From Prasinococcaceae sp. CCMP 1430 (Eukaryota > Plantae > Prasinodermophyta), in NCBI GenBank assembly GCA_013416795.1, contig RQSC01000033.1:92583-156582 (forward strand): a stretch of DNA of 64,000 bases, given 5' to 3'. The position numbers were made by a program, and so were the translations under genes. The stretch's first letter is position 1; every line of letters starts with the position of its first letter. The notes below the pieces were generated by a model, which did no database searches, was not told where the DNA came from, and saw nothing but the letters and a program-made list of their open reading frames with translations. Below, piece after piece: positions 1 through 64,000 of the stretch.

Positions 1-783
1 GCGCGCAGCGCGCGCGCCCTCCGCGCGGCGGCCAGCTGCCGGTCGACGTAGCCGGCGCTCTCGGCCGCCTCGGCGTCGGTCTCGTCGGCGATCTCCTCGC
101 CCAGCAGCTCCTCGAGCGTGTCCTCCAGCGTCACGAGGCCGACCACGCCGCCCGCGTCGTCGACGACCGCCGCGATGTGCGAGCGCCCTCGCTGGAAGAG
201 GTCGATCAGCGGGAAGAGCGATTCGCCCTGCGCCACGGTAGGCAGCTGGCGCATGGGCAGCGCCGAGACGGCGGCGGCGTCCTCGGGCCGCAGCATGAGG
301 CACTGCTTCACGAGGAGCACGCCGAGCAGATCGCCCGCCGCGAGCCGCGCGTCGCCCGCGCCCACCAGCGGCGCGCCGCCGGCGCCGGGTGCGGTGGGGG
401 CGCGCACCACCGGCACGCGCGAGTGCCCTTCCCGAAGCAGCCGCGTCATCGTCTCCTCGTCCATGCGCGCGTCGTCCGCCAGCAGGGTCGCCTCGGCGAG
501 CGGCGTCATCACGTCGCCCGCGCACTTCCCCACCAGCTCCAGCGCGCCCTCCACGATGAGCGTCTCGTCGGCGGTGATCCCCCCGCGCTCGCCCTCGATG
601 CCCGCGAGCGCCTTGAGCTCTGAGCGGCGGTAGCGAGTGACGTGCCCCGTGCCGAGCGCCGCGTCGAGCGCCTTGGCGAGCGGCCACGACACGGGCGCGG
701 TGAGCCGCATGAGCGCGGCGACCAGCGGCGAGGCGGCCGCGCCCACGGCCAGGCCGTAGCGCGAGCACACCGCCCGCGGCAGG
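1..783 (-). CDS. CNNM/DUF21-CBS pair metal (Mg2+) transporter-like protein, partial (N-terminal TM part not found; runs off window start)
   Basis: Minus-strand translation LPRAVCSRYGLAVGAAASPLVAALMRLTAPVSWPLAKALD...YRRSELKAL...EGHSRVPV...LFQRGRSHIAAVVD...VGLVTLEDTLEELLGEEIADETD matches the end of DUF21 plus the CBS pair of CNNM proteins. Confidence 0.85.
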
Positions 784-1127
784 TCGGGTCGGGTTTCGCG
801 GTTGCGGTCGCCGTCGCGCAGAGCGCAATGCCCAGGAATGAATGCGTCGGTCACAGTTATGCATGTATCATAGCAGCGCGCCGTTCGCGGAATTTTTTGG
901 CGGCGGCGCGGCGCTTCCGCGAATTGGGACGAGGGGGTTTGCGGGGGCGCGCGTGCGTGTGGCGCATGCGCGTGTGGCCGAACGGGGACGTGCGGACGCG
1001 CGCCGGCGGCGGGCGGCGGCAGGGCGTNNNNNNNNNNNNNNNNNNNNNNNNNNNNNNNNNNNNNNNNNNNNNNNNNNNNNNNNNNNNNNNNNNNNNNNNN
1101 NNNNNNNNNNNNNNNNNNNNNNNNNNN

Positions 1128-1305
1128 GCGCGCTCGCCCGCGCGGAGCTCCGCGGCGTCGACGGGCGGCGCGGGGGCGACGGCGTAGACGTGCACGCCGG
1201 TGAGCGGCGCGAGCGCCGCGCAGGCGCCCTCCAGTCGTGCCGCCGACACCAGGGAGGTGGTGTGCGCGTCGCAGCCGTCGCCCGCCTTGGGAGGCCCGCG
1301 CGCGA
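1128..1305 (-). other. Orphan exon-like fragment resembling the DNA polymerase delta subunit 3 (POLD3/Cdc27) N-terminal domain
   Basis: [44 protein letters not shown] fits the POLD3 pattern H-x4-V/S-x4-LE-x9-VHVY-x-V-x4-P-x-D. It is flanked by an N-gap and a (TG)n tract, and no first exon is visible. Confidence 0.55.
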
Positions 1306-1308
1306 GTA

Positions 1309-1349
1309 TGTGTGCGTGTGTGTGCGTGCATGTGTGCGTGTGCGTGTGC

Positions 1350-1408
<59 letters not shown>

Positions 1409-1460
1409 CATGTGTGTGTGTGTGTGTGTGCGTGCGTGCGCGCGCGTGTGCGTGTGTGTG
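1309..1460. repeat. Imperfect (TG)n/(TGCG)n microsatellite
   Basis: Long TG dinucleotide run interrupted by CG units. Confidence 0.95.
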
Positions 1461-1525
1461 CGCGCGCGCACGCGTTGTCAGCGCCTCGCATACGTTCACG
1501 CTCTCTCTCGCGCGCGCGCGTTGGT

Positions 1526-2764
1526 ATGCACAGAGGCGCGCACGCGCTCGCTCGCGCCCGTCGCCCCTCCCCCCCCCGCCGCGTGCGCGCGGCGTGCGCC
1601 GCGACCGCCAAGGCGGAGGGCTCGGCGGCCGAGGACGAGAGCGAGCTCGCGTGCTTCGGCGTCTTCTGCCACACGCTGTCGGCCGAGGAGGCCGTGCCGA
1701 AGACGTGGAAGAAGACCATCCGCGTGGCCGTGTCCGGCGCTGCGGGCCAGATCTCGAACCACCTGCTGTTCATGCTCGCTTCGGGCGAGGTGTTCGGCGC
1801 GGACCAGCCCATCGCGCTGCAGCTGCTGGGCTCGGTGCGCTCGGCCGAGGCGCTCGAGGGCGTGGCGATGGAGCTCGAGGACTCGCTGTACCCGCTGCTG
1901 CGCGAGGTCCAGGTGGGCATCGACCCCGAGCAGGTGTTCGAAGACGCCGACTGGGCGCTGCTCATCGGCGCCAAGCCGCGCGGCCCCGGCATGGAGCGCT
2001 CGGACCTCCTCGACATGAACGGCCAGATCTTCGTGGGGCAGGGCCAGGCGCTCAACAAGGTGGCGTCGCGCGACGTGAAGGTGCTCGTGGTGGGCAACCC
2101 GTGCAACACCAACGCGCTCATCGCCTCCAAGAACGCGCCCGACCTCGACCCGCGCAACTTCCACGCGCTCACGCGCCTGGACGAGAACCGCGCCAAGTGC
2201 CAGATGGCGATCCAGTCGGGCTACTTCTACGACAGCATCTCCAACGTGACCATCTGGGGTAACCACTCGACCACTCAGGTGCCTGACTTCGTCAACGCCA
2301 AGATCGCCAAGAAGCCCGCGATCAACATCATCGGCCGCACGTGGCTCGAGGAGGACTTCACGCCCAAGATCCAGACGCGCGGCGGCGCGCTCATCAAGAA
2401 GTGGGGCCGCAGCTCGGCGGCGTCGACGGCCGTGTCGATCGCCGACCACATTCGCAGCCTGGTGACGCCCACCCCCGAGGGCGACTGGTTCTCCACCGCC
2501 GTCATCACGGACGGCAACGAGTACGGCATCCCCGAGGGCCTCGTCTACTCGATGCCCGCGCGCTCCAAGGGCGATGGCTCGTACGAGCTCGTGCCGGCCT
2601 CGGAGCTCAAACTCGATGACCCGTGGCTCAAGGAGAAGATGGCGGCCAGCGCGGACGAGCTCTCGAAGGAGCGCGACTGCGTGAGCCATCTCATCCCCGA
2701 CTCCCCGCCTGCGGCGTGCGGCATCAACAAGGAGGAGGACACATGGATCGAGGGTGAGAAATAA
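1526..2764 (+). CDS. NADP-MDH: Chloroplast NADP-dependent malate dehydrogenase (thioredoxin-regulated); 5' end uncertain (ATG 1526, or acceptor CAG at 1531-1533)
   Basis: [76 protein letters not shown]. It has the N-terminal CFGVFC and a C-terminal CVSHL...C..GE(K) extension. Confidence 0.97.
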
Positions 2765-2936
2765 TTTTGTAGGTGGCGGAGGAGGCGCGCAGGCACGCGC
2801 GCGCTCATTGGAAAGGGGAGAGGTGAGGGAGACACAGTGGCGCGGCAGGCGACAGCTGGCACGGGCGGGCTTGAAGCCGCCGTCGGCGACGCAAACCAGC
2901 CACCGCGCCGAGACCGGGGGCTCTGCACCTATTCAT

Positions 2937-2941
2937 TGTAA
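2937..2941 (+). terminator. TGTAA polyadenylation signal (MDH)
   Basis: Green-algal UGUAA near-upstream element in the 3' flank. The same motif follows FCF1 (14376), TML-like (18790), Lhcp (27894), DCC1-like (34541) and AlaRS (58632), and on the minus strand the VOC gene (28031). Confidence 0.6.
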
Positions 2942-3431
2942 GAGTATCTGATTCGGGTCGGGGAGGGTGGGGCGGGACGCGCGAGACCAGCCACGCGCGC
3001 GCGCTGTCGTCGGATGAGTTGCGTCTGTGTGTGGTGGTGTTTTTGAAACACCAGTTTTGTTTGTGTTGACGTCGTCGCGGGGCAGGTGTGGCCACCCGCC
3101 GCGTCGACAGGCTGAGGTCGTCGCCCGCGCGCGAGAGAGAGTCGCCCCCCGAGCGGGGCGGCGCGTGACGCCGCGTGTGCGCGTGCACGCGCGCGCGCGG
3201 ACTGTACGATACTGTAAGTGACACGCGACTCTTTTTTCGACTCACACGCACACACGCGCGCACACGCACACGCACAGACGCGCGCGTGTGTGCGACGGGC
3301 ACACGGCACTGCATGCACGCTCGCACAGGACGCGCGCTCACTCACTCACTCACTCAACAATGCTTTGTACATATGTGTGCGGATGGTGGCGGAGCGCACT
3401 GCGCACTGCGCACTGCGCACCCGCGCGACCC

Positions 3432-6270
3432 CTACTCGCCGGCCTCCGCGTGCTCGCCCGCGCACACGACGGCCGCGGGCGCGAGCTCCGCGTTGATCTC
3501 CGGCAAGGACATGCTGAAGATGTCCGCGCCGCGAGCGCACCACTGCGCGGCGGACGCGACCGCGGGAGACGAGAACGCCGCGGGCGCGGTGGGTGAGGGG
3601 TCAGCATCCGTGCCAGCACCCTCGTCCGCCCGCCCGCCCTTGACGCCCCTCTTGGCCCCCCCCTTGGCTCCCCCCCCGCTCTTGTCCACGACCTTGTCGC
3701 TGGCGCCGCCGGTGACGAGCTCCACGACGGCCTGCAGCGCGGCGTGCACGCGCGGGTGGTGCTTGACCACGTGCTTGAGGGGGCCGCCAACGCCGCCGCC
3801 GCGCCAGATGCAGTACGCGCCCTGCCGCTCGCCCTCGCACAGTATGCACTTGATCCGCATGTACCAGTTGGCCGACCTGGCGAAGGGGTGGCGCGACGCG
3901 GCGGTGTGCACCGCGGCGGCCGAGGCATGTCAGCGCCGACGTCGCGTGCGCGGGCACGCGCGCGCGCACACACATGCACGCACATTCTCGCACTCGCACA
4001 CACACGCGCGCGCGCACACACGCACACACAGACCTTGCGACGTACGGGATGCCGCCCTCGGTGGAGACCGTGGGCGCCTGCGTGCTCTCCTCGTGCAGGT
4101 CGAAGAGCGCCCAGTACGTCTGCACGCGCTTCTTGGCGTGCCACAGCGACAGGCGGCGGAGCAGCTCCGCCATGAGCTCGACGTTGGCGCGGCGGAGCTC
4201 GGCCTTGGGAATGCGGCGTCGGGGCGGGCGGGCGGCCCTGTAGATCGAGGCGGGGTCCGCGACCCTTCGACCCCCACCCACCCCACCGTCCAGCCCGCCG
4301 CCCTCGGCCTCGGGCGACGCAACACCTCCCAACCACGCACCCGAAGATCCCGCGCCCCGCCCATTGGGGTTGGGGTTGAGGGTGTTGGGGTGAGCCTCGG
4401 CGTCCGCCTCCGCCTCCGCCGGCGCGCCCGCCAGGCCCAGCCGCTCGATCAGCTGGCCGACGTTGGTGATGCCGGCGGTGAAGTCGACCTTGACCATCGC
4501 CTGGACCAGCGCCAGCAGCTCGGGGTGGTGCTGCCTGGCGTGCTTCGTCAGCCTGGCGGCGCCACCCGTCACGCTGGCGGCGAAGTCCGAACAGAAGGCG
4601 CATCGCGCCCATTGCGCGCCGTGGCCGTGGCTGTGGCGGTTGCCGTCATGGCTGCCCTCGCCCTCGCCACCGACCCCGCTGCGCTCGTCTCTGACACCGA
4701 CGGCCTCTTGTTCCTGCCCGTGGCCTCCGCCCTCGGCCTCCCGCTGCTCCCGCTGCTGCCGGTGCGCGCCCTGGTCGCGCCGCGCGCGCTTGGCGGGCCT
4801 GACGCCACTGCCGCCGCCGTTGGCGCCGGCGGCGGCGGCCTCGACGGCTGCCGGCGGCGTGGCGTCGTCGTAGAGCGCCCAGTGCGCCTGCGTGCGCCCC
4901 GACCTGTGCCAGTACGCCAGCCGGGCGGCGAGCGCGCGCAGCAGCTCGTACTGCTCGGCGCGCTTGGAGAACACCTTGCCGTCGGTCGCGTGAATGGGAG
5001 CCTTGGTCGGGTTGGCGCCGCCTGCCGCGACCGCGACGTCCCTGAGCAGCGGCTGCGGCTGAGCGAGCGCCGCCGCGACGGCCCCTGCGCCAGCAGGGGC
5101 GTATGCGCCGCCTCGCGCCCTGTTGGCCGGCATCGCGCTGAGGCCCGCCGCCGTGTCGAGGACGTCGTCGACGTAGCCCTCCGCGATCTTCAGCGCGAGC
5201 AGCAAGTCGGCGTGCTTGGTGAGCACGTGCCTTCGCGGACCGCCGCCCCACCCCTTCTTGACGTCGTACACGCCGTGTGACTTGGGGCAGTAGGCGCACT
5301 TGACGGTGCTCACGGTGCTCTCGCCCGACACCGTGGACCCCGCGTCCTCGAAGAAGGCCCAGTAGAGCCCGGAGCGGCCGCGGTTGCGCCACATCGCCAG
5401 CCGCTTGCGAAGCTCGCGCAGGCGCTCATCGTTCTTCGGCGGCAAGGCAACCCCCGCGCCGGCGGCGGGGAGAGAGGCCGCGGCCGCAGAGGGACTCGCG
5501 GCGTTGACTCCGAGGAGAAGTGGCGGCGCGGCAATTGCGGACGCGACCCCGCCACCGATGGCAGCACCGGCCGCGGGAAGAACGATCGGCGCGGCCGAGC
5601 CCGCGCCGACGCCCGCCAGCGCGAGCACGGATGGGTCCAGGCCAGCTCGGTCGAAGAGCGCCTGCGCCCGCACATGCGCCTGCGCCTGCGCCTGCACATG
5701 CGCCTGCGCCTGCAGCAGTGCCTGTGCTTGTGCCACAAGGCCAACGTTGCCGACCGCTGCGACGCTGGCTGCCTGCACCGCGCCGCTCTGTGCAGTCACC
5801 GGCGCAGGACCGTGCGCCAACAAGGACGCCCCGGGCAATACGCCACCGCCGCCGCCCGCCTGCAGCCCTGGCATGAGCGCGCCCGGCGCTGCTGCGGGTG
5901 GCAAGCCGCCAGCAGCGGCGCCAGCGAGCTGATGTGCCACCGCATCAGCGACGCCAAACGCGCCGAGCGCGCCGACGGGCTGTGCGCCCAGGAACGACGC
6001 CGCGGCCGCGCCCTGGAGCGGCGCCGGCGCGGCGCCCCCAATACCCTGGGAGAGCAGTTGGCTCGCCACAGCCGGCGCGCCTGCCTGCCCCGCTGCGGCC
6101 AGCGGCACATCCGTGATCGTCCGCGGGTGTTGCATGTGCAGCAACGCGGGTAGCGCCGGCTGGAAACTTGCTGGGGCTGGCGCAGGCAGCGCGGCGGGGG
6201 CGGCGGCCTGCGCCTGCTGAAGCGCGAGCGCCGCCAAGTCCGCGCTCTGCGCCATCGGTTTGGTTGCCAT
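3432..6270 (-). CDS. Ala/Gln-rich protein with three BED-finger-like C2H2 repeats; exons 6270-4034 and 3876-3432
   Basis: Three repeats of LxxRLxxW...W-A-x-F/Y...C-x2-C...H-x3/4-H (KCAYC..RHVLTKH; RCAFC..KHARQH; KCILC..KHVVKH). GT-AG intron 4033-3877 (phase 2) joins the third repeat in frame. Confidence 0.75.
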
Positions 6271-7252
6271 CGCCCCGCCCCAGCTCCTTGCGGCGGGCGA
6301 CGCGCCGCGGCCTCACGCGCCGCGACCTCGCGCGCCGCCCNNNNNNNNNNNNNNNNNNNNNGGGGGGGGGGGGGCTGCGCGCGCGCGCCCTCTGCCGGGG
6401 CCGCCTCGCGTGTTCGTCCTGGCGGGGACCGTACGTACCATCACATCAGATCTGGTGGTACAAAAAATCGCACGGCAGTCCCTTCAAGTCTTGGGGTCTG
6501 GCGGCGGGACGTAACGCGATGGACCACGCGAAACGAAAAGTTCAACACCCACGGGCGACTCTTTCACGCCGAGCATCACAGCATCCCATGCGGAAGCTGC
6601 CGGGTGACTTGCCTTGCTGCGGTTGGGAGCTTGAGGGGATTTTTTTTTTTTTTTTTTGCGGTGTGCAGGTGGTCGGTGTTCACGCTACGCACAGTACTCT
6701 GTACCACACACAGACAGAGGTCTCCAGCAGGATCGCCCGCCTCGCCAGGCGGATGTACGCCCCCCCCAAAGACGGCCCCGGCGCGCGCCGCTCGGCCGGG
6801 GCGCGCGAGCTTCGCCCCCGCGACTCATCCAGACTTTCGTCGACGCTTCTCGCACCGCAGCGAGTGCAGCGCGTACGTCCCTTTTTTTCTTTTTTTTTTC
6901 TTTTTCAAGATGTGTGCAGCAGGGCTGCTGTATGTAGAGTACGTATTTTCCTCTTCTTTTTAAATTTTTTTTTGAAACGTGGGTCGGCGCGTGTTCCAAC
7001 GGAGGCGAGACGTTACCGTTACCGTTCCCCGAGCGTACGAGTTCCCCGAGCGTCGGCGGTGCGCGCGGGCGCGCGCGCGGCGCGCGGCGAGGGAGGGAGG
7101 GCGAGCGGGCGAGCGGCGAGGGTGGGAGGGCGAGCGGGCGAGCATGATGGAAATCAAGGACGCGCGCATGGAGGAGCGCGTCGCGGAGATCGAGTGCACC
7201 CGACGCCGCGCCGCGCCGCGGGCTCGCGCGGATCCGCCGCGCGCGCGCGACG

Positions 7253-7309
7253 CCGCGCTCTGATTGGCCGACAGCGCCGCACGCGCGCAGTTTGCCAATC
7301 AGAGCGCGG
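7253..7309. promoter_or_regulatory. Perfect 16-bp inverted repeat carrying two opposed CCAAT boxes
   Basis: CCGCGCTCTGATTGGC (7253-7268) and GCCAATCAGAGCGCGG (7294-7309), about 240 bp upstream of the PLAT gene ATG. Confidence 0.55.
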
Positions 7310-7551
7310 AAAGAGGCGCGCGCACGCAGGATCGCGGGCGTTTGGGGGGAGGCCCCCCCATGGGGGCTCGCACGGTACTCGCCGTGCGCGCGCGCGGAGC
7401 TCGAGGAAAAACAAACACACGCGGCCGGGGGGCCGGCGAGCAGCGGGCGGCGGGGGCGCGGGGGAAGGCGGCGAGCAGGGAGGGACTCGCTCTCCCTCCC
7501 TCCCCTTGCTCCCCCACCCCTCCCCACCTCCACCCGCTTCGCCGAGGGGCG

Positions 7552-10500
7552 ATGGCGGGGCGCGCGCCGGACGCGCGGCAGCTCGCGATGATGGCCGGCG
7601 ACGCGGGGGGCGCGATGCGCACGCAGGGGTACCTGTACAAGCAGGTGCGGGGCAGCGTGGCGCGCCGGCGGCATCGCGCGCCACGGCGGCATCGCGCCCC
7701 ACGGCGGCATCGCGCGCGCGCTCCGCTGACGCGCTGCCCGCCGACGCGCGCGCGCGCGAGTTCAGTACGAGCGCGCGAGCACGCCTGGGAGTCGCGAGTG
7801 GCGGCGTCGGTGGTTCTTCCTGTCTGGCGATCGGCTGTGCTACCGCGACGCCGAGGCGGAGGACCCCGCCGACGCCTCGCTGATGAAGTACTTGCCGCTG
7901 GACCGCATCACCGTGCGTCCATTGCCAGAAGGCTACAAGCCCTCCATCGCGGTGCGCATGCTGCACTCGCACGCGGTCGTGCCGAAGAAATGGCAGGGCA
8001 TGGCGTTCTCCATCGCGTGCGGCAACCATGACCACGTCTTCGTGGCGCCGCAAGGGGCGCAGGCCGCGCGGGAGTGGGTCGATGCGATCACGCGGCAGTG
8101 GTTCAGCTGCGTGCACCACTCGCGCCGCTCGCAGCGCATGGAGCCCTCCTACGTGGACGCGCAGGAGCCTGCGCGGCTGCGCTCTGAGCTGCAGGAGCTG
8201 CGCGCGCGGCTCGCGCAGCGCGATGCGCAGCTCGCGCGCGACGGCTCCGACCGCCGCGACACGGACGCCGTGTGGCAGCAGTACCTGCTCGCCCAGGCGC
8301 GCATCAGGGAGCTTGAGGCATTGCTCGCCGCTGGCGCGCCGCCGGCGGCGTCCACCAGCGCGTCTGCCTCGTCCGGCCGGCGCTATCGCGCGGTGGTATG
8401 CACGAGCAACGTGCGCGGCGCGGGCTCGACTGCGCGCGTCTCCATCTCTTTTCACGGCGCGGGGGCTGAAAGGCCCACCGTGTAGCTGGAGGCCGGCCCA
8501 CACGACTTCGAGCGAGGCCGCAGGGACACCTTCGTGGTCGGCGCCGAAGAGCTGCTCGGCGATGCCGCGAGCAGCGCGATCGACTGCAATAGCGCGCCGG
8601 AGCTGCCGCAGGCGCTGGTGGTGTCTCACGACGGCAGCGGCGCCGCGCCCGCCTGGCACCTCGCGTACGTGGAGCTGCACGCTCTGGCTGCTGAAGACGC
8701 GGACGACGCCCCGAGCGCGCCCATGCGCTACTACGAGCTGCACGATTGGATCGGGGCCGGAAAGGGTGCCGCGAGCGAGCTCTGCGTGGGCGAGCGCGCG
8801 GTGCGCCTGCCCGCTCGCCGCGCGCGTGGCCCCCGCCCAGACGTGTACGAGCTGCGCGTGCACACCTCCGACGTGCGCGGAGCGTCCACCGACGCCTCTG
8901 TTTGGGTAGCGCTCGTGGGCGAGCGCTCTCGCACGCGGCGCGTGGAGCTTTCATCGGACGCGGAAGCGTGTTTCGTGCGCGCCGGCACGGACGTGTTTGA
9001 GGTGGAAGGACGCGACCTCGGTGACCTCTCGGCGCTGGTCATCGGCCACGACGGCCGTGGCTTCGCTCCCGCGTGGCACCTCGCGAGCGTCGAAGTGCGC
9101 TGCAAGACGCGACCGGAGATGGCGACGCTGCACTTTCCGTGCCACGACTGGATTCGCAAAGAGGGAGGTACGGCGAAGTCGTCGCCCGCGAGGGACGGCA
9201 GCCGCGCAGCGCATCGCACGCTCCCTGTAGGCGCAGCAGCGGGCGCCGAGGCGGACGGCGGCGTGTGGCGAGTGAGCGTCCAAACGTCAGACATGCGCGC
9301 CTCGGGAACCACCGCGGCTGTGCGCCTCACCATGTACGGCACGGATGGCACCGCCGAGACCGTTGCTGGGCCTTTTCTGCTAGAGAGCGGCCCCGCCGAC
9401 TTTCAGCGCGGCCGTGCAGACGACTTCGGCGTGCGCGTGCCGCCGTCCTTCGGATTTGAGGTCACACACATCAGGGTGGAACACGACAACGCGGGTCACA
9501 GCCCGGCGTGGCACCTTCGCGCCGTGGAGATCACCACCGCGAAAGGGCGCACAATTCTGTTTCCCTGCGGGCGCTGGCTAGCGGTGGGAGAGAGGGACAG
9601 CACGAAGATTTCTTTATATCCATCGGGCAGCGGCGCAGAGCTCGTGAATCGCTCAATGGAGTACGCCGTGCGACTGGTGACGGGTAGCGCGCGCGGCGCG
9701 GCAACCGACGGCATTGTGAGCGTCCGGATGGTCGGTGCGCTGGATGGCGAAAGGCACGTGCTCCATGGTGACAGAGAGTCATTCGAGCGAGGGCGCACAG
9801 ATACCTTCACTGTGAAGGATCAGCCGCTGGGCGACCTCACAGGCCTTGAGGTAGAGGTGGAGGGCGCGTCTCCCGGGGCCGACTGGTTCGTCGAGTCAGC
9901 GCGCGTGGACTGTGCGGCAACCGGCCAGGTGTGGCATTTCGACGCGGCGCGGTGGCTTGACGCGGCGCAAGGCAAGAGGTGCGTGCTTCGCACGTGCGCA
10001 GAACCGAGTGGAGACGTTGCGGCGCTTCATGTGGTGACAATAGCGACGGCCGCCGAACGAGGCGCGGGGACTCGAGCGGATGTGTCCATATCCTTCGTCG
10101 ACGCCGGCGACGATGGTGCGCACACTTCGCCGGAGCGGCTCGATGCCAAAGCAGACGCCTTCGCACGCGGAGGCGCCGATGTCTTCAAGGTGCGCCTGCC
10201 GGCGTTGCTCGACCCTGTCGCAGCGGTACTCACGCTTTCGGGCATAGAGGATGACTTCCTCGTAGACTATGTGCGCCTTGAGCGCCCCTCCGACGGCCGC
10301 TCGTGGCTCTTCCCGAGCGGCGACCGCTGGACAGGCCGCGACGGCGTTCGCACCATTCGCATTGCAGCGGGCACGCTGTCAGACGCTGCGCCAGCACAGT
10401 GTGGCGTCGTTGTGCGCACTGCGGACGCTCGCTGCGCCGGCACGGATGCGGGCATCTCGGTCGAGTTCGTGGGGGCGGAGGAGGGCGCGCGCAGCGGCCC

Positions 10501-12265
10501 ACATGCCCTCGACCACTTTTGCTGTACCGATGCGCTGGTGCCGAAGGATGAGTCGGGGCGCGCGCGCTCTGGAGCGCTCGCGGTCTCGCACAGCGGCCTG
10601 TTTCAGCGCGGTGGGTCCGATGCGTTCGCATTCGAGGTTGCGGGCGGTGCGCGCCTATTGCGGGGTGGGCTGCGCGAGGTGATCGTCTGCTCGGATGGAA
10701 TGGGGGTCAGGCCTAACTGGTGCATGGAGGAACTCGAGCTCACGCTTGGCGACCAAGTGTACCACTGCTTGCCGCCAAGCGGCGAGGGTGGCCACGACGA
10801 TCATTGGTTGGGGCCAGGCACATCCTCGGGCGCGCTGCGGCGGACATTCGCCGCTTGCTCGGGGCCGGCGCCGCGTCGCACGTCGGCGCTATACACCGTG
10901 CGCGTGCAGGCCGCCGACCTTCGTGGTGCCGGCACCGACTCCGACTTGCAGCTCACCCTGCGCGACGAGCACGAGCGAGTTCTCACGGCACCGCTACCTC
11001 TAGAGCTACGATCCCATCCCTCTACGTCTTGCCTCCGCCGCGCCGAGCTGAGCGTCTTCAAGGAGATGCGTTTCTCTCCCGACATTGGCTTGCCCGCCTC
11101 GCTGCTGCTGCGCACCAACGAGATGGGCCCCAGCCCGGCATTCTGCGTGCGCTGGGTGGAGATCGAGCACGCGCCGAGCGGGGAAAAGGAGACGTACGGG
11201 GCGCGCACTCCGCATGGGTGGCTGGGCACGGGCAAAGCTGGCAGCGAGTCGGGAGGCAGCACGCTGGAGCTCAGGCCAAGGGCAAAAGACACGCACACGG
11301 TGAGCTTCTTCACGGGAGACGAGAAGGGTGCAGGCACGGATGCGGCCGTGCACTGCGAGCTGCACGGCGAACTGAACGGCGCCAAGGCGAGCTCCGGGCG
11401 TATCTTAATCGCCGACGCCGAGGGTGGTGGCGGTGCGTTCGAGCGTAACCGGCGCGACGACTTCTGCCTGCCGATCCCCTCGCTCAGGGGGTGCCCGCTC
11501 ACGAGCGTGACGTTCGGCCACGATGCGGGCGGCGTCGGAGCGGCGTGGTATGTTGACCGTATCGAGGTGGTGTGCCTCGAGACTGGGGCGGAGTACGTGG
11601 CGGAGTGTGCGTGCTGGTTGGGCCGTGAAAAGAGGCCCCTCGAGACCACCGCCAAGCTGATGTCGAAGGCGGAGTGGGAGGCGAGGCTGAAGGACAGGAC
11701 AGCACTGGCTAACACGCAGGTGAGGGTCGCGGCCGTGCCGCCCTCCGTCCCGATTCCGTCTGCTCCCGCACCCAAGCCCGCACCGGTACCTGTGGTCGTG
11801 GCGTCGCCGACGGCAGAGGCCGAGGCCGCGCCCGCGCAGGCAGTAGGCGAGGGTGAGGACACGCTGTACATCGTGCGCATGTTCACCGAGAGGGCGTTCG
11901 GAGCGGGGGGCGGCGCGCGCCTGTCGTTTGCGCTGCAGGGCACTGCCGACGTCAGCGTGGACGTGACACCGCCGCAGCAAGCTGGCTGCTTTGCAGAAGG
12001 TGGGGTGGACGAGTTCGAAGTGAGGCAAGCAGATGTTGGCGACCTGCGCGCCATACGCGTTGCGCTTTCCGGCGAAGGCTTCGGCGCGGGCATCAAGCTT
12101 GCGCGCATCGAGGTGGTGCGGCGAGGGGGCACGGCCGGCGAGGACACGACATGGCGCGTGGCCGGCGGTGTTTGGTTGGGTGGGCAAGAGGGAGCACCGG
12201 TCTCGAGGGAGCTCGAAGTGCAAGCAGACACAGAGGAAACGCAGGCGGGCGGTGCGGCCGCGTAG
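7552..12265 (+). CDS. PH domain + coiled coil + about 9 PLAT/LH2 repeats (LOXHD1-like); exons 7552-7644 and 7766-12265; in-frame TAG at 8483-8485
   Basis: Spliced N-terminus QGYLYKQ|YERAS..WRRRWFFLSGDRLCY...AREWVDAI is a PH domain. Nine repeats of Y-x-V-x-V-x-T...GA-x-T...F-x-RG-x2-D-x-F...HD..PAW-x-L..VE...F/W-x3-WL. Confidence 0.85.
7666..7715. repeat. 18-bp tandem repeat x3 in intron 1 of the PLAT gene
   Basis: CGGCGGCATCGCGC core at 7666, 7684 and 7702. Confidence 0.85.
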
Positions 12266-12435
12266 AGCGCGCCGTGGGTGCGCATGGTATTCGCATGTCC
12301 AGTACCCGCGAGCGATTTCAGTCTGTTGCGATTATGTGTCGTTCCTACGATTGCGCAGGGTGGCACCGCGCGCTCCATGCGCGCGGCGACGCGTGCCTTG
12401 CGCACTGGCGTCCCACGCCCGTCCGTCCCACTTTC

Positions 12436-13152
12436 TTATGACCTGCGCTGCTGTAGGAGCGTCATGCCCATGAAGAGCGTGAGCAGGATCTGCAGCACAC
12501 AGAAGCCCGCAGCCACGCCGTTGAGGAAAAGGTCTATGCGCAGCACGTACGTTTGGTACGTCAGAAAGTACATGTACAGCAGCGCGATGGGAAGCCCGAG
12601 CCCGAGGCTCCATACCAGCGGCGCGAGCGTCTCTGTGAGATTGCCCTTGCTACACAGGAAGCATCGCGAGGGCTCGGCAACGAGCCACAGGAACAGGTAA
12701 GTGAACTCGGCGCCAAAGATGTGGTCCGGGTACGGGAGCGTGAAGCCCTGCACGCGCGAGCGAGCGAGCGCGTGTTGGTGCATGGGCGCAGGCGGGCGAG
12801 GAGGGGGCATGCGGGGGGAAGGGGGGGGGAAATATGAAAGGGGGTAGGGTGGGGGTGGACGGGTGGGTGGGGGTGGCGTTCTGGTCAGCCTGGGCAGCCG
12901 AGTGCCACGCACGCTGGAGGCTGCCAGCGATATTTCGACAGTGTCCGGCCATCGCCGCGCCTCGCGGCGGCATTCCGGGCGAGCGCACAGCGCGGCGTGG
13001 GGCGACTGCGCGTGCGGCAGGGGCGACTGCGCATGCGTCACCTTGTACAGGAAGATGAGGAAGCTGAGGACGAAGTAGATGACGTCGTACCACTTGCCGA
13101 AGTACAGCGCCGCCTGGAGCGTCAGGCTCGTGAGCACCGGCCGCGGCGCCAT
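12436..13152 (-). CDS. TMEM216: TMEM216/TMEM17-family ciliary transition-zone membrane protein; exons 13152-13042 and 12747-12436
   Basis: LQAALYFGKWY..YF.L.FLIFLYK|GFTLPYP...KGNLTE...YQTYVLRIDLFLNG follows the TMEM216 consensus. GTGACG...GCAG intron, phase 0. Confidence 0.88.
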   Translation of the reverse strand: MAPRPVLTSLTLQAALYFGKWYDVIYFVLSFLIFLYKVTHAQSPLPHAQSPHAALCARPECRREARRWPDTVEISLAASSVRGTRLPRLTRTPPPPTRPPPPYPLSYFPPPSPRMPPPRPPAPMHQHALARSRVQGFTLPYPDHIFGAEFTYLFLWLVAEPSRCFLCSKGNLTETLAPLVWSLGLGLPIALLYMYFLTYQTYVLRIDLFLNGVAAGFCVLQILLTLFMGMTLLQQRRS

Positions 13153-13552
13153 CGCGCCCCGCCCTCCGCGCTGCAGCGCGCGGGACACCCCCTTCCCTCT
13201 CCTCTCCCCCTCTTTAAAGACAGCGAGCGCAGCGCCCCCTCTCCGAAGGCCCTGCCCCGCCTGTCCAGCCGCGCGCCGCCGCCGAGCCACGCGCAGCACG
13301 CCGCCCGCTCGCGCTGTGGCGCGGCGAGCGCGGGCGGGCCGGTTCGCGCACGCGCGTGCGTTCCCCTGCGGCCAAAACCAAAAACCGCTCATCGAAATGC
13401 GGACCCTCGCGCCCGTTTTTCGGATGCCTTTCGATGACGATTCCCCAAAAAGACGCGGAATGCGAAAACTTCGAACCGCGAAATGAGTTTTTGAATCGCG
13501 CGCGCGCGCGCGCGCCCCGGGGAACCGCGCCGAATCATAAGGGTGTGAAATA

Positions 13553-13560
13553 TAGGGTTT
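13553..13560 (-). promoter_or_regulatory. Telo-box (AAACCCTA) upstream of FCF1
   Basis: TAGGGTTT 114 bp before the FCF1 ATG. Telo-boxes are established in plant ribosome-biogenesis and translation gene promoters. Confidence 0.5.
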
Positions 13561-13673
13561 GTGTATATATTCATTTTGATGTGTGATTGTGGCGTGATGT
13601 TTGGGTTGGCGGGGGCGCGCGGGCGCGGCTGAGGCGAAGGCGCGCGCGCGGGGGGTGGGGTGGGGCGGCAGCC

Positions 13674-14306
13674 ATGAGCTCGCGCATGCGCAAGACGCGC
13701 AAGTTCGCGGAGGTGAAGCGCCTGCTGAACCCTAAGGAGGCGCGCACGCACGCCGAAGAGGTGCTGACGCCCAAGGGCAAGGCGGGCGTCGCGAAAAAGA
13801 AGAAGGCCAAAGGCAAGGACGACAAGCCGCTCGTGCGGCACGTGGAGAAGGCGTCGTCGTCGCTCTTCTTCAAGTACAACGAGGCGCTCGGCCCGCCGTA
13901 CCGCATCCTGGCGGACACCAACTTCATCAACTTTTCCATTAAGAACAAGCTCGACCTGGTGACGGCCGCGGAGGACTGCCTCTGCGCCAAGGTGACCATC
14001 TGCATCACCGACGCGGTCATGGCCGAGCTCGAGAAGCTCGGCGGGCGGTACCGCCTGGCGCTGCGCGTCGCCAAAGACCCGCGCTTCGAGCGCCTGCCCG
14101 CGATGCGTGAGGGCGCCACATACGCGGACGACGACCTCGTGGAGCGCGTGCAGGCGCACAGGTGCTACATCGTCGCCACGTGCGACAAGGACCTCAAGCG
14201 CCGCCTGCGCAAGATCCCGGGCGTGCCCATCATGTACATTCACAACCATCGCTGCTCCATCGAGAGGCTACCGGACGCCACGCTCGGCAACGCCCCTAAG
14301 TGGTGA
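13674..14306 (+). CDS. FCF1: rRNA-processing PIN-domain nuclease FCF1/UTP24
   Basis: RKTRKFAEVKRLL, SSLFFKYNEALGPPYRILADTNFINFSIKNKLD, YADDDLVERV, YIVATCDKDLKRRLRKIPGVPIMYI. Confidence 0.97.
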   Translation: MSSRMRKTRKFAEVKRLLNPKEARTHAEEVLTPKGKAGVAKKKKAKGKDDKPLVRHVEKASSSLFFKYNEALGPPYRILADTNFINFSIKNKLDLVTAAEDCLCAKVTICITDAVMAELEKLGGRYRLALRVAKDPRFERLPAMREGATYADDDLVERVQAHRCYIVATCDKDLKRRLRKIPGVPIMYIHNHRCSIERLPDATLGNAPKW

Positions 14307-14427
14307 TGCCGAGGCCGCATGGCCGCGCGCCTGGCGCCAGCGCCGACCTGTACGTGTATGCAAGCTCCGCTGTACTGTAATTCGCCTGACGGACTACGCC
14401 GCGACAGCACGCGCCCGGGCCCGCCTC

Positions 14428-16166
14428 TCACGAGAAGGTCGTCATGCGGATCCATCGTGTGACGATGTGCTTCTCACCCTCTTTGACCGGGCAGCCTCCG
14501 TGGAGGGCACGCTTGTCCGGGCTCATGTTGGGATGAAAGTTGTAGAAGAGCAGAGCATCCCCTGCGTTGGGCGCCACCTTCAGGACTGCGGGGAGAAGCG
14601 CCGCGCGCGGGTCAGACGGCCAGCGGAATCGCGCACGAGAGCGCGCATCGCCCATTCTCAACCCTTGCGAGCAGAGCGGGCGCGTGCTGGCTGGCGCGCA
14701 CGGCCCACGAGCGCGCGAGTCGCACCGTCCTCCTTCGTGCACCAATCCTTCCAGTATTCGTCACTCTGGCGCTTGTTCTCGGAGCGGATGTCGAAGTCAC
14801 GGGCGGCGGTCGCCGAGCCGTCGCCACCCATGTAGCGCGCATTGGCTGGCAGCATCATGCGATGAAAGCTTGGCAGGTCGGTCGGTGCGTCTTCGCCTGC
14901 GGAGGCGATTCCGTAGTTGACGGGCAGGCCCTCTGGGTCGGCGTGCGCGAAGGCCGTCTCGCCGCCGCGGTCGGGCGACTTGATGTAGAACAAGAAGGTC
15001 GCCCACCGGTCCTTGCCCCTGCGCATGAACTCCAGGCAGCTCGTGGCCATTCCGGAACCGATAGGCTGGCCCTCCGGGGGGTCTTCGTAGCAATAATCAG
15101 TGTGCGGTTCATACTGCTGGTCGTGCTCGTACCTCAGATAGTACATGCCCTCGCCGTTGTCTCGGGGTGTGTGCGTGGCGTTGGCGATGCGCTCCTCAAT
15201 GGCAAGCACAACTTCATCGCGTAGCCCGCCCACGAGGAAGACGCCACTGCTCGTCCTGGAGCGATCGACGGCCTTGTTTTCGTCGTCGGAGACCACCTTG
15301 GAGCGCGAGAGGTGACCCGCCACGAGATCTTCAATGTGCGCGCGCTCTGCCTTGCTGATAAAGTTGCGATAGATCACCGCCCTGGGGGCCCACGAAACCA
15401 CCTCGGTCACGAAGGCGCTCCCGTCGTTGGCGGCCGTGCGCAGGTGTACGTGTGACTCGCGACGGGCAAAATCCCGCGCTGAGGCACTTGAGAGTGACGT
15501 GCTCCGCTCCGAGTGGGCCGCGGCTATGGCATCCTCCTCCTCCGCGAGATGGCGGCGCACAGAGCCAAGGCTGCCCCCAGCGGCGGCTTTCACCTCCATT
15601 TGCTGCGTGCGCACGCTCTGTGCCTTCTCGAGGTCGCGCTGCAGCTCCTCGAGCCTGCGGAGGTGGGTAGCGGCGTCGTCCTGCGCGCCCTTTGTGCGCT
15701 TTCTCTGCGCGCGCTCTGCGTCGTTGGCGCTCTCGACGGCCGCGGCTTTCGCATCCAGCTCAGCGGCACTGGCTTTGCGAGCGTCCGTTACCTCCGTGAT
15801 GCGCGTGAGGAGCTTGGCACGCGTCGCGCTGGCAGGAGCGTCCAGACGGGCGTACAGGAAGCCGCACATTGCCCATGCCAGAACAAGCATCACCAACGCG
15901 ACCACGCGCATCATACCGCTGCTGCTCCCGCGCGACCCTCGCCCGCGACTGTTGCCGGCATCGCCGTATCCGCGGGCGGGCGCGGTCGAAGGGGGCGCCC
16001 AGTGCGATCCAGTACTTATCGCACTACTGTCCGCGGCGCCCGTCGCGATGCCGCCCGCGAACGTGTCGCTCACTCGCGAGCGCTGCTGTTGCGCCGCCGC
16101 GCCCTGGCCAGCAGGATGATGGTGGTACACGTCGAGCGAGTCTGCGAGCGCCCTGTGGCCCGCCAT
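14428..16166 (-). CDS. P4H: Type II membrane prolyl 4-hydroxylase (2OG-Fe(II) dioxygenase) with coiled-coil stem; exons 16166-14726 and 14585-14428
   Basis: VVSWAPRAVIYRNFIS, RSKVVS...RTSSGVFL, YEPHTDY (HxD), GGETAF, GDALLFYN, ALHGGCPVKEGEK. Phase-1 GTGCGA...GCAG intron. Confidence 0.92.
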
Positions 16167-16535
16167 CTCTGCAGGCGCTCCGAGCGAGGGTCGACCATCG
16201 CCTTCGGCGGCCCCCGGCGCCCCGCCGCAACGCGCCCCCAGTGGCGCTCGCGCGCGCGGTACGCCGCCGCCACTGCTTGCCGCGCCGCGCAACGCCCGCC
16301 CAACACCCCCCGGGCATCCGCAGGGTCCATCAGATGGCAAGGGCCAGAATTAAAGGTTTCACGCTTTGAAGGGTTTGTGTTCCCATGACGCGCACGACGC
16401 ATGATGGCCTTGTCGTTGGTGCGATGCCGAGGCACACCCGCAGCTCGGGTTTGGGTTTGGTTTCGTCCCCCCCCCCCCCTCCGCGCGCGCGGCGTGCGCT
16501 GCGTGTGGCGCGCGAGCGCGACATGCGGGAACCTG

Positions 16536-16563
16536 CACACACACGCACACACACACACACACT

Positions 16564-16592
<29 letters not shown>
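16536..16592. repeat. (CA)n microsatellite
   Basis: Imperfect CA run in the divergent intergenic region. Confidence 0.9.
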
Positions 16593-16594
<2 letters not shown>

Positions 16595-17151
16595 CCACGC
16601 CCTCCCCCCCTCCTCCACCCTGCGCACCCACGCACGCGCGCGCTCACAGCACGCGCGTCGTCGCGTCCCACGCTGCATGCGTTTCGATGGTTGATGGCGC
16701 CGCATGCGTTTCGATGGCGGAACCGGAGTGGCGCGACAAAAAAAATAAAAAATAAAACGCGCGACGGCGGACGCGGACGCGTTTCGCGGATCCGGATCCG
16801 TCCGTGCATCCATCGGCGGGAAGCTTTTAATTTTTTTTTCGACGCCCCTTTCCGCCGACGGATGGATTTCCCGGTGGATCGATCCATCGCCGTCGATCGA
16901 CGCCGAGCCATCGATCGCCCGCCCGCAGCGTTTTTTTTATTTTTTTTTATTTGGGTGCGTTTTGCGTGTGTGGTCCGGCATTCGACGCAGTGCGTTTTGA
17001 TGGCGGCGTGGCGAGGCGCGCGCGGGCGCGCGGGCGCGCCACACCGCGCGCGTCTGCGTCGGCCGCGCGGGCGCTGCGCGCGCCCCGCGCCCCGCCAGCG
17101 GGTGCGCTCACCGCACGGTGCGGGCCGACGGCATGCACGGTCGCGCACACG

Positions 17152-18579
17152 ATGGTGGGGTCGGTCAGGTGCATGGCCATGGTGCCGACCAGCCGCGCGT
17201 CAGACGCTGCGGGCATGTACGTCAGCGGCGGCACGGTCGACCTCGCAGCGCTCGCGGCCAAGGCTGTGGACGCAATCGTGCGCGCGTGCGGCCCCGCAGC
17301 GTCTGCACAGGCGGTGCAGGCCAAGTACGCGACGATATTTGTGGCGATCGACGCGGCACTGCGCGGAGCGGATGCAAACTCCGCGCTTGCGGGCCGCCCG
17401 TCGCCCGTGCAGGGCCGCTCGTGGACGCAGGCGCGCAAGGCGACGATTGCCGCAAAGGAGGCTGCAAATGAGCTCGCAACGGTCAGGTTTGACGTTCCTG
17501 TGGGCGCGCTGCCCGTGCCACCGCCACGCATGCCGTACAAGCCTCCCGCGAACGCCGATCTGCCGCCCGTGACGTCGCTGGACGAGCTGGCGCCGCAGAG
17601 CAACACCAGTCACGACGGGTCCGGCGACGCCGACTTCTTGGCAGGCGGGCTCAGCGACGCCGACGCTGACGACTTTCTGGGTGGCTTCGAGGAGGACGCA
17701 GATGATTGGGAAGTCACAGATGCCGGGGAATGGGGTGGGGTTGGCGAGGACGGCGGCTTTGATGACCTCGGCGGGGAGCGCGGCGCGGGGGCGTTCGGGG
17801 GGCTGCGGGCCGGTGAGGACGACGAGTTCGGTGACCTCTTCGGCGGCAATTTCGGGGGGCTGGGCGACGGGGACGATCCCTTCGATGCCTTTGGGAGTCA
17901 CGGCGGCGGGGACGAGCTAGGTCCGGGCGGAATGGGCGGTGGCGGTGCGTTGGAGCAGGAGCGCGACAGTGGTGGCACGTTCGATGCGTTCTCGCTCGCG
18001 TCGCCCGCTGCAACGCCTCATGTTGCCTTCGGGAGTGGTCTCACCAAGCTGCCTCCTCCCAGCGCGAGCAGCGGGTTCGCGTCCGCAGGGCCTAGCCAGA
18101 CCCTTGACTTTGACGTCGCGCCCGCGAGCTTCGGCCGCGGCGGGGGCACGCGCGCCGTCGACCTGCCACTGCAGGTCGCCGGCCGGTCGCTGTTTGACGA
18201 GCCACTGTCACCTGCCGTCGCGGGTGCCCCCCCCACACGGGAGCTCATCGCGCGTGTCCTGCCGGCGCTGGGCGGTGCGTACGTGGACGTCCTCGTGGAG
18301 CTGCCAGAGCCTACCCAAGAGGCATACACTGCGACCCTGACGGTGCCGAGCACGTGCGAGCTGCAGCAGGCGTGGCCGCGCGCAGAGTGGGACAGCAAGG
18401 TTCGCGGGGTCACGTGGGTGGGCGAGGCTGGCCGTACGCCGTCTGGACGGACGGCGTGTGCCGCGCGCTTTGTGGCCGCCGCGGGCGTCCCCCCCGCCTC
18501 AGCCGCGGCACAGCTGCGCGAGCGAGCGTCAGTCACGCTCTCGTGTGGGCGCGACAGCTACGTGTACATGCGCTCGTAA
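17152..18579 (+). CDS. TML: TPLATE/TSET complex muniscin-like subunit (TML-like): longin-like N-terminus, acidic D/F/G-rich linker, shortened mu-homology-like C-terminus; 5' end uncertain
   Basis: AAKAVDAIVRAC...KYATIFVAIDAALRG...SW...RFDVP parallels the plant TML pattern VNQAVSVIVTAC...KYAEVYMALDIVLRG...SW...RFELP, and DPF/DAF-rich linker motifs follow. Confidence 0.7.
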   Translation: MVGSVRCMAMVPTSRASDAAGMYVSGGTVDLAALAAKAVDAIVRACGPAASAQAVQAKYATIFVAIDAALRGADANSALAGRPSPVQGRSWTQARKATIAAKEAANELATVRFDVPVGALPVPPPRMPYKPPANADLPPVTSLDELAPQSNTSHDGSGDADFLAGGLSDADADDFLGGFEEDADDWEVTDAGEWGGVGEDGGFDDLGGERGAGAFGGLRAGEDDEFGDLFGGNFGGLGDGDDPFDAFGSHGGGDELGPGGMGGGGALEQERDSGGTFDAFSLASPAATPHVAFGSGLTKLPPPSASSGFASAGPSQTLDFDVAPASFGRGGGTRAVDLPLQVAGRSLFDEPLSPAVAGAPPTRELIARVLPALGGAYVDVLVELPEPTQEAYTATLTVPSTCELQQAWPRAEWDSKVRGVTWVGEAGRTPSGRTACAARFVAAAGVPPASAAAQLRERASVTLSCGRDSYVYMRS

Positions 18580-18798
18580 GCACGAGCCCAGCCGCCCGCG
18601 GGCCGGCGGGTGGCCTACTGTACGATCACCTCTCAAACTCTCAACTGTAGTCCCTCCCCCCCCCCCCCCCCCGCTGCCCCGGAAGCCACGCCGGCGCTCT
18701 GTAGACGTCCGCGCACAGCTGCGGCAGCGCTCCTCTCTAGGGGAAAAGCGACCCACAGCACTTGAGGAAAAAATGCAACGCTCGAGAGCTGTAACTTC

Positions 18799-19383
18799 TT
18801 ACTTGGCTATCTTGGGCGACCACGCAAAAACAAAGTCCTTCACCCTCTCCCCCCGCGCACCCTCACGCCTCGCCTTGCGCTGCTCGAGCGCCGCCTTGCG
18901 CGCAACAGCACCCTTCTCGAACATCGCGTTGTAGCGCTCGATAAAGCGCCGAAAGCGCAGATTCTCGGCCTTGAGTTTGTTTCGGCGCGCTCCGCGCATG
19001 AAGACGGGCTTCTTCTCGCTGTAATCGCGCTGCGAGATGCCGCCCGCCACCCGCCCAGGCATCAGGATGTGCTGGTGCTTGTGCAGCCGCTTGACGTCCT
19101 GTACGTAGTTGTACGGTGCGATCTCCATCGACACATTGGCGCCTTCGTCCGCTCCCACGTCGTCCTCCTGCCGGCGCGAGGAGCTCCGCCCACCGGCCTC
19201 CTGTCGGCGCACGGCCTCTTCGTGGCGATCCCAGCCGTCGCGTGGCGTCCGAAACTGGCTGAACTTGCCGAAAATCATGGCGTACCCTCGCGAAAGCGCG
19301 GGGGCTGTCGACGCCTGCGCTGCCACGCTGCTTGCTGCACGTGCGGCGGCCGCCATCGCGCCGCTGCACCGCTGCGTGAGCAT
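18799..19383 (-). CDS. Basic, probably mitochondrion-targeted protein, weakly bS21m-like (alternative start 19356)
   Basis: Ala/Arg/Ser-rich presequence-like N-terminus ending in RGY, coding-like codon usage and an R-D-Y-S-EK-K-P...R/K-rich segment reminiscent of ribosomal S21. The family call is tentative. Confidence 0.55.
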   Translation of the reverse strand: MLTQRCSGAMAAAARAASSVAAQASTAPALSRGYAMIFGKFSQFRTPRDGWDRHEEAVRRQEAGGRSSSRRQEDDVGADEGANVSMEIAPYNYVQDVKRLHKHQHILMPGRVAGGISQRDYSEKKPVFMRGARRNKLKAENLRFRRFIERYNAMFEKGAVARKAALEQRKARREGARGERVKDFVFAWSPKIAK

Positions 19384-19440
19384 GCCCCCCCCCCCCACAC
19401 ACACACCCTTTGTTCCCCGACCCCCCTGGACACCGAGCGC

Positions 19441-19940
19441 TTAGACCTACAACCGCCCACCGGGCAGAGGGCACACAGAGGGGGGCCAGGCACGCGAGCG
19501 TCAGCGACGGTCGAATGGCGCTGCTCGACAGACGCACACACTCTAGGGTTGCCACGCAAGCACAATGGCAGCAGCGGCATGCGCGGCGCGAGAGCGCGCG
19601 ACGCACGTCGAAGCCCTCGGCGCGCAGGCACTTCTTGTGGGCCTCGATGAGGTCCTTGCACTTGTCCTCGCCGTTGAGCGCGATGCACTGCGGTGCGTGC
19701 GCGCATGTCAGCGCCAGATTGCTGCCGCGGCCTCGTCACCCCCGCTGCTGCGTGCATCCTGCGCCCCCAGCGCAGGTGCGCGAGCGCGTGTGAGCGCGCG
19801 CGCGCGCGCGCGTGTTCGCGCGGCTGCAAGCGCACCTCGTCGCGCGGGCGCTTCGTCTCCGGACACGCGCAGCAAATCTTCTTCTTCGGCTTGGCGCCGC
19901 CTGCCGGCGCCGCCGCCGCCGCCGCCTCGCCCGCCGACAT
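19441..19940 (-). CDS. COX17: Cytochrome c oxidase copper chaperone COX17; exons 19940-19836, 19687-19607 and 19446-19441
   Basis: KICCACPETKRPRDE|CIALNGEDKCKDLIEAHKKCLRAEGFD|V* has the CCxC and twin CX9C motifs. Both introns are GTGCG...AG. Confidence 0.95.
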
Positions 19941-20270
19941 GCCCGCAGCACACGCACGGTGTGGCAGCAGCGCCGCGCGCGCCTGCATAACCCGTCCGGA
20001 GCAGTGCCGATATTCGGGTCCTGGTCCCCCTCATCAAGTCACATTGGTGGCGGAAAATGGAACGTACTCGATGTGAGTGTGTGTGTTTGATCTACGGCAC
20101 GTCACTAACGTCAAGACGCTGCTGGCGATGGCGGCCGGCGGCGACGCGGCGGCACAGAGCGTGCGGGCGGAGCGCAGGCGCGCCCTTGCGTCCCCTGGTG
20201 GGGGACAGGGTGGGGGGGCGCTGGCCGGTGCCGACGCGGGAGAGCCGCGGCGGAACGCGCGGGAGGCGCG

Positions 20271-20911
20271 ATGGCGTTGCGGAGGGCCGCCGCGGCCTGG
20301 ACGCGGCGAGGGCGCGGGCCAGGGGGGGCGGCGCGGCGCTCGCGCGCGCGCGGCCCGTGTCGAGCAGCTCCGTGGCGGCGCAGGCGGGCAAGCAGCAACG
20401 GCAGGGGGGCAAGCAGCAGCGCTCGCTGGCCGCGGCCGAGCAGCAGAACAACCAGATCACCGATCGCATCCCGGAACCGCCCGTGACTGCGCCCGAGGCG
20501 GCGGGCTACTCGATCTTCATCGCGGCAGGCTTGGGCATGGCGGGGTACGCCGCGTACAGCGTCGGGTCTGAGCTGCTGATCACGCCGAAACACCAGAGGG
20601 TGTTCGACGAGGCGCTCGAGATCGTGCGCAAAGACCGCAACGTGCAATCGAGGCTAGGGTCGCCGCTCAAGGGCTTCGGCGCAGACAGCCGCAACCGCTC
20701 CGCGCGGCAGCAAATCCCGCACAAGCTTTACAAGGATGAGGCCGGCTTGGAGCATGTGTATGTTGAGTTCCAGGTCTCCGGTCCGGGGGGGCAGGCGCGC
20801 GTGTCGGCCGACAAGCGCAACGACAGCGACGACTTCTCGTTCCTGTATGTCGATCTGCCTGTGGGCGGGGCGCGATCGAGGAGGGCTCAGCGTGTGCAGC
20901 TCAGGCCATGA
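20271..20911 (+). CDS. TIM21: Mitochondrial import inner membrane translocase subunit TIM21 (apparent frameshift between the presequence and the mature part)
   Basis: YSIFIAAGLGMAGYAAYSVGSELL..RVFDEALEIVRKD..V...LGSPLKGFGADSRNR..RQQIPHKLYKDE.G.EH..V.F.V.G. MALRRAAAAWTRR at 20271 is in another frame, upstream of a G7 run and a (CG)n run. Confidence 0.88.
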
Positions 20912-21051
20912 ATGGCCGACTGGCAGCGCGGACTGGCACATGATAAGTTGGTCTCAAGTTTTGAATAATGTGTCACACATTTGTACTGTACAATGTTCGC
21001 GGAGCGACTCTGCACGCGATCAGCACGGGAATGCAGTCCCTCGCTGGGAGC

Positions 21052-22149
21052 TCACGAGGCGAGCACGGCATGCTGTTGAATTGGCGACGGCTGCTGCTGC
21101 TGCTGCTGCTGCCCCGTGTGCTGATGATCCTCGGCGAGATTCAGCACCCCAATTTCCAACCCCTGCCGAGCGGGTACGCCAGCCTCAGCGCCAGCAGCTG
21201 CTCCAGCGGCTGAACCCTCGTCGATGAACGAGAGCAGCGACCTGTGCGCACCTAGTGGCCGCAGCAGGAGTGTTCCGCCGAGCCACCGATTGTAGATGAA
21301 GAGCCGCTCCGGCAGCTCGGCGTCAGGCGGGCAGGTGTCTGTCACGACGAGCATGCATGGCGCCAGACCACGCCGCGCTCGGTCTTCGCTAGCATAGTCA
21401 CGGGCCGCTGCCAGCGCCGCCAGCGTGCGAACGAGCGCTCGGTCTGCGAAGCGTCCGCTGCCGCCGGTGCCACCACCGGGTGCACTATTGGCTCCCACCA
21501 GACCGCCGCCGTAGGCACATGCATGCAGCTCGCCCAGGTCGTCCACGAGGATCGCCGAGGGGGGCGGGTGCTCTGAGAGGTGCACGCTGGCCGCCCACTC
21601 GCGAAGCTCCTCCTCAGAGCGCACGTACTTTGAGGCAGGCAGGAATGACCCGTGCCCGCGTCGGAGAGTGCGGGCAGGCCACATGCACATGAACCAGAGC
21701 GATTTGAATCGAGTTGGCGGGAAAACATCAGCGCAGAGGCATGGGGCGCAGCATCCGATGTCAGAAGGCAGCAAAGGCAAAGCCACGGCGTTCGCCGCGA
21801 GAGCAGTGTCCGCGCGGGGGGCACACGCTGGCTGGCGGCTCACCTTCACGAGGACCCTTTCGAGCGCTGCATCGCCCTCAGGCGGCGCGCCTGCGAGCGC
21901 GTCGAACTCCTGCCCGGCTCGCACGACGAGCCACACGGCCCCAGCACGGCCGCCCGCACCCTCCCCATCCCCCGAACTCTCCTCCTCGGCCGCGGTGGCG
22001 GCGGCAGCCACCGCCATCTGACACAGTGCCGCCGTGCGCCCCGACCGCGGGGCTCCCGCCAGCAGCGCGCCGCGGGCCGGCAACGCAGCATCCGCGCCGC
22101 AACGCGACTCGTCGCGCGCACGAAGGAACGCGTGCGCAGCGAGCGCCAT
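21052..22149 (-). CDS. SWSAP1: SWSAP1-like RAD51-paralog/RecA-fold protein (Shu complex); exons 22149-21844 and 21627-21052
   Basis: LLAGAPRSGRT (Walker A-like), VWLVVR, LERVLVK|YVRSEEELREWAASVHL..PPPSAILVDDL (Walker B-like), LAALAAA, and YNRWL follow the order and spacing of SWSAP1 motifs. Confidence 0.7.
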   Translation of the reverse strand: MALAAHAFLRARDESRCGADAALPARGALLAGAPRSGRTAALCQMAVAAAATAAEEESSGDGEGAGGRAGAVWLVVRAGQEFDALAGAPPEGDAALERVLVKVSRQPACAPRADTALAANAVALPLLPSDIGCCAPCLCADVFPPTRFKSLWFMCMWPARTLRRGHGSFLPASKYVRSEEELREWAASVHLSEHPPPSAILVDDLGELHACAYGGGLVGANSAPGGGTGGSGRFADRALVRTLAALAAARDYASEDRARRGLAPCMLVVTDTCPPDAELPERLFIYNRWLGGTLLLRPLGAHRSLLSFIDEGSAAGAAAGAEAGVPARQGLEIGVLNLAEDHQHTGQQQQQQQPSPIQQHAVLAS

Positions 22150-22522
22150 CGGCACACACGAAAAGGAGACGGAAAGGGCTGCGCGTCCGCGCCCCGAGTC
22201 AATGCCGCGCGCACTGTGGCGAGCGCTGCTCGTGGCGCCCCGCCCACGAAAGCCCGAACCAGACCCGACGCTCACAAAACCCGGTGTGTGATCGTCCTCT
22301 CCGGGTCTATCGGGGTCGGCCCTTTTGTGCACGCACGGCCGGGGCGAGACCCCGGTCTAGCACGTGTCTGCGGGCTTTCCCGGGACGCGCCGACCCACCA
22401 CCACCTGAGCTCTCCGACGATCGATCCAGGAATTTCTTGGAGATCCCAGCCACTCTGCTTGGCTGGATGGCTGGCAGGCGGGCAGCTGGCAAGGTTGATC
22501 AAACGCACCGATTGATTGATTG

Positions 22523-23680
22523 ATGGTCGTGCAGCAGTGTGGCGCCGTGCCGGGTGCGGGTGCGAGCCGTCGGCCGCCGGCGCCAGGCAGCGCGCGGCCG
22601 TCGGGCGGACCGCGGCGCGCGAGACGGCGGCGCCTGCGGATGTGCCTCGCCAAGTCGCCGGGCGCCGCGCTCGAGCGCCTGCAGCAGCACGACTCGGGGC
22701 GGGGTGCCCTTGCGGGGAGCGAATACGATGCCTATGCCTCTCGCGAGGCAGACCTCGGCGGCGCGAGCTGCGCCACGCCGTCGTCGTCGCGTGGTGCGCC
22801 CGCGGACTGTCGCCCAAGCGAGCAGCAACTCTACGCGATGCTCTCCCTTGACAAGTATTTCTTCGGGCGACACGAGGATGCGCGCCGGCACCCGTCCACG
22901 CAGACGCTGAACATCCCGCTGCTGGCCGCGCGACAACCGGCGCTGCTGACTCTCCCCGCACCCGAGGTGGTGGCTTTAATCGCGCGCGTGCGCGCTGTGC
23001 TCGGAGCAGGCGCGCCGCTGTCCTCGCTTCTCGAGTCCCACGCCAACGCGCTTGTGGATGGCGCGAGCGACGTGGTGGCGGTGCTGCGTCGTATCGAGGC
23101 CGCGCACCCCGGCGCCATCGGTGGCCACGCGCAGCGTGCACGCCTGCGCTCGTACGAGCCCGCCGCCGCCGTGCGCCGGCGCGGACCGATGAGCGCCCAG
23201 GAGGCCGTTGCCATTGCGCAGTCCAACGACGCCAGGCAGAAGAATGGGGAGGCCAACGCGCGCACGCGGGCGCCTCGCCGCGAGCGCGAGCTCGCGTATC
23301 GCGAGAGGTTCCCTGTCGGCGGTACCTACAAGGGCGTTGCCGACCGTGACGCTGATTTAGTCGTGCGGTTCTGGAATTTGTGGGGCGGTAGCAACCGGTG
23401 CCGTGGCATCATGAGCGCCTCGAGCAAGCGCTCGGTCTACCGCTCGCCGCAGGATCTCGAACGAATAGTGGTGAATGTCGACCGCGCGCTCCCTTACGTC
23501 GACGCGCCCATGTTGCTGACAAATGAACCCGAGCTGCTGCAGTTGACCCCTACGGAGATAGTGCGCGCGTATGTGCGCGTGGGTCTGCAAGGCGGCTGGG
23601 AGCGCGACGTCGTCGCAAGGGTCGCGGACGACCCCACCGTTCTGCTCGGCGCCGTTCAGTCCGAGGCAGCGACGGCCTGA
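22523..23680 (+). CDS. Hypothetical organelle-targeted protein with degenerate helical (mTERF-like) repeats
   Basis: Arg/Ala-rich transit-like N-terminus, then LLAARQPALLTLPAPEVV and LLTNEPELLQLTPTEIV repeats. Confidence 0.55.
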   Translation: MVVQQCGAVPGAGASRRPPAPGSARPSGGPRRARRRRLRMCLAKSPGAALERLQQHDSGRGALAGSEYDAYASREADLGGASCATPSSSRGAPADCRPSEQQLYAMLSLDKYFFGRHEDARRHPSTQTLNIPLLAARQPALLTLPAPEVVALIARVRAVLGAGAPLSSLLESHANALVDGASDVVAVLRRIEAAHPGAIGGHAQRARLRSYEPAAAVRRRGPMSAQEAVAIAQSNDARQKNGEANARTRAPRRERELAYRERFPVGGTYKGVADRDADLVVRFWNLWGGSNRCRGIMSASSKRSVYRSPQDLERIVVNVDRALPYVDAPMLLTNEPELLQLTPTEIVRAYVRVGLQGGWERDVVARVADDPTVLLGAVQSEAATA

Positions 23681-23802
23681 ATGTCTGCACACCACAGCGT
23701 GCTATGGCTATTCGTCTTCACATGTATAATTACGGGGACCTGTGGTGAGCAGTAAGTTTTGTTCATTCTTTCGCAACTCGCACAGCACGTGCGGTCGCCC
23801 GC

Positions 23803-25620
23803 TCACAGCCCCTCTTCGATGTCGGGTTCGCTCACGGGCATCTTGACGACCGCACTGAGCAGCGGGGTGCGACTGTTGCCCACGACGTATACTTTCACGA
23901 CTCCTGACACGCCTGCCTCGGGCGCTAGACATGTCATGCGCACTGTGTAGGTGTACGTAAGACCCGGCACGAGCACGGGCACCACGAGCTGCGAGCGCTC
24001 GAGTAAGTATAGGGAATCGTCGCAAGCGAGCGTAATCGGCACGTGGCGCACAGCCTTCGCGCCAGTGTTCTGCACCCCAAGCTGCAGGTTGAAATGCGGC
24101 CCGAAGCCCTGCACCTGCGCATTGAGCCTGAGGCTCGAGCCCGCCACGTAGCTCACCGGGCCCTGCCCGTCGGTGAGCACCTTCACATACGCCCGCGCGG
24201 TGTTTAGCCTCAGCTTGCACAGGTCGCGCTGGAAGATGCGGTGCATGTCCACGCCTTGTTCGCGCTCTCGTTGGGTCTGCTCGACGAACAGGCGCGTCTT
24301 GCGCGGAACTGCAAGCGGGATGTCCTGCTCGGGCGGCGGCCCGCTGGACTGGGCCTTTGCCTCGAGATCTGTAGAGCGCGGCAGGATCTTGATTGCGAGC
24401 GCGCCACCCACGTACGAGAGCGACAGCACGGCGTCCTCGCGGCCGTAGGATCCGAAGCACATACCAGCAATAGGTTCTCCCCCGCCGGGTGCGTACGAGC
24501 CTACCAAGTTTTTGCCGAGGTACACGCGCACCTCCCCCGTCCGCAGCGCCACGATCGAAGCATAGAGCTGGCGATTCCGCTCCAAAGTGAGCGCCTCCAG
24601 CGCCACCGCGGGGCTGGGCAAGTACGCGGAGTGCTGCCGCCGCCCCTTGAGCGAGAAAGTTTGCAGCGTCGAGTTCATGCAGGCAACAACGATGAGCTTG
24701 TTTGCACGCGTGAGCCCACATGACTGCGAGTCGAGCTCGATGGTCCCCCGCTGCAGCACGCCGTCTTTGATGGTGTATACATGAGCGTCGCGGCACGCCA
24801 CCACGATGCGGTAGTCAACTTTCATGCTGCCCGTGCATTTGAGCACGACAGGCGCACTCGGCAGCCGCACAGTCACCAAAGCCTTCGAGGTGGACTCGTC
24901 CAGCACGAGCACCGTGCCGTCCTCGAGCCCAAGAACGAGCAGCCCCACGCCGTTCTCGTCTTCCTCGCCGTCGCGCGAGAGCACCCCCATGCACGTGGTG
25001 ACCGTGGGCGGAGCGAGCGGCTCGCCTGCGACGCGAGACGCCCACTCCGCGACGAGCTCGGCCTCTCCCTCAGAACTCTCTGCGAGCTCGAGCAGCTCGT
25101 GCGAGCGGTCCGCAGTCAGGCCATGCGGCGCGTCGCGCAGCCCGGCGAGCGTGTGCAGGGTCGTTTCGAGGGTAGCTGAGCGGTCTGCGAGCGCCCGCCA
25201 TGCGGCTGCCTCTGCGGGCGCGACGTGCGTGCGCGGCAGCGTGAACTTGAAGTACGGTCGCATCTTGCGGTAGATGAAGACCTGCGAGCCCGCAGCAACG
25301 GCGAGCATCGGCATCCGTTTGCCACCCGCGACGCGCGAGGCACTCTCGTTGTCGGGGCAGAACGAAATGATGCAGCTCGGGCGCTCCAGCAGCGCGTGCT
25401 CACTGATCATCTGCGTGCCCTTGAATACCTTGAGCTTCTTGCCCGTCGCAACGACGAGGCGGTTCTCGCCGTCGCCCGCCAGGTCGGCGTAGCACATGCA
25501 CGAGCTCGGTGCGGGCGCCGCTGCGACTGGGTCGTGCCACGCATCCAGCCACAGCGGCGCGGCCTTTGCGTGCTTCGTGCTGGCTGCGGCATCCGTTGCG
25601 GGGGGCGCCGCCGCGGCCAT
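23803..25620 (-). CDS. BBS1: Bardet-Biedl syndrome 1 protein (BBSome subunit), intronless
   Basis: WLDAWHDPVA, ADLAGDGENRLVVA, LAVAAGSQVFIYRKMRPYFKFTLP, DYRIVVACRD, FGSYGRED, PPPEQDIPLAVPRKTRLFVEQTQRERE..MHRIFQRDL. Confidence 0.96.
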   Translation of the reverse strand: MAAAAPPATDAAASTKHAKAAPLWLDAWHDPVAAAPAPSSCMCYADLAGDGENRLVVATGKKLKVFKGTQMISEHALLERPSCIISFCPDNESASRVAGGKRMPMLAVAAGSQVFIYRKMRPYFKFTLPRTHVAPAEAAAWRALADRSATLETTLHTLAGLRDAPHGLTADRSHELLELAESSEGEAELVAEWASRVAGEPLAPPTVTTCMGVLSRDGEEDENGVGLLVLGLEDGTVLVLDESTSKALVTVRLPSAPVVLKCTGSMKVDYRIVVACRDAHVYTIKDGVLQRGTIELDSQSCGLTRANKLIVVACMNSTLQTFSLKGRRQHSAYLPSPAVALEALTLERNRQLYASIVALRTGEVRVYLGKNLVGSYAPGGGEPIAGMCFGSYGREDAVLSLSYVGGALAIKILPRSTDLEAKAQSSGPPPEQDIPLAVPRKTRLFVEQTQREREQGVDMHRIFQRDLCKLRLNTARAYVKVLTDGQGPVSYVAGSSLRLNAQVQGFGPHFNLQLGVQNTGAKAVRHVPITLACDDSLYLLERSQLVVPVLVPGLTYTYTVRMTCLAPEAGVSGVVKVYVVGNSRTPLLSAVVKMPVSEPDIEEGL

Positions 25621-25661
25621 GTCGAGGGCCCGCGAGGCCGCCAGGCCGCGGGGCCGCGCGC

Positions 25662-25664
<3 letters not shown>

Positions 25665-25708
<44 letters not shown>
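25665..25708. repeat. 44-nt poly(C) tract (poly-G on the BBS1 sense strand, 5' flank)
   Basis: Uninterrupted C run ending 45 bp upstream of the BBS1 ATG. Confidence 0.9.
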
Positions 25709-26642
25709 TGCGCCGCGCCACGCCGCGCCGCGCGCCACGTCTGCCTGCCTGTGCGGCGCGTGCGCGGGGAACGCGGCTGGCTGCAACGGGAGCACCAGAG
25801 TGCTGACCGGGCCCGGCCGGACCCTGCCAGGAGACGAACCCAACCCCAAACGCGCGCGCTCGCCTGTCGACGTGTCTGTTGGCGCGCGGTTCGAACGAAC
25901 CCCGCCGGCGGACGTTTTCGGCGCGGGTTCCGTCGAGGGCGCACGCGCGCGCGATGGCGGGCGGCGTTTCCAACTCCGGAGAAAAAAGCGCGGGGACGCG
26001 CGGCGCGCGCCGGGGTCGGAACGCATGCGCGGCGCGGAGGCCGCTCCGGTCGGGTGCGTTCGGAGGTACGAATGGGATCTCCCGTGGGGGAATTTTGAAT
26101 TCGGCCGCGGCGCGCTGCTGCGCCGCGAGCGCGAGCGAAAAGCGCGGCGCGGCGGCGCGCCACATGCCCCCTGTGCTGCCAGCGCGGCAACGATGGCACT
26201 CGCGGCGCTGCCGCCCACGGACGCCTCATTGCGGTTCGTTCGCTGAAAGGGTCCATATCTGGGGCGCGAGGGCGCCCGCGAACCTGACATTGAATGAGGC
26301 CCTCGCGCCCGGACGGCGGCCCCGGCGGGAGCGGGAGGTTTAGGTTTCGACGGGGGGCGACCGGACCCGCCCGCGGCGCGTCCCATCCGGACGCGACGCG
26401 CGGATCTTTCGGCTGCACGCAACGCGACGAATTACGACCGAACCGCGTTGCGCGCGCGGACCAAACCGGACCGAACCTCCCCTTCGCGCGCGCGTTTCGG
26501 TCGGTTGCGCGTTGCGGTCGGCGCGGCTCGCGCGCGCGCGCGCNGGGGTGGCGGGAGGGGAGCGCGCGCGCGCGGGCGCGGGGAGAACGCGGCGCGGATG
26601 CGGTGCCACACTGCACCTGCAGCAACACCCCCTACAGTCACC

Positions 26643-27816
26643 ATGGCCGCCATCACCTCCTCCTTCATGGGCGCCGCCGTGCAGGCCAAGGCCGTGCGCA
26701 AGGCGCAGGCCTCGAAGCAGCTCGCCGTGCGCGCCGACATCTACCCGGTGCGTCGAGCGGCCGCGCGAGCGCTTGCGCGGGCGGGCATGTGAGCGCGGCG
26801 CGCACGAGTCGGGAAGGGGATGGGGGAGCGCGCAGGCGAGCGGCGGCGCTGCGGAGCGCGGCACGCGCGCGCAGCTGTCGCGGCCATCGCGGCTGGCGCC
26901 CGCCATTGGGCTGGGCTGCTAGAGCGCCACTCGGATGCGCGCCGGTGCAAGGCTTGGCGGCGCAATCGATGGCTGTGGCGCGCGGGCCCGCCAACGCCGC
27001 TCGCGCTCGCTCGCTGGTGCCACAGCCGCGATCGACGCGAGGCCCGACGGCCCCGACGGCGCGCATCGCCGCTTTTGCGCGTGGGACACTCGGCCCGACC
27101 GTGACCGCGCGGCGTGCCTGGCACCGCCTCGCCGCTCCCCTCTCCGGCGTGCAAAAGTGTGCTGCAATCAATCGGGCGCTGACTCCCCCGCCCTCTTCCG
27201 CGCCCCCTCGCAGGAGTTCGGCACGTACCCGGGCGGCGGCGAGTCGCCGATCATGCCCTTCTCGGAGGAGAAGAACGCCGAGCGCGAGATCATCCACGGC
27301 CGCTTCGCCATGCTCGGCGTGACCGGCGCGTGGGCGTCGGAGAACGGCACCGGCATCCCCTGGTTCGAGGCGGGCGCCCTGTGCACCCCCGACGACTGCA
27401 CCGCCATCGCGGACAAGTTCCCGGGCGCCGTCGCGCCGCTGGCCCCGGAGGGCTCCGGCTACCCGTCGTTCGCGGCCGTGCTGGGCATTGAGATCGTCCT
27501 CATGGGCCTGGCCGAGGGCTACCGCACCGGCGTGGTGGACCCGGCGTTCGACGAGCTCACCGTCGGCGACGCCAACCCGGGCGGCCGCTTCGACCCCCTC
27601 AACCTGTCGGAGTCGAACGACCTCGAGGAGCTGAAGATCAAGGAGCTCAAGCACTGCCGCCTCGCCATGTTCGCGTGGAACGGCTGCATCAACCAGGCCA
27701 TCGTCACCAAGGAGGGCCCCATCGCCAACTGGTCCGCGCACGTCGCCGACCCCATCCACGAGAACATCATGGCGCCGGGCTTCTGCAAGGACTTCACCCT
27801 GTACTGCATCCACTAA
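26643..27816 (+). CDS. LHCP: Prasinophyte-type light-harvesting chlorophyll protein Lhcp; exons 26643-26747 and 27214-27816
   Basis: ADIYP|EFGTYPGGGESPIMPF..EKNAEREIIHGR.AMLGVTGAW.SENGTGIPWF.AG.LCTPDDCTA.ADKFPGAVAPLAPEGSGYPSF...ELKIKELKHCRLAMFAW is the Lhcp signature. Confidence 0.96.
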
Positions 27817-28112
27817 ATGCCTCGCGCACGGAGGGGCGGCGGCGACGGATTCGACCACCGCGGCCGCGCCGCGCGATTTTTGCCAGGGCACCCTGTAACA
27901 CAGCTGAGCAGTGATGTTACTCACGCACTCCCATCTCGGCGGAGCCGCATTCTTGCTATGGGCGTGTGGCGCCACCAGAGCGTCGGGCGCCGCCCGCGCG
28001 GCTGCGGCGACTTTGTACAGGTCGGTATTGTTACATTGGCGTGCGGCTGCTGGCGCGCGCGTAGACAGCGGCGTTGCTCGCGCCCTCGCGCGGGTCGCCG
28101 GACGGTCCCCTC

Positions 28113-29180
28113 TCAGACGTCAGCGCGCCTTCCCTCCATGCCCTCGAGCAGCGGGCACATCTTGGTCTGGAGGCTTCGCACCTCATGCTCGAGGCTGAGC
28201 AGCAGCTCGCCTCCAGGCGCGCGCAGGTCCGTGCAGCGGAACTGCACGGGCTCGAGCGGAGCATCCAGCGCGGCGAACCTGTCCGATGGCTTGGCGACGC
28301 CCGCGGCGGTCGCGCGCTCGCGCGCCTCGGCCCACCCGCGCACGTAGACGCACAGGTGCCAGCCGCGCGTGCGCCTGCTGGTCCAGTACTCTCGGGGATC
28401 GGGGGCGTCGGCGCTCTCGACGAAGGTCAGACGCTGGTAGGGGCCTACCACCACCGACCACGCGGCGGCCTGCGCGCTCTCCAAGCCCGCCGCCTCGAAG
28501 ACCTCCATGCCGAAGACGTCTCCGTACATCGCGGCGAGCTTGCGGGCGACGCCCGGCCTGACCGGGAGCTCGAGGCCAGCGAGTGCCAGGCATTCGTCGC
28601 CGCCGCCACCCGGATGCGCGCCGATGGCGGACGGCTCCAGCGCCTCGCGCACGTCCTCAGGCGCCTCTACGAGCTCGAAAGCGTTGCCCCATGGGCAAGT
28701 CACGCGCACCACCGGGCCTGGGCAGCCGAGCTCGCCCGCGCGCGCAGACTCGTCCTTTGCGAAGGCGAACTGGGTGCCGGCGAGCGCAGGCTGCGCCCGG
28801 GCGGCCCTCAGCCGCGCCAGCGACCTCGACGCGCTGCGCACCCACAGCCGCACCACCCCTGCTAGCACCTGCGCCTCCCCTACGTACGGGCTGCCGTCCT
28901 CAACGCGTGCCTCGCGCAGCGAGTCCGACCCGCCCTCCAGGTCGCGCACGGCCTCACCGACACCGTCGGGCGGAGTGTCGGCGAACGGCGCGTGCACCTG
29001 CGAAACGCCGAGGTTGACGTGCAGCTGGTGCCGGCGCGTGCCGAGCGGGTGCACGGCACCCCCGAGCGCGCCCACGTAGAATGCGTGTGCCGCCGCACGG
29101 TCGGGCACGTTGAGGTTGACGTGCTCGAGCAGCGCTCCGTTGCCGCCGCCTCGCGTCAGCGAAGGCGTCACCGGGTCCAT
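28113..29180 (-). CDS. VOC/glyoxalase-bleomycin resistance superfamily protein, intronless
   Basis: LEHVNLNVPD...FYVGALG...HVNLG.SQ.H.P, VTCPWGN, LELPV..G.A.KLA..Y...FGM, VGPYQ.L.F.E, WHLCVYV, LEHEVRS. Confidence 0.8.
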   Translation of the reverse strand: MDPVTPSLTRGGGNGALLEHVNLNVPDRAAAHAFYVGALGGAVHPLGTRRHQLHVNLGVSQVHAPFADTPPDGVGEAVRDLEGGSDSLREARVEDGSPYVGEAQVLAGVVRLWVRSASRSLARLRAARAQPALAGTQFAFAKDESARAGELGCPGPVVRVTCPWGNAFELVEAPEDVREALEPSAIGAHPGGGGDECLALAGLELPVRPGVARKLAAMYGDVFGMEVFEAAGLESAQAAAWSVVVGPYQRLTFVESADAPDPREYWTSRRTRGWHLCVYVRGWAEARERATAAGVAKPSDRFAALDAPLEPVQFRCTDLRAPGGELLLSLEHEVRSLQTKMCPLLEGMEGRRADV

Positions 29181-29335
29181 CCCCGCCGCTCTCGCACGGG
29201 GTCGGACGCGCCCCACGCCGCCACCGCGGCCTGTCCTCCGAAGAGCACCGCGCGTGCGCAGTGCGGCGCGCATGAGCTGGTAGCGCCGCGCCGGCCGCCT
29301 CCCCCATGCGACCGCTTGCGCACGCTGTGGCACGC

Positions 29336-30196
29336 ATGATGATAGCGAATTTTGCCGCCGCACGCACGCACGCACGCACCGCACGCCACGCGCGCGTTGC
29401 GTTTGCGCCACAAAGCGCGCGGCGCTTGCGGCCGCGGCGATGCGATCAGCCGTGCGTGGCGGCAACCGCGGCAGCGGCGCACAGGCCCGTCGCTGCGGAG
29501 CTCGCGTCAGAGCGGCTGCGCGTGGCCCAGCTCGAGGCGGCACTGGTGCAGTACGAGCAGACGCTGCAGCGCACGCTGGACGACCGCGCGCGCGAGCGCA
29601 CGCAGGCGCGCCTCGCAGCCGAGCGCGCGGTGGCAGACGTGCACGTGGCGCGCAAGGACGCGGAGGGCGCGCGGGAGACGCTCGCCGCGCTCAAGCAGCG
29701 GTACGAGGGCTCCAAGGCGGCGCTCTCCGACGCGGCGCACAATGAGAGCACGTGGCGCGCGGCGCTCGCCGCGGCGAACGAGCAGGTCGAAGCGGTCAAA
29801 GCGGAGGCGGAGGCTGCGCGCGCGGAGCGCGACGAGGAGCGCAAGCAGGCCCAGGAGCTACTCGCGGATCTGGCGTTCACTAAGAACGAGCTGGAGATGA
29901 TGGCACCACTGAAGGACCGGGTGAAGGACTTAGAAGCGGAGCTCGACGCAGCAAAGGGGGGGGTATCGGCGGCGGAGAACGCGGCGGACGCTGCGCGCAC
30001 CGCCCAGGCTGAGGCGCGTACGCGGCTTGCGGACCTGCAGCACTCGCTCGACGAGCACAAGACGATCAACTTGCGGCAGGTCAAGGCTCTCGCCAAGGAG
30101 AAAGACGCCAAAGAGAAGCTCGAAAAGGAGAATGTTGAGCTCAAGCAGCTGCTCGAGGAGGCCTTCGCCCGACTCGAGGCCGCCGGAGCGCAGTGA
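29336..30196 (+). CDS. TACC-domain-like coiled-coil protein (5' end uncertain; possible acceptor at 29484)
   Basis: LEAALVQYEQTLQRTLDDRARER-(33 aa)-RYEGSKAALSDAAHNE ... EKENVELKQLLEEAFARL follows TACC_C landmarks with matching spacing. Confidence 0.7.
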   Translation: MMIANFAAARTHARTARHARVAFAPQSARRLRPRRCDQPCVAATAAAAHRPVAAELASERLRVAQLEAALVQYEQTLQRTLDDRARERTQARLAAERAVADVHVARKDAEGARETLAALKQRYEGSKAALSDAAHNESTWRAALAAANEQVEAVKAEAEAARAERDEERKQAQELLADLAFTKNELEMMAPLKDRVKDLEAELDAAKGGVSAAENAADAARTAQAEARTRLADLQHSLDEHKTINLRQVKALAKEKDAKEKLEKENVELKQLLEEAFARLEAAGAQ

Positions 30197-30449
30197 TGCG
30201 CTGCAGTCGCCCGCTGCACTATGGCGTGTACAGACGACTACGTTCGGGGGGTGGGGTGGGGCCGATTCGGGAGGAGCGTCGACGATGGTCGAAGGGCGAG
30301 CGAGAGGCGCAGGTCGGCACTGCGACCTACGCGCCATGCACCTGCATCATTTAGCAGATCGAGCAGCGCGCGTCAAGCGTCACGCGATAGAATGCCGCTG
30401 GCGGGGGGGTGCGCGAGCGTAAGACGAAGCAATTACTCGCCGTCGCTCA

Positions 30450-31841
30450 TCAATGGCCTGCTTTGGCGCCGCCTGCGTGGGCGCCCATGGCGCGCTCTGC
30501 AGCATCATCCGCGAGGCGCTTTGCCTGGTCGAGCTGCTCGTCCATGTCTCTGCCCTTTTCGATGGCATCAAAGTCCTCGTTTGCGGCAGCGTGCTCGTCT
30601 TCTAGCCACGCGTCCATCTCTTCAGCCCAGCCGTCGGCCTCGCGAGCGAGCTCCGCCGCATCGGCGGCACCGGCCGGAGGGATGCGCGCGAGCTCCGCCG
30701 CGGACTTGATCAGCGGCGCGATATAAGCCTTGGCCGCCTCGGCCGCGCGAGCTGCCAGCCCGCCAAGCCCACCGCTGGCACCAGCGGCCGCTGCTTCGGC
30801 CTCTTGCAGACGCTCCGAGCCGTACGACGTAAAAGGTGTCGATCCCCTCTGCGTCGCGGGCGCCATCTGGATCGCAACGCGCTCGCCTGCCACCGCCCGC
30901 CGCGGCGGCCGAAGCGGACCGCTGGCAGCCGCCCCGCCGCCCAGCCTCAGCGCACTTAACGCGTCACCGACCGCCCGTGCGTCTCCCGCGCTGCCGGTCT
31001 CCTCCGACACTCCGCCCAGCTCGAGTGTTGGCGCGAGCTCTCTATCTGTGAGCAGCGCGTCCCCGAGCGCGCCCTGGCCGTCGAGGCCGTCGAGGCTCGT
31101 CTCGGCCTCCGCGCCGGCCAGGGGGTTGCGAGCCACGCTTCCCCGCTGTCCCTTCTCAGCGGGCGCGTCGCTGGCACCGACTGTCGCTGCCGCACCAGCG
31201 GCGGGCGCCTCTAGCCTGGCCTTTCTCTCCGCGGCTGCGAGGCCATCCTTGTAGCCATCCATGTAGCCCGCCGAGTACGCGCTGTCCTCAGCCTCGACGC
31301 GTGCGGCACGCGCCGCCCGCGCGTCGTCGTCTCGGCGCGCGCGCTCTGCGCGGAGCTCCCTCGCGAGCAGCCTGATGCGTCCAACGGCGGAGAGTGCAGT
31401 GCGGCGCATACCATCATACCGTGCCCGAATCGACGCGTTGAGCCGCGCGAGGCGAAGCGCGCGCGCCTCAGCCAAGCCGAGCCCTTCAAGAACGGCCGCG
31501 CGCTCCTTGGTACGGTCGCCAGCGACGCGCTCGCGTTCGGCGGCAAGCGTGTTCTCAGCTTGTGCCTGTGCAGCTGCTCGGTCCATCGCCGCGCGCTCGG
31601 CGCTCGCCGCAGCGTCTGCTGCTGCGCCGAGCTCGGTGCGCAGCGCGTCGACCTCGCGTCGCAGGTGCTCGCTGCGCTCGTGCTCGTGGCCGTACCGTGC
31701 AGCGCTCATCTCCGCCTGGGCGTGTGCTGCCGCGGCAGCAAGCCATGGCTGCGCCGCGGGGGCAGGCAGTTGCGTGCCGGTTAAGCCGCCCGTGTAAAGC
31801 GGCACGTTGAACGCGTGCCCCTGCTGCAGCAGCGAGGTTTG

Positions 31842-31939
<98 letters not shown>

Positions 31940-32396
31940 GTTGCTGCAGCCCCAGGTCTGTGCTGGCGGGCGTATGTCTGTGACGGTGCCGTTGTCTGTA
32001 TGAACTGGGCGCATGGGGCGCGTCCGAAGACAGCTCGCCCGCGCCAGGGGCACCCATGCCTCCCGCACGTGCGCCGAGCGCGCGCAGCCACTCAGCGAGC
32101 ATATCGTGGCCGGCCGCAGTCGCAAGCGCGAGTGCGTCGTCGCCGCTGGCGTTGCGCAGGTCGATGTAGGTGAGGTCGGGCGGGTCGGTGTCGTAAGCGC
32201 ACGCGCGAAGCACCGCCTTGGCCGCGCGCTTGGCACCCGCGCGGCACGCGACGTGCAGCAGCGTGTCGCCGCTCGCCGCGTCGAGCGCGGCGCGCGGTGG
32301 CAGGCGCGACAACGCGAGCGCCTTCTTCAGCGCCTTGGCATCGTTGCGCTGCGCAGCGGCGAACGCAGCCTCGATCTCAGGCGACGGGTACGCCAT
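30450..32396 (-). CDS. Ankyrin-repeat protein with polyQ tract and coiled coil
   Basis: GDTLLHVACRAG and GDDALALATAAGHDMLAEWL ankyrin repeats, a CAG-rich polyQ, and a long heptad region. Confidence 0.8.
31843..31946. repeat. (CTG/CAG)n trinucleotide repeat encoding polyQ
   Basis: Over 30 near-consecutive Gln codons on the minus strand. Confidence 0.95.
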
Positions 32397-32659
32397 GCCG
32401 GACCCACCGCGCACACACAGTGGAGTAGTGGAAGAGGGGAGGGGGCGCGTGGGGCCACGCACGCCGCCGCAGGCGCCGCACGCCCCGTGCACGCACAGTG
32501 GCACGGTGCCTGTGCGCCGGCACAACTTGTCTTTCTGTCCCGAGTGCATGCGCATGCACGCACATGCACGCGCGCGTGCGTCGGTGTGTATGTACACGCG
32601 CACACGCGCGCTGTGGAATGGCGATGCGCGGCCGTGTGTGAATGTGTGTGGGGGGAATA

Positions 32660-33667
32660 TTACAACGTGTCTGGCGTCACCACCGGCTCTGCTGCGGGCG
32701 TCGCCACCGGCTCTGCTGCGGGCGTAGCCACCGGCTCTGCTGCGAGCGCCGCCGGCGCAGCGGGCGACGCGGACGGTAGTGTGCCCCGTAGTCTGAGCAC
32801 GCAGAACGCCGCCGCGCAGAAGATCACCCCTGCCCCCGACGCCGCCGCCATGGAGGCCGCCATGCGTGTGGCAGGCGCCGCCCCGAGCCGGCGCAGCAGC
32901 GACGGTGGCGGCAGCGCGATGGGCCTTTCGGCGAGCTGTGCACGCGCGCCCGGCAGCGTGCCTTCCGTGCGAAGCAGCGCAAAGAGCGCGTTCACAACGT
33001 CTGCCATCGCACCCTGAGATAGCCGCACTGGGACCATGGACGGCGTCTTCACGCCCTCGATGGCAAGCGTGTGCACGAGCGTGCCACGGGCAGGCTCGCG
33101 TGTCGCCGCCGCACGTGCCTGCGGCGCATCTTCAATCCACCCTATAGCATGCGCAGCGTGACGCTCGTCCGAGATGGCGGCGCTGTCGGCCAGCGCATCC
33201 ACGTCCACCACGTCGAACTTGCACGAAACCGCACCGTGCCTGCACCACTCACCCTCGCGCACGTCGCCGCACAGGAGGCGCTCCGTGTATCTCCGCGTGC
33301 CTACGACGAGGTCGGTGAGCAGCTCCTCACTACCGTCCACCGCCCACGCGACCCGCGGCGGTTGTGGCGTGATGCCGTCCCATGGCCTTGCGTACGAGCC
33401 CAGCACCGCGCGCTCGAAGAGCTGCAGACGCACGCCGCCCTCGCCGCGCGCGCGTGCGAGCAGCGCCACGTGCCCGCAGCAGTGAAACTCGTCGCCCGCA
33501 GCTGCGGACGCGCCCGACGGCACTGCGTACGCCGCGTCGGGGACGGTGTACGTGTCGGCGGAGGCGGCGGCGGAGGTGGCGTCGCGCGCGCGNCCACACA
33601 GCACGCCGCACTGCGTGTGTGCCGAGGGCGGGGCCGGGGGCACCAAGGGGCGTGTGGCGTGCGTCAT
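32660..33667 (-). CDS. Hypothetical protein with C-terminal hydrophobic segment and AAEPVATP repeats (start uncertain)
   Basis: Long open frame with globular-looking sequence (EFHCCGHVALL..VRLQLFER..IGWIEDAP). The stop is embedded in TGTAA. One N base at 33593. Confidence 0.5.
   Translation of the reverse strand: MTHATRPLVPPAPPSAHTQCGVLCXRARDATSAAASADTYTVPDAAYAVPSGASAAAGDEFHCCGHVALLARARGEGGVRLQLFERAVLGSYARPWDGITPQPPRVAWAVDGSEELLTDLVVGTRRYTERLLCGDVREGEWCRHGAVSCKFDVVDVDALADSAAISDERHAAHAIGWIEDAPQARAAATREPARGTLVHTLAIEGVKTPSMVPVRLSQGAMADVVNALFALLRTEGTLPGARAQLAERPIALPPPSLLRRLGAAPATRMAASMAAASGAGVIFCAAAFCVLRLRGTLPSASPAAPAALAAEPVATPAAEPVATPAAEPVVTPDTL
32680..32745. repeat. 24-bp tandem repeat x~3 (encodes AAEPVATP)
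   Basis: CCACCGGCTCTGCTGCG units at 32680, 32704 and 32728. Confidence 0.9.
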
Positions 33668-34525
33668 GCGCGCGGCGGGGACTCCGCATGGGACGTGTGC
33701 AGGCGCGGTCGTGGCGGCGCGTGGCGCGCAGCGCGGCCGCCGCGCGGGCACGCTGCGTCGTGCGGCTGCGCGTGCCGCAGCGGCTGCACGTCCGGGCGAC
33801 GAGTTCTTCGCGGCGGGCGACGAGCGGCCCATCATCCTATTCGGTGCGAGCGCGCCGCGCCTCGTCGCGTGCGCCTCAGCGCGCGTGGCGCTGCGCGTGC
33901 GGCCAAGAGGCGCTACTCCTCGCGGCGCCCCCCTCCTGACCTCTTCGCGGCGCTCTGCACGTCACGCCTCGCCCGCCTGCGCCGCTCTGCCTGTGGAACG
34001 CACACGCGGGCCCTGGCCACGGCTTGGCGTGCTGCCAGACGGTGTGTGCAACCTCTGCAACAACGGCGTAAACCTCGTGCTGGACCTCGACTCGGTCGGC
34101 CGCGTGCGCATGGCCGCGATGCAGAGCGAGGCCGGGCGCACGCTTCTGCGCCGTGCAGGTCGCGCGGAGGATGACCACACGTCGGTGGTCCTGGTGACTA
34201 AAGAGCGCGCGTACACGCGCTCCGAGGCGGTCTTGCGCATCGGCGAGCTCATGGACCAGGTGCGCTCCATCAGCGGGCGTGCAGGAGCGCGACGCCGCGC
34301 GTGCGTTGGCTGCGCGCCTAGTCGTGACCGATCGACGCGCTGACATGCGCGCTGCCCATTCTCCAGCCGTTCCCGCTCCCTGCGGTGGCAGCGCGCTCGC
34401 TCGTGCCGAGCTTCGTGAGGGACACGCTCTACGATGCCGTCGCAGGGTCGCGCTTCGATCTGTTCGGGCGCTCGGACGAGTGCAGACTCTCCGACGAGCG
34501 CGCCGAGGCGCGCTTCATCGCTTGA
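33666..34525 (+). CDS. DCC family thiol-disulfide oxidoreductase (DCC1-like/DUF393); exons 33666-33843, 34039-34259 and 34367-34525
   Basis: Spliced PIILF|DGVCNLCNNGVN (DxxCxxC), AAMQSEAG..LL, SVVLV..RAYTRSEAVLRI, VP.FVRD.LYD.VA.SRF.LFGRSDEC. Confidence 0.9.
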
Positions 34526-34744
34526 TGCGTTGTACAAAAGTGTAAGATGTGTTCCGTGTTCAGCCGTGCGCTCTCGAGCGCTCGACATTCAAGGCGCTCA
34601 GAGCGTGTGCGTGTCGAATGCGTGCGCCTCTGTTCGCGGCACCGACGACAGGGCCCGAGGCGCGGGCGCTGGCGACGGCGAGCGGAGGCGAGCGACTCCT
34701 CAGACGAGGCGGTGACGTCGAGCTTGACTAGCAACAATAGAAAC

Positions 34745-36036
34745 TTACACCATCGCGAGCTGGCGCTCGACCTCCTCGATCTTACCCCTGATCGAGAGGT
34801 CGATCTGCGTGCTGCCGTCCGAGCCGAGGGTGAGCACCAGGCCACCGATCACCGACTCGTCCACCACCGGCTTGAGCTTGACGCTCTTGGCGCCGGTGAT
34901 GTCCTGCACCTTCTTGGCGATGAGCGCCTGCTGGCCCTCCTCGAGCGCCACCGCCGAGGTCACGGTCGCCAGCGTGGTGTTGGTCTTCGCGCAGTAGAGC
35001 GAGTCGAACTCCGACACGATCGCCTCCACGATGCTGATGCGCTGCTTGTCCACCAGCAGGCACAGGAAGTTCTGCAGGAGCAGGCAGGGCGGAGGAGGCT
35101 TGGGTCAGCATATGGGGAATCCACGCGCGAGGGGCGGCTACGCAAAGGACCACGCCACCGGTGCGCCTACCGGGCGCTGAGCGCGCGAGAGAGGCGAGGC
35201 AGTGAAACTGGGAGGAGGCGAGGCGCGCGGCTGCACACACGGCGGGCCACCAGGCCAGGGACACACCGGCCCTCGCCAAGCGGTTCGGAGTGGACCGGCA
35301 CATCCGCCGTCGCCGCACGCCGCGATCCGCGCCCGAGCGGCGCGAGCCGGTGCGGCTTTCAACACGAGCGAGCGAGCGAGCGAGCGAGACGGCGCAGTCC
35401 GCGACTTCTCCGAGCGCGACGCGCCGCAGCGCGCCCATGCGCACCAGGCCCCGCGGCCCCGCGCGGCCCACGCGGGCCCCGCGGCGGCGCACCGCGCCAG
35501 CCACACTTTTTTGTTTTTGATTCTGGGACCGTCGGTGCACACCGCGCGCGCGCGCACGCGCGCGCGAGGGGCTCTCCCGGCACCCTCTGTGCGCAATGCG
35601 GCGCGCTCGCGGCGCGAGCGGGCTGAAAAGAGCGTGACGATGCCTGCACGCAGGGCGGGTTCCCCCCGGATGCGGCTCGCGCCGCATGCTGGCTGCGTTT
35701 TGCAGCGGTGCGCATGCGCTCGCGCGCGCCAACCGCTGGGCATTTTTTTTTTTCGCGGCCGCGCTCGCGCGGCGCCCCGTACCTTGGTGTAGGTGCACAG
35801 CTCGAGCTCACCCGCGAGCTTGCCGAGCACGTCCTTCTTGTTCTCCGCGTCCATGACCGGGTTCATGAGGAACTCGCGCAGCTCGGCGTTGGCGAGCGCG
35901 CCCGACACCTTGTCGAGGTCGGCGTGCACGGCGTCGAGCACCTTGTTCTCGCTCGCGAGGTCCATGAGCGCGTTGGCGTAGCCCGCCGCCGGGCCGTTGT
36001 CGCCGGCCGCGCGGCACGCGACGCGGCGCGGCGCCG
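34745..36036 (-). CDS. ATPD: Chloroplast ATP synthase CF1 delta subunit; exons (gap)36036-35783 and 35071-34745; 5' part in N-gap
   Basis: AGYANALMDLA, FLMNP, NFLCLLVDKQRI, TLATVTSAVALEEGQQALIAKKVQDITGAKSVKLKPVVDESVIGG, GSTQIDLS. The transit peptide ends VACRA. Confidence 0.95.
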
Positions 36037-37089
36037 NNNNNNNNNNNNNNNNNNNNNNNNNNNNNNNNNNNNNNNNNNNNNNNNNNNNNNNNNNNNNNNN
36101 NNNNNNNNNNNNNNNNNNNNNNNNNNNNNNNNNNNNNNNNNNNNNNNNNNNNNNNNNNNNNNNNNNNNNNNNNNNNNNNNNNNNNNNNNNNNNNNNNNNN
36201 NNNNNNNNNNNNNNNNNNNNNNNNNNNNNNNNNNNNNNNNNNNNNNNNNNNNNNNNNNNNNNNNNNNNNNNNNNNNNNNNNNNNNNNNNNNNNNNNNNNN
36301 NNNNNNNNNNNNNNNNNNNNNNNNNNNNNNNNNNNNNNNNNNNNNNNNNNNNNNNNNNNNNNNNNNNNNNNNNNNNNNNNNNNNNNNNNNNNGCGGCTCA
36401 CGGCGGCCCGGCGGGCGCCCGGCGGATCATACGGCGGCCAGCGGCCGCGCGCGCCGCAGCAGAGATCCCATGCGCGCGGCGGCAGCGGCGAGCGCGCGCC
36501 CACATACAGCCCACATACACAGCCCACATCCACATGCACAGCCAAGCCGGGCCTGCCCGCCCTGTGGGCCAGAGCCAGCGCCCCGGCTGGTCGGCGACCA
36601 CGGACGGTTGAGGTTTGATAAATGGGGTCAGACGCTGTCAGGGTCTCATCCAACCAAGCCAGCGCCAGGCCAGCCGCGCGCGCGCCCGCGGCCGCGCCCG
36701 TTTTTCCGCACGCATTTTCGCGTGATTTTCCTGCCGAGATCTTGGGAAAAAACTTTTTATTCGTAACGGCCGTGCCCTGGTCGGGAGAGATCAGCAATCG
36801 TTCGTTTCATTATCAAAATGGGCGCGTCGCCGCCACCGGCCGGAGCAGCATGGGTCGCCACCGTGGGGGCGGGGCATGCCGACGGCCGCGAGCACCCGCG
36901 CGAGCCGAGAGCTCGGCGCGGCTGCTTGGGGCGCGCGTATTATCATTTCATTATGCGTGGCTCGTACTTGGCGTGCCATCGCCGCAGATGTGTGTGTATG
37001 GCCGCTTCGAACCACTTGGGCCCGCCGAGGCCTCGCTCCTTTCGCTGGGCTCGAGCGATCGCCGCGGCGCGCGTCCAGACTGCGCGTTC

Positions 37090-38572
37090 TCACGCGATGT
37101 GGAACTGCGTCACGCACAACGCTGCGCGCGGGTGCCCGGGGAGGTCGACCTCCTGCCACGGGGAGAAGAGGCGCAGCTCGCTGCCCGCGCCGACGAGGGC
37201 CGACTTGCCGGGCAGAACGACCACGACGGCGTCGCCGACGTCTCGCGCCTCTGCCATCCAGGGCGAGCTGGCCGCAGGCTCCAGCACGTCGCACGAGCAC
37301 GTCAGCGCGGGTCCATCGCGCGCGTATGCCTTGACCCGGAGCGTGGCGTCGGCCGGCATGTTGGGGCGCTCGGCCAGCTGCCGAGCGAGCCTGTCCGCCG
37401 CCGCGCGCTCCTGCGCGACCAGTCTGCCGAGCCGCTTCACGGCGCTCGCGCCGGAGCGCGCTGCGCCCCCACCCAGCGGGCTCGTCTTGGAGCGCGGCGC
37501 CGCGCCCTTGTCGGCGCCAGCGGCGAAGCGCTCCTCGCCCAAGTGCGCGAGGAAGCCCATTGCCCCACCCGCGGGCAGGGATTGCGACGGCGACGCAGGC
37601 TCGGCCTCGGCGGCCGCGCCCTGCTCGGGGGGTGCACTCTCCGCGTCGGGCTGGGCGGTGGCGTCCATGGCATTTCCGGAAAGGTGCTCCTGAGGCACCT
37701 GCGCGCTGTCATCGCTGCAGCCGATGTCGTCGATGGCCACCACATTGCGACGAGTCGGCGTGCGCTGTTTTCTCGGCGAGAGGACGCGCTCGCCGCGCGA
37801 CTGCCAAGGTGGGAGCTCAGCTGCGGCCTGTGCGTCTTCTGGCAGCGTCGCCAGCTGCTGGGCGAAGGTCGCGGCAGCCGGGCGGCTTTCCTCATCCCCG
37901 AGTGTTCCTCCTGCCCCGTTGCCGTGGCGTTCTCGCCTCTTCCTCGGCGGTGGCGCTGCCGAGAACGGGCCGCGGCGCGCTCGTGCCCCTCCCCTCGCCC
38001 GACCATCGCGCGCGTGTGGCAGCTGCCTCTTGCGTCGGTCCGAGTGTTCCCGCCGCTGCTGGTGTGAATGCTGCGGACGTGGCTGCTCTTGAGCTCGTCC
38101 GCGCGCCCCCTGCTCTGTCTCCTCCTCCTCCTGCTGCTGCTGCTGTCCCTGCTGCTGTCCCTGCTGCTGCGGCTGCGCCAGGAACGCCAGCGGTTGTTGC
38201 TGCGCCCCGCCGCCATTGCGGGCACCCCCTTGCACGCTGCGCGACGTGGCACCTTCTCCCACGCGCGTCGACCCCGACGGATCAGTGGCCTTGGCCGGCC
38301 GCTGCGGAGGGCGCGTCGTCTTCTTTTGCCACGGCATGACGACCGCGGGCGCCTCCTGCCGCTGCTTCGCGCCGCCGCCACCGCCGCCGCGCTCGCGCTT
38401 GCGCTTGCGCGTGGCCGCCGCTGTGGCGGGCGCGCTGCGCGCTCTGGCGCCTCCGCGCGTTTCCGGGCGCGCCTCCGACGACCGACGCGCGTGGTGCCTC
38501 TCCCGCCGGCCGGCGTGCACCGCGCCCTTACCCCGGTCTTCCGCGGACGAACCCGCCGTAGCGCCCGGTCAT
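37090..38572 (-). CDS. SPIDR-like protein: disordered N-terminus plus C-terminal DUF4502/OB-like domain; tentative first exon 38572-38532 (GTAAGG donor)
   Basis: AVKRLGRLVAQERAAA...LRVKAY...C.C...VVVLP..A..GAGSELRLFSPWQEVDLP...LCVTQF resembles the SPIDR segment RL..L..RERSA...LTVKIL...VLF...VRIFPPWQKL.IP...ILNTYF. Confidence 0.55.
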
Positions 38573-39349
38573 TCTGCCGATCCGTGATATGAATCCAGGT
38601 AAGCCCGCCGTAGACCGGGATCGTTCGGCCGCGAGATGTGGCATCGCGAGGGCCGGGTCGACATGGCTGGCTGGCTTGGGGCAGCTCGAAATGGCTGTGG
38701 TTCCCAGCCAGTTCGAACTCCGTCGAGGTGAGATGAGATGACTGTCGTGCCGGCGGTGGCGGGTCCCGTACATGCACATACCGGATGGTACACGTGGGGA
38801 GAGGGTGTGTCTTGGGACGCGCCGATCGTCGCCCGCGTGGTCACCGTGGCGACGGCGCGGGTGTGCGGGTGTGTGCCCCCCCATACACACACCCCGCGCG
38901 CCTCGTGCGAAAAAAGACTGGCGGAGGAAACTTGGCATGATGAGAACGCTCTTTTTGCCGGCTCGGCCGGTTTGTCGCGCCGCTTGCCGCGGCCCTCGAA
39001 TATGAGCTTTCCCGTGGTTTTAAATTTGCTCAGAAACGCATTGGTGGCATTCGAATCGCGCGTCGCGGCCGCCGCGCCCCTCTTCGCGCCGGCCGAAATT
39101 TCGGGGCGTGACGGAGCGGTTCGTTTCGAAAGGGGCCTGTGCGCGCGCTTTTGACGGGCCCGCTTTTTCGTGCGCGCGCGAAAAGCGCGCCGGCCGCCCT
39201 GCCGCCCGGCGGCTGGCATCCTCGCCTATTCGCGCGCGGCGAAAAACGAACGGATGCGCGCGCGGCCGTTCGAAAAACGGGTTCGAAAGTGGGTGCGGCG
39301 CCGCTCCGGCGGGGCGGCGGCGCGCGCGCGCGGGCATGCCCGCAGGCGT

Positions 39350-39379
39350 TTTCGGTTTCGGTTTCGGTTTCGGTTTCGG
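39350..39379. repeat. (TTTCGG)5 hexamer array in a divergent promoter
   Basis: Five perfect copies. Confidence 0.9.
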
Positions 39380-39601
39380 CCGTTCGTCTCCGTTCCAACC
39401 AACAAACACCATCATCTTCAATCAATCAACGCACAGACAGACAGACGGCAGCAGTCATCGTCGTCCAGCCGGCGTGTGCGCTCCGGATCCGCGGCTGGGT
39501 GCGGGCCACGCGGTCGCGCGCGGTCGCGCGCGGCGCGGCGCGGCGAGAACGGGGTCCGCGGCGGGGGTCGGCGCGCGCGGGCGCGCGCGCAAAATTTTCC
39601 G

Positions 39602-39637
39602 CGCATTCGCATTCGCATTCGCATTCGCTTTCGCATT
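39602..39637. repeat. (CGCATT)6 hexamer array (one variant copy)
   Basis: Six tandem copies upstream of the CPS gene. Confidence 0.9.
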
Positions 39638-39806
39638 CGCGCGCTGGCTTTGGGCGCCGCGCGAGGCCCCCCGTAAATGCGCCTTCGGTCGGGGGCGGCG
39701 GTTTCGCGCCCGCGCTTTCGGGAGGCGCTCGCGGTCGGTTCATGAAGNGAGAGCGCCAGCGCGAGCAGGCGGCTAGCGCCTCCATACTGAGGCTGACCCC
39801 GCACAG

Positions 39807-40102
39807 CGGCGCTCTGGGCTTGCTCACGACGGTTGGCGTGTGCCTACCGCTCGCCCACGCGCTCTATGTGGCGAGTGCATGGGCGCAAAAAGCGTGGCCC
39901 GCGCCGCGCCGCGCCGCGCGCCGATGCCGAGTTCTCGACGTTCGGCGAGAGCATGAGCGCGGTCGGCAAGCGCACCGATCTGAAGACCATCATGGTGCTC
40001 GGCGCCGGCCCGATCGTCATCGGCCAGGCGTGCGAGTTCGACTACAGTGGCACGCAGGCGTGCAAGGCGCTCAAGGCGGAGGGCTACCGCGTCGTGCTGA
40101 TC

Positions 40103-40134
<32 letters not shown>

Positions 40135-40673
40135 GGACACGGCCGACCGCACGTACGTCGGGCCGATGACGCCCGAGCTGGTGGAGGACATCCTGGCCAA
40201 GGAGAAGCCCGACGCGATCCTGCCCACCATGGGCGGTCAGACGGCGCTCAACCTCGCCGTCGCGCTCGCCACCAACGGCGCGCTCGAGCGCCACGGCGTG
40301 GAGCTCATCGGCGCCAAGCTCGATGCGATCAACAAGGCCGAGGACCGCGAGCTCTTCAAGCAGGCGATGGACAAGCTGGGCTTCAACACGCCCATCTCGA
40401 AGACGTGCAAGACCATGGACGAGTGCTGGGCGGCCGCCGAGCTCATCGGTGAGTACCCCATCATCATCCGCCCGGCCTTCACGCTCGGCGGCACCGGCGG
40501 TGGCATCGCGTACAACCCCACGGAGTTCGAGGAGATCTGCACGGCCGGCATGGACGCCTCGCTCACCGATCAGGTGCTCGTCGAGAAGTCGCTGCTCGGC
40601 TGGAAGGAGTACGAGCTCGAGGTGATGCGTGACCTGGCGGACAACGTCGTCATCATCTGCTCCATCGAGAACA

Positions 40674-40704
<31 letters not shown>

Positions 40705-41662
40705 CATCACGCTCGCGCCGGCGCAGACGCTCACCGACAAGGAGTACCAGCGCCTGCGCGACATCTCCGTCGACATCATCCGCGAGATCGGCGTCGAGTG
40801 CGGCGGCTCCAACGTGCAGATGGCCGTCAACCCCAAGGACGGCGAGGTCATGATCATCGAGATGAACCCGCGCGTGTCGCGCTCGTCCGCGCTCGCGTCG
40901 AAGGCCACTGGCTTCCCCATCGCCAAGATGGCGGCGAAGCTGTCCGTGGGCTACACGCTCGACCAGATCCCCAACGACATCACGCGCATGACGCCCGCGT
41001 CCTTCGAGCCTTCCATCGACTACGTCGTGTCCAAGATTCCCCGCTTCGCCTTCGAGAAGTTCCCGGGGAGCGAGCCCGTGCTCACGACCCAGATGAAGTC
41101 CGTCGGCGAGGTGATGGCCATCGGCCGCACCTTCCAGGAGTCGTTCCAGAAGGCGCTGCGCGGCCTGGAGACCGGCGCCGTGGGCTTCTCGGCGCTCGGC
41201 AACATGTGCCCCACCATGGACATGGCGGAGCTCAAGTACAACCTGCGCACGCCCAACCCCGAGCGCATGTACTACATTTGCCGTGCGCTGCAGATGGGCA
41301 TGACCGAGGAGGAGGTCATCGAGCTCACCTCGATGGACCCGTGGTTCGTCAACCAGCTCGCCGAGATCGCGAGGACCGAGAGCTGGCTGATGGGCCAGAA
41401 CATCCAGTCGCTCACCCCCAACGACTGGCGGAACCTCAAGCGCATGGGCTTCGGCGACAAGCAGATCGCGATGGCCACCGGCGCCGACGAGATGGACGTG
41501 CGCGCCAAGAGGGTGGAGGCCGGCGTGAAGCCCGTGTACAAGAAGGTGGACACCTGCGCGGCCGAGTTCAACGCCGACACGCCCTACCTGTACAGCACGT
41601 ACGAGGACGAGTGCGAGTCCAACCCCAGCGACAAGCGCAAGGTGCTGATCATCGGCGGCGGC

Positions 41663-41704
<42 letters not shown>

Positions 41705-43249
41705 TGCCACGCCGCGTTCTCGCTGCACGACGCCGGCTACGAGACCATCATGATGAACAGCAACCCCGAGACCGTCAGCACTGACTACGACACCTCGGAC
41801 CGCCTGTACTTCGAGCCGCTCACCGTGGAGGACGTGCTCAACGTCATCGAGACAGAGAAGCCGGAGGGCATCATCGTGCAGTTCGGCGGCCAGACCCCGC
41901 TCAAGCTGGCCGTGCCCCTGCAGAAGTACCTCGAGGAGACGAAGATCCCCGTGGCCTACTCCACCGGCGACGACTCGGACGCCGTCGTCAAGATCTGGGG
42001 CACGCAGCCCGAGGCCATCGACGCCGCCGAGGATCGCGACCAGTTCTCGGCGATGCTCAAGAAGCTGGGCATCTCGCAGCCCGCCGGTGGCATCGCTCGC
42101 AGCGTGGAGCAGGCGGAGACCGTGGCGCGTGACGTGGGCTACCCCGTGGTGGTGCGCCCGTCCTACGTGCTGGGTGGCCGCGCGATGGAGATCGTGCGCA
42201 GCGAGGACCAGCTCAGGGGGTACATCGAGAAGGCGATCGCAGTCGATCCTGACCAGCCGATCCTGGTGGACAAGTACCTGGAGAACGCGGTGGAGATCGA
42301 CGTGGACTCGCTGGCGGACAAGGACGGCAACGTGGTGATTGGTGGCATCATGGAGCACATCGAGCAGGCGGGCGTGCACAGCGGTGACTCCGCGTGCGCG
42401 CTGCCCGCGATGACGGTTCCCGCCGACGCGCTGGACCTGATCCGCAAGCAGACGGTGGCGCTCGCGCGCGAGCTTGGCGTGGTGGGGCTCATGAACTGCC
42501 AGTACGCCGTCAAGTGGGGGCCCGGCGGCAGCGACGTGTACATTTTGGAGGCGAACCCGCGCGCCAGCCGCACGGTCCCCTTCGTGTCGAAGGCCATCGG
42601 CAAGCCGCTGGCGACGTACGCCTCGCTGGTCATGTCGGGCAAGACGCTGTCCGACATCGGCTTCACCGAGGAGATCATCCCCAACCACGTGGCGGTCAAG
42701 GAGGCTGTGCTTCCCTTCGACAAGTTCGCGGGCACCGACACGCTGCTGGGGCCCGAGATGCGCTCCACGGGCGAGGTGATGGGCATTGACAAGACGCTGC
42801 CCATGGCCTTCGCCAAGGCGGAGCTCGCGGCCTTGCAGCGGCTGCCCAAGAGCGGCACCATCTTCATCTCGGTGAACGACCTGAGCAAGGGCGCCATCGC
42901 GCGGGTGGCCGAGAAGTTCGTGTCGCTGGGCTTTGACGTCTGCGCCACTGAGGGCACGGCCTCGGCCATCAGGCAGATCAACGTGCCGTGCGAGACCGTG
43001 CTCAAGGTGCACGAGGGCAGGCCGAACATCGGCGACCGCGTCGCCGCGGGCGACATCGCCATGATGGTCGTCATCTCGAGCGGCGACGAGCGCGACCTGG
43101 AGGACGGCAAGAAGCTGCGCCGCTCGGCGCTGCAGTTCAAGGTGCCCCTCGTGACCACCGTCGCTGCCGCGCGTGCCAACGCCGCGGCCATTGAGGGCAT
43201 GGCGACGGAGGCCGTCGAGATGCTCGCGCTGCAGGACTACCACAACTGA
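39807..43249 (+). CDS. carB: Carbamoyl-phosphate synthase large chain (plastid); main exon follows a CTGAC..CAG acceptor at 39806; tentative first exon from ATG 39677
   Basis: [97 protein letters not shown], and a C-terminal MGS domain. Confidence 0.98.
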
Positions 43250-43489
43250 ATGCGTGCCTGTGCATGCGCGCGCCGGGGGCATTGGGAGTGGGCGCGACAT
43301 GACGTAAATTAATGGAGTCTAAGTCTCTCGTGATCGAGACCAGTTCTCGCGAGCCCGTACCCCCCACGCGCGCCCCGGCCCACGCCCGCTCCGCCGGCCT
43401 CCCATCGGCCTGGCCTGGCCAGGCCCGGCCCAGCCCCGAGGCCGCGCACGGCCGCAACGCAGCCGCCGCGCCACGAGCATTTATGTCGT

Positions 43490-43497
43490 AAACCCTA
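43490..43497 (+). promoter_or_regulatory. Telo-box (AAACCCTA) upstream of ELP1
   Basis: Exact octamer about 230 bp before the ATG. Confidence 0.45.
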
Positions 43498-43723
43498 TGT
43501 GCGAAGAAACCCCACAGACTCCGGGGAGCGCCGGCGGCTGACTGGGCGCCCTTCATGGCAGTGCAATGGCGGCACAGGCCGCGCGCCGCCGCGCGCCTGC
43601 GGCGGTCTCTCCCTGTTGCCCCCCCCCCCCCTCCCCCACACGCACACACACACATACACCAGCCAAGTATCCCACAACGCCGCTCTCACCTCTGCGCGGC
43701 GCACGGCGTACGTGCTGGCTGCC

Positions 43724-46700
43724 ATGCGCACGCTGCGCACGCGTCGTGTGGTGGCCGCGCCCGACTTCGTGGCGGCCGCGGCGGAGGCGCTCGCGGCGCG
43801 CGGCGGCGCGGCGCGATACGAGGCGCTCGCGTTGGACGTGGACACCGAGGACGGCACGGTGTACGCGCTGTGCGGGCCCTCCGACGGCGCTGATGGCGAT
43901 GCGTGCGTGGTGAGCTTCCGCCCCGCCGACGGCGCCGATGACGGCGCGGGCGACGGCGCGAGTGCGCGTGTTGTCGCGTGCAACGGCTGCTGTGGTGCAC
44001 CGCTCTTTGCAGCGTTCTGCGCCGATCAGCGCGCCCTCGCAGCTGGCTTTGCGAGTGGCGAGCTCGTGCTCGCGGGGGCAGACGACGCTCCCGCCGCGGC
44101 GGTTGGAGTCGCCGACACGCCAGCAGAGTGTGTGGGCGCGTTCTCCGACGGGCTGGTCGCCGGAGCGCTCTCGCCCGACGGCGACGCGCTCGCGTTGCTC
44201 ACAGGCGGCGGCTCGCTGGCGCTGCTGGATGCGACGACGCTGGACGTCCTTGCGGAAGCTTCGCTACTGGACGGCGCGGGCGCGTCGCGCGCGCGGCTAT
44301 CGTGGCGAGGAGATGGCGCTTATCTGCTGTGCGCGTGGGTCCCCGCCGTCGAGGGTGCGCGCACGTGCCAGGCAGCCGTCTTCGAGCGTGATGGCCTCGC
44401 GCTGCACTCGCAGCTCGACGTCGGAGAGGGGGCGCGGTACGCGCCGGATACGCCGGGTGCGACCGCTTGGCAGCCCGCGGGGACTCTCATCGCTGTGGCG
44501 ACGCGGTCACCGACGGACGGCGGGGTCGACGGCGCAATGGAGCTCACGTGCTTTGAACGGAACGGGCTGCTGCGGCACAGCGCGAAGCTGCCATCGCGCG
44601 TGCGCGCGGTGAGCTCGATGGCGTGGAACGCGGACTCAACGCTCCTCGCGGCGACAGTCGACGTCTGCGACGGCGGCGACGGCGGTCATGAGGGCTCATG
44701 CGCTCTACACGTGTACCGTCGCTCGAACGCTCACTGGTACCTGCTCCACGAGCTGCGCGGCAGCGGTGGCGGCGCAGCGGACGTGCCGAGAGCGCACTGG
44801 GATGCAGAGCGCGCGTACACCCTGCACTTGTGGACAGCGACGGGCGACTACGAACGCCTCGAGCTCGAATGGGCGCACGCAATCAGCGACGCCGGTGTGG
44901 CGGCTGTGGTAGACGGCGCGCGCGCTCTTCTCACGCCTCTGCAACACGCGCAAGTGCCACCACCCGCGTGCCTGCTCGTCGCCACGGCACCGCGCGGGAA
45001 GGGGGTCGGTGCCATCGCAGCGCTCGCATGGGTGCCGCCGCACAGCGCTGAGAACGACGATGGCGAGCGCCTGGTGGCGGCATTCTCGTGCGGGCGCTTC
45101 GGCGTGGCACTTCCGCCCCCGGCCCACGCAGTAGATGCGTGGGAGCGCGCAGACGACGATGGCGGCATCGAGTTCGTCACGGGTGGCTTGGTGATGGGCG
45201 CGGGGGAGAGCATCCGCCAGGTCGCCTGGTTGGGAGGACGGCCTGAGGCGGGCGGGACCGGCGCCGCGCTCGGTGCGCAGACCGCAGTTGACGTGGCGTG
45301 CATCACGACCGATCTGTGCGGTGGCGACAAGGTGGTGCGCGTGCGCGGCCCAAGCGTCGCGGAGCTGTGCATGGCTACCGTGGTAGCACCGTCGGTGCCG
45401 TTGCCAATTGACGCTATTGCAGCGCGGGGCGGGATGCTCGCACTGGCTGCGGGCGGAGCTGTGCGAGTGTGGGCCCTGGAACGCCACGATGCGAGCGACG
45501 GCTGCAACGACACTGGCGATTGCAGCGGTGCACTACAGTGGGAGCAACCTGCATCGACGCATGGCCTCGGCGGTGAAGGCGCTGAGGGGCGCGCCTCCTG
45601 CTCTTGGCTTGCCCTGGTGGACACGCGCAGCGCAGTCAGTGGCGCCACGGCCTCGGACATGGACGGAAGTGGCGGGGGCTTGTTTCCGGTGTCCCTGTCC
45701 TCGTGCGGCGTGCTGCGCTGCGGCACGCGCGTGGTGGATGCCGGCGTCACCAGCGCCTGCGTGCGCGCGGCAGCGCACGTTGAGTGTGGGGGTGACGGCC
45801 TGGCCCGCCTGGTGTACGTGGTCGGCCAAGATGCGCTGGGAATCGGCGTGGTCAACGTCGCAGGCGACGGCCTGCGTGGTGGCGCACCATGCATGCGCCC
45901 CGCCGAGGCGGGCGCGCGCGTTGTATGCGCCCCAAGTGCCGCCTCGTGCGTTGTGTTGCAGATGCCACGAGGCAACCTGGAGACCGTTGGGCCGCGTGCG
46001 CTTACGGCGCCACGCGTATGTGCTCTGCTGCGCGCGGGGCGCTGGGCCGCCGCCTACGCCCTCGCAAGACGCGCGCGCGTGGACCTGAACCTCCTCCTAG
46101 CTGTGCGCGGCGCGTGTCCGCCTATACTGTGCGGTGGCGCCGCTGTGCTTGTGGAGCAGCTTGTGGCCGCGCGCGGCCAGGCGGCGGCAGCCGCGGGGGT
46201 GACAGATGTGGTGGGATCCCTGCGGAGCGACTGGGCTTCAGCAGCACGCTGCTACGAGGACGTACTCGGCCCGGGTGAGCTCTCGCTCGACGTCCTGGAG
46301 GGCCATGACAAAGATGGCGGCAGAGACGGCACTGGCAGGGGCGATGGCGGGGAGGATGAGCGCGACGGTAGTGGCGGCGGTGAGAGTGCAGTGACAGCAG
46401 TGTGCACTGCGCTTCGGGAAGCGCTGGATGGTCTGTGCGGGACGGCTGGTGACAGCGAAGAGATCAACAACAGCAGTCGCGCGCGGTCGCAATCTACCGT
46501 CGAGTCGGCAGCGTTGACCACGCTTGTGCGCTCGCAGCCACCGCGCCTCGAGGAGGCCCTCGCGCGCATCAGGCGGCTGCGCGTTGCAGAGCTCGAGAAG
46601 GTACAGTCTGACCAGGCTGTGGGGCGGGCGCGGCAGGCCGCCCAGCTCGAGCAACATCGCCACGCTGTGTCTTCCGCGGCGATGCGCTCACTTCTTGGTC

Positions 46701-48079
46701 TGTGCAGCATCACCCGACTAAATGCATACGACTGCGCGTTGGGCACGTACGACCTCGACTTGGCGCTCTTCGTGGCGAGCGAGGACGCGAGAGATCCTAG
46801 CGAATACTTGCCGCGCCTGCGCGCACTAGCGGCAATGCCTGAGCGTGCGCGTATGGCCTCCATCGACGAGGAGCTCGGGCGACACGAGAGCGCACTTGCC
46901 AATCTGGTGGCGGCGGGCGGTGAGCACGCGGCACGTGCGCCGGCGTATGCGCTGCAGCACGAGCTTTTCGGCGCGGGCCTCAGGCTGCTACCGCAGCGCT
47001 CGGAAGGCCTCGCGGCGCTCCTTGCGGCCTACGCGGACCGCGCGAGCCGCGCGGGCGAGCACGAGGAGGCTGCGTGCGTGCTCAGTCGCGCGGGGGATCA
47101 CTCGGGCGCGGCAGCGTGTTATGCCGCCGCGGGCATGCATGTCGAGTCCCTGTGCGCGCTCTCGCGCACAGGAATGCATGCACCTGCACAACTTCGCGCG
47201 CGCGCGCGCGAGGTCGTGTGCGGCCTGCGCGAGGCAGGGGATGCACGTGGTGCCGCCGAAGTCGCCTCGCAGTGGCTGAGCAGCGAGTGCGAGCTGCTCG
47301 TCGAAGTGCAGTGCGAAGCGCACGAGTGGCGTGCGGCAGCAGCGGCGGCGGCGCGTAGCGAGCGTGCTTCGGATCTCGTCGCATCCACTTTGGTGCCCGC
47401 GGCAGCTGCGGCGGCTGTGGCGCTGCTTGACATGACCAAGAGCGCCACTGAGAGCCGTGCGGCGTACCTGAAGCGCCTGCGCGCGCTGCGCGAGCGCCGC
47501 GCGGCAGCCGCTGCACGCCAGGCCGAGCGTGATGCAGCCATGGCCGCCGACGAGGAGGGCATCGGTGCCGATTGGGACGCCGCCTCAGAGGCATCAACCG
47601 TCGCCATGAGTGGTGTGACAGGTATGACAGGCCTCAGCAAGCTCAGTGCCTATACGTCCGCCAGTGCTGCTTCGAGCGTCGCCTCTGCCAGGAGCAGTCA
47701 TCGATCGACGATCATGCGCGGCAACGGCAGCAGTGGGCGCAGCGATGGCGGCGGCGGGCGGCGGCGGAAGGAGCGCTCGAGCAAGAAGGAACGCAAAGCA
47801 AAGGCGGGCTCACCACACGAGGAGGCTAGTCTCGTCCGCCACATGAAGGCGGGCGTGCCCACGCCCGACGACAGGCGGCGCTGGCGGGAGCTCTGTGAGC
47901 TGCTCGTGCGGGAGGGCCACCACGAGGACGCGCGCGCACTGCAGCGCGCCCTCGGCGCCCACGCGGGCGCGGCTGCGGCGGCAGCTGAGGAGGCCCTCGC
48001 CGATATGGACGGGGCTGAACGCGCGAAACTGGAGGCGGCCGCCGCTCCCACGTGGGATTGGAAGCTGCTCGAGCTGTAA
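43724..48079 (+). CDS. ELP1: Elongator complex subunit 1 (IKI3/ELP1), intronless
   Basis: LSWRGDGAY, FERNGLLRHS, WNADSTLLA, SNAHWYL, LQMPRGNLETV.PRAL, YDCALGTYDLDLA..VA....RDPSEYLP.L, Ser-rich region and basic RRKERSSKK..GS..EE tail. Confidence 0.95.
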   Translation: MRTLRTRRVVAAPDFVAAAAEALAARGGAARYEALALDVDTEDGTVYALCGPSDGADGDACVVSFRPADGADDGAGDGASARVVACNGCCGAPLFAAFCADQRALAAGFASGELVLAGADDAPAAAVGVADTPAECVGAFSDGLVAGALSPDGDALALLTGGGSLALLDATTLDVLAEASLLDGAGASRARLSWRGDGAYLLCAWVPAVEGARTCQAAVFERDGLALHSQLDVGEGARYAPDTPGATAWQPAGTLIAVATRSPTDGGVDGAMELTCFERNGLLRHSAKLPSRVRAVSSMAWNADSTLLAATVDVCDGGDGGHEGSCALHVYRRSNAHWYLLHELRGSGGGAADVPRAHWDAERAYTLHLWTATGDYERLELEWAHAISDAGVAAVVDGARALLTPLQHAQVPPPACLLVATAPRGKGVGAIAALAWVPPHSAENDDGERLVAAFSCGRFGVALPPPAHAVDAWERADDDGGIEFVTGGLVMGAGESIRQVAWLGGRPEAGGTGAALGAQTAVDVACITTDLCGGDKVVRVRGPSVAELCMATVVAPSVPLPIDAIAARGGMLALAAGGAVRVWALERHDASDGCNDTGDCSGALQWEQPASTHGLGGEGAEGRASCSWLALVDTRSAVSGATASDMDGSGGGLFPVSLSSCGVLRCGTRVVDAGVTSACVRAAAHVECGGDGLARLVYVVGQDALGIGVVNVAGDGLRGGAPCMRPAEAGARVVCAPSAASCVVLQMPRGNLETVGPRALTAPRVCALLRAGRWAAAYALARRARVDLNLLLAVRGACPPILCGGAAVLVEQLVAARGQAAAAAGVTDVVGSLRSDWASAARCYEDVLGPGELSLDVLEGHDKDGGRDGTGRGDGGEDERDGSGGGESAVTAVCTALREALDGLCGTAGDSEEINNSSRARSQSTVESAALTTLVRSQPPRLEEALARIRRLRVAELEKVQSDQAVGRARQAAQLEQHRHAVSSAAMRSLLGLCSITRLNAYDCALGTYDLDLALFVASEDARDPSEYLPRLRALAAMPERARMASIDEELGRHESALANLVAAGGEHAARAPAYALQHELFGAGLRLLPQRSEGLAALLAAYADRASRAGEHEEAACVLSRAGDHSGAAACYAAAGMHVESLCALSRTGMHAPAQLRARAREVVCGLREAGDARGAAEVASQWLSSECELLVEVQCEAHEWRAAAAAAARSERASDLVASTLVPAAAAAAVALLDMTKSATESRAAYLKRLRALRERRAAAAARQAERDAAMAADEEGIGADWDAASEASTVAMSGVTGMTGLSKLSAYTSASAASSVASARSSHRSTIMRGNGSSGRSDGGGGRRRKERSSKKERKAKAGSPHEEASLVRHMKAGVPTPDDRRRWRELCELLVREGHHEDARALQRALGAHAGAAAAAAEEALADMDGAERAKLEAAAAPTWDWKLLEL

Positions 48080-48238
48080 TAGTACTGTACTTATTCGGTG
48101 TACTTGTGCCGGTAGTTCTTCGTCACACCGCGAGCGCGTGTTTGACGGTCTCCAGGATGAAAGAAATGATATAGGGGGCTTTTATATATACATCGCCGCG
48201 AGCCCGCATTGCTAGCGCAGCCGCCACGGACCAGCCGC

Positions 48239-49935
48239 TCAGCTGACCGCCTGCAAGAGGCCCCAATTCTGCACGAGCAGCTTTTGGGCGCACATGAGCG
48301 CATGCTTCTGCACGTCGGGGTCTGCGTGCGTCATCAGGTTCATCACGGCCTCCTTCCCCTTGAGGCCAGTGATGACGTGCCTGCCCGACGGGTGGTGCTG
48401 CACGAACTTTCCCAGATCGTGGACAGCAACTGCGAGCGTGGCCGAGTCACGCGCGGCGCTGAGCAGGGCCAGCAGCACGCGTAGCATCTGAAAGTCGTCC
48501 TCCTCAAAGCGCGCAGCATTCTCGCGCCAGAACCGGTCGTTTTCATGGCGCGTGCCCCACCCCAGTGCACCGCTCAGCAGCTGCCGCCGGTACTCTTCAA
48601 AGGAGCTCATAGTGCTCGCACACTCGGCAAGGCGCTCCTCTAGCGTCTCCAGCGCGGCAATGAGCTCTTCGTCAGCCCAGCTGTGCAGCTTCACCGTCCC
48701 GACCACCTTCGCGCAGCCAAGGGCAACGAGCTCGGCCGCGCACTTTTCGGTGAGCGATACGAGGGCGAGAGCTGCCACACGCACGACCTTCTCTTTGGCC
48801 ATGCCCTTCAGGAGCGTGATCAGCGCCTGAAGCACGGGCGTGGCACTTAGCGCGGCAGTCGCCGTTGGCTCATACGTCATCAGCCACAGGCACAGGCCCC
48901 CCTCATAGAGCATCTGAATGTCCACCGGGCCATCGGCGGCATCGGTGGCATAATCCTTCAGGTGCTGCGCCAGCTTGTACGTGCCGTTCGCCTGCAGGAA
49001 CATGGCTCGCGCCGCTGGATCAGGCAGCAGCGCTGCAAGGCCCTTGCATGCAGTCTTCACAGACAGAGCGTCGTGCGACGGTCGCTCCAGTTGCCCGCAG
49101 AGAAAGTCAATCAGAGCGTGCATTGCAGCGTGCGCCGGCCCGGCATGCGCCACCGACACGCCTCCACTGCCGCTCGCGCCAGCGCCGCTGTCGTCCATCG
49201 ACATGAGGTCCATGTCGAGCTCCTGCACGCGCGAGCCCTTGTCGGGGCGCGCCGCCATGATCTTGGCAAGCGCCAGCGCTGCGCGGCCGCGCACACCCCA
49301 GGCGGGCTTCTGCAAAAGGCGTAGCAGCGGGCCGTACAGCGCGTCCGGCCCACCAGCAGCGGTCGCGCCGAGGTGGAAGTACGAGGCATGCTTCGTGTTT
49401 GCTGTTCACGACGTATTGCAGACGCAAGGCGCAGTAGTCAGCCCGCAGTGTGCACGGGCTCGCACGCCATCCAAGGGCACGCGACGACAATGATATCCCC
49501 GCGGCCGCTACAGCGCGTTTCTGTGGGCACGCCTGCACCTCGCACCCGCAGCCGCAATGTGTTCTGAGCGAGCGCCAAGCCAACGCGAGAAAAAGGAAGC
49601 GTTTGGGGGCGCAGGGATACTGGGCGGCGATACGCCACGCGGCGGCGCGCCCGCGCGCGCGTACCGGCCAGCATGTCCTCGAGAAGGCAAAGCGTGTACA
49701 GCACAGTGTCTTCCTGCCCCGTCACCTTCGCCAGCAGCGAGATGAACAGGTCCGCGTACGCCGGCCCATCCGCCTCTAGCAGCTCAACCTGCGTGTCGCG
49801 CGCGGCCTTGTCATAGCGCCGCACGAGCTGCAGCTCGTGCGCGCTCACGATGCCGCTCGGCAGGTAGCTGTCCCACGGAACCTCAAGCCTGTACAGCACC
49901 TGATCGGTGCTCATGCCATCGCGCGAGGAGTCCAT
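48239..49935 (-). CDS. VHA-H: V-type proton ATPase subunit H; exons 49935-49665 and 49401-48239
   Basis: VPWDSYL..GIVS..ELQLVRRYDK, QMLYE..LCLWLMTY, KEKVVRV, WADEEL, L.W...H....FWRENA..FEEDDFQMLRVL, VAVHDLGKFVQHHP.GR..I..LKGKEAVMNLM.H.DPDVQKHALMC.QKL. Confidence 0.96.
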
Positions 49936-50368
49936 CGCCGCCGCGCCGCGCCGGTGCGGCGGCGAGCGCGCGCGGTGTGTCCGGGCGCCGGCGGCGCCAC
50001 CCCACGCACGCCCTCGCACCGCCCACGATGCGCGAAAACGCCCGAAGGCATACTGAGCTCGTCCTGCGGACAGGCCGCCACCGAAATTGCTGCCGTTTTT
50101 TGCGTTTTTTATGGGGCGCGATCTGCCATTTCGGTTTGATATCCGCCGGCAGCGCGGCCGCGCGCGTTTCGCGTGCCTCTGGGTGTTGACGCGGTGCCCC
50201 TGGACGGGTGCGTGCGAGCGTCGGCAGGGTGGAGTTGGGGGTTGGGTGGGTGGCCGGGGAGGTGCCAGACAGCGCGCGTGAGGGGGCCTGAGAGGGGCCG
50301 CGGAAGGAGGACCGCGCTTGGAGAGGGGCGCTCGGCCCGCGCCGCGCCGCGCCGCGCCGCGCTGCGTG

Positions 50369-51775
50369 CAAGAGGTAGACGTGCGGCTGGGCGCGCTTGC
50401 GAGTGCAGTGCCCAAACTGCAGGAGGCGTGCACCACTTTCTCACAGGACGCGGCGGCAGTGGTGGCGCGGCGCAAGGCGAACAAGGCCGCGCTCTCTGCA
50501 CACGGCACCTTGCTGGACTTGCTCGAGGCGCCGGCGCTCGTGGATACCTGCGTGCGCAACGGCTCGTTCGATGAGGCGCTCGATTTGGAGGCTTTCGTGT
50601 CCAAGGTGGCCGCCGTGCATGGCAACCTCTCGGTGGTCAGGAAGCTCAAGGAAGATGTTGCGCAAACGGCAGGCCAGATGCGCGAGCAGCTTCTGGGACG
50701 CCTACGCGGCAACGTGCAGCTTCCGGACTGCCTACGCGCGATTGGGTACCTGCGACGGCTTGGAGGGTTCTCAGAGGAGCAGTTGCGATTGGAGTTTCTG
50801 CGCTGCCGGGAGGCCTTCATCGCCGCGACCATCGAGGCTCTGGATCGCAGCTCGCCGTATGACTTCTTGAAGCGCCTCACGGACGCGCATCGCGTGCACT
50901 TGTTCGATATCGTCATGCAGTATCGCGCGATATTTGCGGTGCAGGAGAGGGACGACGCGCAGGGCAAACACGAGGACGCTGGAGGCTCGTTCGGTGGCGA
51001 TGCGCTGCTACTTAGCTGGGCCACGCGGCGCATCGACGCATACCTCGCCGAGCTGGCCGCCCTGCTTCCGCACATCGAGGACGGCGGCTCGCTTGCCAGC
51101 GTTCTCGAGCACTGCATGTACTGCGGAATGAGCCTGGGCAGGGTCGGGTTGGATTTTCGTGGCCTTCTCCCGCCGCCCTTCGAGGAGTGCTCAAAGGCCA
51201 TGTTCACGGATGGCATCAACGCGGCCGCGGCGGCCTTCGACGATGCCTTGCAGACGCACCGCTGGGTGGCACTGCCCGCCATGGCAGCGGCCACGAGCCG
51301 CGTCGTTGCGACCAAGGCCGCCACAGGTGGGAGTGAGGGCGGCAGCGATGTGGCTGCGCATTCCGGTGGTGCCGACGGCGGGCCTCCATACGCTCTGATG
51401 GCTCACCCTCCTCTGGCCTCGTTTGTCAACGGAGGCCTGGCCTCCCTGAATGAGCTGAGGCATTGCGCTCCGCCGAGCTTACAGAAGCCGCTGAGTGCCG
51501 AGCTGGGCAAGGCCATACAGTTCGTGGTGGATTCGTTGGCGAGGTATCAGGCAGCACGATCGCTGCAGGGCGAGCAGCTAGCGCTCTTCGGCGCGATGGC
51601 GAGCGCGCTCGCCGACGTGGCGGCCCCGTACTTGCAGGCGTGCTTCGCGCGCGTCTTCAACACAGACGGAGTGGTGCCCCCCGTTGCTGCCCGAGCGGGC
51701 GCCAAAGATGGCCCGATCGCCGCCGCCGCCGCCGCCGCGCGCTCGCTCGCAGCTTCGGTGAGCCCCGATGCCTAA
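50369..51775 (+). CDS. COG8: Conserved oligomeric Golgi complex subunit 8; N-terminal part and start codon not identifiable in the assembly
   Basis: LLDLLEAPALVDTCVRNGSFDEALDL, QLPDCLRAIGYLRR, HLFDIVMQYRAIF, SLASVLEHCMYCGMSLGRVGLDFRGLL, PPYALMAHPPLA.FVN...LNELRHCAP. Confidence 0.9.
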   Translation, partial: QEVDVRLGALASAVPKLQEACTTFSQDAAAVVARRKANKAALSAHGTLLDLLEAPALVDTCVRNGSFDEALDLEAFVSKVAAVHGNLSVVRKLKEDVAQTAGQMREQLLGRLRGNVQLPDCLRAIGYLRRLGGFSEEQLRLEFLRCREAFIAATIEALDRSSPYDFLKRLTDAHRVHLFDIVMQYRAIFAVQERDDAQGKHEDAGGSFGGDALLLSWATRRIDAYLAELAALLPHIEDGGSLASVLEHCMYCGMSLGRVGLDFRGLLPPPFEECSKAMFTDGINAAAAAFDDALQTHRWVALPAMAAATSRVVATKAATGGSEGGSDVAAHSGGADGGPPYALMAHPPLASFVNGGLASLNELRHCAPPSLQKPLSAELGKAIQFVVDSLARYQAARSLQGEQLALFGAMASALADVAAPYLQACFARVFNTDGVVPPVAARAGAKDGPIAAAAAAARSLAASVSPDA

Positions 51776-51958
51776 TAGCGCGTAATGGGAGTGTGTATGA
51801 TAATGGCAAATTCCACGTCATTGGTGGTTGCGGAGCCAGAGCTTGCCTCCTTGGTCCATCAGCGCTTCTGTCGCATGGTCTAGGCGCTCCGGCGCCGCCT
51901 CTGCAGCCAGTCGAGGAGGAGGTCTGAGTAGGCGTGGTTCCGGGTAAGCTTTAGGGTA

Positions 51959-51966
51959 TAGGGTTT
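51959..51966 (-). promoter_or_regulatory. Telo-box (TAGGGTTT) with adjacent TTTAGGG unit upstream of the GIY-YIG/methyltransferase gene
   Basis: TTTAGGGTATAGGGTTT at 51950-51966. Confidence 0.45.
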
Positions 51967-52098
51967 ACTGTATTACCACCTGTACCTGATGCATGGTGAA
52001 AACGTAAGCGGAAGCGAGCTCGATCGGCGAAGGGGCAACGCGAGGCGCGCCCGTTCGCTGGGAGCTTATCTGCTCGCGGCCGCGCCGCGGGGGCGAGC

Positions 52099-53556
52099 GT
52101 GGCGTGGCGAGGCTCCAGCGCCACAGCGGGGGCCGCGCGCGCCCGGCAGCCTCGCGAGGCCGGCGCCGGGGACGCCAGCCCAGGCGGCGGCGACGCCAGC
52201 GGCGAGCGCATAGACCTGCGCACGCCCGACGGCGGCGCGCCTGCGGCGCCGGCGGCTGCAGGAGTGTACGTCGTCCTTGACGATGCTGGCGCTACGCAGT
52301 ACGTGGGTATGTCGCGGAATCTGCGCGCGACGCTCGCAGCGCACGCCGCGGAGCTCCCCGAGGTCGCCGCGAGCGCGTCCCTTTCGCCGATGCCTGCGGC
52401 CACGAAGGACCAGCTCGTCGCCGCGTGGAAGCGCGGGCTCGCAGCGCAAATCAAAGAGAGCGGCGCGCTGCCGCCGGGCAATGCCAAGGGCGCGCCGGCG
52501 GCGTGGGCGAAGCCAAACACAGGCGCCGCAGCTGCCGCCCGGCGAGCGCTCTCTAGCCCCCGCACAGGCAGCAGCAGCGGCGATGTAGAGGCCGAGGCGG
52601 TTGCCGCCTGGCGCGCTGCGCCGGCCGCAGAGCGCAGGCGCGCGGCCAAGGCTGCGCTTGAGGCGGACGCGTCTGACGCCGAGGCAGCATTTGCGCTCTA
52701 CGAAGCGGAGGACGAGCTTGGTGATGGCGACGCTGCTGTCGCTGCGCTGCGCGCGGCGCTCGCAGCCGACCCGTCGCACGCGGCAGCAGCGCGGCTGCTC
52801 GCGGCCGCGGAGGGCGGGGCTGATGCCGCCTCTGCGGCGGCGAACGATGCCGCCGGTGCCGCGGAGTACGCGCGTCAGATATTTGATGGCTACGCCACTA
52901 CGTTCGACGAGCATCTGACCGGCACCCTCAAGTACAGCGTGCCCAAGGAACTCGCGCTCGCCGCAGACGCGGCCAGCGGCGGGGGGCGTAGCGGCGTCGA
53001 CCCGCCGCGATACGCGTGCATCGTCGACGCCGGCTGTGGCACGGGCCTCAGCGTGGAACCTTTCGCTGGCCGCGCCGACAGCGTGATCGGCATCGACGTG
53101 AGCTCGAAGATGCTCGAGGTTGCGCGCGGCAAGGGGCTGTATTCTACGCTTCTATGCGATGACCTGGTCTCTGGCCTCGCGACGCTCGCTCAAGGGCAGT
53201 GCGACCTGATAATCTCGGCCGACACACTCATGTACGTCGGGCGGCTCGACGGGTTTTTCGAACAGGCCGAGCGAGTGCTGGCGAGCGGCGGCGTGCTCGC
53301 TTTCAGCGTAGAGAGCGCGGAGAGGGCGACTTCGCAGGGGGATGCCGGCAGCGTGGCGCTAGGCGAGGATGGCATCGGGCTGCAGCCGAGCGGGCGCTTC
53401 TGCCACACGCGCGGATACGTGGAAGGCCTGGCGGCGCGGTCAGGCGATGGCGATGGAGGAGCGTGGGAGACCGCCGCCGAGCCGCGAGACGTGATGGGGC
53501 GCATGGACGGCGACAAGCCAGTGTATGCCACTCTGCATGTGTTCGTGAGGCGGTGA
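52099..53556 (+). CDS. Fusion of a GRXS16-type GIY-YIG-like domain, a TPR-like helix pair and a class I SAM-dependent methyltransferase (COG4976-like); start unresolved (short first exon with GTAAGC donor at 52004 likely)
   Basis: GVYVVLDD.G..QYVGMSRN..TL.AH...AWK..L..QIKESG.LPPGN, then ALRAALAADP, YARQIFDGYA.TFDEHL...LKYSVP, IVDAGCGTGL, GIDVSSKML, DLIISADTLMYVGRL, GGVLAFSVE, LQPSGRFCH. Confidence 0.85.
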   Translation: MAWRGSSATAGAARARQPREAGAGDASPGGGDASGERIDLRTPDGGAPAAPAAAGVYVVLDDAGATQYVGMSRNLRATLAAHAAELPEVAASASLSPMPAATKDQLVAAWKRGLAAQIKESGALPPGNAKGAPAAWAKPNTGAAAAARRALSSPRTGSSSGDVEAEAVAAWRAAPAAERRRAAKAALEADASDAEAAFALYEAEDELGDGDAAVAALRAALAADPSHAAAARLLAAAEGGADAASAAANDAAGAAEYARQIFDGYATTFDEHLTGTLKYSVPKELALAADAASGGGRSGVDPPRYACIVDAGCGTGLSVEPFAGRADSVIGIDVSSKMLEVARGKGLYSTLLCDDLVSGLATLAQGQCDLIISADTLMYVGRLDGFFEQAERVLASGGVLAFSVESAERATSQGDAGSVALGEDGIGLQPSGRFCHTRGYVEGLAARSGDGDGGAWETAAEPRDVMGRMDGDKPVYATLHVFVRR

Positions 53557-53616
53557 ATGATGGGGGCGCGACACACCCTGCTTTTGGTACAATAAGACTA
53601 CAGTGGCAGGATCTCC

Positions 53617-54522
53617 TCAGCGCCGCCCGCGCGCTGCCAGCCTCTCCTGCCGCTGCTGCTCGCGCAGGAGTTTGGCATCTAGCCTCGCCTGTTGCTGGGC
53701 GCGCTTGGCTTCTGCCTTAGCCTCCTCCTCAGCGGCCTTCTGTCGCGCGAGGTCCTGCTCACGCTGGTCTTTCACACCCTGCACGACGGATTTGCCCTGC
53801 GGGAGCGCAGGCAGCGGCGTCAACACACGTCCATTCGCGACGCATTTGCGTCGCAGGCGGTCGCACGCGCCGCGCAGCAGACGCAACGCAACAGCCACGC
53901 CGCGCCCGCGCATGTCTGCGCACGCACCACCTCGAGCACCGCCTTGCCGAACAGGCCCGCGCCCTGCTTCACGACCGGCATCGCCGCATCCACCCCCTCC
54001 TTGACGTACGGCGCGGCCGCCTTCGCTGCCTCGTAGCCGAGCTTGCCCGCCTGCTTCGCGCCCTCGAGCACGACCGGCGCCGCCACTTCGACCCCCTTCG
54101 ATGTGAGCTCGCCCGCCCTCCTGGCGCCCTCGAGGACGACGGGCGCCGCCGCCTCAGCCCCGGTGCGCACCAGCTTTGCCGACCCCTCGATCACGGGAGC
54201 GGCCTTTTCGGCGCCAGCCTTTACCGTCGGGGCAGCCGCGCCGGCGAGATCTTTCAGCTGCCGCGCGGCCTCCGCACTCTCGCCCTTCAAGTCGCTCACG
54301 TAGTTGCGGCCGAAGCTCACAAGGGAGTCGACCGGTGTGCCGGCGGCCGCCGCTGCGTCCGCCGCGAGCGCAGGTGGTGCCGGCGGCAGCGCCGTCGCTC
54401 CAACGCACAGCGCCGCCACGGCGGCCACCGCCGCAGGCGCCGATGGAGCGGGATCGCCCCCGTGCCACGCCCCCGCTCCCCTGTCCTGCGGCCGCGCGGT
54501 GAGCGGGCGGGCGGGCGCGGCA
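53617..54522 (-). CDS. Putative thylakoid-lumen/plastid protein with 11/22-residue amphipathic repeats; partial (5' in gap); intron about 53930/53927-53797
   Basis: A hydrophobic stretch ending PALA|ADA is bipartite-signal-like. Repeats AAPVVLEGAxxAGxL..G.E follow, with a charged helical last exon 53796-53617. Confidence 0.6.
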
Positions 54523-55188
54523 NNNNNNNNNNNNNNNNNNNNNNNNNNNNNNNNNNNNNNNNNNNNNNNNNNNNNNNNNNNNNNNNNNNNNNNNNNNNNN
54601 NNNNNNNNNNNNNNNNNNNNNNNNNNNNNNNNNNNNNNNNNNNNNNNNNNNNNNNNNNNNNNNNNNNNNNNNNNNNNNNNNNNNNNNNNNNNNNNNNNNN
54701 NNNNNNNNNNNNNNNNNNNNNNNNNNNNNNNNNNNNNNNNNNNNNNNNNNNNNNNNNNNNNNNNNNNNNNNNNNNNNNNNNNNNNNNNNNNNNNNNNNNN
54801 NNNNNNNNNNNNNNNNNNNNNNNNNNNNNNNNNNNNNNNNNNNNNNNNNNNNNNNNNNNNNNNNNNNNNNNNNNNNNNNNNNNNNNNNNNNNNNNNNNNN
54901 NNNNNNNNNNNNNNNNNNNNNNNNNNNNNNNNNNNNNNNNNNNNNNNNNNNNNNNNNNNNNNNNNNNNNNNNNNNNNNNNNNNNNNNNNNNNNNNNNNNN
55001 NNNNNNNNNNNNNNNNNNNNNNNNNNNNNNNNNNNNNNNNNNNNNNNNNNNNNNNNNNNNNNNNNNNNNNNNNNNNNNNNNNNNNNNNNNNNNNNNNNNN
55101 NNNNNNNNNNNNNNNNNNNNNNNNNNNNNNNNNNNNNNNNCCGCGCCGGCCGCCGCCCGCCCGCCTCCCCCGCGGCCGCCACGCGCGC

Positions 55189-55255
55189 TCACCACGGCAG
55201 CACGTCGCCGTTGAACTTGTGGAAGCTGCCGTTGTCCTCGGGGGTGAGGCGAGAC
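55189..55255 (-). other. Orphan C-terminal fragment of a CsgA/C-factor-like short-chain dehydrogenase
   Basis: RLTPEDNGSFHKFNGDVLPW* is the typical SDR C-terminus (LT.ED.G.F....G..LPW*). It abuts the AlaRS start with no room for upstream exons. Confidence 0.5.
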
Positions 55256-55259
55256 AGAG

Positions 55260-58200
55260 ATGATGGCGATGCGCCTCGAGGGCGGCGCCGGCGACGCGTG
55301 CGCGGCCGCGGCGCTCGTGGCCGCGGCGATGAACGGCCTCAGCCTCGAGGACGCGACCGCCACGGGGGCAGCGTGCGCGCTCGTCGCGGGCGGCGAGACC
55401 CTCGCTGAGGGATCTGCGGCGGCAGCCAAGTACGTCGCCGGCGCGGTGGCCAGCGAGTTCTACCCCACGGGCCCCAAGCGCGCCGAGGTCGACGCGTGGG
55501 TCGACGCGGCGGCTGCGGGCGACGCCGCGGCGCTGCTCGCCAAGGCCGAGGCCGCCCTCGCGGAGCGCACGTACCTGGTGGGCGACTGCGCGACGCTCGC
55601 CGACGCCGCGGTCGCGGCGGCGCTTTCGGGCGCCAACATGGGCGCCGCCCCCAGCGCCGCGCGCTGGCTCAACACTGTCTCGCCGCAGCTCGAGACCGCG
55701 CGCGCGGGCGCCGCTGCGGCGGTCGACGACAAGGGCTGGCCCGCCAAGCGCGTGCGCGACACCTTCGTGGACTTCTTCGCCGAGAAGAAGGGCCACACCA
55801 GGTGGCCGTCGTCGCCGGTGGTGCCCCTGGACGACCCGACGCTGCTGTTCACGAACGCCGGCATGAACCAGTACAAGCCGATCTTCCTCGGCAAGGCCGA
55901 CCCCAAGACCGACCTGGCGAAGCTCACGCGCGCCACCAACACGCAGAAGTGCATCCGCGCCGGCGGCAAGCACAATGACCTCGATGACGTGGGCAAGGAC
56001 ACGTACCACCACACGTTCTTCGAGATGCTCGGCAACTGGTCGTTCGGCGACTACTTCAAGCGCGAGGCCATCACGTGGGCGTGGGAGCTGCTCACCGAGG
56101 TGTACAAGCTCGACCCGGAGCGCCTGTACGCGACGTACTTCGGCGGCGACGAGTCGCAGGGCCTGCCGCCCGATGATGAGGCCAAGGCCATCTGGCTCGA
56201 GGTGCTGCCGGCGCACCGCGTGATGCCCTTCGACTGCAAGGACAACTTCTGGGAGATGGGTGACGTCGGCCCGTGCGGCCCGTGCACGGAGATCCACTAC
56301 GACCGCATCGGTGGCCGCCAGGTGCCCGAGCTGGTCAACATGGACGACCCGGACCTCATCGAGATCTGGAACAACGTGTTCATCCAGTTCAACCGCGAGA
56401 AGGACGGCGAGCTGCGCCCGCTGCCCGCAAAGCACGTCGACACGGGCATGGGCTTCGAGCGCATCACCTCCATCCTGCAGGACAAGCCCTCCAACTACGA
56501 CACCGACGTGTTCACGCCGCTGTTCGATGCCATCCAGGCGTCGACTGGCGCGCGCGCGTACGCGGGCAAGCTCGGCGACGAGGACGTGGGCAACGTGGAC
56601 ATGGCGTACCGCGTGGTGGCGGACCACATCCGCACGATCACCTTCGCCATCGCCGACGGCGCGCGCCCCGGCAGCGACGGCCGCAACTACGTGCTGCGCC
56701 GCGTGCTGCGCCGCGCCGTGCGCTACGGCCGCGAGGTGCTGAACGCGAAGGAGGGCTTCTTCTCCAAGCTGGTGGGCACCGTGGTGGCCACGATGGGCGA
56801 TGTTTTCCCAGAGATCGTTCGGGAGCAGGCCAACATCGAGGAGATCATCGCCGAGGAGGAGGCCTCGTTCGGGCGCACGCTCGTCAAGGGCTGCGAGCGC
56901 TTCGCCTCGGTTGCCAAGAGCGTCAAGGCCGCGGGCGGCGAGCTGGTGTCGGGCGAGGACGCCTTCCTGCTCTGGGACACCTTCGGGTTCCCGGTGGACC
57001 TCACCCAGCTCATGGCCGAGGAGAAGGGGCTGAACGTGGACATGGATGGCTTCAATGCGACCATGGAGGCGGCCAAGGAGCGCTCGCGCGCCGCGCGCAA
57101 GGCGGGCGCCGTCGAGCTCAAGATGGAGGCCGAGGCCACCGCGGCGCTCAAGGACATGGGCGTGCTGCCGACGGACGACGCGCACAAGTACGGCGCCACC
57201 GGCAAGGTCGGAGGCGTGGTCAAGGCGGTGTACACCACGAAGGGCTTCGTCAAGTCCACCGCGGAGGTGGAGGAGGGCGCACCGCTCGGCCTCGTGCTCG
57301 ACAAGACCGCGTGCTACGCCGAGCAGGGTGGTCAGATCTTCGACACGGGCGCCATCAAGGCGCCCGGTGGCGCCGAGTTCACCGTGGTCGACGTGCAGGT
57401 GGCGGCGGGCTTTGTGCTGCACATTGGCAGCGTCAAGGGCGCTTTCGCCGTCGGCGACGCCGTGGAGGTCGAGGTGGACATGGAGCGCCGCGCGCTGGTG
57501 ACGCCCAACCACACCTGCACGCATTCGCTCAACTTGGCGCTGCGTGAGGTGCTGGGTGACCACGTTCAGCAGAAGGGATCGCTCGTGACCGCGGAGCGCC
57601 TGCGCTTCGACTTCAACCACCCCAAGCCCGTGACGCCCGCGGAGCTGGAGAAGGTCGAGGGGATCGTGCGCAAGGCCATCGCCGACAAGCTTCCGGTGTA
57701 CGCCAAGGAGACGCCGCTGGAGGACGCCAGGGCCATCAGCGGCCTGCGCGCGGTCTTCGGCGAGACCTACCCCGACCCCGTCCGCGTGGTGTCGGTGGGT
57801 GCGTCCGTGGAGGAGCTGCTGGCGGCGCCGGGCGACAGCAAGTGGACGCAGCTGTCCATCGAGTTCTGCGGCGGAACGCATCTGAGCAACACATCGGAGG
57901 CCGAGGCCTTCGCCCTCGTGCAGGAGGAGGGCACGGCCAAGGGCATCCGCCGCGTGCTGGCGGTGACGCGCGACGCCGCCAAGAAGGCGATCGCCACGGG
58001 CGAGGAGTTCACCAAGCGCGTGGAGGCCGCCAAGAAGCTCGCGCCCAAGGAGATGGACAAGGAGAGCACGGCCATCCAGCGCGAGCTGCCCGAGGCCGTC
58101 ATGCCGTGCGCGGCGCGCGCGGTCGTCGTGGCGGGCGTCGCCGAGCTCAAGAAGAAGCTCATCGCCGCGTCCAAGAAGGCCGGCGGCGCCAACAAGGAGA

Positions 58201-58574
58201 AGGCGATCGGCGAGGTTCGCGACGCGGTGGCCGCCGCCGGCGGCGCGCCCTTCGTGGTCGTGCGGTCGGAGATCGGCCTCGAGACCGCCGCATTCAAGGA
58301 GGCGGTGGACGCCGAGGGCGTCAAGAAGGGCGTGGCCGTCATGATCGTGTCGTCGGACGCCGCCAAGGGGCGAGTGCTCGCGTACTGCGGCGTGCCCAAG
58401 GACGTCGAGGCCAAGGGCCTCGACGCGCTCGGCTGGCTCAAGGCCACGTGCGTGCCCATCGGCGGCAAGGGCGGCGGTGGCAAGAACGGCGTCGCGCAGG
58501 GGCAGGGCGGCAACATCGATGGCGCTGCCGAGGCCGCCGCCGAGGCCACCAAGTACGCGCAGGGCAAGCTGTAA
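55260..58574 (+). CDS. ALARS: Alanyl-tRNA synthetase with N-terminal GST-C-like domain, intronless
   Basis: WPAKRVRDTFVDFF, DDPTLLFTNAGMNQYKPIF, QKCIRAGGKHNDLDDVGKDTYHHTFFEMLGNWSFGDYFK, editing HTCTH and EFCGGTH, C-Ala GGKGGG. The N-terminus EVDAWVD..L...L.ERTYLVG...TLAD...ARWLNTV is GST-C-like. Confidence 0.98.
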   Translation: MMAMRLEGGAGDACAAAALVAAAMNGLSLEDATATGAACALVAGGETLAEGSAAAAKYVAGAVASEFYPTGPKRAEVDAWVDAAAAGDAAALLAKAEAALAERTYLVGDCATLADAAVAAALSGANMGAAPSAARWLNTVSPQLETARAGAAAAVDDKGWPAKRVRDTFVDFFAEKKGHTRWPSSPVVPLDDPTLLFTNAGMNQYKPIFLGKADPKTDLAKLTRATNTQKCIRAGGKHNDLDDVGKDTYHHTFFEMLGNWSFGDYFKREAITWAWELLTEVYKLDPERLYATYFGGDESQGLPPDDEAKAIWLEVLPAHRVMPFDCKDNFWEMGDVGPCGPCTEIHYDRIGGRQVPELVNMDDPDLIEIWNNVFIQFNREKDGELRPLPAKHVDTGMGFERITSILQDKPSNYDTDVFTPLFDAIQASTGARAYAGKLGDEDVGNVDMAYRVVADHIRTITFAIADGARPGSDGRNYVLRRVLRRAVRYGREVLNAKEGFFSKLVGTVVATMGDVFPEIVREQANIEEIIAEEEASFGRTLVKGCERFASVAKSVKAAGGELVSGEDAFLLWDTFGFPVDLTQLMAEEKGLNVDMDGFNATMEAAKERSRAARKAGAVELKMEAEATAALKDMGVLPTDDAHKYGATGKVGGVVKAVYTTKGFVKSTAEVEEGAPLGLVLDKTACYAEQGGQIFDTGAIKAPGGAEFTVVDVQVAAGFVLHIGSVKGAFAVGDAVEVEVDMERRALVTPNHTCTHSLNLALREVLGDHVQQKGSLVTAERLRFDFNHPKPVTPAELEKVEGIVRKAIADKLPVYAKETPLEDARAISGLRAVFGETYPDPVRVVSVGASVEELLAAPGDSKWTQLSIEFCGGTHLSNTSEAEAFALVQEEGTAKGIRRVLAVTRDAAKKAIATGEEFTKRVEAAKKLAPKEMDKESTAIQRELPEAVMPCAARAVVVAGVAELKKKLIAASKKAGGANKEKAIGEVRDAVAAAGGAPFVVVRSEIGLETAAFKEAVDAEGVKKGVAVMIVSSDAAKGRVLAYCGVPKDVEAKGLDALGWLKATCVPIGGKGGGGKNGVAQGQGGNIDGAAEAAAEATKYAQGKL

Positions 58575-59467
58575 GCCCGGCGCGTGGTGTGCGTGACCAG
58601 GCCGGACGCGCGCGGCGGGCAAGTGCGCTGCTGTAAGTTATCTTCGGGAGCACCTCGGCTGCGACGCGGCAATCGCGCCCGCCCGCCATCGCCCCGCGCG
58701 CGCGCGCGCGTGCGCGCCGCAGCATGCGGCGGGGCTCAAAAGGCAGAAACGGGAGACCTAGCATTCATCATACGCATGTGCGTTCGGCGCACGGTGTGCG
58801 CCGCGATGCGGCCGATGGTGGTCGATTCGATTGATTTTTGGTATTGGCACGCACATGGGGGCGTGGGCCCCTGGGCGGAGTGGAGCGCGCGCAAAGTGCG
58901 CGGGAGCAGGCGCGGATTTGCCATGCGGAAGGACCGCAGCAGGATTGGGCGCCGCAGATATGCGAAAGCGAAACGACGTCACGCGCGCCCTCCCCAAACG
59001 TTGTGCACTCATACTATTCGGCGCGCCCGATTTCTCGACGAAGGGATGGGGCGACTCGCGCCCCTCCGTTGGTTGATATATTTCTCCCCCTCTCGGAGCG
59101 CGCGCCGGGCGAGGGCGCGCTCGGCGTGGTTCGATTCGGTGGCGAAACTATGGGCCGATTATGATTCCACGGAGAGCGCGGGAGCGAAAGCGGCGCGCCC
59201 GTAAAGTGCGAGGTGCGCCCGCACCAGCGATTGCGCGGCCGCGCGAGCGCGAAACGGCCGTGGGAGCATCTGCGGGGCGCGCGCTCGTTGGTGGGAGCGC
59301 GCGCCCGCGCGGCGCGCGCGTGTTGCGAGGCCGCGCCGCGGGGGCGAGGGCTGGGCGGGGTGTTGCGTTGCGGGCGGGGTGTGGGGTGTTGGGGGGGGGA
59401 GGGGGGTGGCGGCCCGGCGGGGTGCCACAGCGCGGCCATCCCGCGCGCACACTCGACCGAGCGCGCG

Positions 59468-62400
59468 ATGGACGACGAAGCATCGGTGAGCGGCGCCGGG
59501 CGCGGCGCGGGCGCTCGCGGGCGCCGGCGCGCGCGCGCGCCGCGGGTGAGCAGCGGGCCTGCGCGAGTGACTGCGCGCAATTTTTTTTTTTCGACGCCGG
59601 CTACACCTGTGGCCGCCTGTTGGCGAATCTGACTGCGTGAGGCGCGTGTCGTGCGTACGCTGACTTCCCCGCCTCCTGGCCCCACCCTCGCGTGCGCTTG
59701 GCGCAGCCCCCGGTCCCTCAGATGGGCCCTGACTCTCCGCTTCCTCGGACTACTCCAACCGAGGGCCTGGTGCCGTCGCTCAGCGGCGGCAGCGAGCCCG
59801 TGGCCATGAAGGCCAACGAGCTCAGCGAGGACGGGAAGCGCGGTTGGAAGCGCGGCGCAGATGCCAGCCCCCCAGGCGCCGACGCCGAGACGCGCCTGCC
59901 CGTCAACAAGCGCAAGTGCACGCACGAGGGCGAGGGTGAGGACGAGCACGCCAAGGAGCGCTCCTCCGCCGCGGTCCGTGGGCTTCTCAAGGTACGCGCC
60001 TTGGTCGAGATGGCAATACGTGAATGCGCCCTTGCTCGCTTCACCGCAGCGCATTTGGCGGCGATGGGGGCGGCTTTCCAGCTGTGCACCACGCACGCGG
60101 TGTCGCTTCCTCAAGACTGCTCGCGCTCGCGTGTCGCCTGGGAGGGGTAGCGAATGAGCCAGGGGGGAGGAGAACACGCGCCGCCGCCGCGCCCAGGCGC
60201 GCTCTTCGCGCGGCGCGTTTCTTTGGTCTCCCGCAGCAAAGTGCGCGACGCCGCGCGCGACGCCGCGGCGGGGTGCGCCGCATCGCGGCGGCCGGCTCGG
60301 CCGCCGCGTCGGCCGACGAGCTCGCGGCGCTCCTGGGGGGATCCCTCTCCATCAAGGAGGGCGGCGCACCCAACGCCGCCGCGGAGGCCGCCGCCCCGAC
60401 ACCCGCCGCCGGCCCCGCCGCGAGGGACGATGCCGACCGGAGGGCCTCCCGACGACGAGATGCGCTCGACCCGGACGACCTCGCTGGTCTGGTGGAGAGC
60501 GCGCTGTCGCTCTCGGGGCGCCAGGCGTCGGCGCCCGCGGGGCCGGTCAAGTCGAAGGCGCCCGCGCGCCTCACGGACTCGCACGGCTCGCTGGACGCCC
60601 TGCTGGGCGCGCCGCGGGCGGCGCCCAGGCCGCCGCGGGCGCGCCAGGAGGCGGCGTCCGGCGCATCAGCAGGCATCCCTCGCCGCGGGGTTCGCGCGCC
60701 GCTCGAGTCCCTGAGCTCCAACACGGCCGAGGCGAACCAGCGCGAAACGAGCAGCAGTACCAGCAGCACCACCACAACTACCACCACCACCACAACCACC
60801 ACCACCACCACCGCCACCACCACCACCAGCGGCGCCCCTCGCCGCCAGACGCAGTCCGCGCCGGGCGCGCTGCCGGCGCCGGAGGACCCGCTGCGCGACA
60901 CGGCCCAATCGCGCCAACTCGCGCCATCGTCATCTTCAGACGCGACCCTCTCCCCACACCTGCGCTCGCTCCTGAAACACGCCGACCCGAGCGCGCCGCT
61001 CACCGACGACGGCGACGACAGGCGCACGCTCTACCCGTACCAGCAGTCCGCCGTGCTCTCCATCCTCAAGCAGGAGCGCGTCATTCTGGCGTACGACATG
61101 GGGCTGGGCAAGACGCTCATCGCGCTGGTGGCGGCGCGCGCGTGGGCGCGGTCCCGAGGCGCCAAGGTGGTGGTGCTGGCCCCAAAGAGCGTGTTGGAGA
61201 GCTGGCGCCGCGAGGCGGCCGCAGCGGACGTCGCCATCGACGCGCACTCGTGGGCGAAGGTGCCCTCCGTGCAGCAGCTCGACCTCGCCCCCGACAACAG
61301 CAGCAACGACAGCAGCAAAAACAGCAGCAAAAACAGCAGCAAAAACAGCAGCAACGACAACAGCAGCAACAAACCCCGGCCCTTCGTGCTGCTGGCGGAC
61401 GAGGCGCACTACATGCAGTCGCCCAAGGCCAAGCGCACCCGGGACGCGCTGGCGCTGGCGCTCGCGCCGTCGTGCGTCGCCTGCGTGCTCATCACGGGCA
61501 CGCCCATGCGCAACGGCGACGTGGCCAACCTCGTGCCGCTGCTGCAGGCCGCGCGCGAGCGCCGCCTCGCGGACGACCCCAAGGGCTTCGTCAGGCGCTA
61601 CAAGGGGGACCTCGCGGCGCTGCACCGCGCCACGCGCCACGTGGTCCTGCGCCGCACCAAGGCGCAGTGCGTGGACCTGCCGCCCAAGACCCGCGTGGTG
61701 CTGCGCGCCGACCCGTCGGCCGCCGAGCGCTCGGCGTACGCCCGGGCGGTGGCGGAGGCGCGCCGTCGGCGCGGGGGGGAGGGCGGGCGCGCAGCGACCC
61801 AGCGCGGGTGGTGGGGGCGACGAGAGAGCAAGGGGGGGGGCATGCGGGCGAGCGCGGCTGACGCGCGCGGCGCGCTTGGGCGCCTGCTCGCCAAAGGAGC
61901 CTGAAGTGCTGGGCCGCGTGCGCGAGATGCTTCTGAGCCAGCAGATCGAGTTCACGTGGCAGCTGGCGGAGATGCACCGACTGGTGACGCGCCAACGCGT
62001 GATCGTGGGCGGCGGCACGCGAGAGGAGGCCGACCGCGCCGCGGCGGCCAAGCTCGCAGCTGTGGCCAGGGCGAAGGCAATCGGCGAGGGTGACGGCGCG
62101 GGTGGCGAGGCTGGGGCGCGCGCACACGGCATGCAGCTGCCGCCGCGGCTCGTGCTCAACGCGAACGGCGAGAACGCGAGTGGGCCTGAGACTCGCAACG
62201 GTGGGCTGGATGACATGATGGTCGCCTGGCCGCCGTCCAAAGCCATGGCGGACAACTCGTTGCGCATGAGTGCCCGCATGGCTGCGATGGCCCGAGCTGC
62301 GGCGACGTCCGCCCCACACGGGAGCGCCGTGTCGGGCGCGCCGAGGCGGCAGGCGGCCGCGACGGCCAAGGAGATGACGGAGTCGTTCTCGCTTCCGCCG

Positions 62401-62883
62401 CGCGTGCGCCTCGTCGAGACGAGCACAACGCATCTCATCGAGCGCGTGGCTGAGGGGCAAGAGGGAGAGCTGGCCAAGCCATCGACGGCGTCGAAGATGA
62501 AGCAGCGGGGCGGGCGCAAGGGTGCAGGCAAGGGCGGGAAGAAGGGTGGGGGCGTGCCGACCACTGCCCCGCATGGAGAGGATACCCAGACTCCCATAGC
62601 GGGTGTGCCTGTCGCCAACCCTCTGTTGTTGGCCCAGCAGGCGCAGGCGCAGGCCGCTGCGGCGCTGGCCGCGCCGACGGCGGCCGCACAGCAGGTGCAG
62701 GCGCAGCAGCAGCAGCTTGCAGCGATGCGGGCCCACTTAGCAGCGATGCAGGCGCAGGTGCAGGTGCCGCCGCAGCTAGGGGTGCAAGGCCAGCACCTGC
62801 CGCAGCAGCAGGCGCAGCAACTGGCGGCGATGCAGCAGCTCGGGGCGTTGCAGCAAATGGCAGCGATGCTGCAGTTCGACCCG

Positions 62884-62921
<38 letters not shown>

Positions 62922-63137
62922 GCAACAGCAGTCACCTGCGCCCAAACCCGGAACACAACCCACCACGCCGCCGATGGCCATGGCTGCCGCCAGCCAGTTC
63001 GGGATGGTCCCGAACCCGCAGCTGCAGCTCCTGGGAATGGGTCTGAACCCTTTTCTGGGTGCGGGCATGGGCATGGCGTCAGGCGCGCAGCAGGTGCCAA
63101 GCTTTCCCAACGCGTTCGCACCCGCCGCGGCCCTCGC

Positions 63138-63173
<36 letters not shown>

Positions 63174-63216
63174 GCAGAATCAGAGCGCGTTCGCTCCGTA
63201 CCCCCCACAAAGCTGA
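59468..63216 (+). CDS. ELF3-like protein with Q-rich prion-like C-terminus; proposed exons 59468-59485, 59707(or 59722)-59991 and 61897-63216
   Basis: Canonical sites GTGAGC (59486), CTGAC..CAG (59706/59721), GTACGC (59992) and CTGAC..AAG (61896), all phase 0. The spliced product SSAAVRGLLK|EPEVLGRVREMLLSQQIEFTWQLAEMHRLVTRQRVI matches the ELF3 block S.D.V.GIL....FWRARKAI.NQQRVF..QLFELHRLIKVQ.LI. Confidence 0.65.
60237..61904 (+). CDS. SNF2-family helicase N-terminal ATPase lobe only (bacterial/cyanobacterial-like), no own start codon, nested in the proposed ELF3-like intron 2
   Basis: LYPYQQ (Q motif), ILAYDMGLGKT (I), VVLAPKSV..SW (Ia), LLADEAHYMQS (II), LITGTPMRN (III), VLRRTK..CVDLPPK. 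No RecA2 lobe motifs IV-VI before the stop. Confidence 0.8.
   Translation, partial: QSARRRARRRGGVRRIAAAGSAAASADELAALLGGSLSIKEGGAPNAAAEAAAPTPAAGPAARDDADRRASRRRDALDPDDLAGLVESALSLSGRQASAPAGPVKSKAPARLTDSHGSLDALLGAPRAAPRPPRARQEAASGASAGIPRRGVRAPLESLSSNTAEANQRETSSSTSSTTTTTTTTTTTTTTTATTTTSGAPRRQTQSAPGALPAPEDPLRDTAQSRQLAPSSSSDATLSPHLRSLLKHADPSAPLTDDGDDRRTLYPYQQSAVLSILKQERVILAYDMGLGKTLIALVAARAWARSRGAKVVVLAPKSVLESWRREAAAADVAIDAHSWAKVPSVQQLDLAPDNSSNDSSKNSSKNSSKNSSNDNSSNKPRPFVLLADEAHYMQSPKAKRTRDALALALAPSCVACVLITGTPMRNGDVANLVPLLQAARERRLADDPKGFVRRYKGDLAALHRATRHVVLRRTKAQCVDLPPKTRVVLRADPSAAERSAYARAVAEARRRRGGEGGRAATQRGWWGRRESKGGGMRASAADARGALGRLLAKGA
60769..60828. repeat. (ACC)n trinucleotide repeat encoding poly-Thr
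   Basis: ACC/ACA/ACT run inside the SNF2-like ORF. Confidence 0.9.
61305..61372. repeat. 12-bp (AACAGCAGCAAA-like) tandem repeat encoding NSSK/NSSND
   Basis: Repeat expansion inserted between helicase motifs Ia and II. Confidence 0.85.
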
Positions 63217-63313
63217 GCGCGTGCGTCGTTGTGAGGTGTGGTCGCACCAACGACTGCACCTATGTCAAAGCAAGAGATTTACTTCTGCCCACCCGCGCGA
63301 TTGGCCGCCTCGG

Positions 63314-64000
63314 CTAGCCGATGCGCGTCTGCGGCATGTACAGCGGATCTGGCATGGGCACGGACACGAACTCAACCCTGCCGCAGAACAGCGTCAGGCC
63401 GCCGCGCTTGGTGCGACCCACCGCGCCAGCACAGATAATAACGTCGCCTGCATGACCACGCACGCACACGCACCGACAGCCCCGCGCGTCGAGAGGTCTC
63501 GTCAGCACGAACAAGGGCCGCCACCGGTGCCCGCAGGTAGCTGGATGCGCTCTCGCAAGCGCAGGCTGAGGGGAGGCGCGCGCCAACGCCACGCACCTGT
63601 CTTGATGGCACTGCTCACGGCGGTGAAAGGTGCCGCATCGGGATATTTCAAATGCGACGCGCTGAGCAGGACCTGACAGCTTGGCGCCAGTGCGGCCTCG
63701 GCCGCGAGCGTCCTCTCGTTCCTTTCATCTGCGCCATCGGCGGCCTCAACGATGTCTGTGAGCGTGAGGAACGCCAGAAAGCGATTGCGCACACGCACCG
63801 ATGTCACGCGGCCCTTGACGCGCACACTAGGAAGGCTTTCGAGCGCCACGGTGTCTTCAAGCTTGGCCTCAAACACCGGTGCATTCGCAGTGTAAGTAGT
63901 CACGAACTGCAGCACGGCACTGGCGTCCTCAACGTCAAGTGCATCGGCATCATCCACGCCCAAAGCGACCGCCCTCGCGCGGGCCGCCTCGGTGCGGTCG
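63314..64000 (-). CDS. Protein ending in a stand-alone LysRS-type anticodon-binding OB fold; partial (continues beyond window); intron 63596-63448
   Basis: QFVTTY...VRVKGRVTSVR...LAFLTL...AIKT|GDVIICAGAVGRTKRGGLTLF then stop. This parallels the LysRS N-domain (V.GR....R...F..L...GD.I...G..G.TK.GELSI) but no catalytic domain follows. Confidence 0.7.

Follow-up and report, generated by a model that had tools for sequence, protein, structure and literature searches.

The DNA analysed here (the window, 64,000 nucleotides) carries on its + strand, at 59468-63216, a Prasinoderma coloniale gene of 540 codons in three exons, every junction of which is in phase 0. This gene is a further ELF3-like member of the known Block-II-only kind, and it extends that kind to the Prasinodermophyta. 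We lean towards regarding its product, a mostly disordered and probably nuclear protein of 540 residues, as the Prasinoderma-lineage counterpart of the chlorophyte Block-II-only CETL proteins. It is an extension rather than a new kind because chlorophyte 'potential ELF3 homologs' with Block II only (CETL) were described in 2022 (PMC9612821). According to the same study, CETL (Chlamydomonas-ELF3-like, Cre07.g357500) has matches among Chlorophyceae, and further ones, reached at BLAST E<=1, come from Trebouxiophyceae and Micromonas; the matches were aligned with ELF3. The novelty premise of the first-pass annotation of this DNA was overstated.

The transcription, splicing and coding constraint of the locus are demonstrated by RNA contigs and by ocean transcripts, in which 8 of 11 variant sites are synonymous in the gene's frame. 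The gene is composed as follows:

59468-59485, + strand: exon 1, ATG and five codons (MDDEAS), phase 0; X1 and X4 RNA contigs and the joint to 59707
59486-59706, + strand: intron 1, 221 nt, GT..AG; joint skipping 221 nt in RNA runs X1, X2 and X4
59707-59991, + strand: exon 2, 95 codons; RNA contigs colinear
59992-61896, + strand: intron 2, 1,905 nt, GT..AG; joint skipping 1905 nt in X1, X2 and X4
61897-63216, + strand: exon 3, 439 codons and TGA (63214-63216); translation and RNA contigs

Both GT..AG joints are present in RNA contigs from three separate studies: X1 is a culture run of the organism, at depth 120, and X2 and X4 are marine metatranscriptomes. The joint 59484>59706 (cut +1) equals an exon 1 end at 59485 and an exon 2 start at 59707, and the joint 59988>61894 (cut +3) equals 59991/61897, which is exactly where splicing had been predicted from the sequence; the three phase-0 exons of the first-pass annotation agree with the RNA contigs at both junctions. 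Neither splice joint was found in the DNA run X10. The RNA contigs start at 59458 (X1) and 59427 (X4), and in exon 3 they cover 61894-62876, 62934-63128 and 63190-63289. An alternative splice at 62180, suggested by the metagenome scaffolds L003, L004 and L005, was rejected: the break in L003 lacks a GT, and contigs of the RNA runs and of X10 are uninterrupted.

The resemblance to ELF3 lies in a single element that crosses the exon 2/3 junction (...AVRGLLK / EPEVLGRVREMLLSQQIEFTWQLAEMHRLVTRQRVIV), the larger part of it in exon 3:

61915-62013, + strand: ELF3 Block II / CETL Region 1-like helix, exon 3 residues 7-39, RVREMLLSQQIEFTWQLAEMHRLVTRQRVIVGG

The core of Block II, R.R.....QQ..F..QL.E.HRL...Q..I, is matched over 33 columns from R..R to ..I, and the N-terminal third (ILGxKxFW) of the Block II consensus ILGxKxFWxARxAIxNQQRVFAVQxFELHRLIKVQxLIA is unmatched in the window protein. 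Arabidopsis ELF3 Block II and the window motif are identical at 13 of 33 residues, and CETL Region 1 has the same number of identities (13/33) in the same register. Within the 120,407 residues of the six-frame translation, Block II and Region 1 queries match this gene alone (E 3e-4 to 2e-3; next-best matches E > 1). In BLAST the ELF3 Block II strings reach E 1e-3 to 3e-4, and CETL Region 1 reaches E 3e-4 with 45% identity over 31 residues; these pairwise values are window-scale, with proteome-scale equivalents of about 0.01-0.03. The exons were searched one by one, and the junction-spanning motif was compared by eye. A profile-profile comparison with hhalign gave 94% probability and P 1.3e-7 over 33 columns, with a template that includes CETL Region 1 and is built from four ELF3/CETL sequences only, whose strings were taken from a PDF read by machine, one OCR error being corrected. 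The ortholog P0014, from a marine relative of the alga, is also matched by these queries (27.7 bits). Eight columns are invariant among the window protein, the ortholog sequence P0001, three ELF3s and CETL. Identity with Arabidopsis ELF3 is found at 11 of 17 ortholog-fixed positions vs 2 of 16 others (Fisher p 0.003). AlphaFold2 places a helix at residues 2-37 of exon 3 (pLDDT 74-91); we read the segment as a single long helix, amphipathic and of the ELF3 Block II / CETL Region 1 type. Judged from these alignments, the similarity to Block II is real but short, and the ELF3-like motif originally noticed in the sequence stands as a significant resemblance.

This resemblance does not extend to canonical ELF3 identity: Blocks I, III and IV are undetectable, the position of Gly-326 is occupied by E or K, and no ELF3 is found at E<=1e-3. 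Block I (N-terminal MFPRLHVND...PPRNKMALYEQ) has no match in the exons of the gene; for two Block I strings the best window matches, at E 0.2-0.5, do not fall in the spliced gene, and one of them is in the SNF2 reading frame of intron 2; in P0014 nothing convincing was found, the best match being 10 residues at E 0.04. Neither Block III (QWLIPVMSPSEGLIYKP) nor Block IV (C-terminal RVIKVVPHN...AARIFQSIQEER) has a match in the gene or in P0014. Gly-326, the site of elf3-12, is fully conserved in 33 aligned proteins (PMC9612821). When the hhalign register is extended ungapped and by eye, its position is taken by E, with which exon 3 opens, and the ortholog has K there; an indel of one residue would make it K/P, and a conserved Gly lies four residues upstream of it (RGLLK / AGSLPK). 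When 1.84 billion protein representatives were searched exhaustively with an HMMER profile, neither ELF3 nor CETL appeared at E<=1e-3. A word-based protein search found the marine ortholog as its sole hit, and a word-based search seeded with the ELF3 and CETL strings had no ELF3 among the matches listed, its candidate list being taken up by low-complexity words. Nothing was found by an ESM Atlas look-alike search or a PDB profile search.

The closest comparison is with CETL. Only Region 1, a part of Block II, is common to CETL and ELF3 (PMC9612821), as it is the sole share of ELF3 in the window protein; both proteins are long, of low complexity, rich in Q/A/P and without convincing Blocks I, III and IV. 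They differ in size (2,392 residues in CETL vs 540), in the equivalent of Gly-326, which is kept in CETL but not in the window protein, and in the segments after Region 1, which are dissimilar; two CETL segments downstream of Region 1 have no similarity in the window protein. The CETL family has in addition a chlorophyte-specific Region 2 (PMC9612821). CETL is experimentally linked to the clock, genetics showing that it takes part in ROC15 degradation and in phase resetting (PMC9612821), whereas the window gene is known from sequence. With the ELF3/EEC proteins of streptophytes the window protein has in common the Block II core, a largely disordered chain and a Q-rich stretch C-terminal to the motif; it differs from them in the undetected Blocks I, III and IV, in the Gly-326 position and in having no database-level match. 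No feature of LUX ARRHYTHMO-type GARP factors is shared by the window gene.

Outside the motif, the architecture is largely that of a disordered protein with one lineage-specific core:

62020-62100, + strand: second predicted helix, A/E/K-rich, exon 3 residues 42-68, AlphaFold2 pLDDT about 77-89
62125-62496, + strand: lineage-specific conserved core, exon 3 residues 77-200, near-invariant blocks in the ortholog alignment
62494-62556, + strand: basic G/K-rich cluster (KMKQRGGRKGAGKGGKKGGG), from direct reading of the sequence
62614-63213, + strand: Q/A/P/M-rich low-complexity tail, from composition and Q/N counts
62887-62919, + strand: Q11 tract, in the tail of exon 3
63139-63177, + strand: Q13 tract, in the tail of exon 3

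The product of exon 2 is P/S/E-rich with a KRK basic cluster and is probably disordered, and its end, ...SSAAVRGLLK, forms the upstream border of the Block II-like motif; it has no Pfam match and no detected similarity to the N-terminus of the ortholog. Residues 7-200 of exon 3 are 59% identical to P0001. The second helix is conserved in part in the alignment with P0014, and the core contains the blocks HGMxLPPRLVL, MVAWPPSKAMADxSLRMSA and FSLPPRVRLVET..H.IERV.EGQEGEL. Pfam, PDB and Atlas searches with core residues 77-200 were without match, and AlphaFold2 confidence is low across them; this core of about 120 residues is known so far from two organisms, Prasinoderma coloniale and one marine relative. 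The basic cluster, which in the aligned ortholog has its counterpart RKSRSHGGRGKGSKAGGKGRGGG at the same place, may be a nuclear-localisation or RGG-like element. Short islands of the tail are conserved (NPLL, QLQxLG.NPxL, FAPYP). The position of intron 2 is conserved as well, although the ortholog intron has only about 624 nt: the ortholog exons lie at 919-1266 and 1891-3240 of contig L008, and the acceptor in contig L001 (...tgtgcAG/GAG) is at the same codon as that of the window gene. The marine relative is known only from metagenomes and metatranscriptomes.

Two polyQ tracts in a Q/A/P/M-rich region, as listed above, had been noted in the first-pass annotation, and on these rested its proposal that the gene is a genuine ELF3 ortholog with an ancestral thermosensor in its polyQ prion-like domain, a design older than the chlorophyte/streptophyte split. 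The order of the parts, a Block II-like motif and then a Q-rich tail (Q31 A21 P10 L9 M6, in per cent, over the C-terminal 200 residues) with up to 36 Q+N per 80 residues, speaks for it, as does Arabidopsis ELF3, in which the polyQ (545-571 row) is likewise C-terminal to Block II at 324-381 (PMC9612821, S6 Fig alignment). Against it, both tracts are gaps in the alignment with ortholog P0014, whose maximum is 13 Q+N per 80 residues, long CAG tracts occur elsewhere in the window (31839-31937), Blocks I, III and IV are missing, and the prion-like domains of ELF3 are reported to be limited for the most part to Brassicales (PMC11523139). Since polyQ is missing from the closest ortholog, the idea of an ancestral prion-like domain is undercut; the comparison of orthologs largely refutes this proposal, which we hold to be very improbable. 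The tracts are best read as CAG expansions, recent and lineage-specific, in a genome that is GC-rich and prone to repeats, and as no inherited ELF3 prion-like domain, and the window polyQ is not orthologous to the tract of Brassicales ELF3. In algal genomes of high GC content, tails of the polyQ or 'prion-like' sort come cheaply as lineage-specific expansions and should not be taken for conserved thermosensors.

A different objection regards the product as a disordered nuclear protein peculiar to its lineage, whose N-terminal amphipathic helix resembles Block II by convergence or chance and which has no ancestry or function in common with ELF3/CETL. The match is indeed limited to one short helix of 33 columns, the database-wide search found no ELF3, the protein contains no other ELF3 block, and its larger conserved core (residues 77-200) is without counterpart in Pfam, Atlas, PDB or profile searches. 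Yet the hhalign P of 1.3e-7, the window-unique match for four queries, the concentration of identities at lineage-fixed positions (p 0.003) and the match of CETL, from an independent distant lineage, in the same register argue otherwise, and we consider convergence or chance rather unlikely. DUF863 proteins are said to carry a motif related to ELF3 Block II, and on this one ground a protein of DUF863 rather than ELF3 type was suggested. Scans of exon 3, of the ortholog (P0001) and of the isolated motif against the Pfam library, which includes DUF863 (PF05904), gave no match at thresholds from E<=1 up to E<=10. Arabidopsis ELF3 Block II is itself unmatched in the Pfam scan, so that Pfam gives no link between that motif and DUF863. 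An assignment to DUF863 is hardly credible.

For a Prasinoderma-lineage counterpart of CETL, the preferred reading, a mechanism can be outlined, in which the nuclear location, the docking and any part in the clock are our inference. In it the Block II helix would serve as a protein-protein docking surface, the low-complexity tail would allow multivalent, weak self-association, and the setting might be a nuclear light- or clock-signalling complex or a transcriptional co-regulator complex. A wider and more tentative proposal, doubtful on present evidence, is that the Block II helix is an ancestral module of all Viridiplantae, older than the split of Prasinodermophyta from other green plants, and that the 540-residue protein is near the minimal ancestral ELF3/CETL scaffold, docking LUX-like or ELF4-like proteins or photoreceptors via the helix. 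The origin of ELF3 is usually placed in charophytes. If the proposal is true, the transcribed gene of Prasinoderma coloniale, with its statistically supported Block II helix, would place the origin of the module at the root of the green plants as a whole; the phylum of Prasinoderma branched off before the chlorophyte/streptophyte split. The protein would also be small and tractable for asking what Block II binds.

The lineage does contain a potential partner, since the relative alga has a LUX-type GARP gene (top PDB match LUX 6QEC, E 1.7e-18). An apparent ELF3-LUX fusion, in which the Block II module of contig L001 runs in frame into a LUX-type GARP domain, was rejected as an assembly chimera, because the join rests on a 14-nt overlap and both halves have other contexts in other contigs. 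The left 657 nt of L001 are the ordinary ortholog locus (99% identical to L007/L008), which at least 24 contigs show with normal downstream sequence, and in six other contigs the GARP gene has a long N-terminus of another kind; these agree with L001 only from its nt 644 onwards.

Intron 2 includes, on the gene's own strand, a piece of another gene:

60288-61787, + strand: SNF2 helicase fragment within intron 2, Pfam SNF2-rel_dom E 1.8e-18

The fragment lacks both a start codon and a Helicase_C domain, and no transposon hallmarks were seen around it. It is an internal piece of PRCOL_00003710, comprising the N-terminal disordered region and the SNF2_N lobe, and is 100% identical across all aligned blocks to P0016, which has its own N-terminus and a Helicase_C domain. 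No X1 RNA contig lies over the fragment, and in X10 its sequence runs on, for 2,533 nt and for 2,086 nt, in DNA from outside the window. Because the piece is missing from the RNA and from the context in the independent DNA run, the fragment was either inserted recently or results from misassembly. The 'nested half helicase' of this intron is a copy of another gene, and it may be an assembly error.

Assembled contigs of four public runs were aligned to window positions 59300-63400. Two GT..AG joints, 59485/59707 (221 nt skipped) and 59991/61897 (1,905 nt skipped), were found in contigs of all three RNA runs, X1 (same organism label, depth 120) and the marine metatranscriptomes X2 and X4 (95-99% identical), which stem from three different studies; both joints are absent from the contigs of the DNA run X10. 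The splicing at 59991/61897 proposed in the first-pass annotation is thus borne out. The resulting coding sequence is in phase 0 at every junction, and 8 of the 11 sites variable in ocean transcripts are synonymous in its frame. The G+C content of the window is about 69%, and that of the published Prasinoderma coloniale genome is 69.8% (PMC7455551). Given also the 100% protein-level identity of part of the window to the EukProt entry PRCOL_00003710-RA, its source is taken to be P. coloniale or a closely similar strain. The parts of the locus are:

59468-59485, + strand, exon 1 of the ELF3-like gene (6 codons)
59707-59991, + strand, exon 2 (95 codons)
~60288-61787, + strand, SNF2 fragment within intron 2, 100% identical to the middle of EukProt PRCOL_00003710-RA
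60284-60287 and 61770-61791, junctions of the SNF2 fragment, not backed by X10 or by Tara scaffold L003
61897-63216, + strand, exon 3 (439 codons)

Within the 1,905-nt intron lies a same-strand ORF encoding the N-terminal lobe of an SNF2 helicase (Pfam E 1.8e-18); its PDB matches, to CHD1L, Fft3 and SMARCA5, are weak. PRCOL_00003710-RA comprises 718 residues, with an N-terminus of its own and a Helicase_C domain, both of which are missing from the window. Two explanations are considered for this fragment: an error in assembly or gap filling, which is the likelier one, or an insertion that is very recent and specific to the strain. In X10 the fragment runs on into non-window DNA for 2,533 nt to the left and 2,086 nt to the right, and the flanks of the ELF3-like gene pass, at 60287 and 61770, into different sequence from outside the window; L003 leaves the window at exactly 61770. 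A 22-nt G-rich microhomology forms the right junction, and the window also includes an N gap. The fragment is covered by none of the X1 transcripts, and the intron at the same codon of the ortholog, the closest counterpart in a marine relative alga, measures only ~624 nt. Under either origin the fragment is not part of the product of the ELF3-like gene. An acceptor-like site at 60237 (tctcccgcag/CAA), in frame with exon 2, opens into the SNF2 ORF and is used by no RNA contig. Inside the fragment lie a run of 15 Thr in a longer T-rich stretch (ACC-type repeats, 60768-60812) and an (S/N/K)-rich repeat (AGCAGCAAAAAC, 61290-61372); the gene model PRCOL_00003710 excises both as introns, which may be annotation artefacts.

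To examine the resemblance to ELF3, short query strings were drawn from a machine-read figure (S6 Fig of PMC9612821): Blocks I to IV of ELF3 from Arabidopsis, tomato, maize and rice, and Region 1 from CETL, the ELF3-like protein of Chlamydomonas. They carry a risk of OCR errors, and one obvious doubling was mended ('VFVAV' to 'VFAV') to match the printed residue numbers. When the 120,407 residues of the window's six-frame translation were searched, every Block II/Region 1 string gave one good match, residues 7-39 of exon 3 (E 3e-4 to 2e-3), the next-best matches lying at E > 1; for the part of the motif in exon 2 the comparison was made by eye on unjoined exons. The strings independently match the ortholog (27.7 and 25.8 bits), which at least 24 contigs from marine metagenomes carry, which also occurs as spliced transcripts, and whose core is 59% identical to that of the window protein. 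A profile-profile comparison of the Prasinoderma-lineage family (two sequences) with ELF3 plus CETL gave 94% probability (P 1.3e-7, 33 columns, 39% identity). Identity to AtELF3 occurs at 11 of the 17 positions fixed between both orthologs, against 2 of the 16 variable ones (Fisher p 0.003). AlphaFold2 models the motif as a long helix (exon 3 residues 2-37, pLDDT 74-91), with another helix after it at 42-68; elsewhere its confidence is mostly low.

The first-pass identification as ELF3-like holds for the Block II-like motif and is unsupported beyond it. The strings of Blocks I, III and IV found zero matches in the gene or its ortholog, the gene has no match to two segments of CETL past Region 1, and the position of Gly-326, fully conserved according to PMC9612821, is E in the window protein and K in the ortholog. 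When 1.84 billion representatives were searched exhaustively with an HMMER profile, no ELF3 came up, only fragments of the gene's own family and one spurious repeat protein. Pfam assigned no family to any exon, the ortholog or the isolated motif, and since Block II of AtELF3 is itself without a Pfam match, Pfam cannot decide between ELF3 and DUF863. Judged by sequence, one helix is what the gene has in common with ELF3 and CETL, with nothing else detectable. This is the same situation as PMC9612821 describes for CETL. In 2022 that study reported CETL matches in Chlorophyceae and, with a BLAST cutoff of E<=1, in Trebouxiophyceae and Micromonas, and aligned them with ELF3. Linde et al. (2017), as cited in PMC11523139, place ELF3 itself at the origin of the charophytes. 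Block-II-only relatives are thus already described in chlorophytes, and the literature searched contained no paper joining ELF3 and Prasinoderma, so that the gene would represent, by one helix, a new and much smaller Block-II-only ELF3-like protein, in the deepest-branching green phylum. We infer that a role as a clock or light-signalling scaffold is plausible.

The tail of the protein carries the polyQ tracts Q11 (62887-62919) and Q13 (63139-63177) and reaches 36 Q+N per 80 residues, which exceeds the usual prion-like threshold of 30. The ortholog has 13 Q+N per 80 residues, and both tracts align to gaps in it. Two long CAG tracts of 13 and 19 units lie at another locus of the same 64-kb window (31839-31937, minus strand), which shows that polyQ-capable expansions are common in this genome. 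Predicted prion-like domains of ELF3 are essentially limited to Brassicales, with zero ELF3 counted in Chlamydomonas (PMC11523139). On this evidence the earlier suggestion that the combination of ELF3 and a prion-like domain is ancestral is unsupported.

A LUX-type GARP gene is present in the relative alga; its long N-terminal region exceeds 430 residues, and its tail is Q-rich:

L001:372-1765 and L015-L020, GARP gene of the relative alga: 45-letter protein stretch, intron, then VASHLQKYRLYLKRL

In the metagenome contig L001 the Block II module stands in frame with the LUX-type GARP domain (top PDB match LUX, E 1.7e-18). This candidate fusion was rejected and L001 regarded as a chimera, because on its left side it consists of the ordinary locus of the ELF3-like gene, and because in six further contigs the GARP gene has another N-terminus and the sequence in common with L001 starts only at nt 644 of L001; the false join rests on a 14-nt overlap. 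Two independent Tara metagenome scaffold families (L003:552-911; L004:940-1340) exit exon 3 at window ~62180-62200, at most ~20 nt apart, and L004 then runs on into an ORF rich in Cys (CHTCGC...CSLCGRGYHTYDCG). These scaffolds are probably chimeric, although the break point is common to both families.
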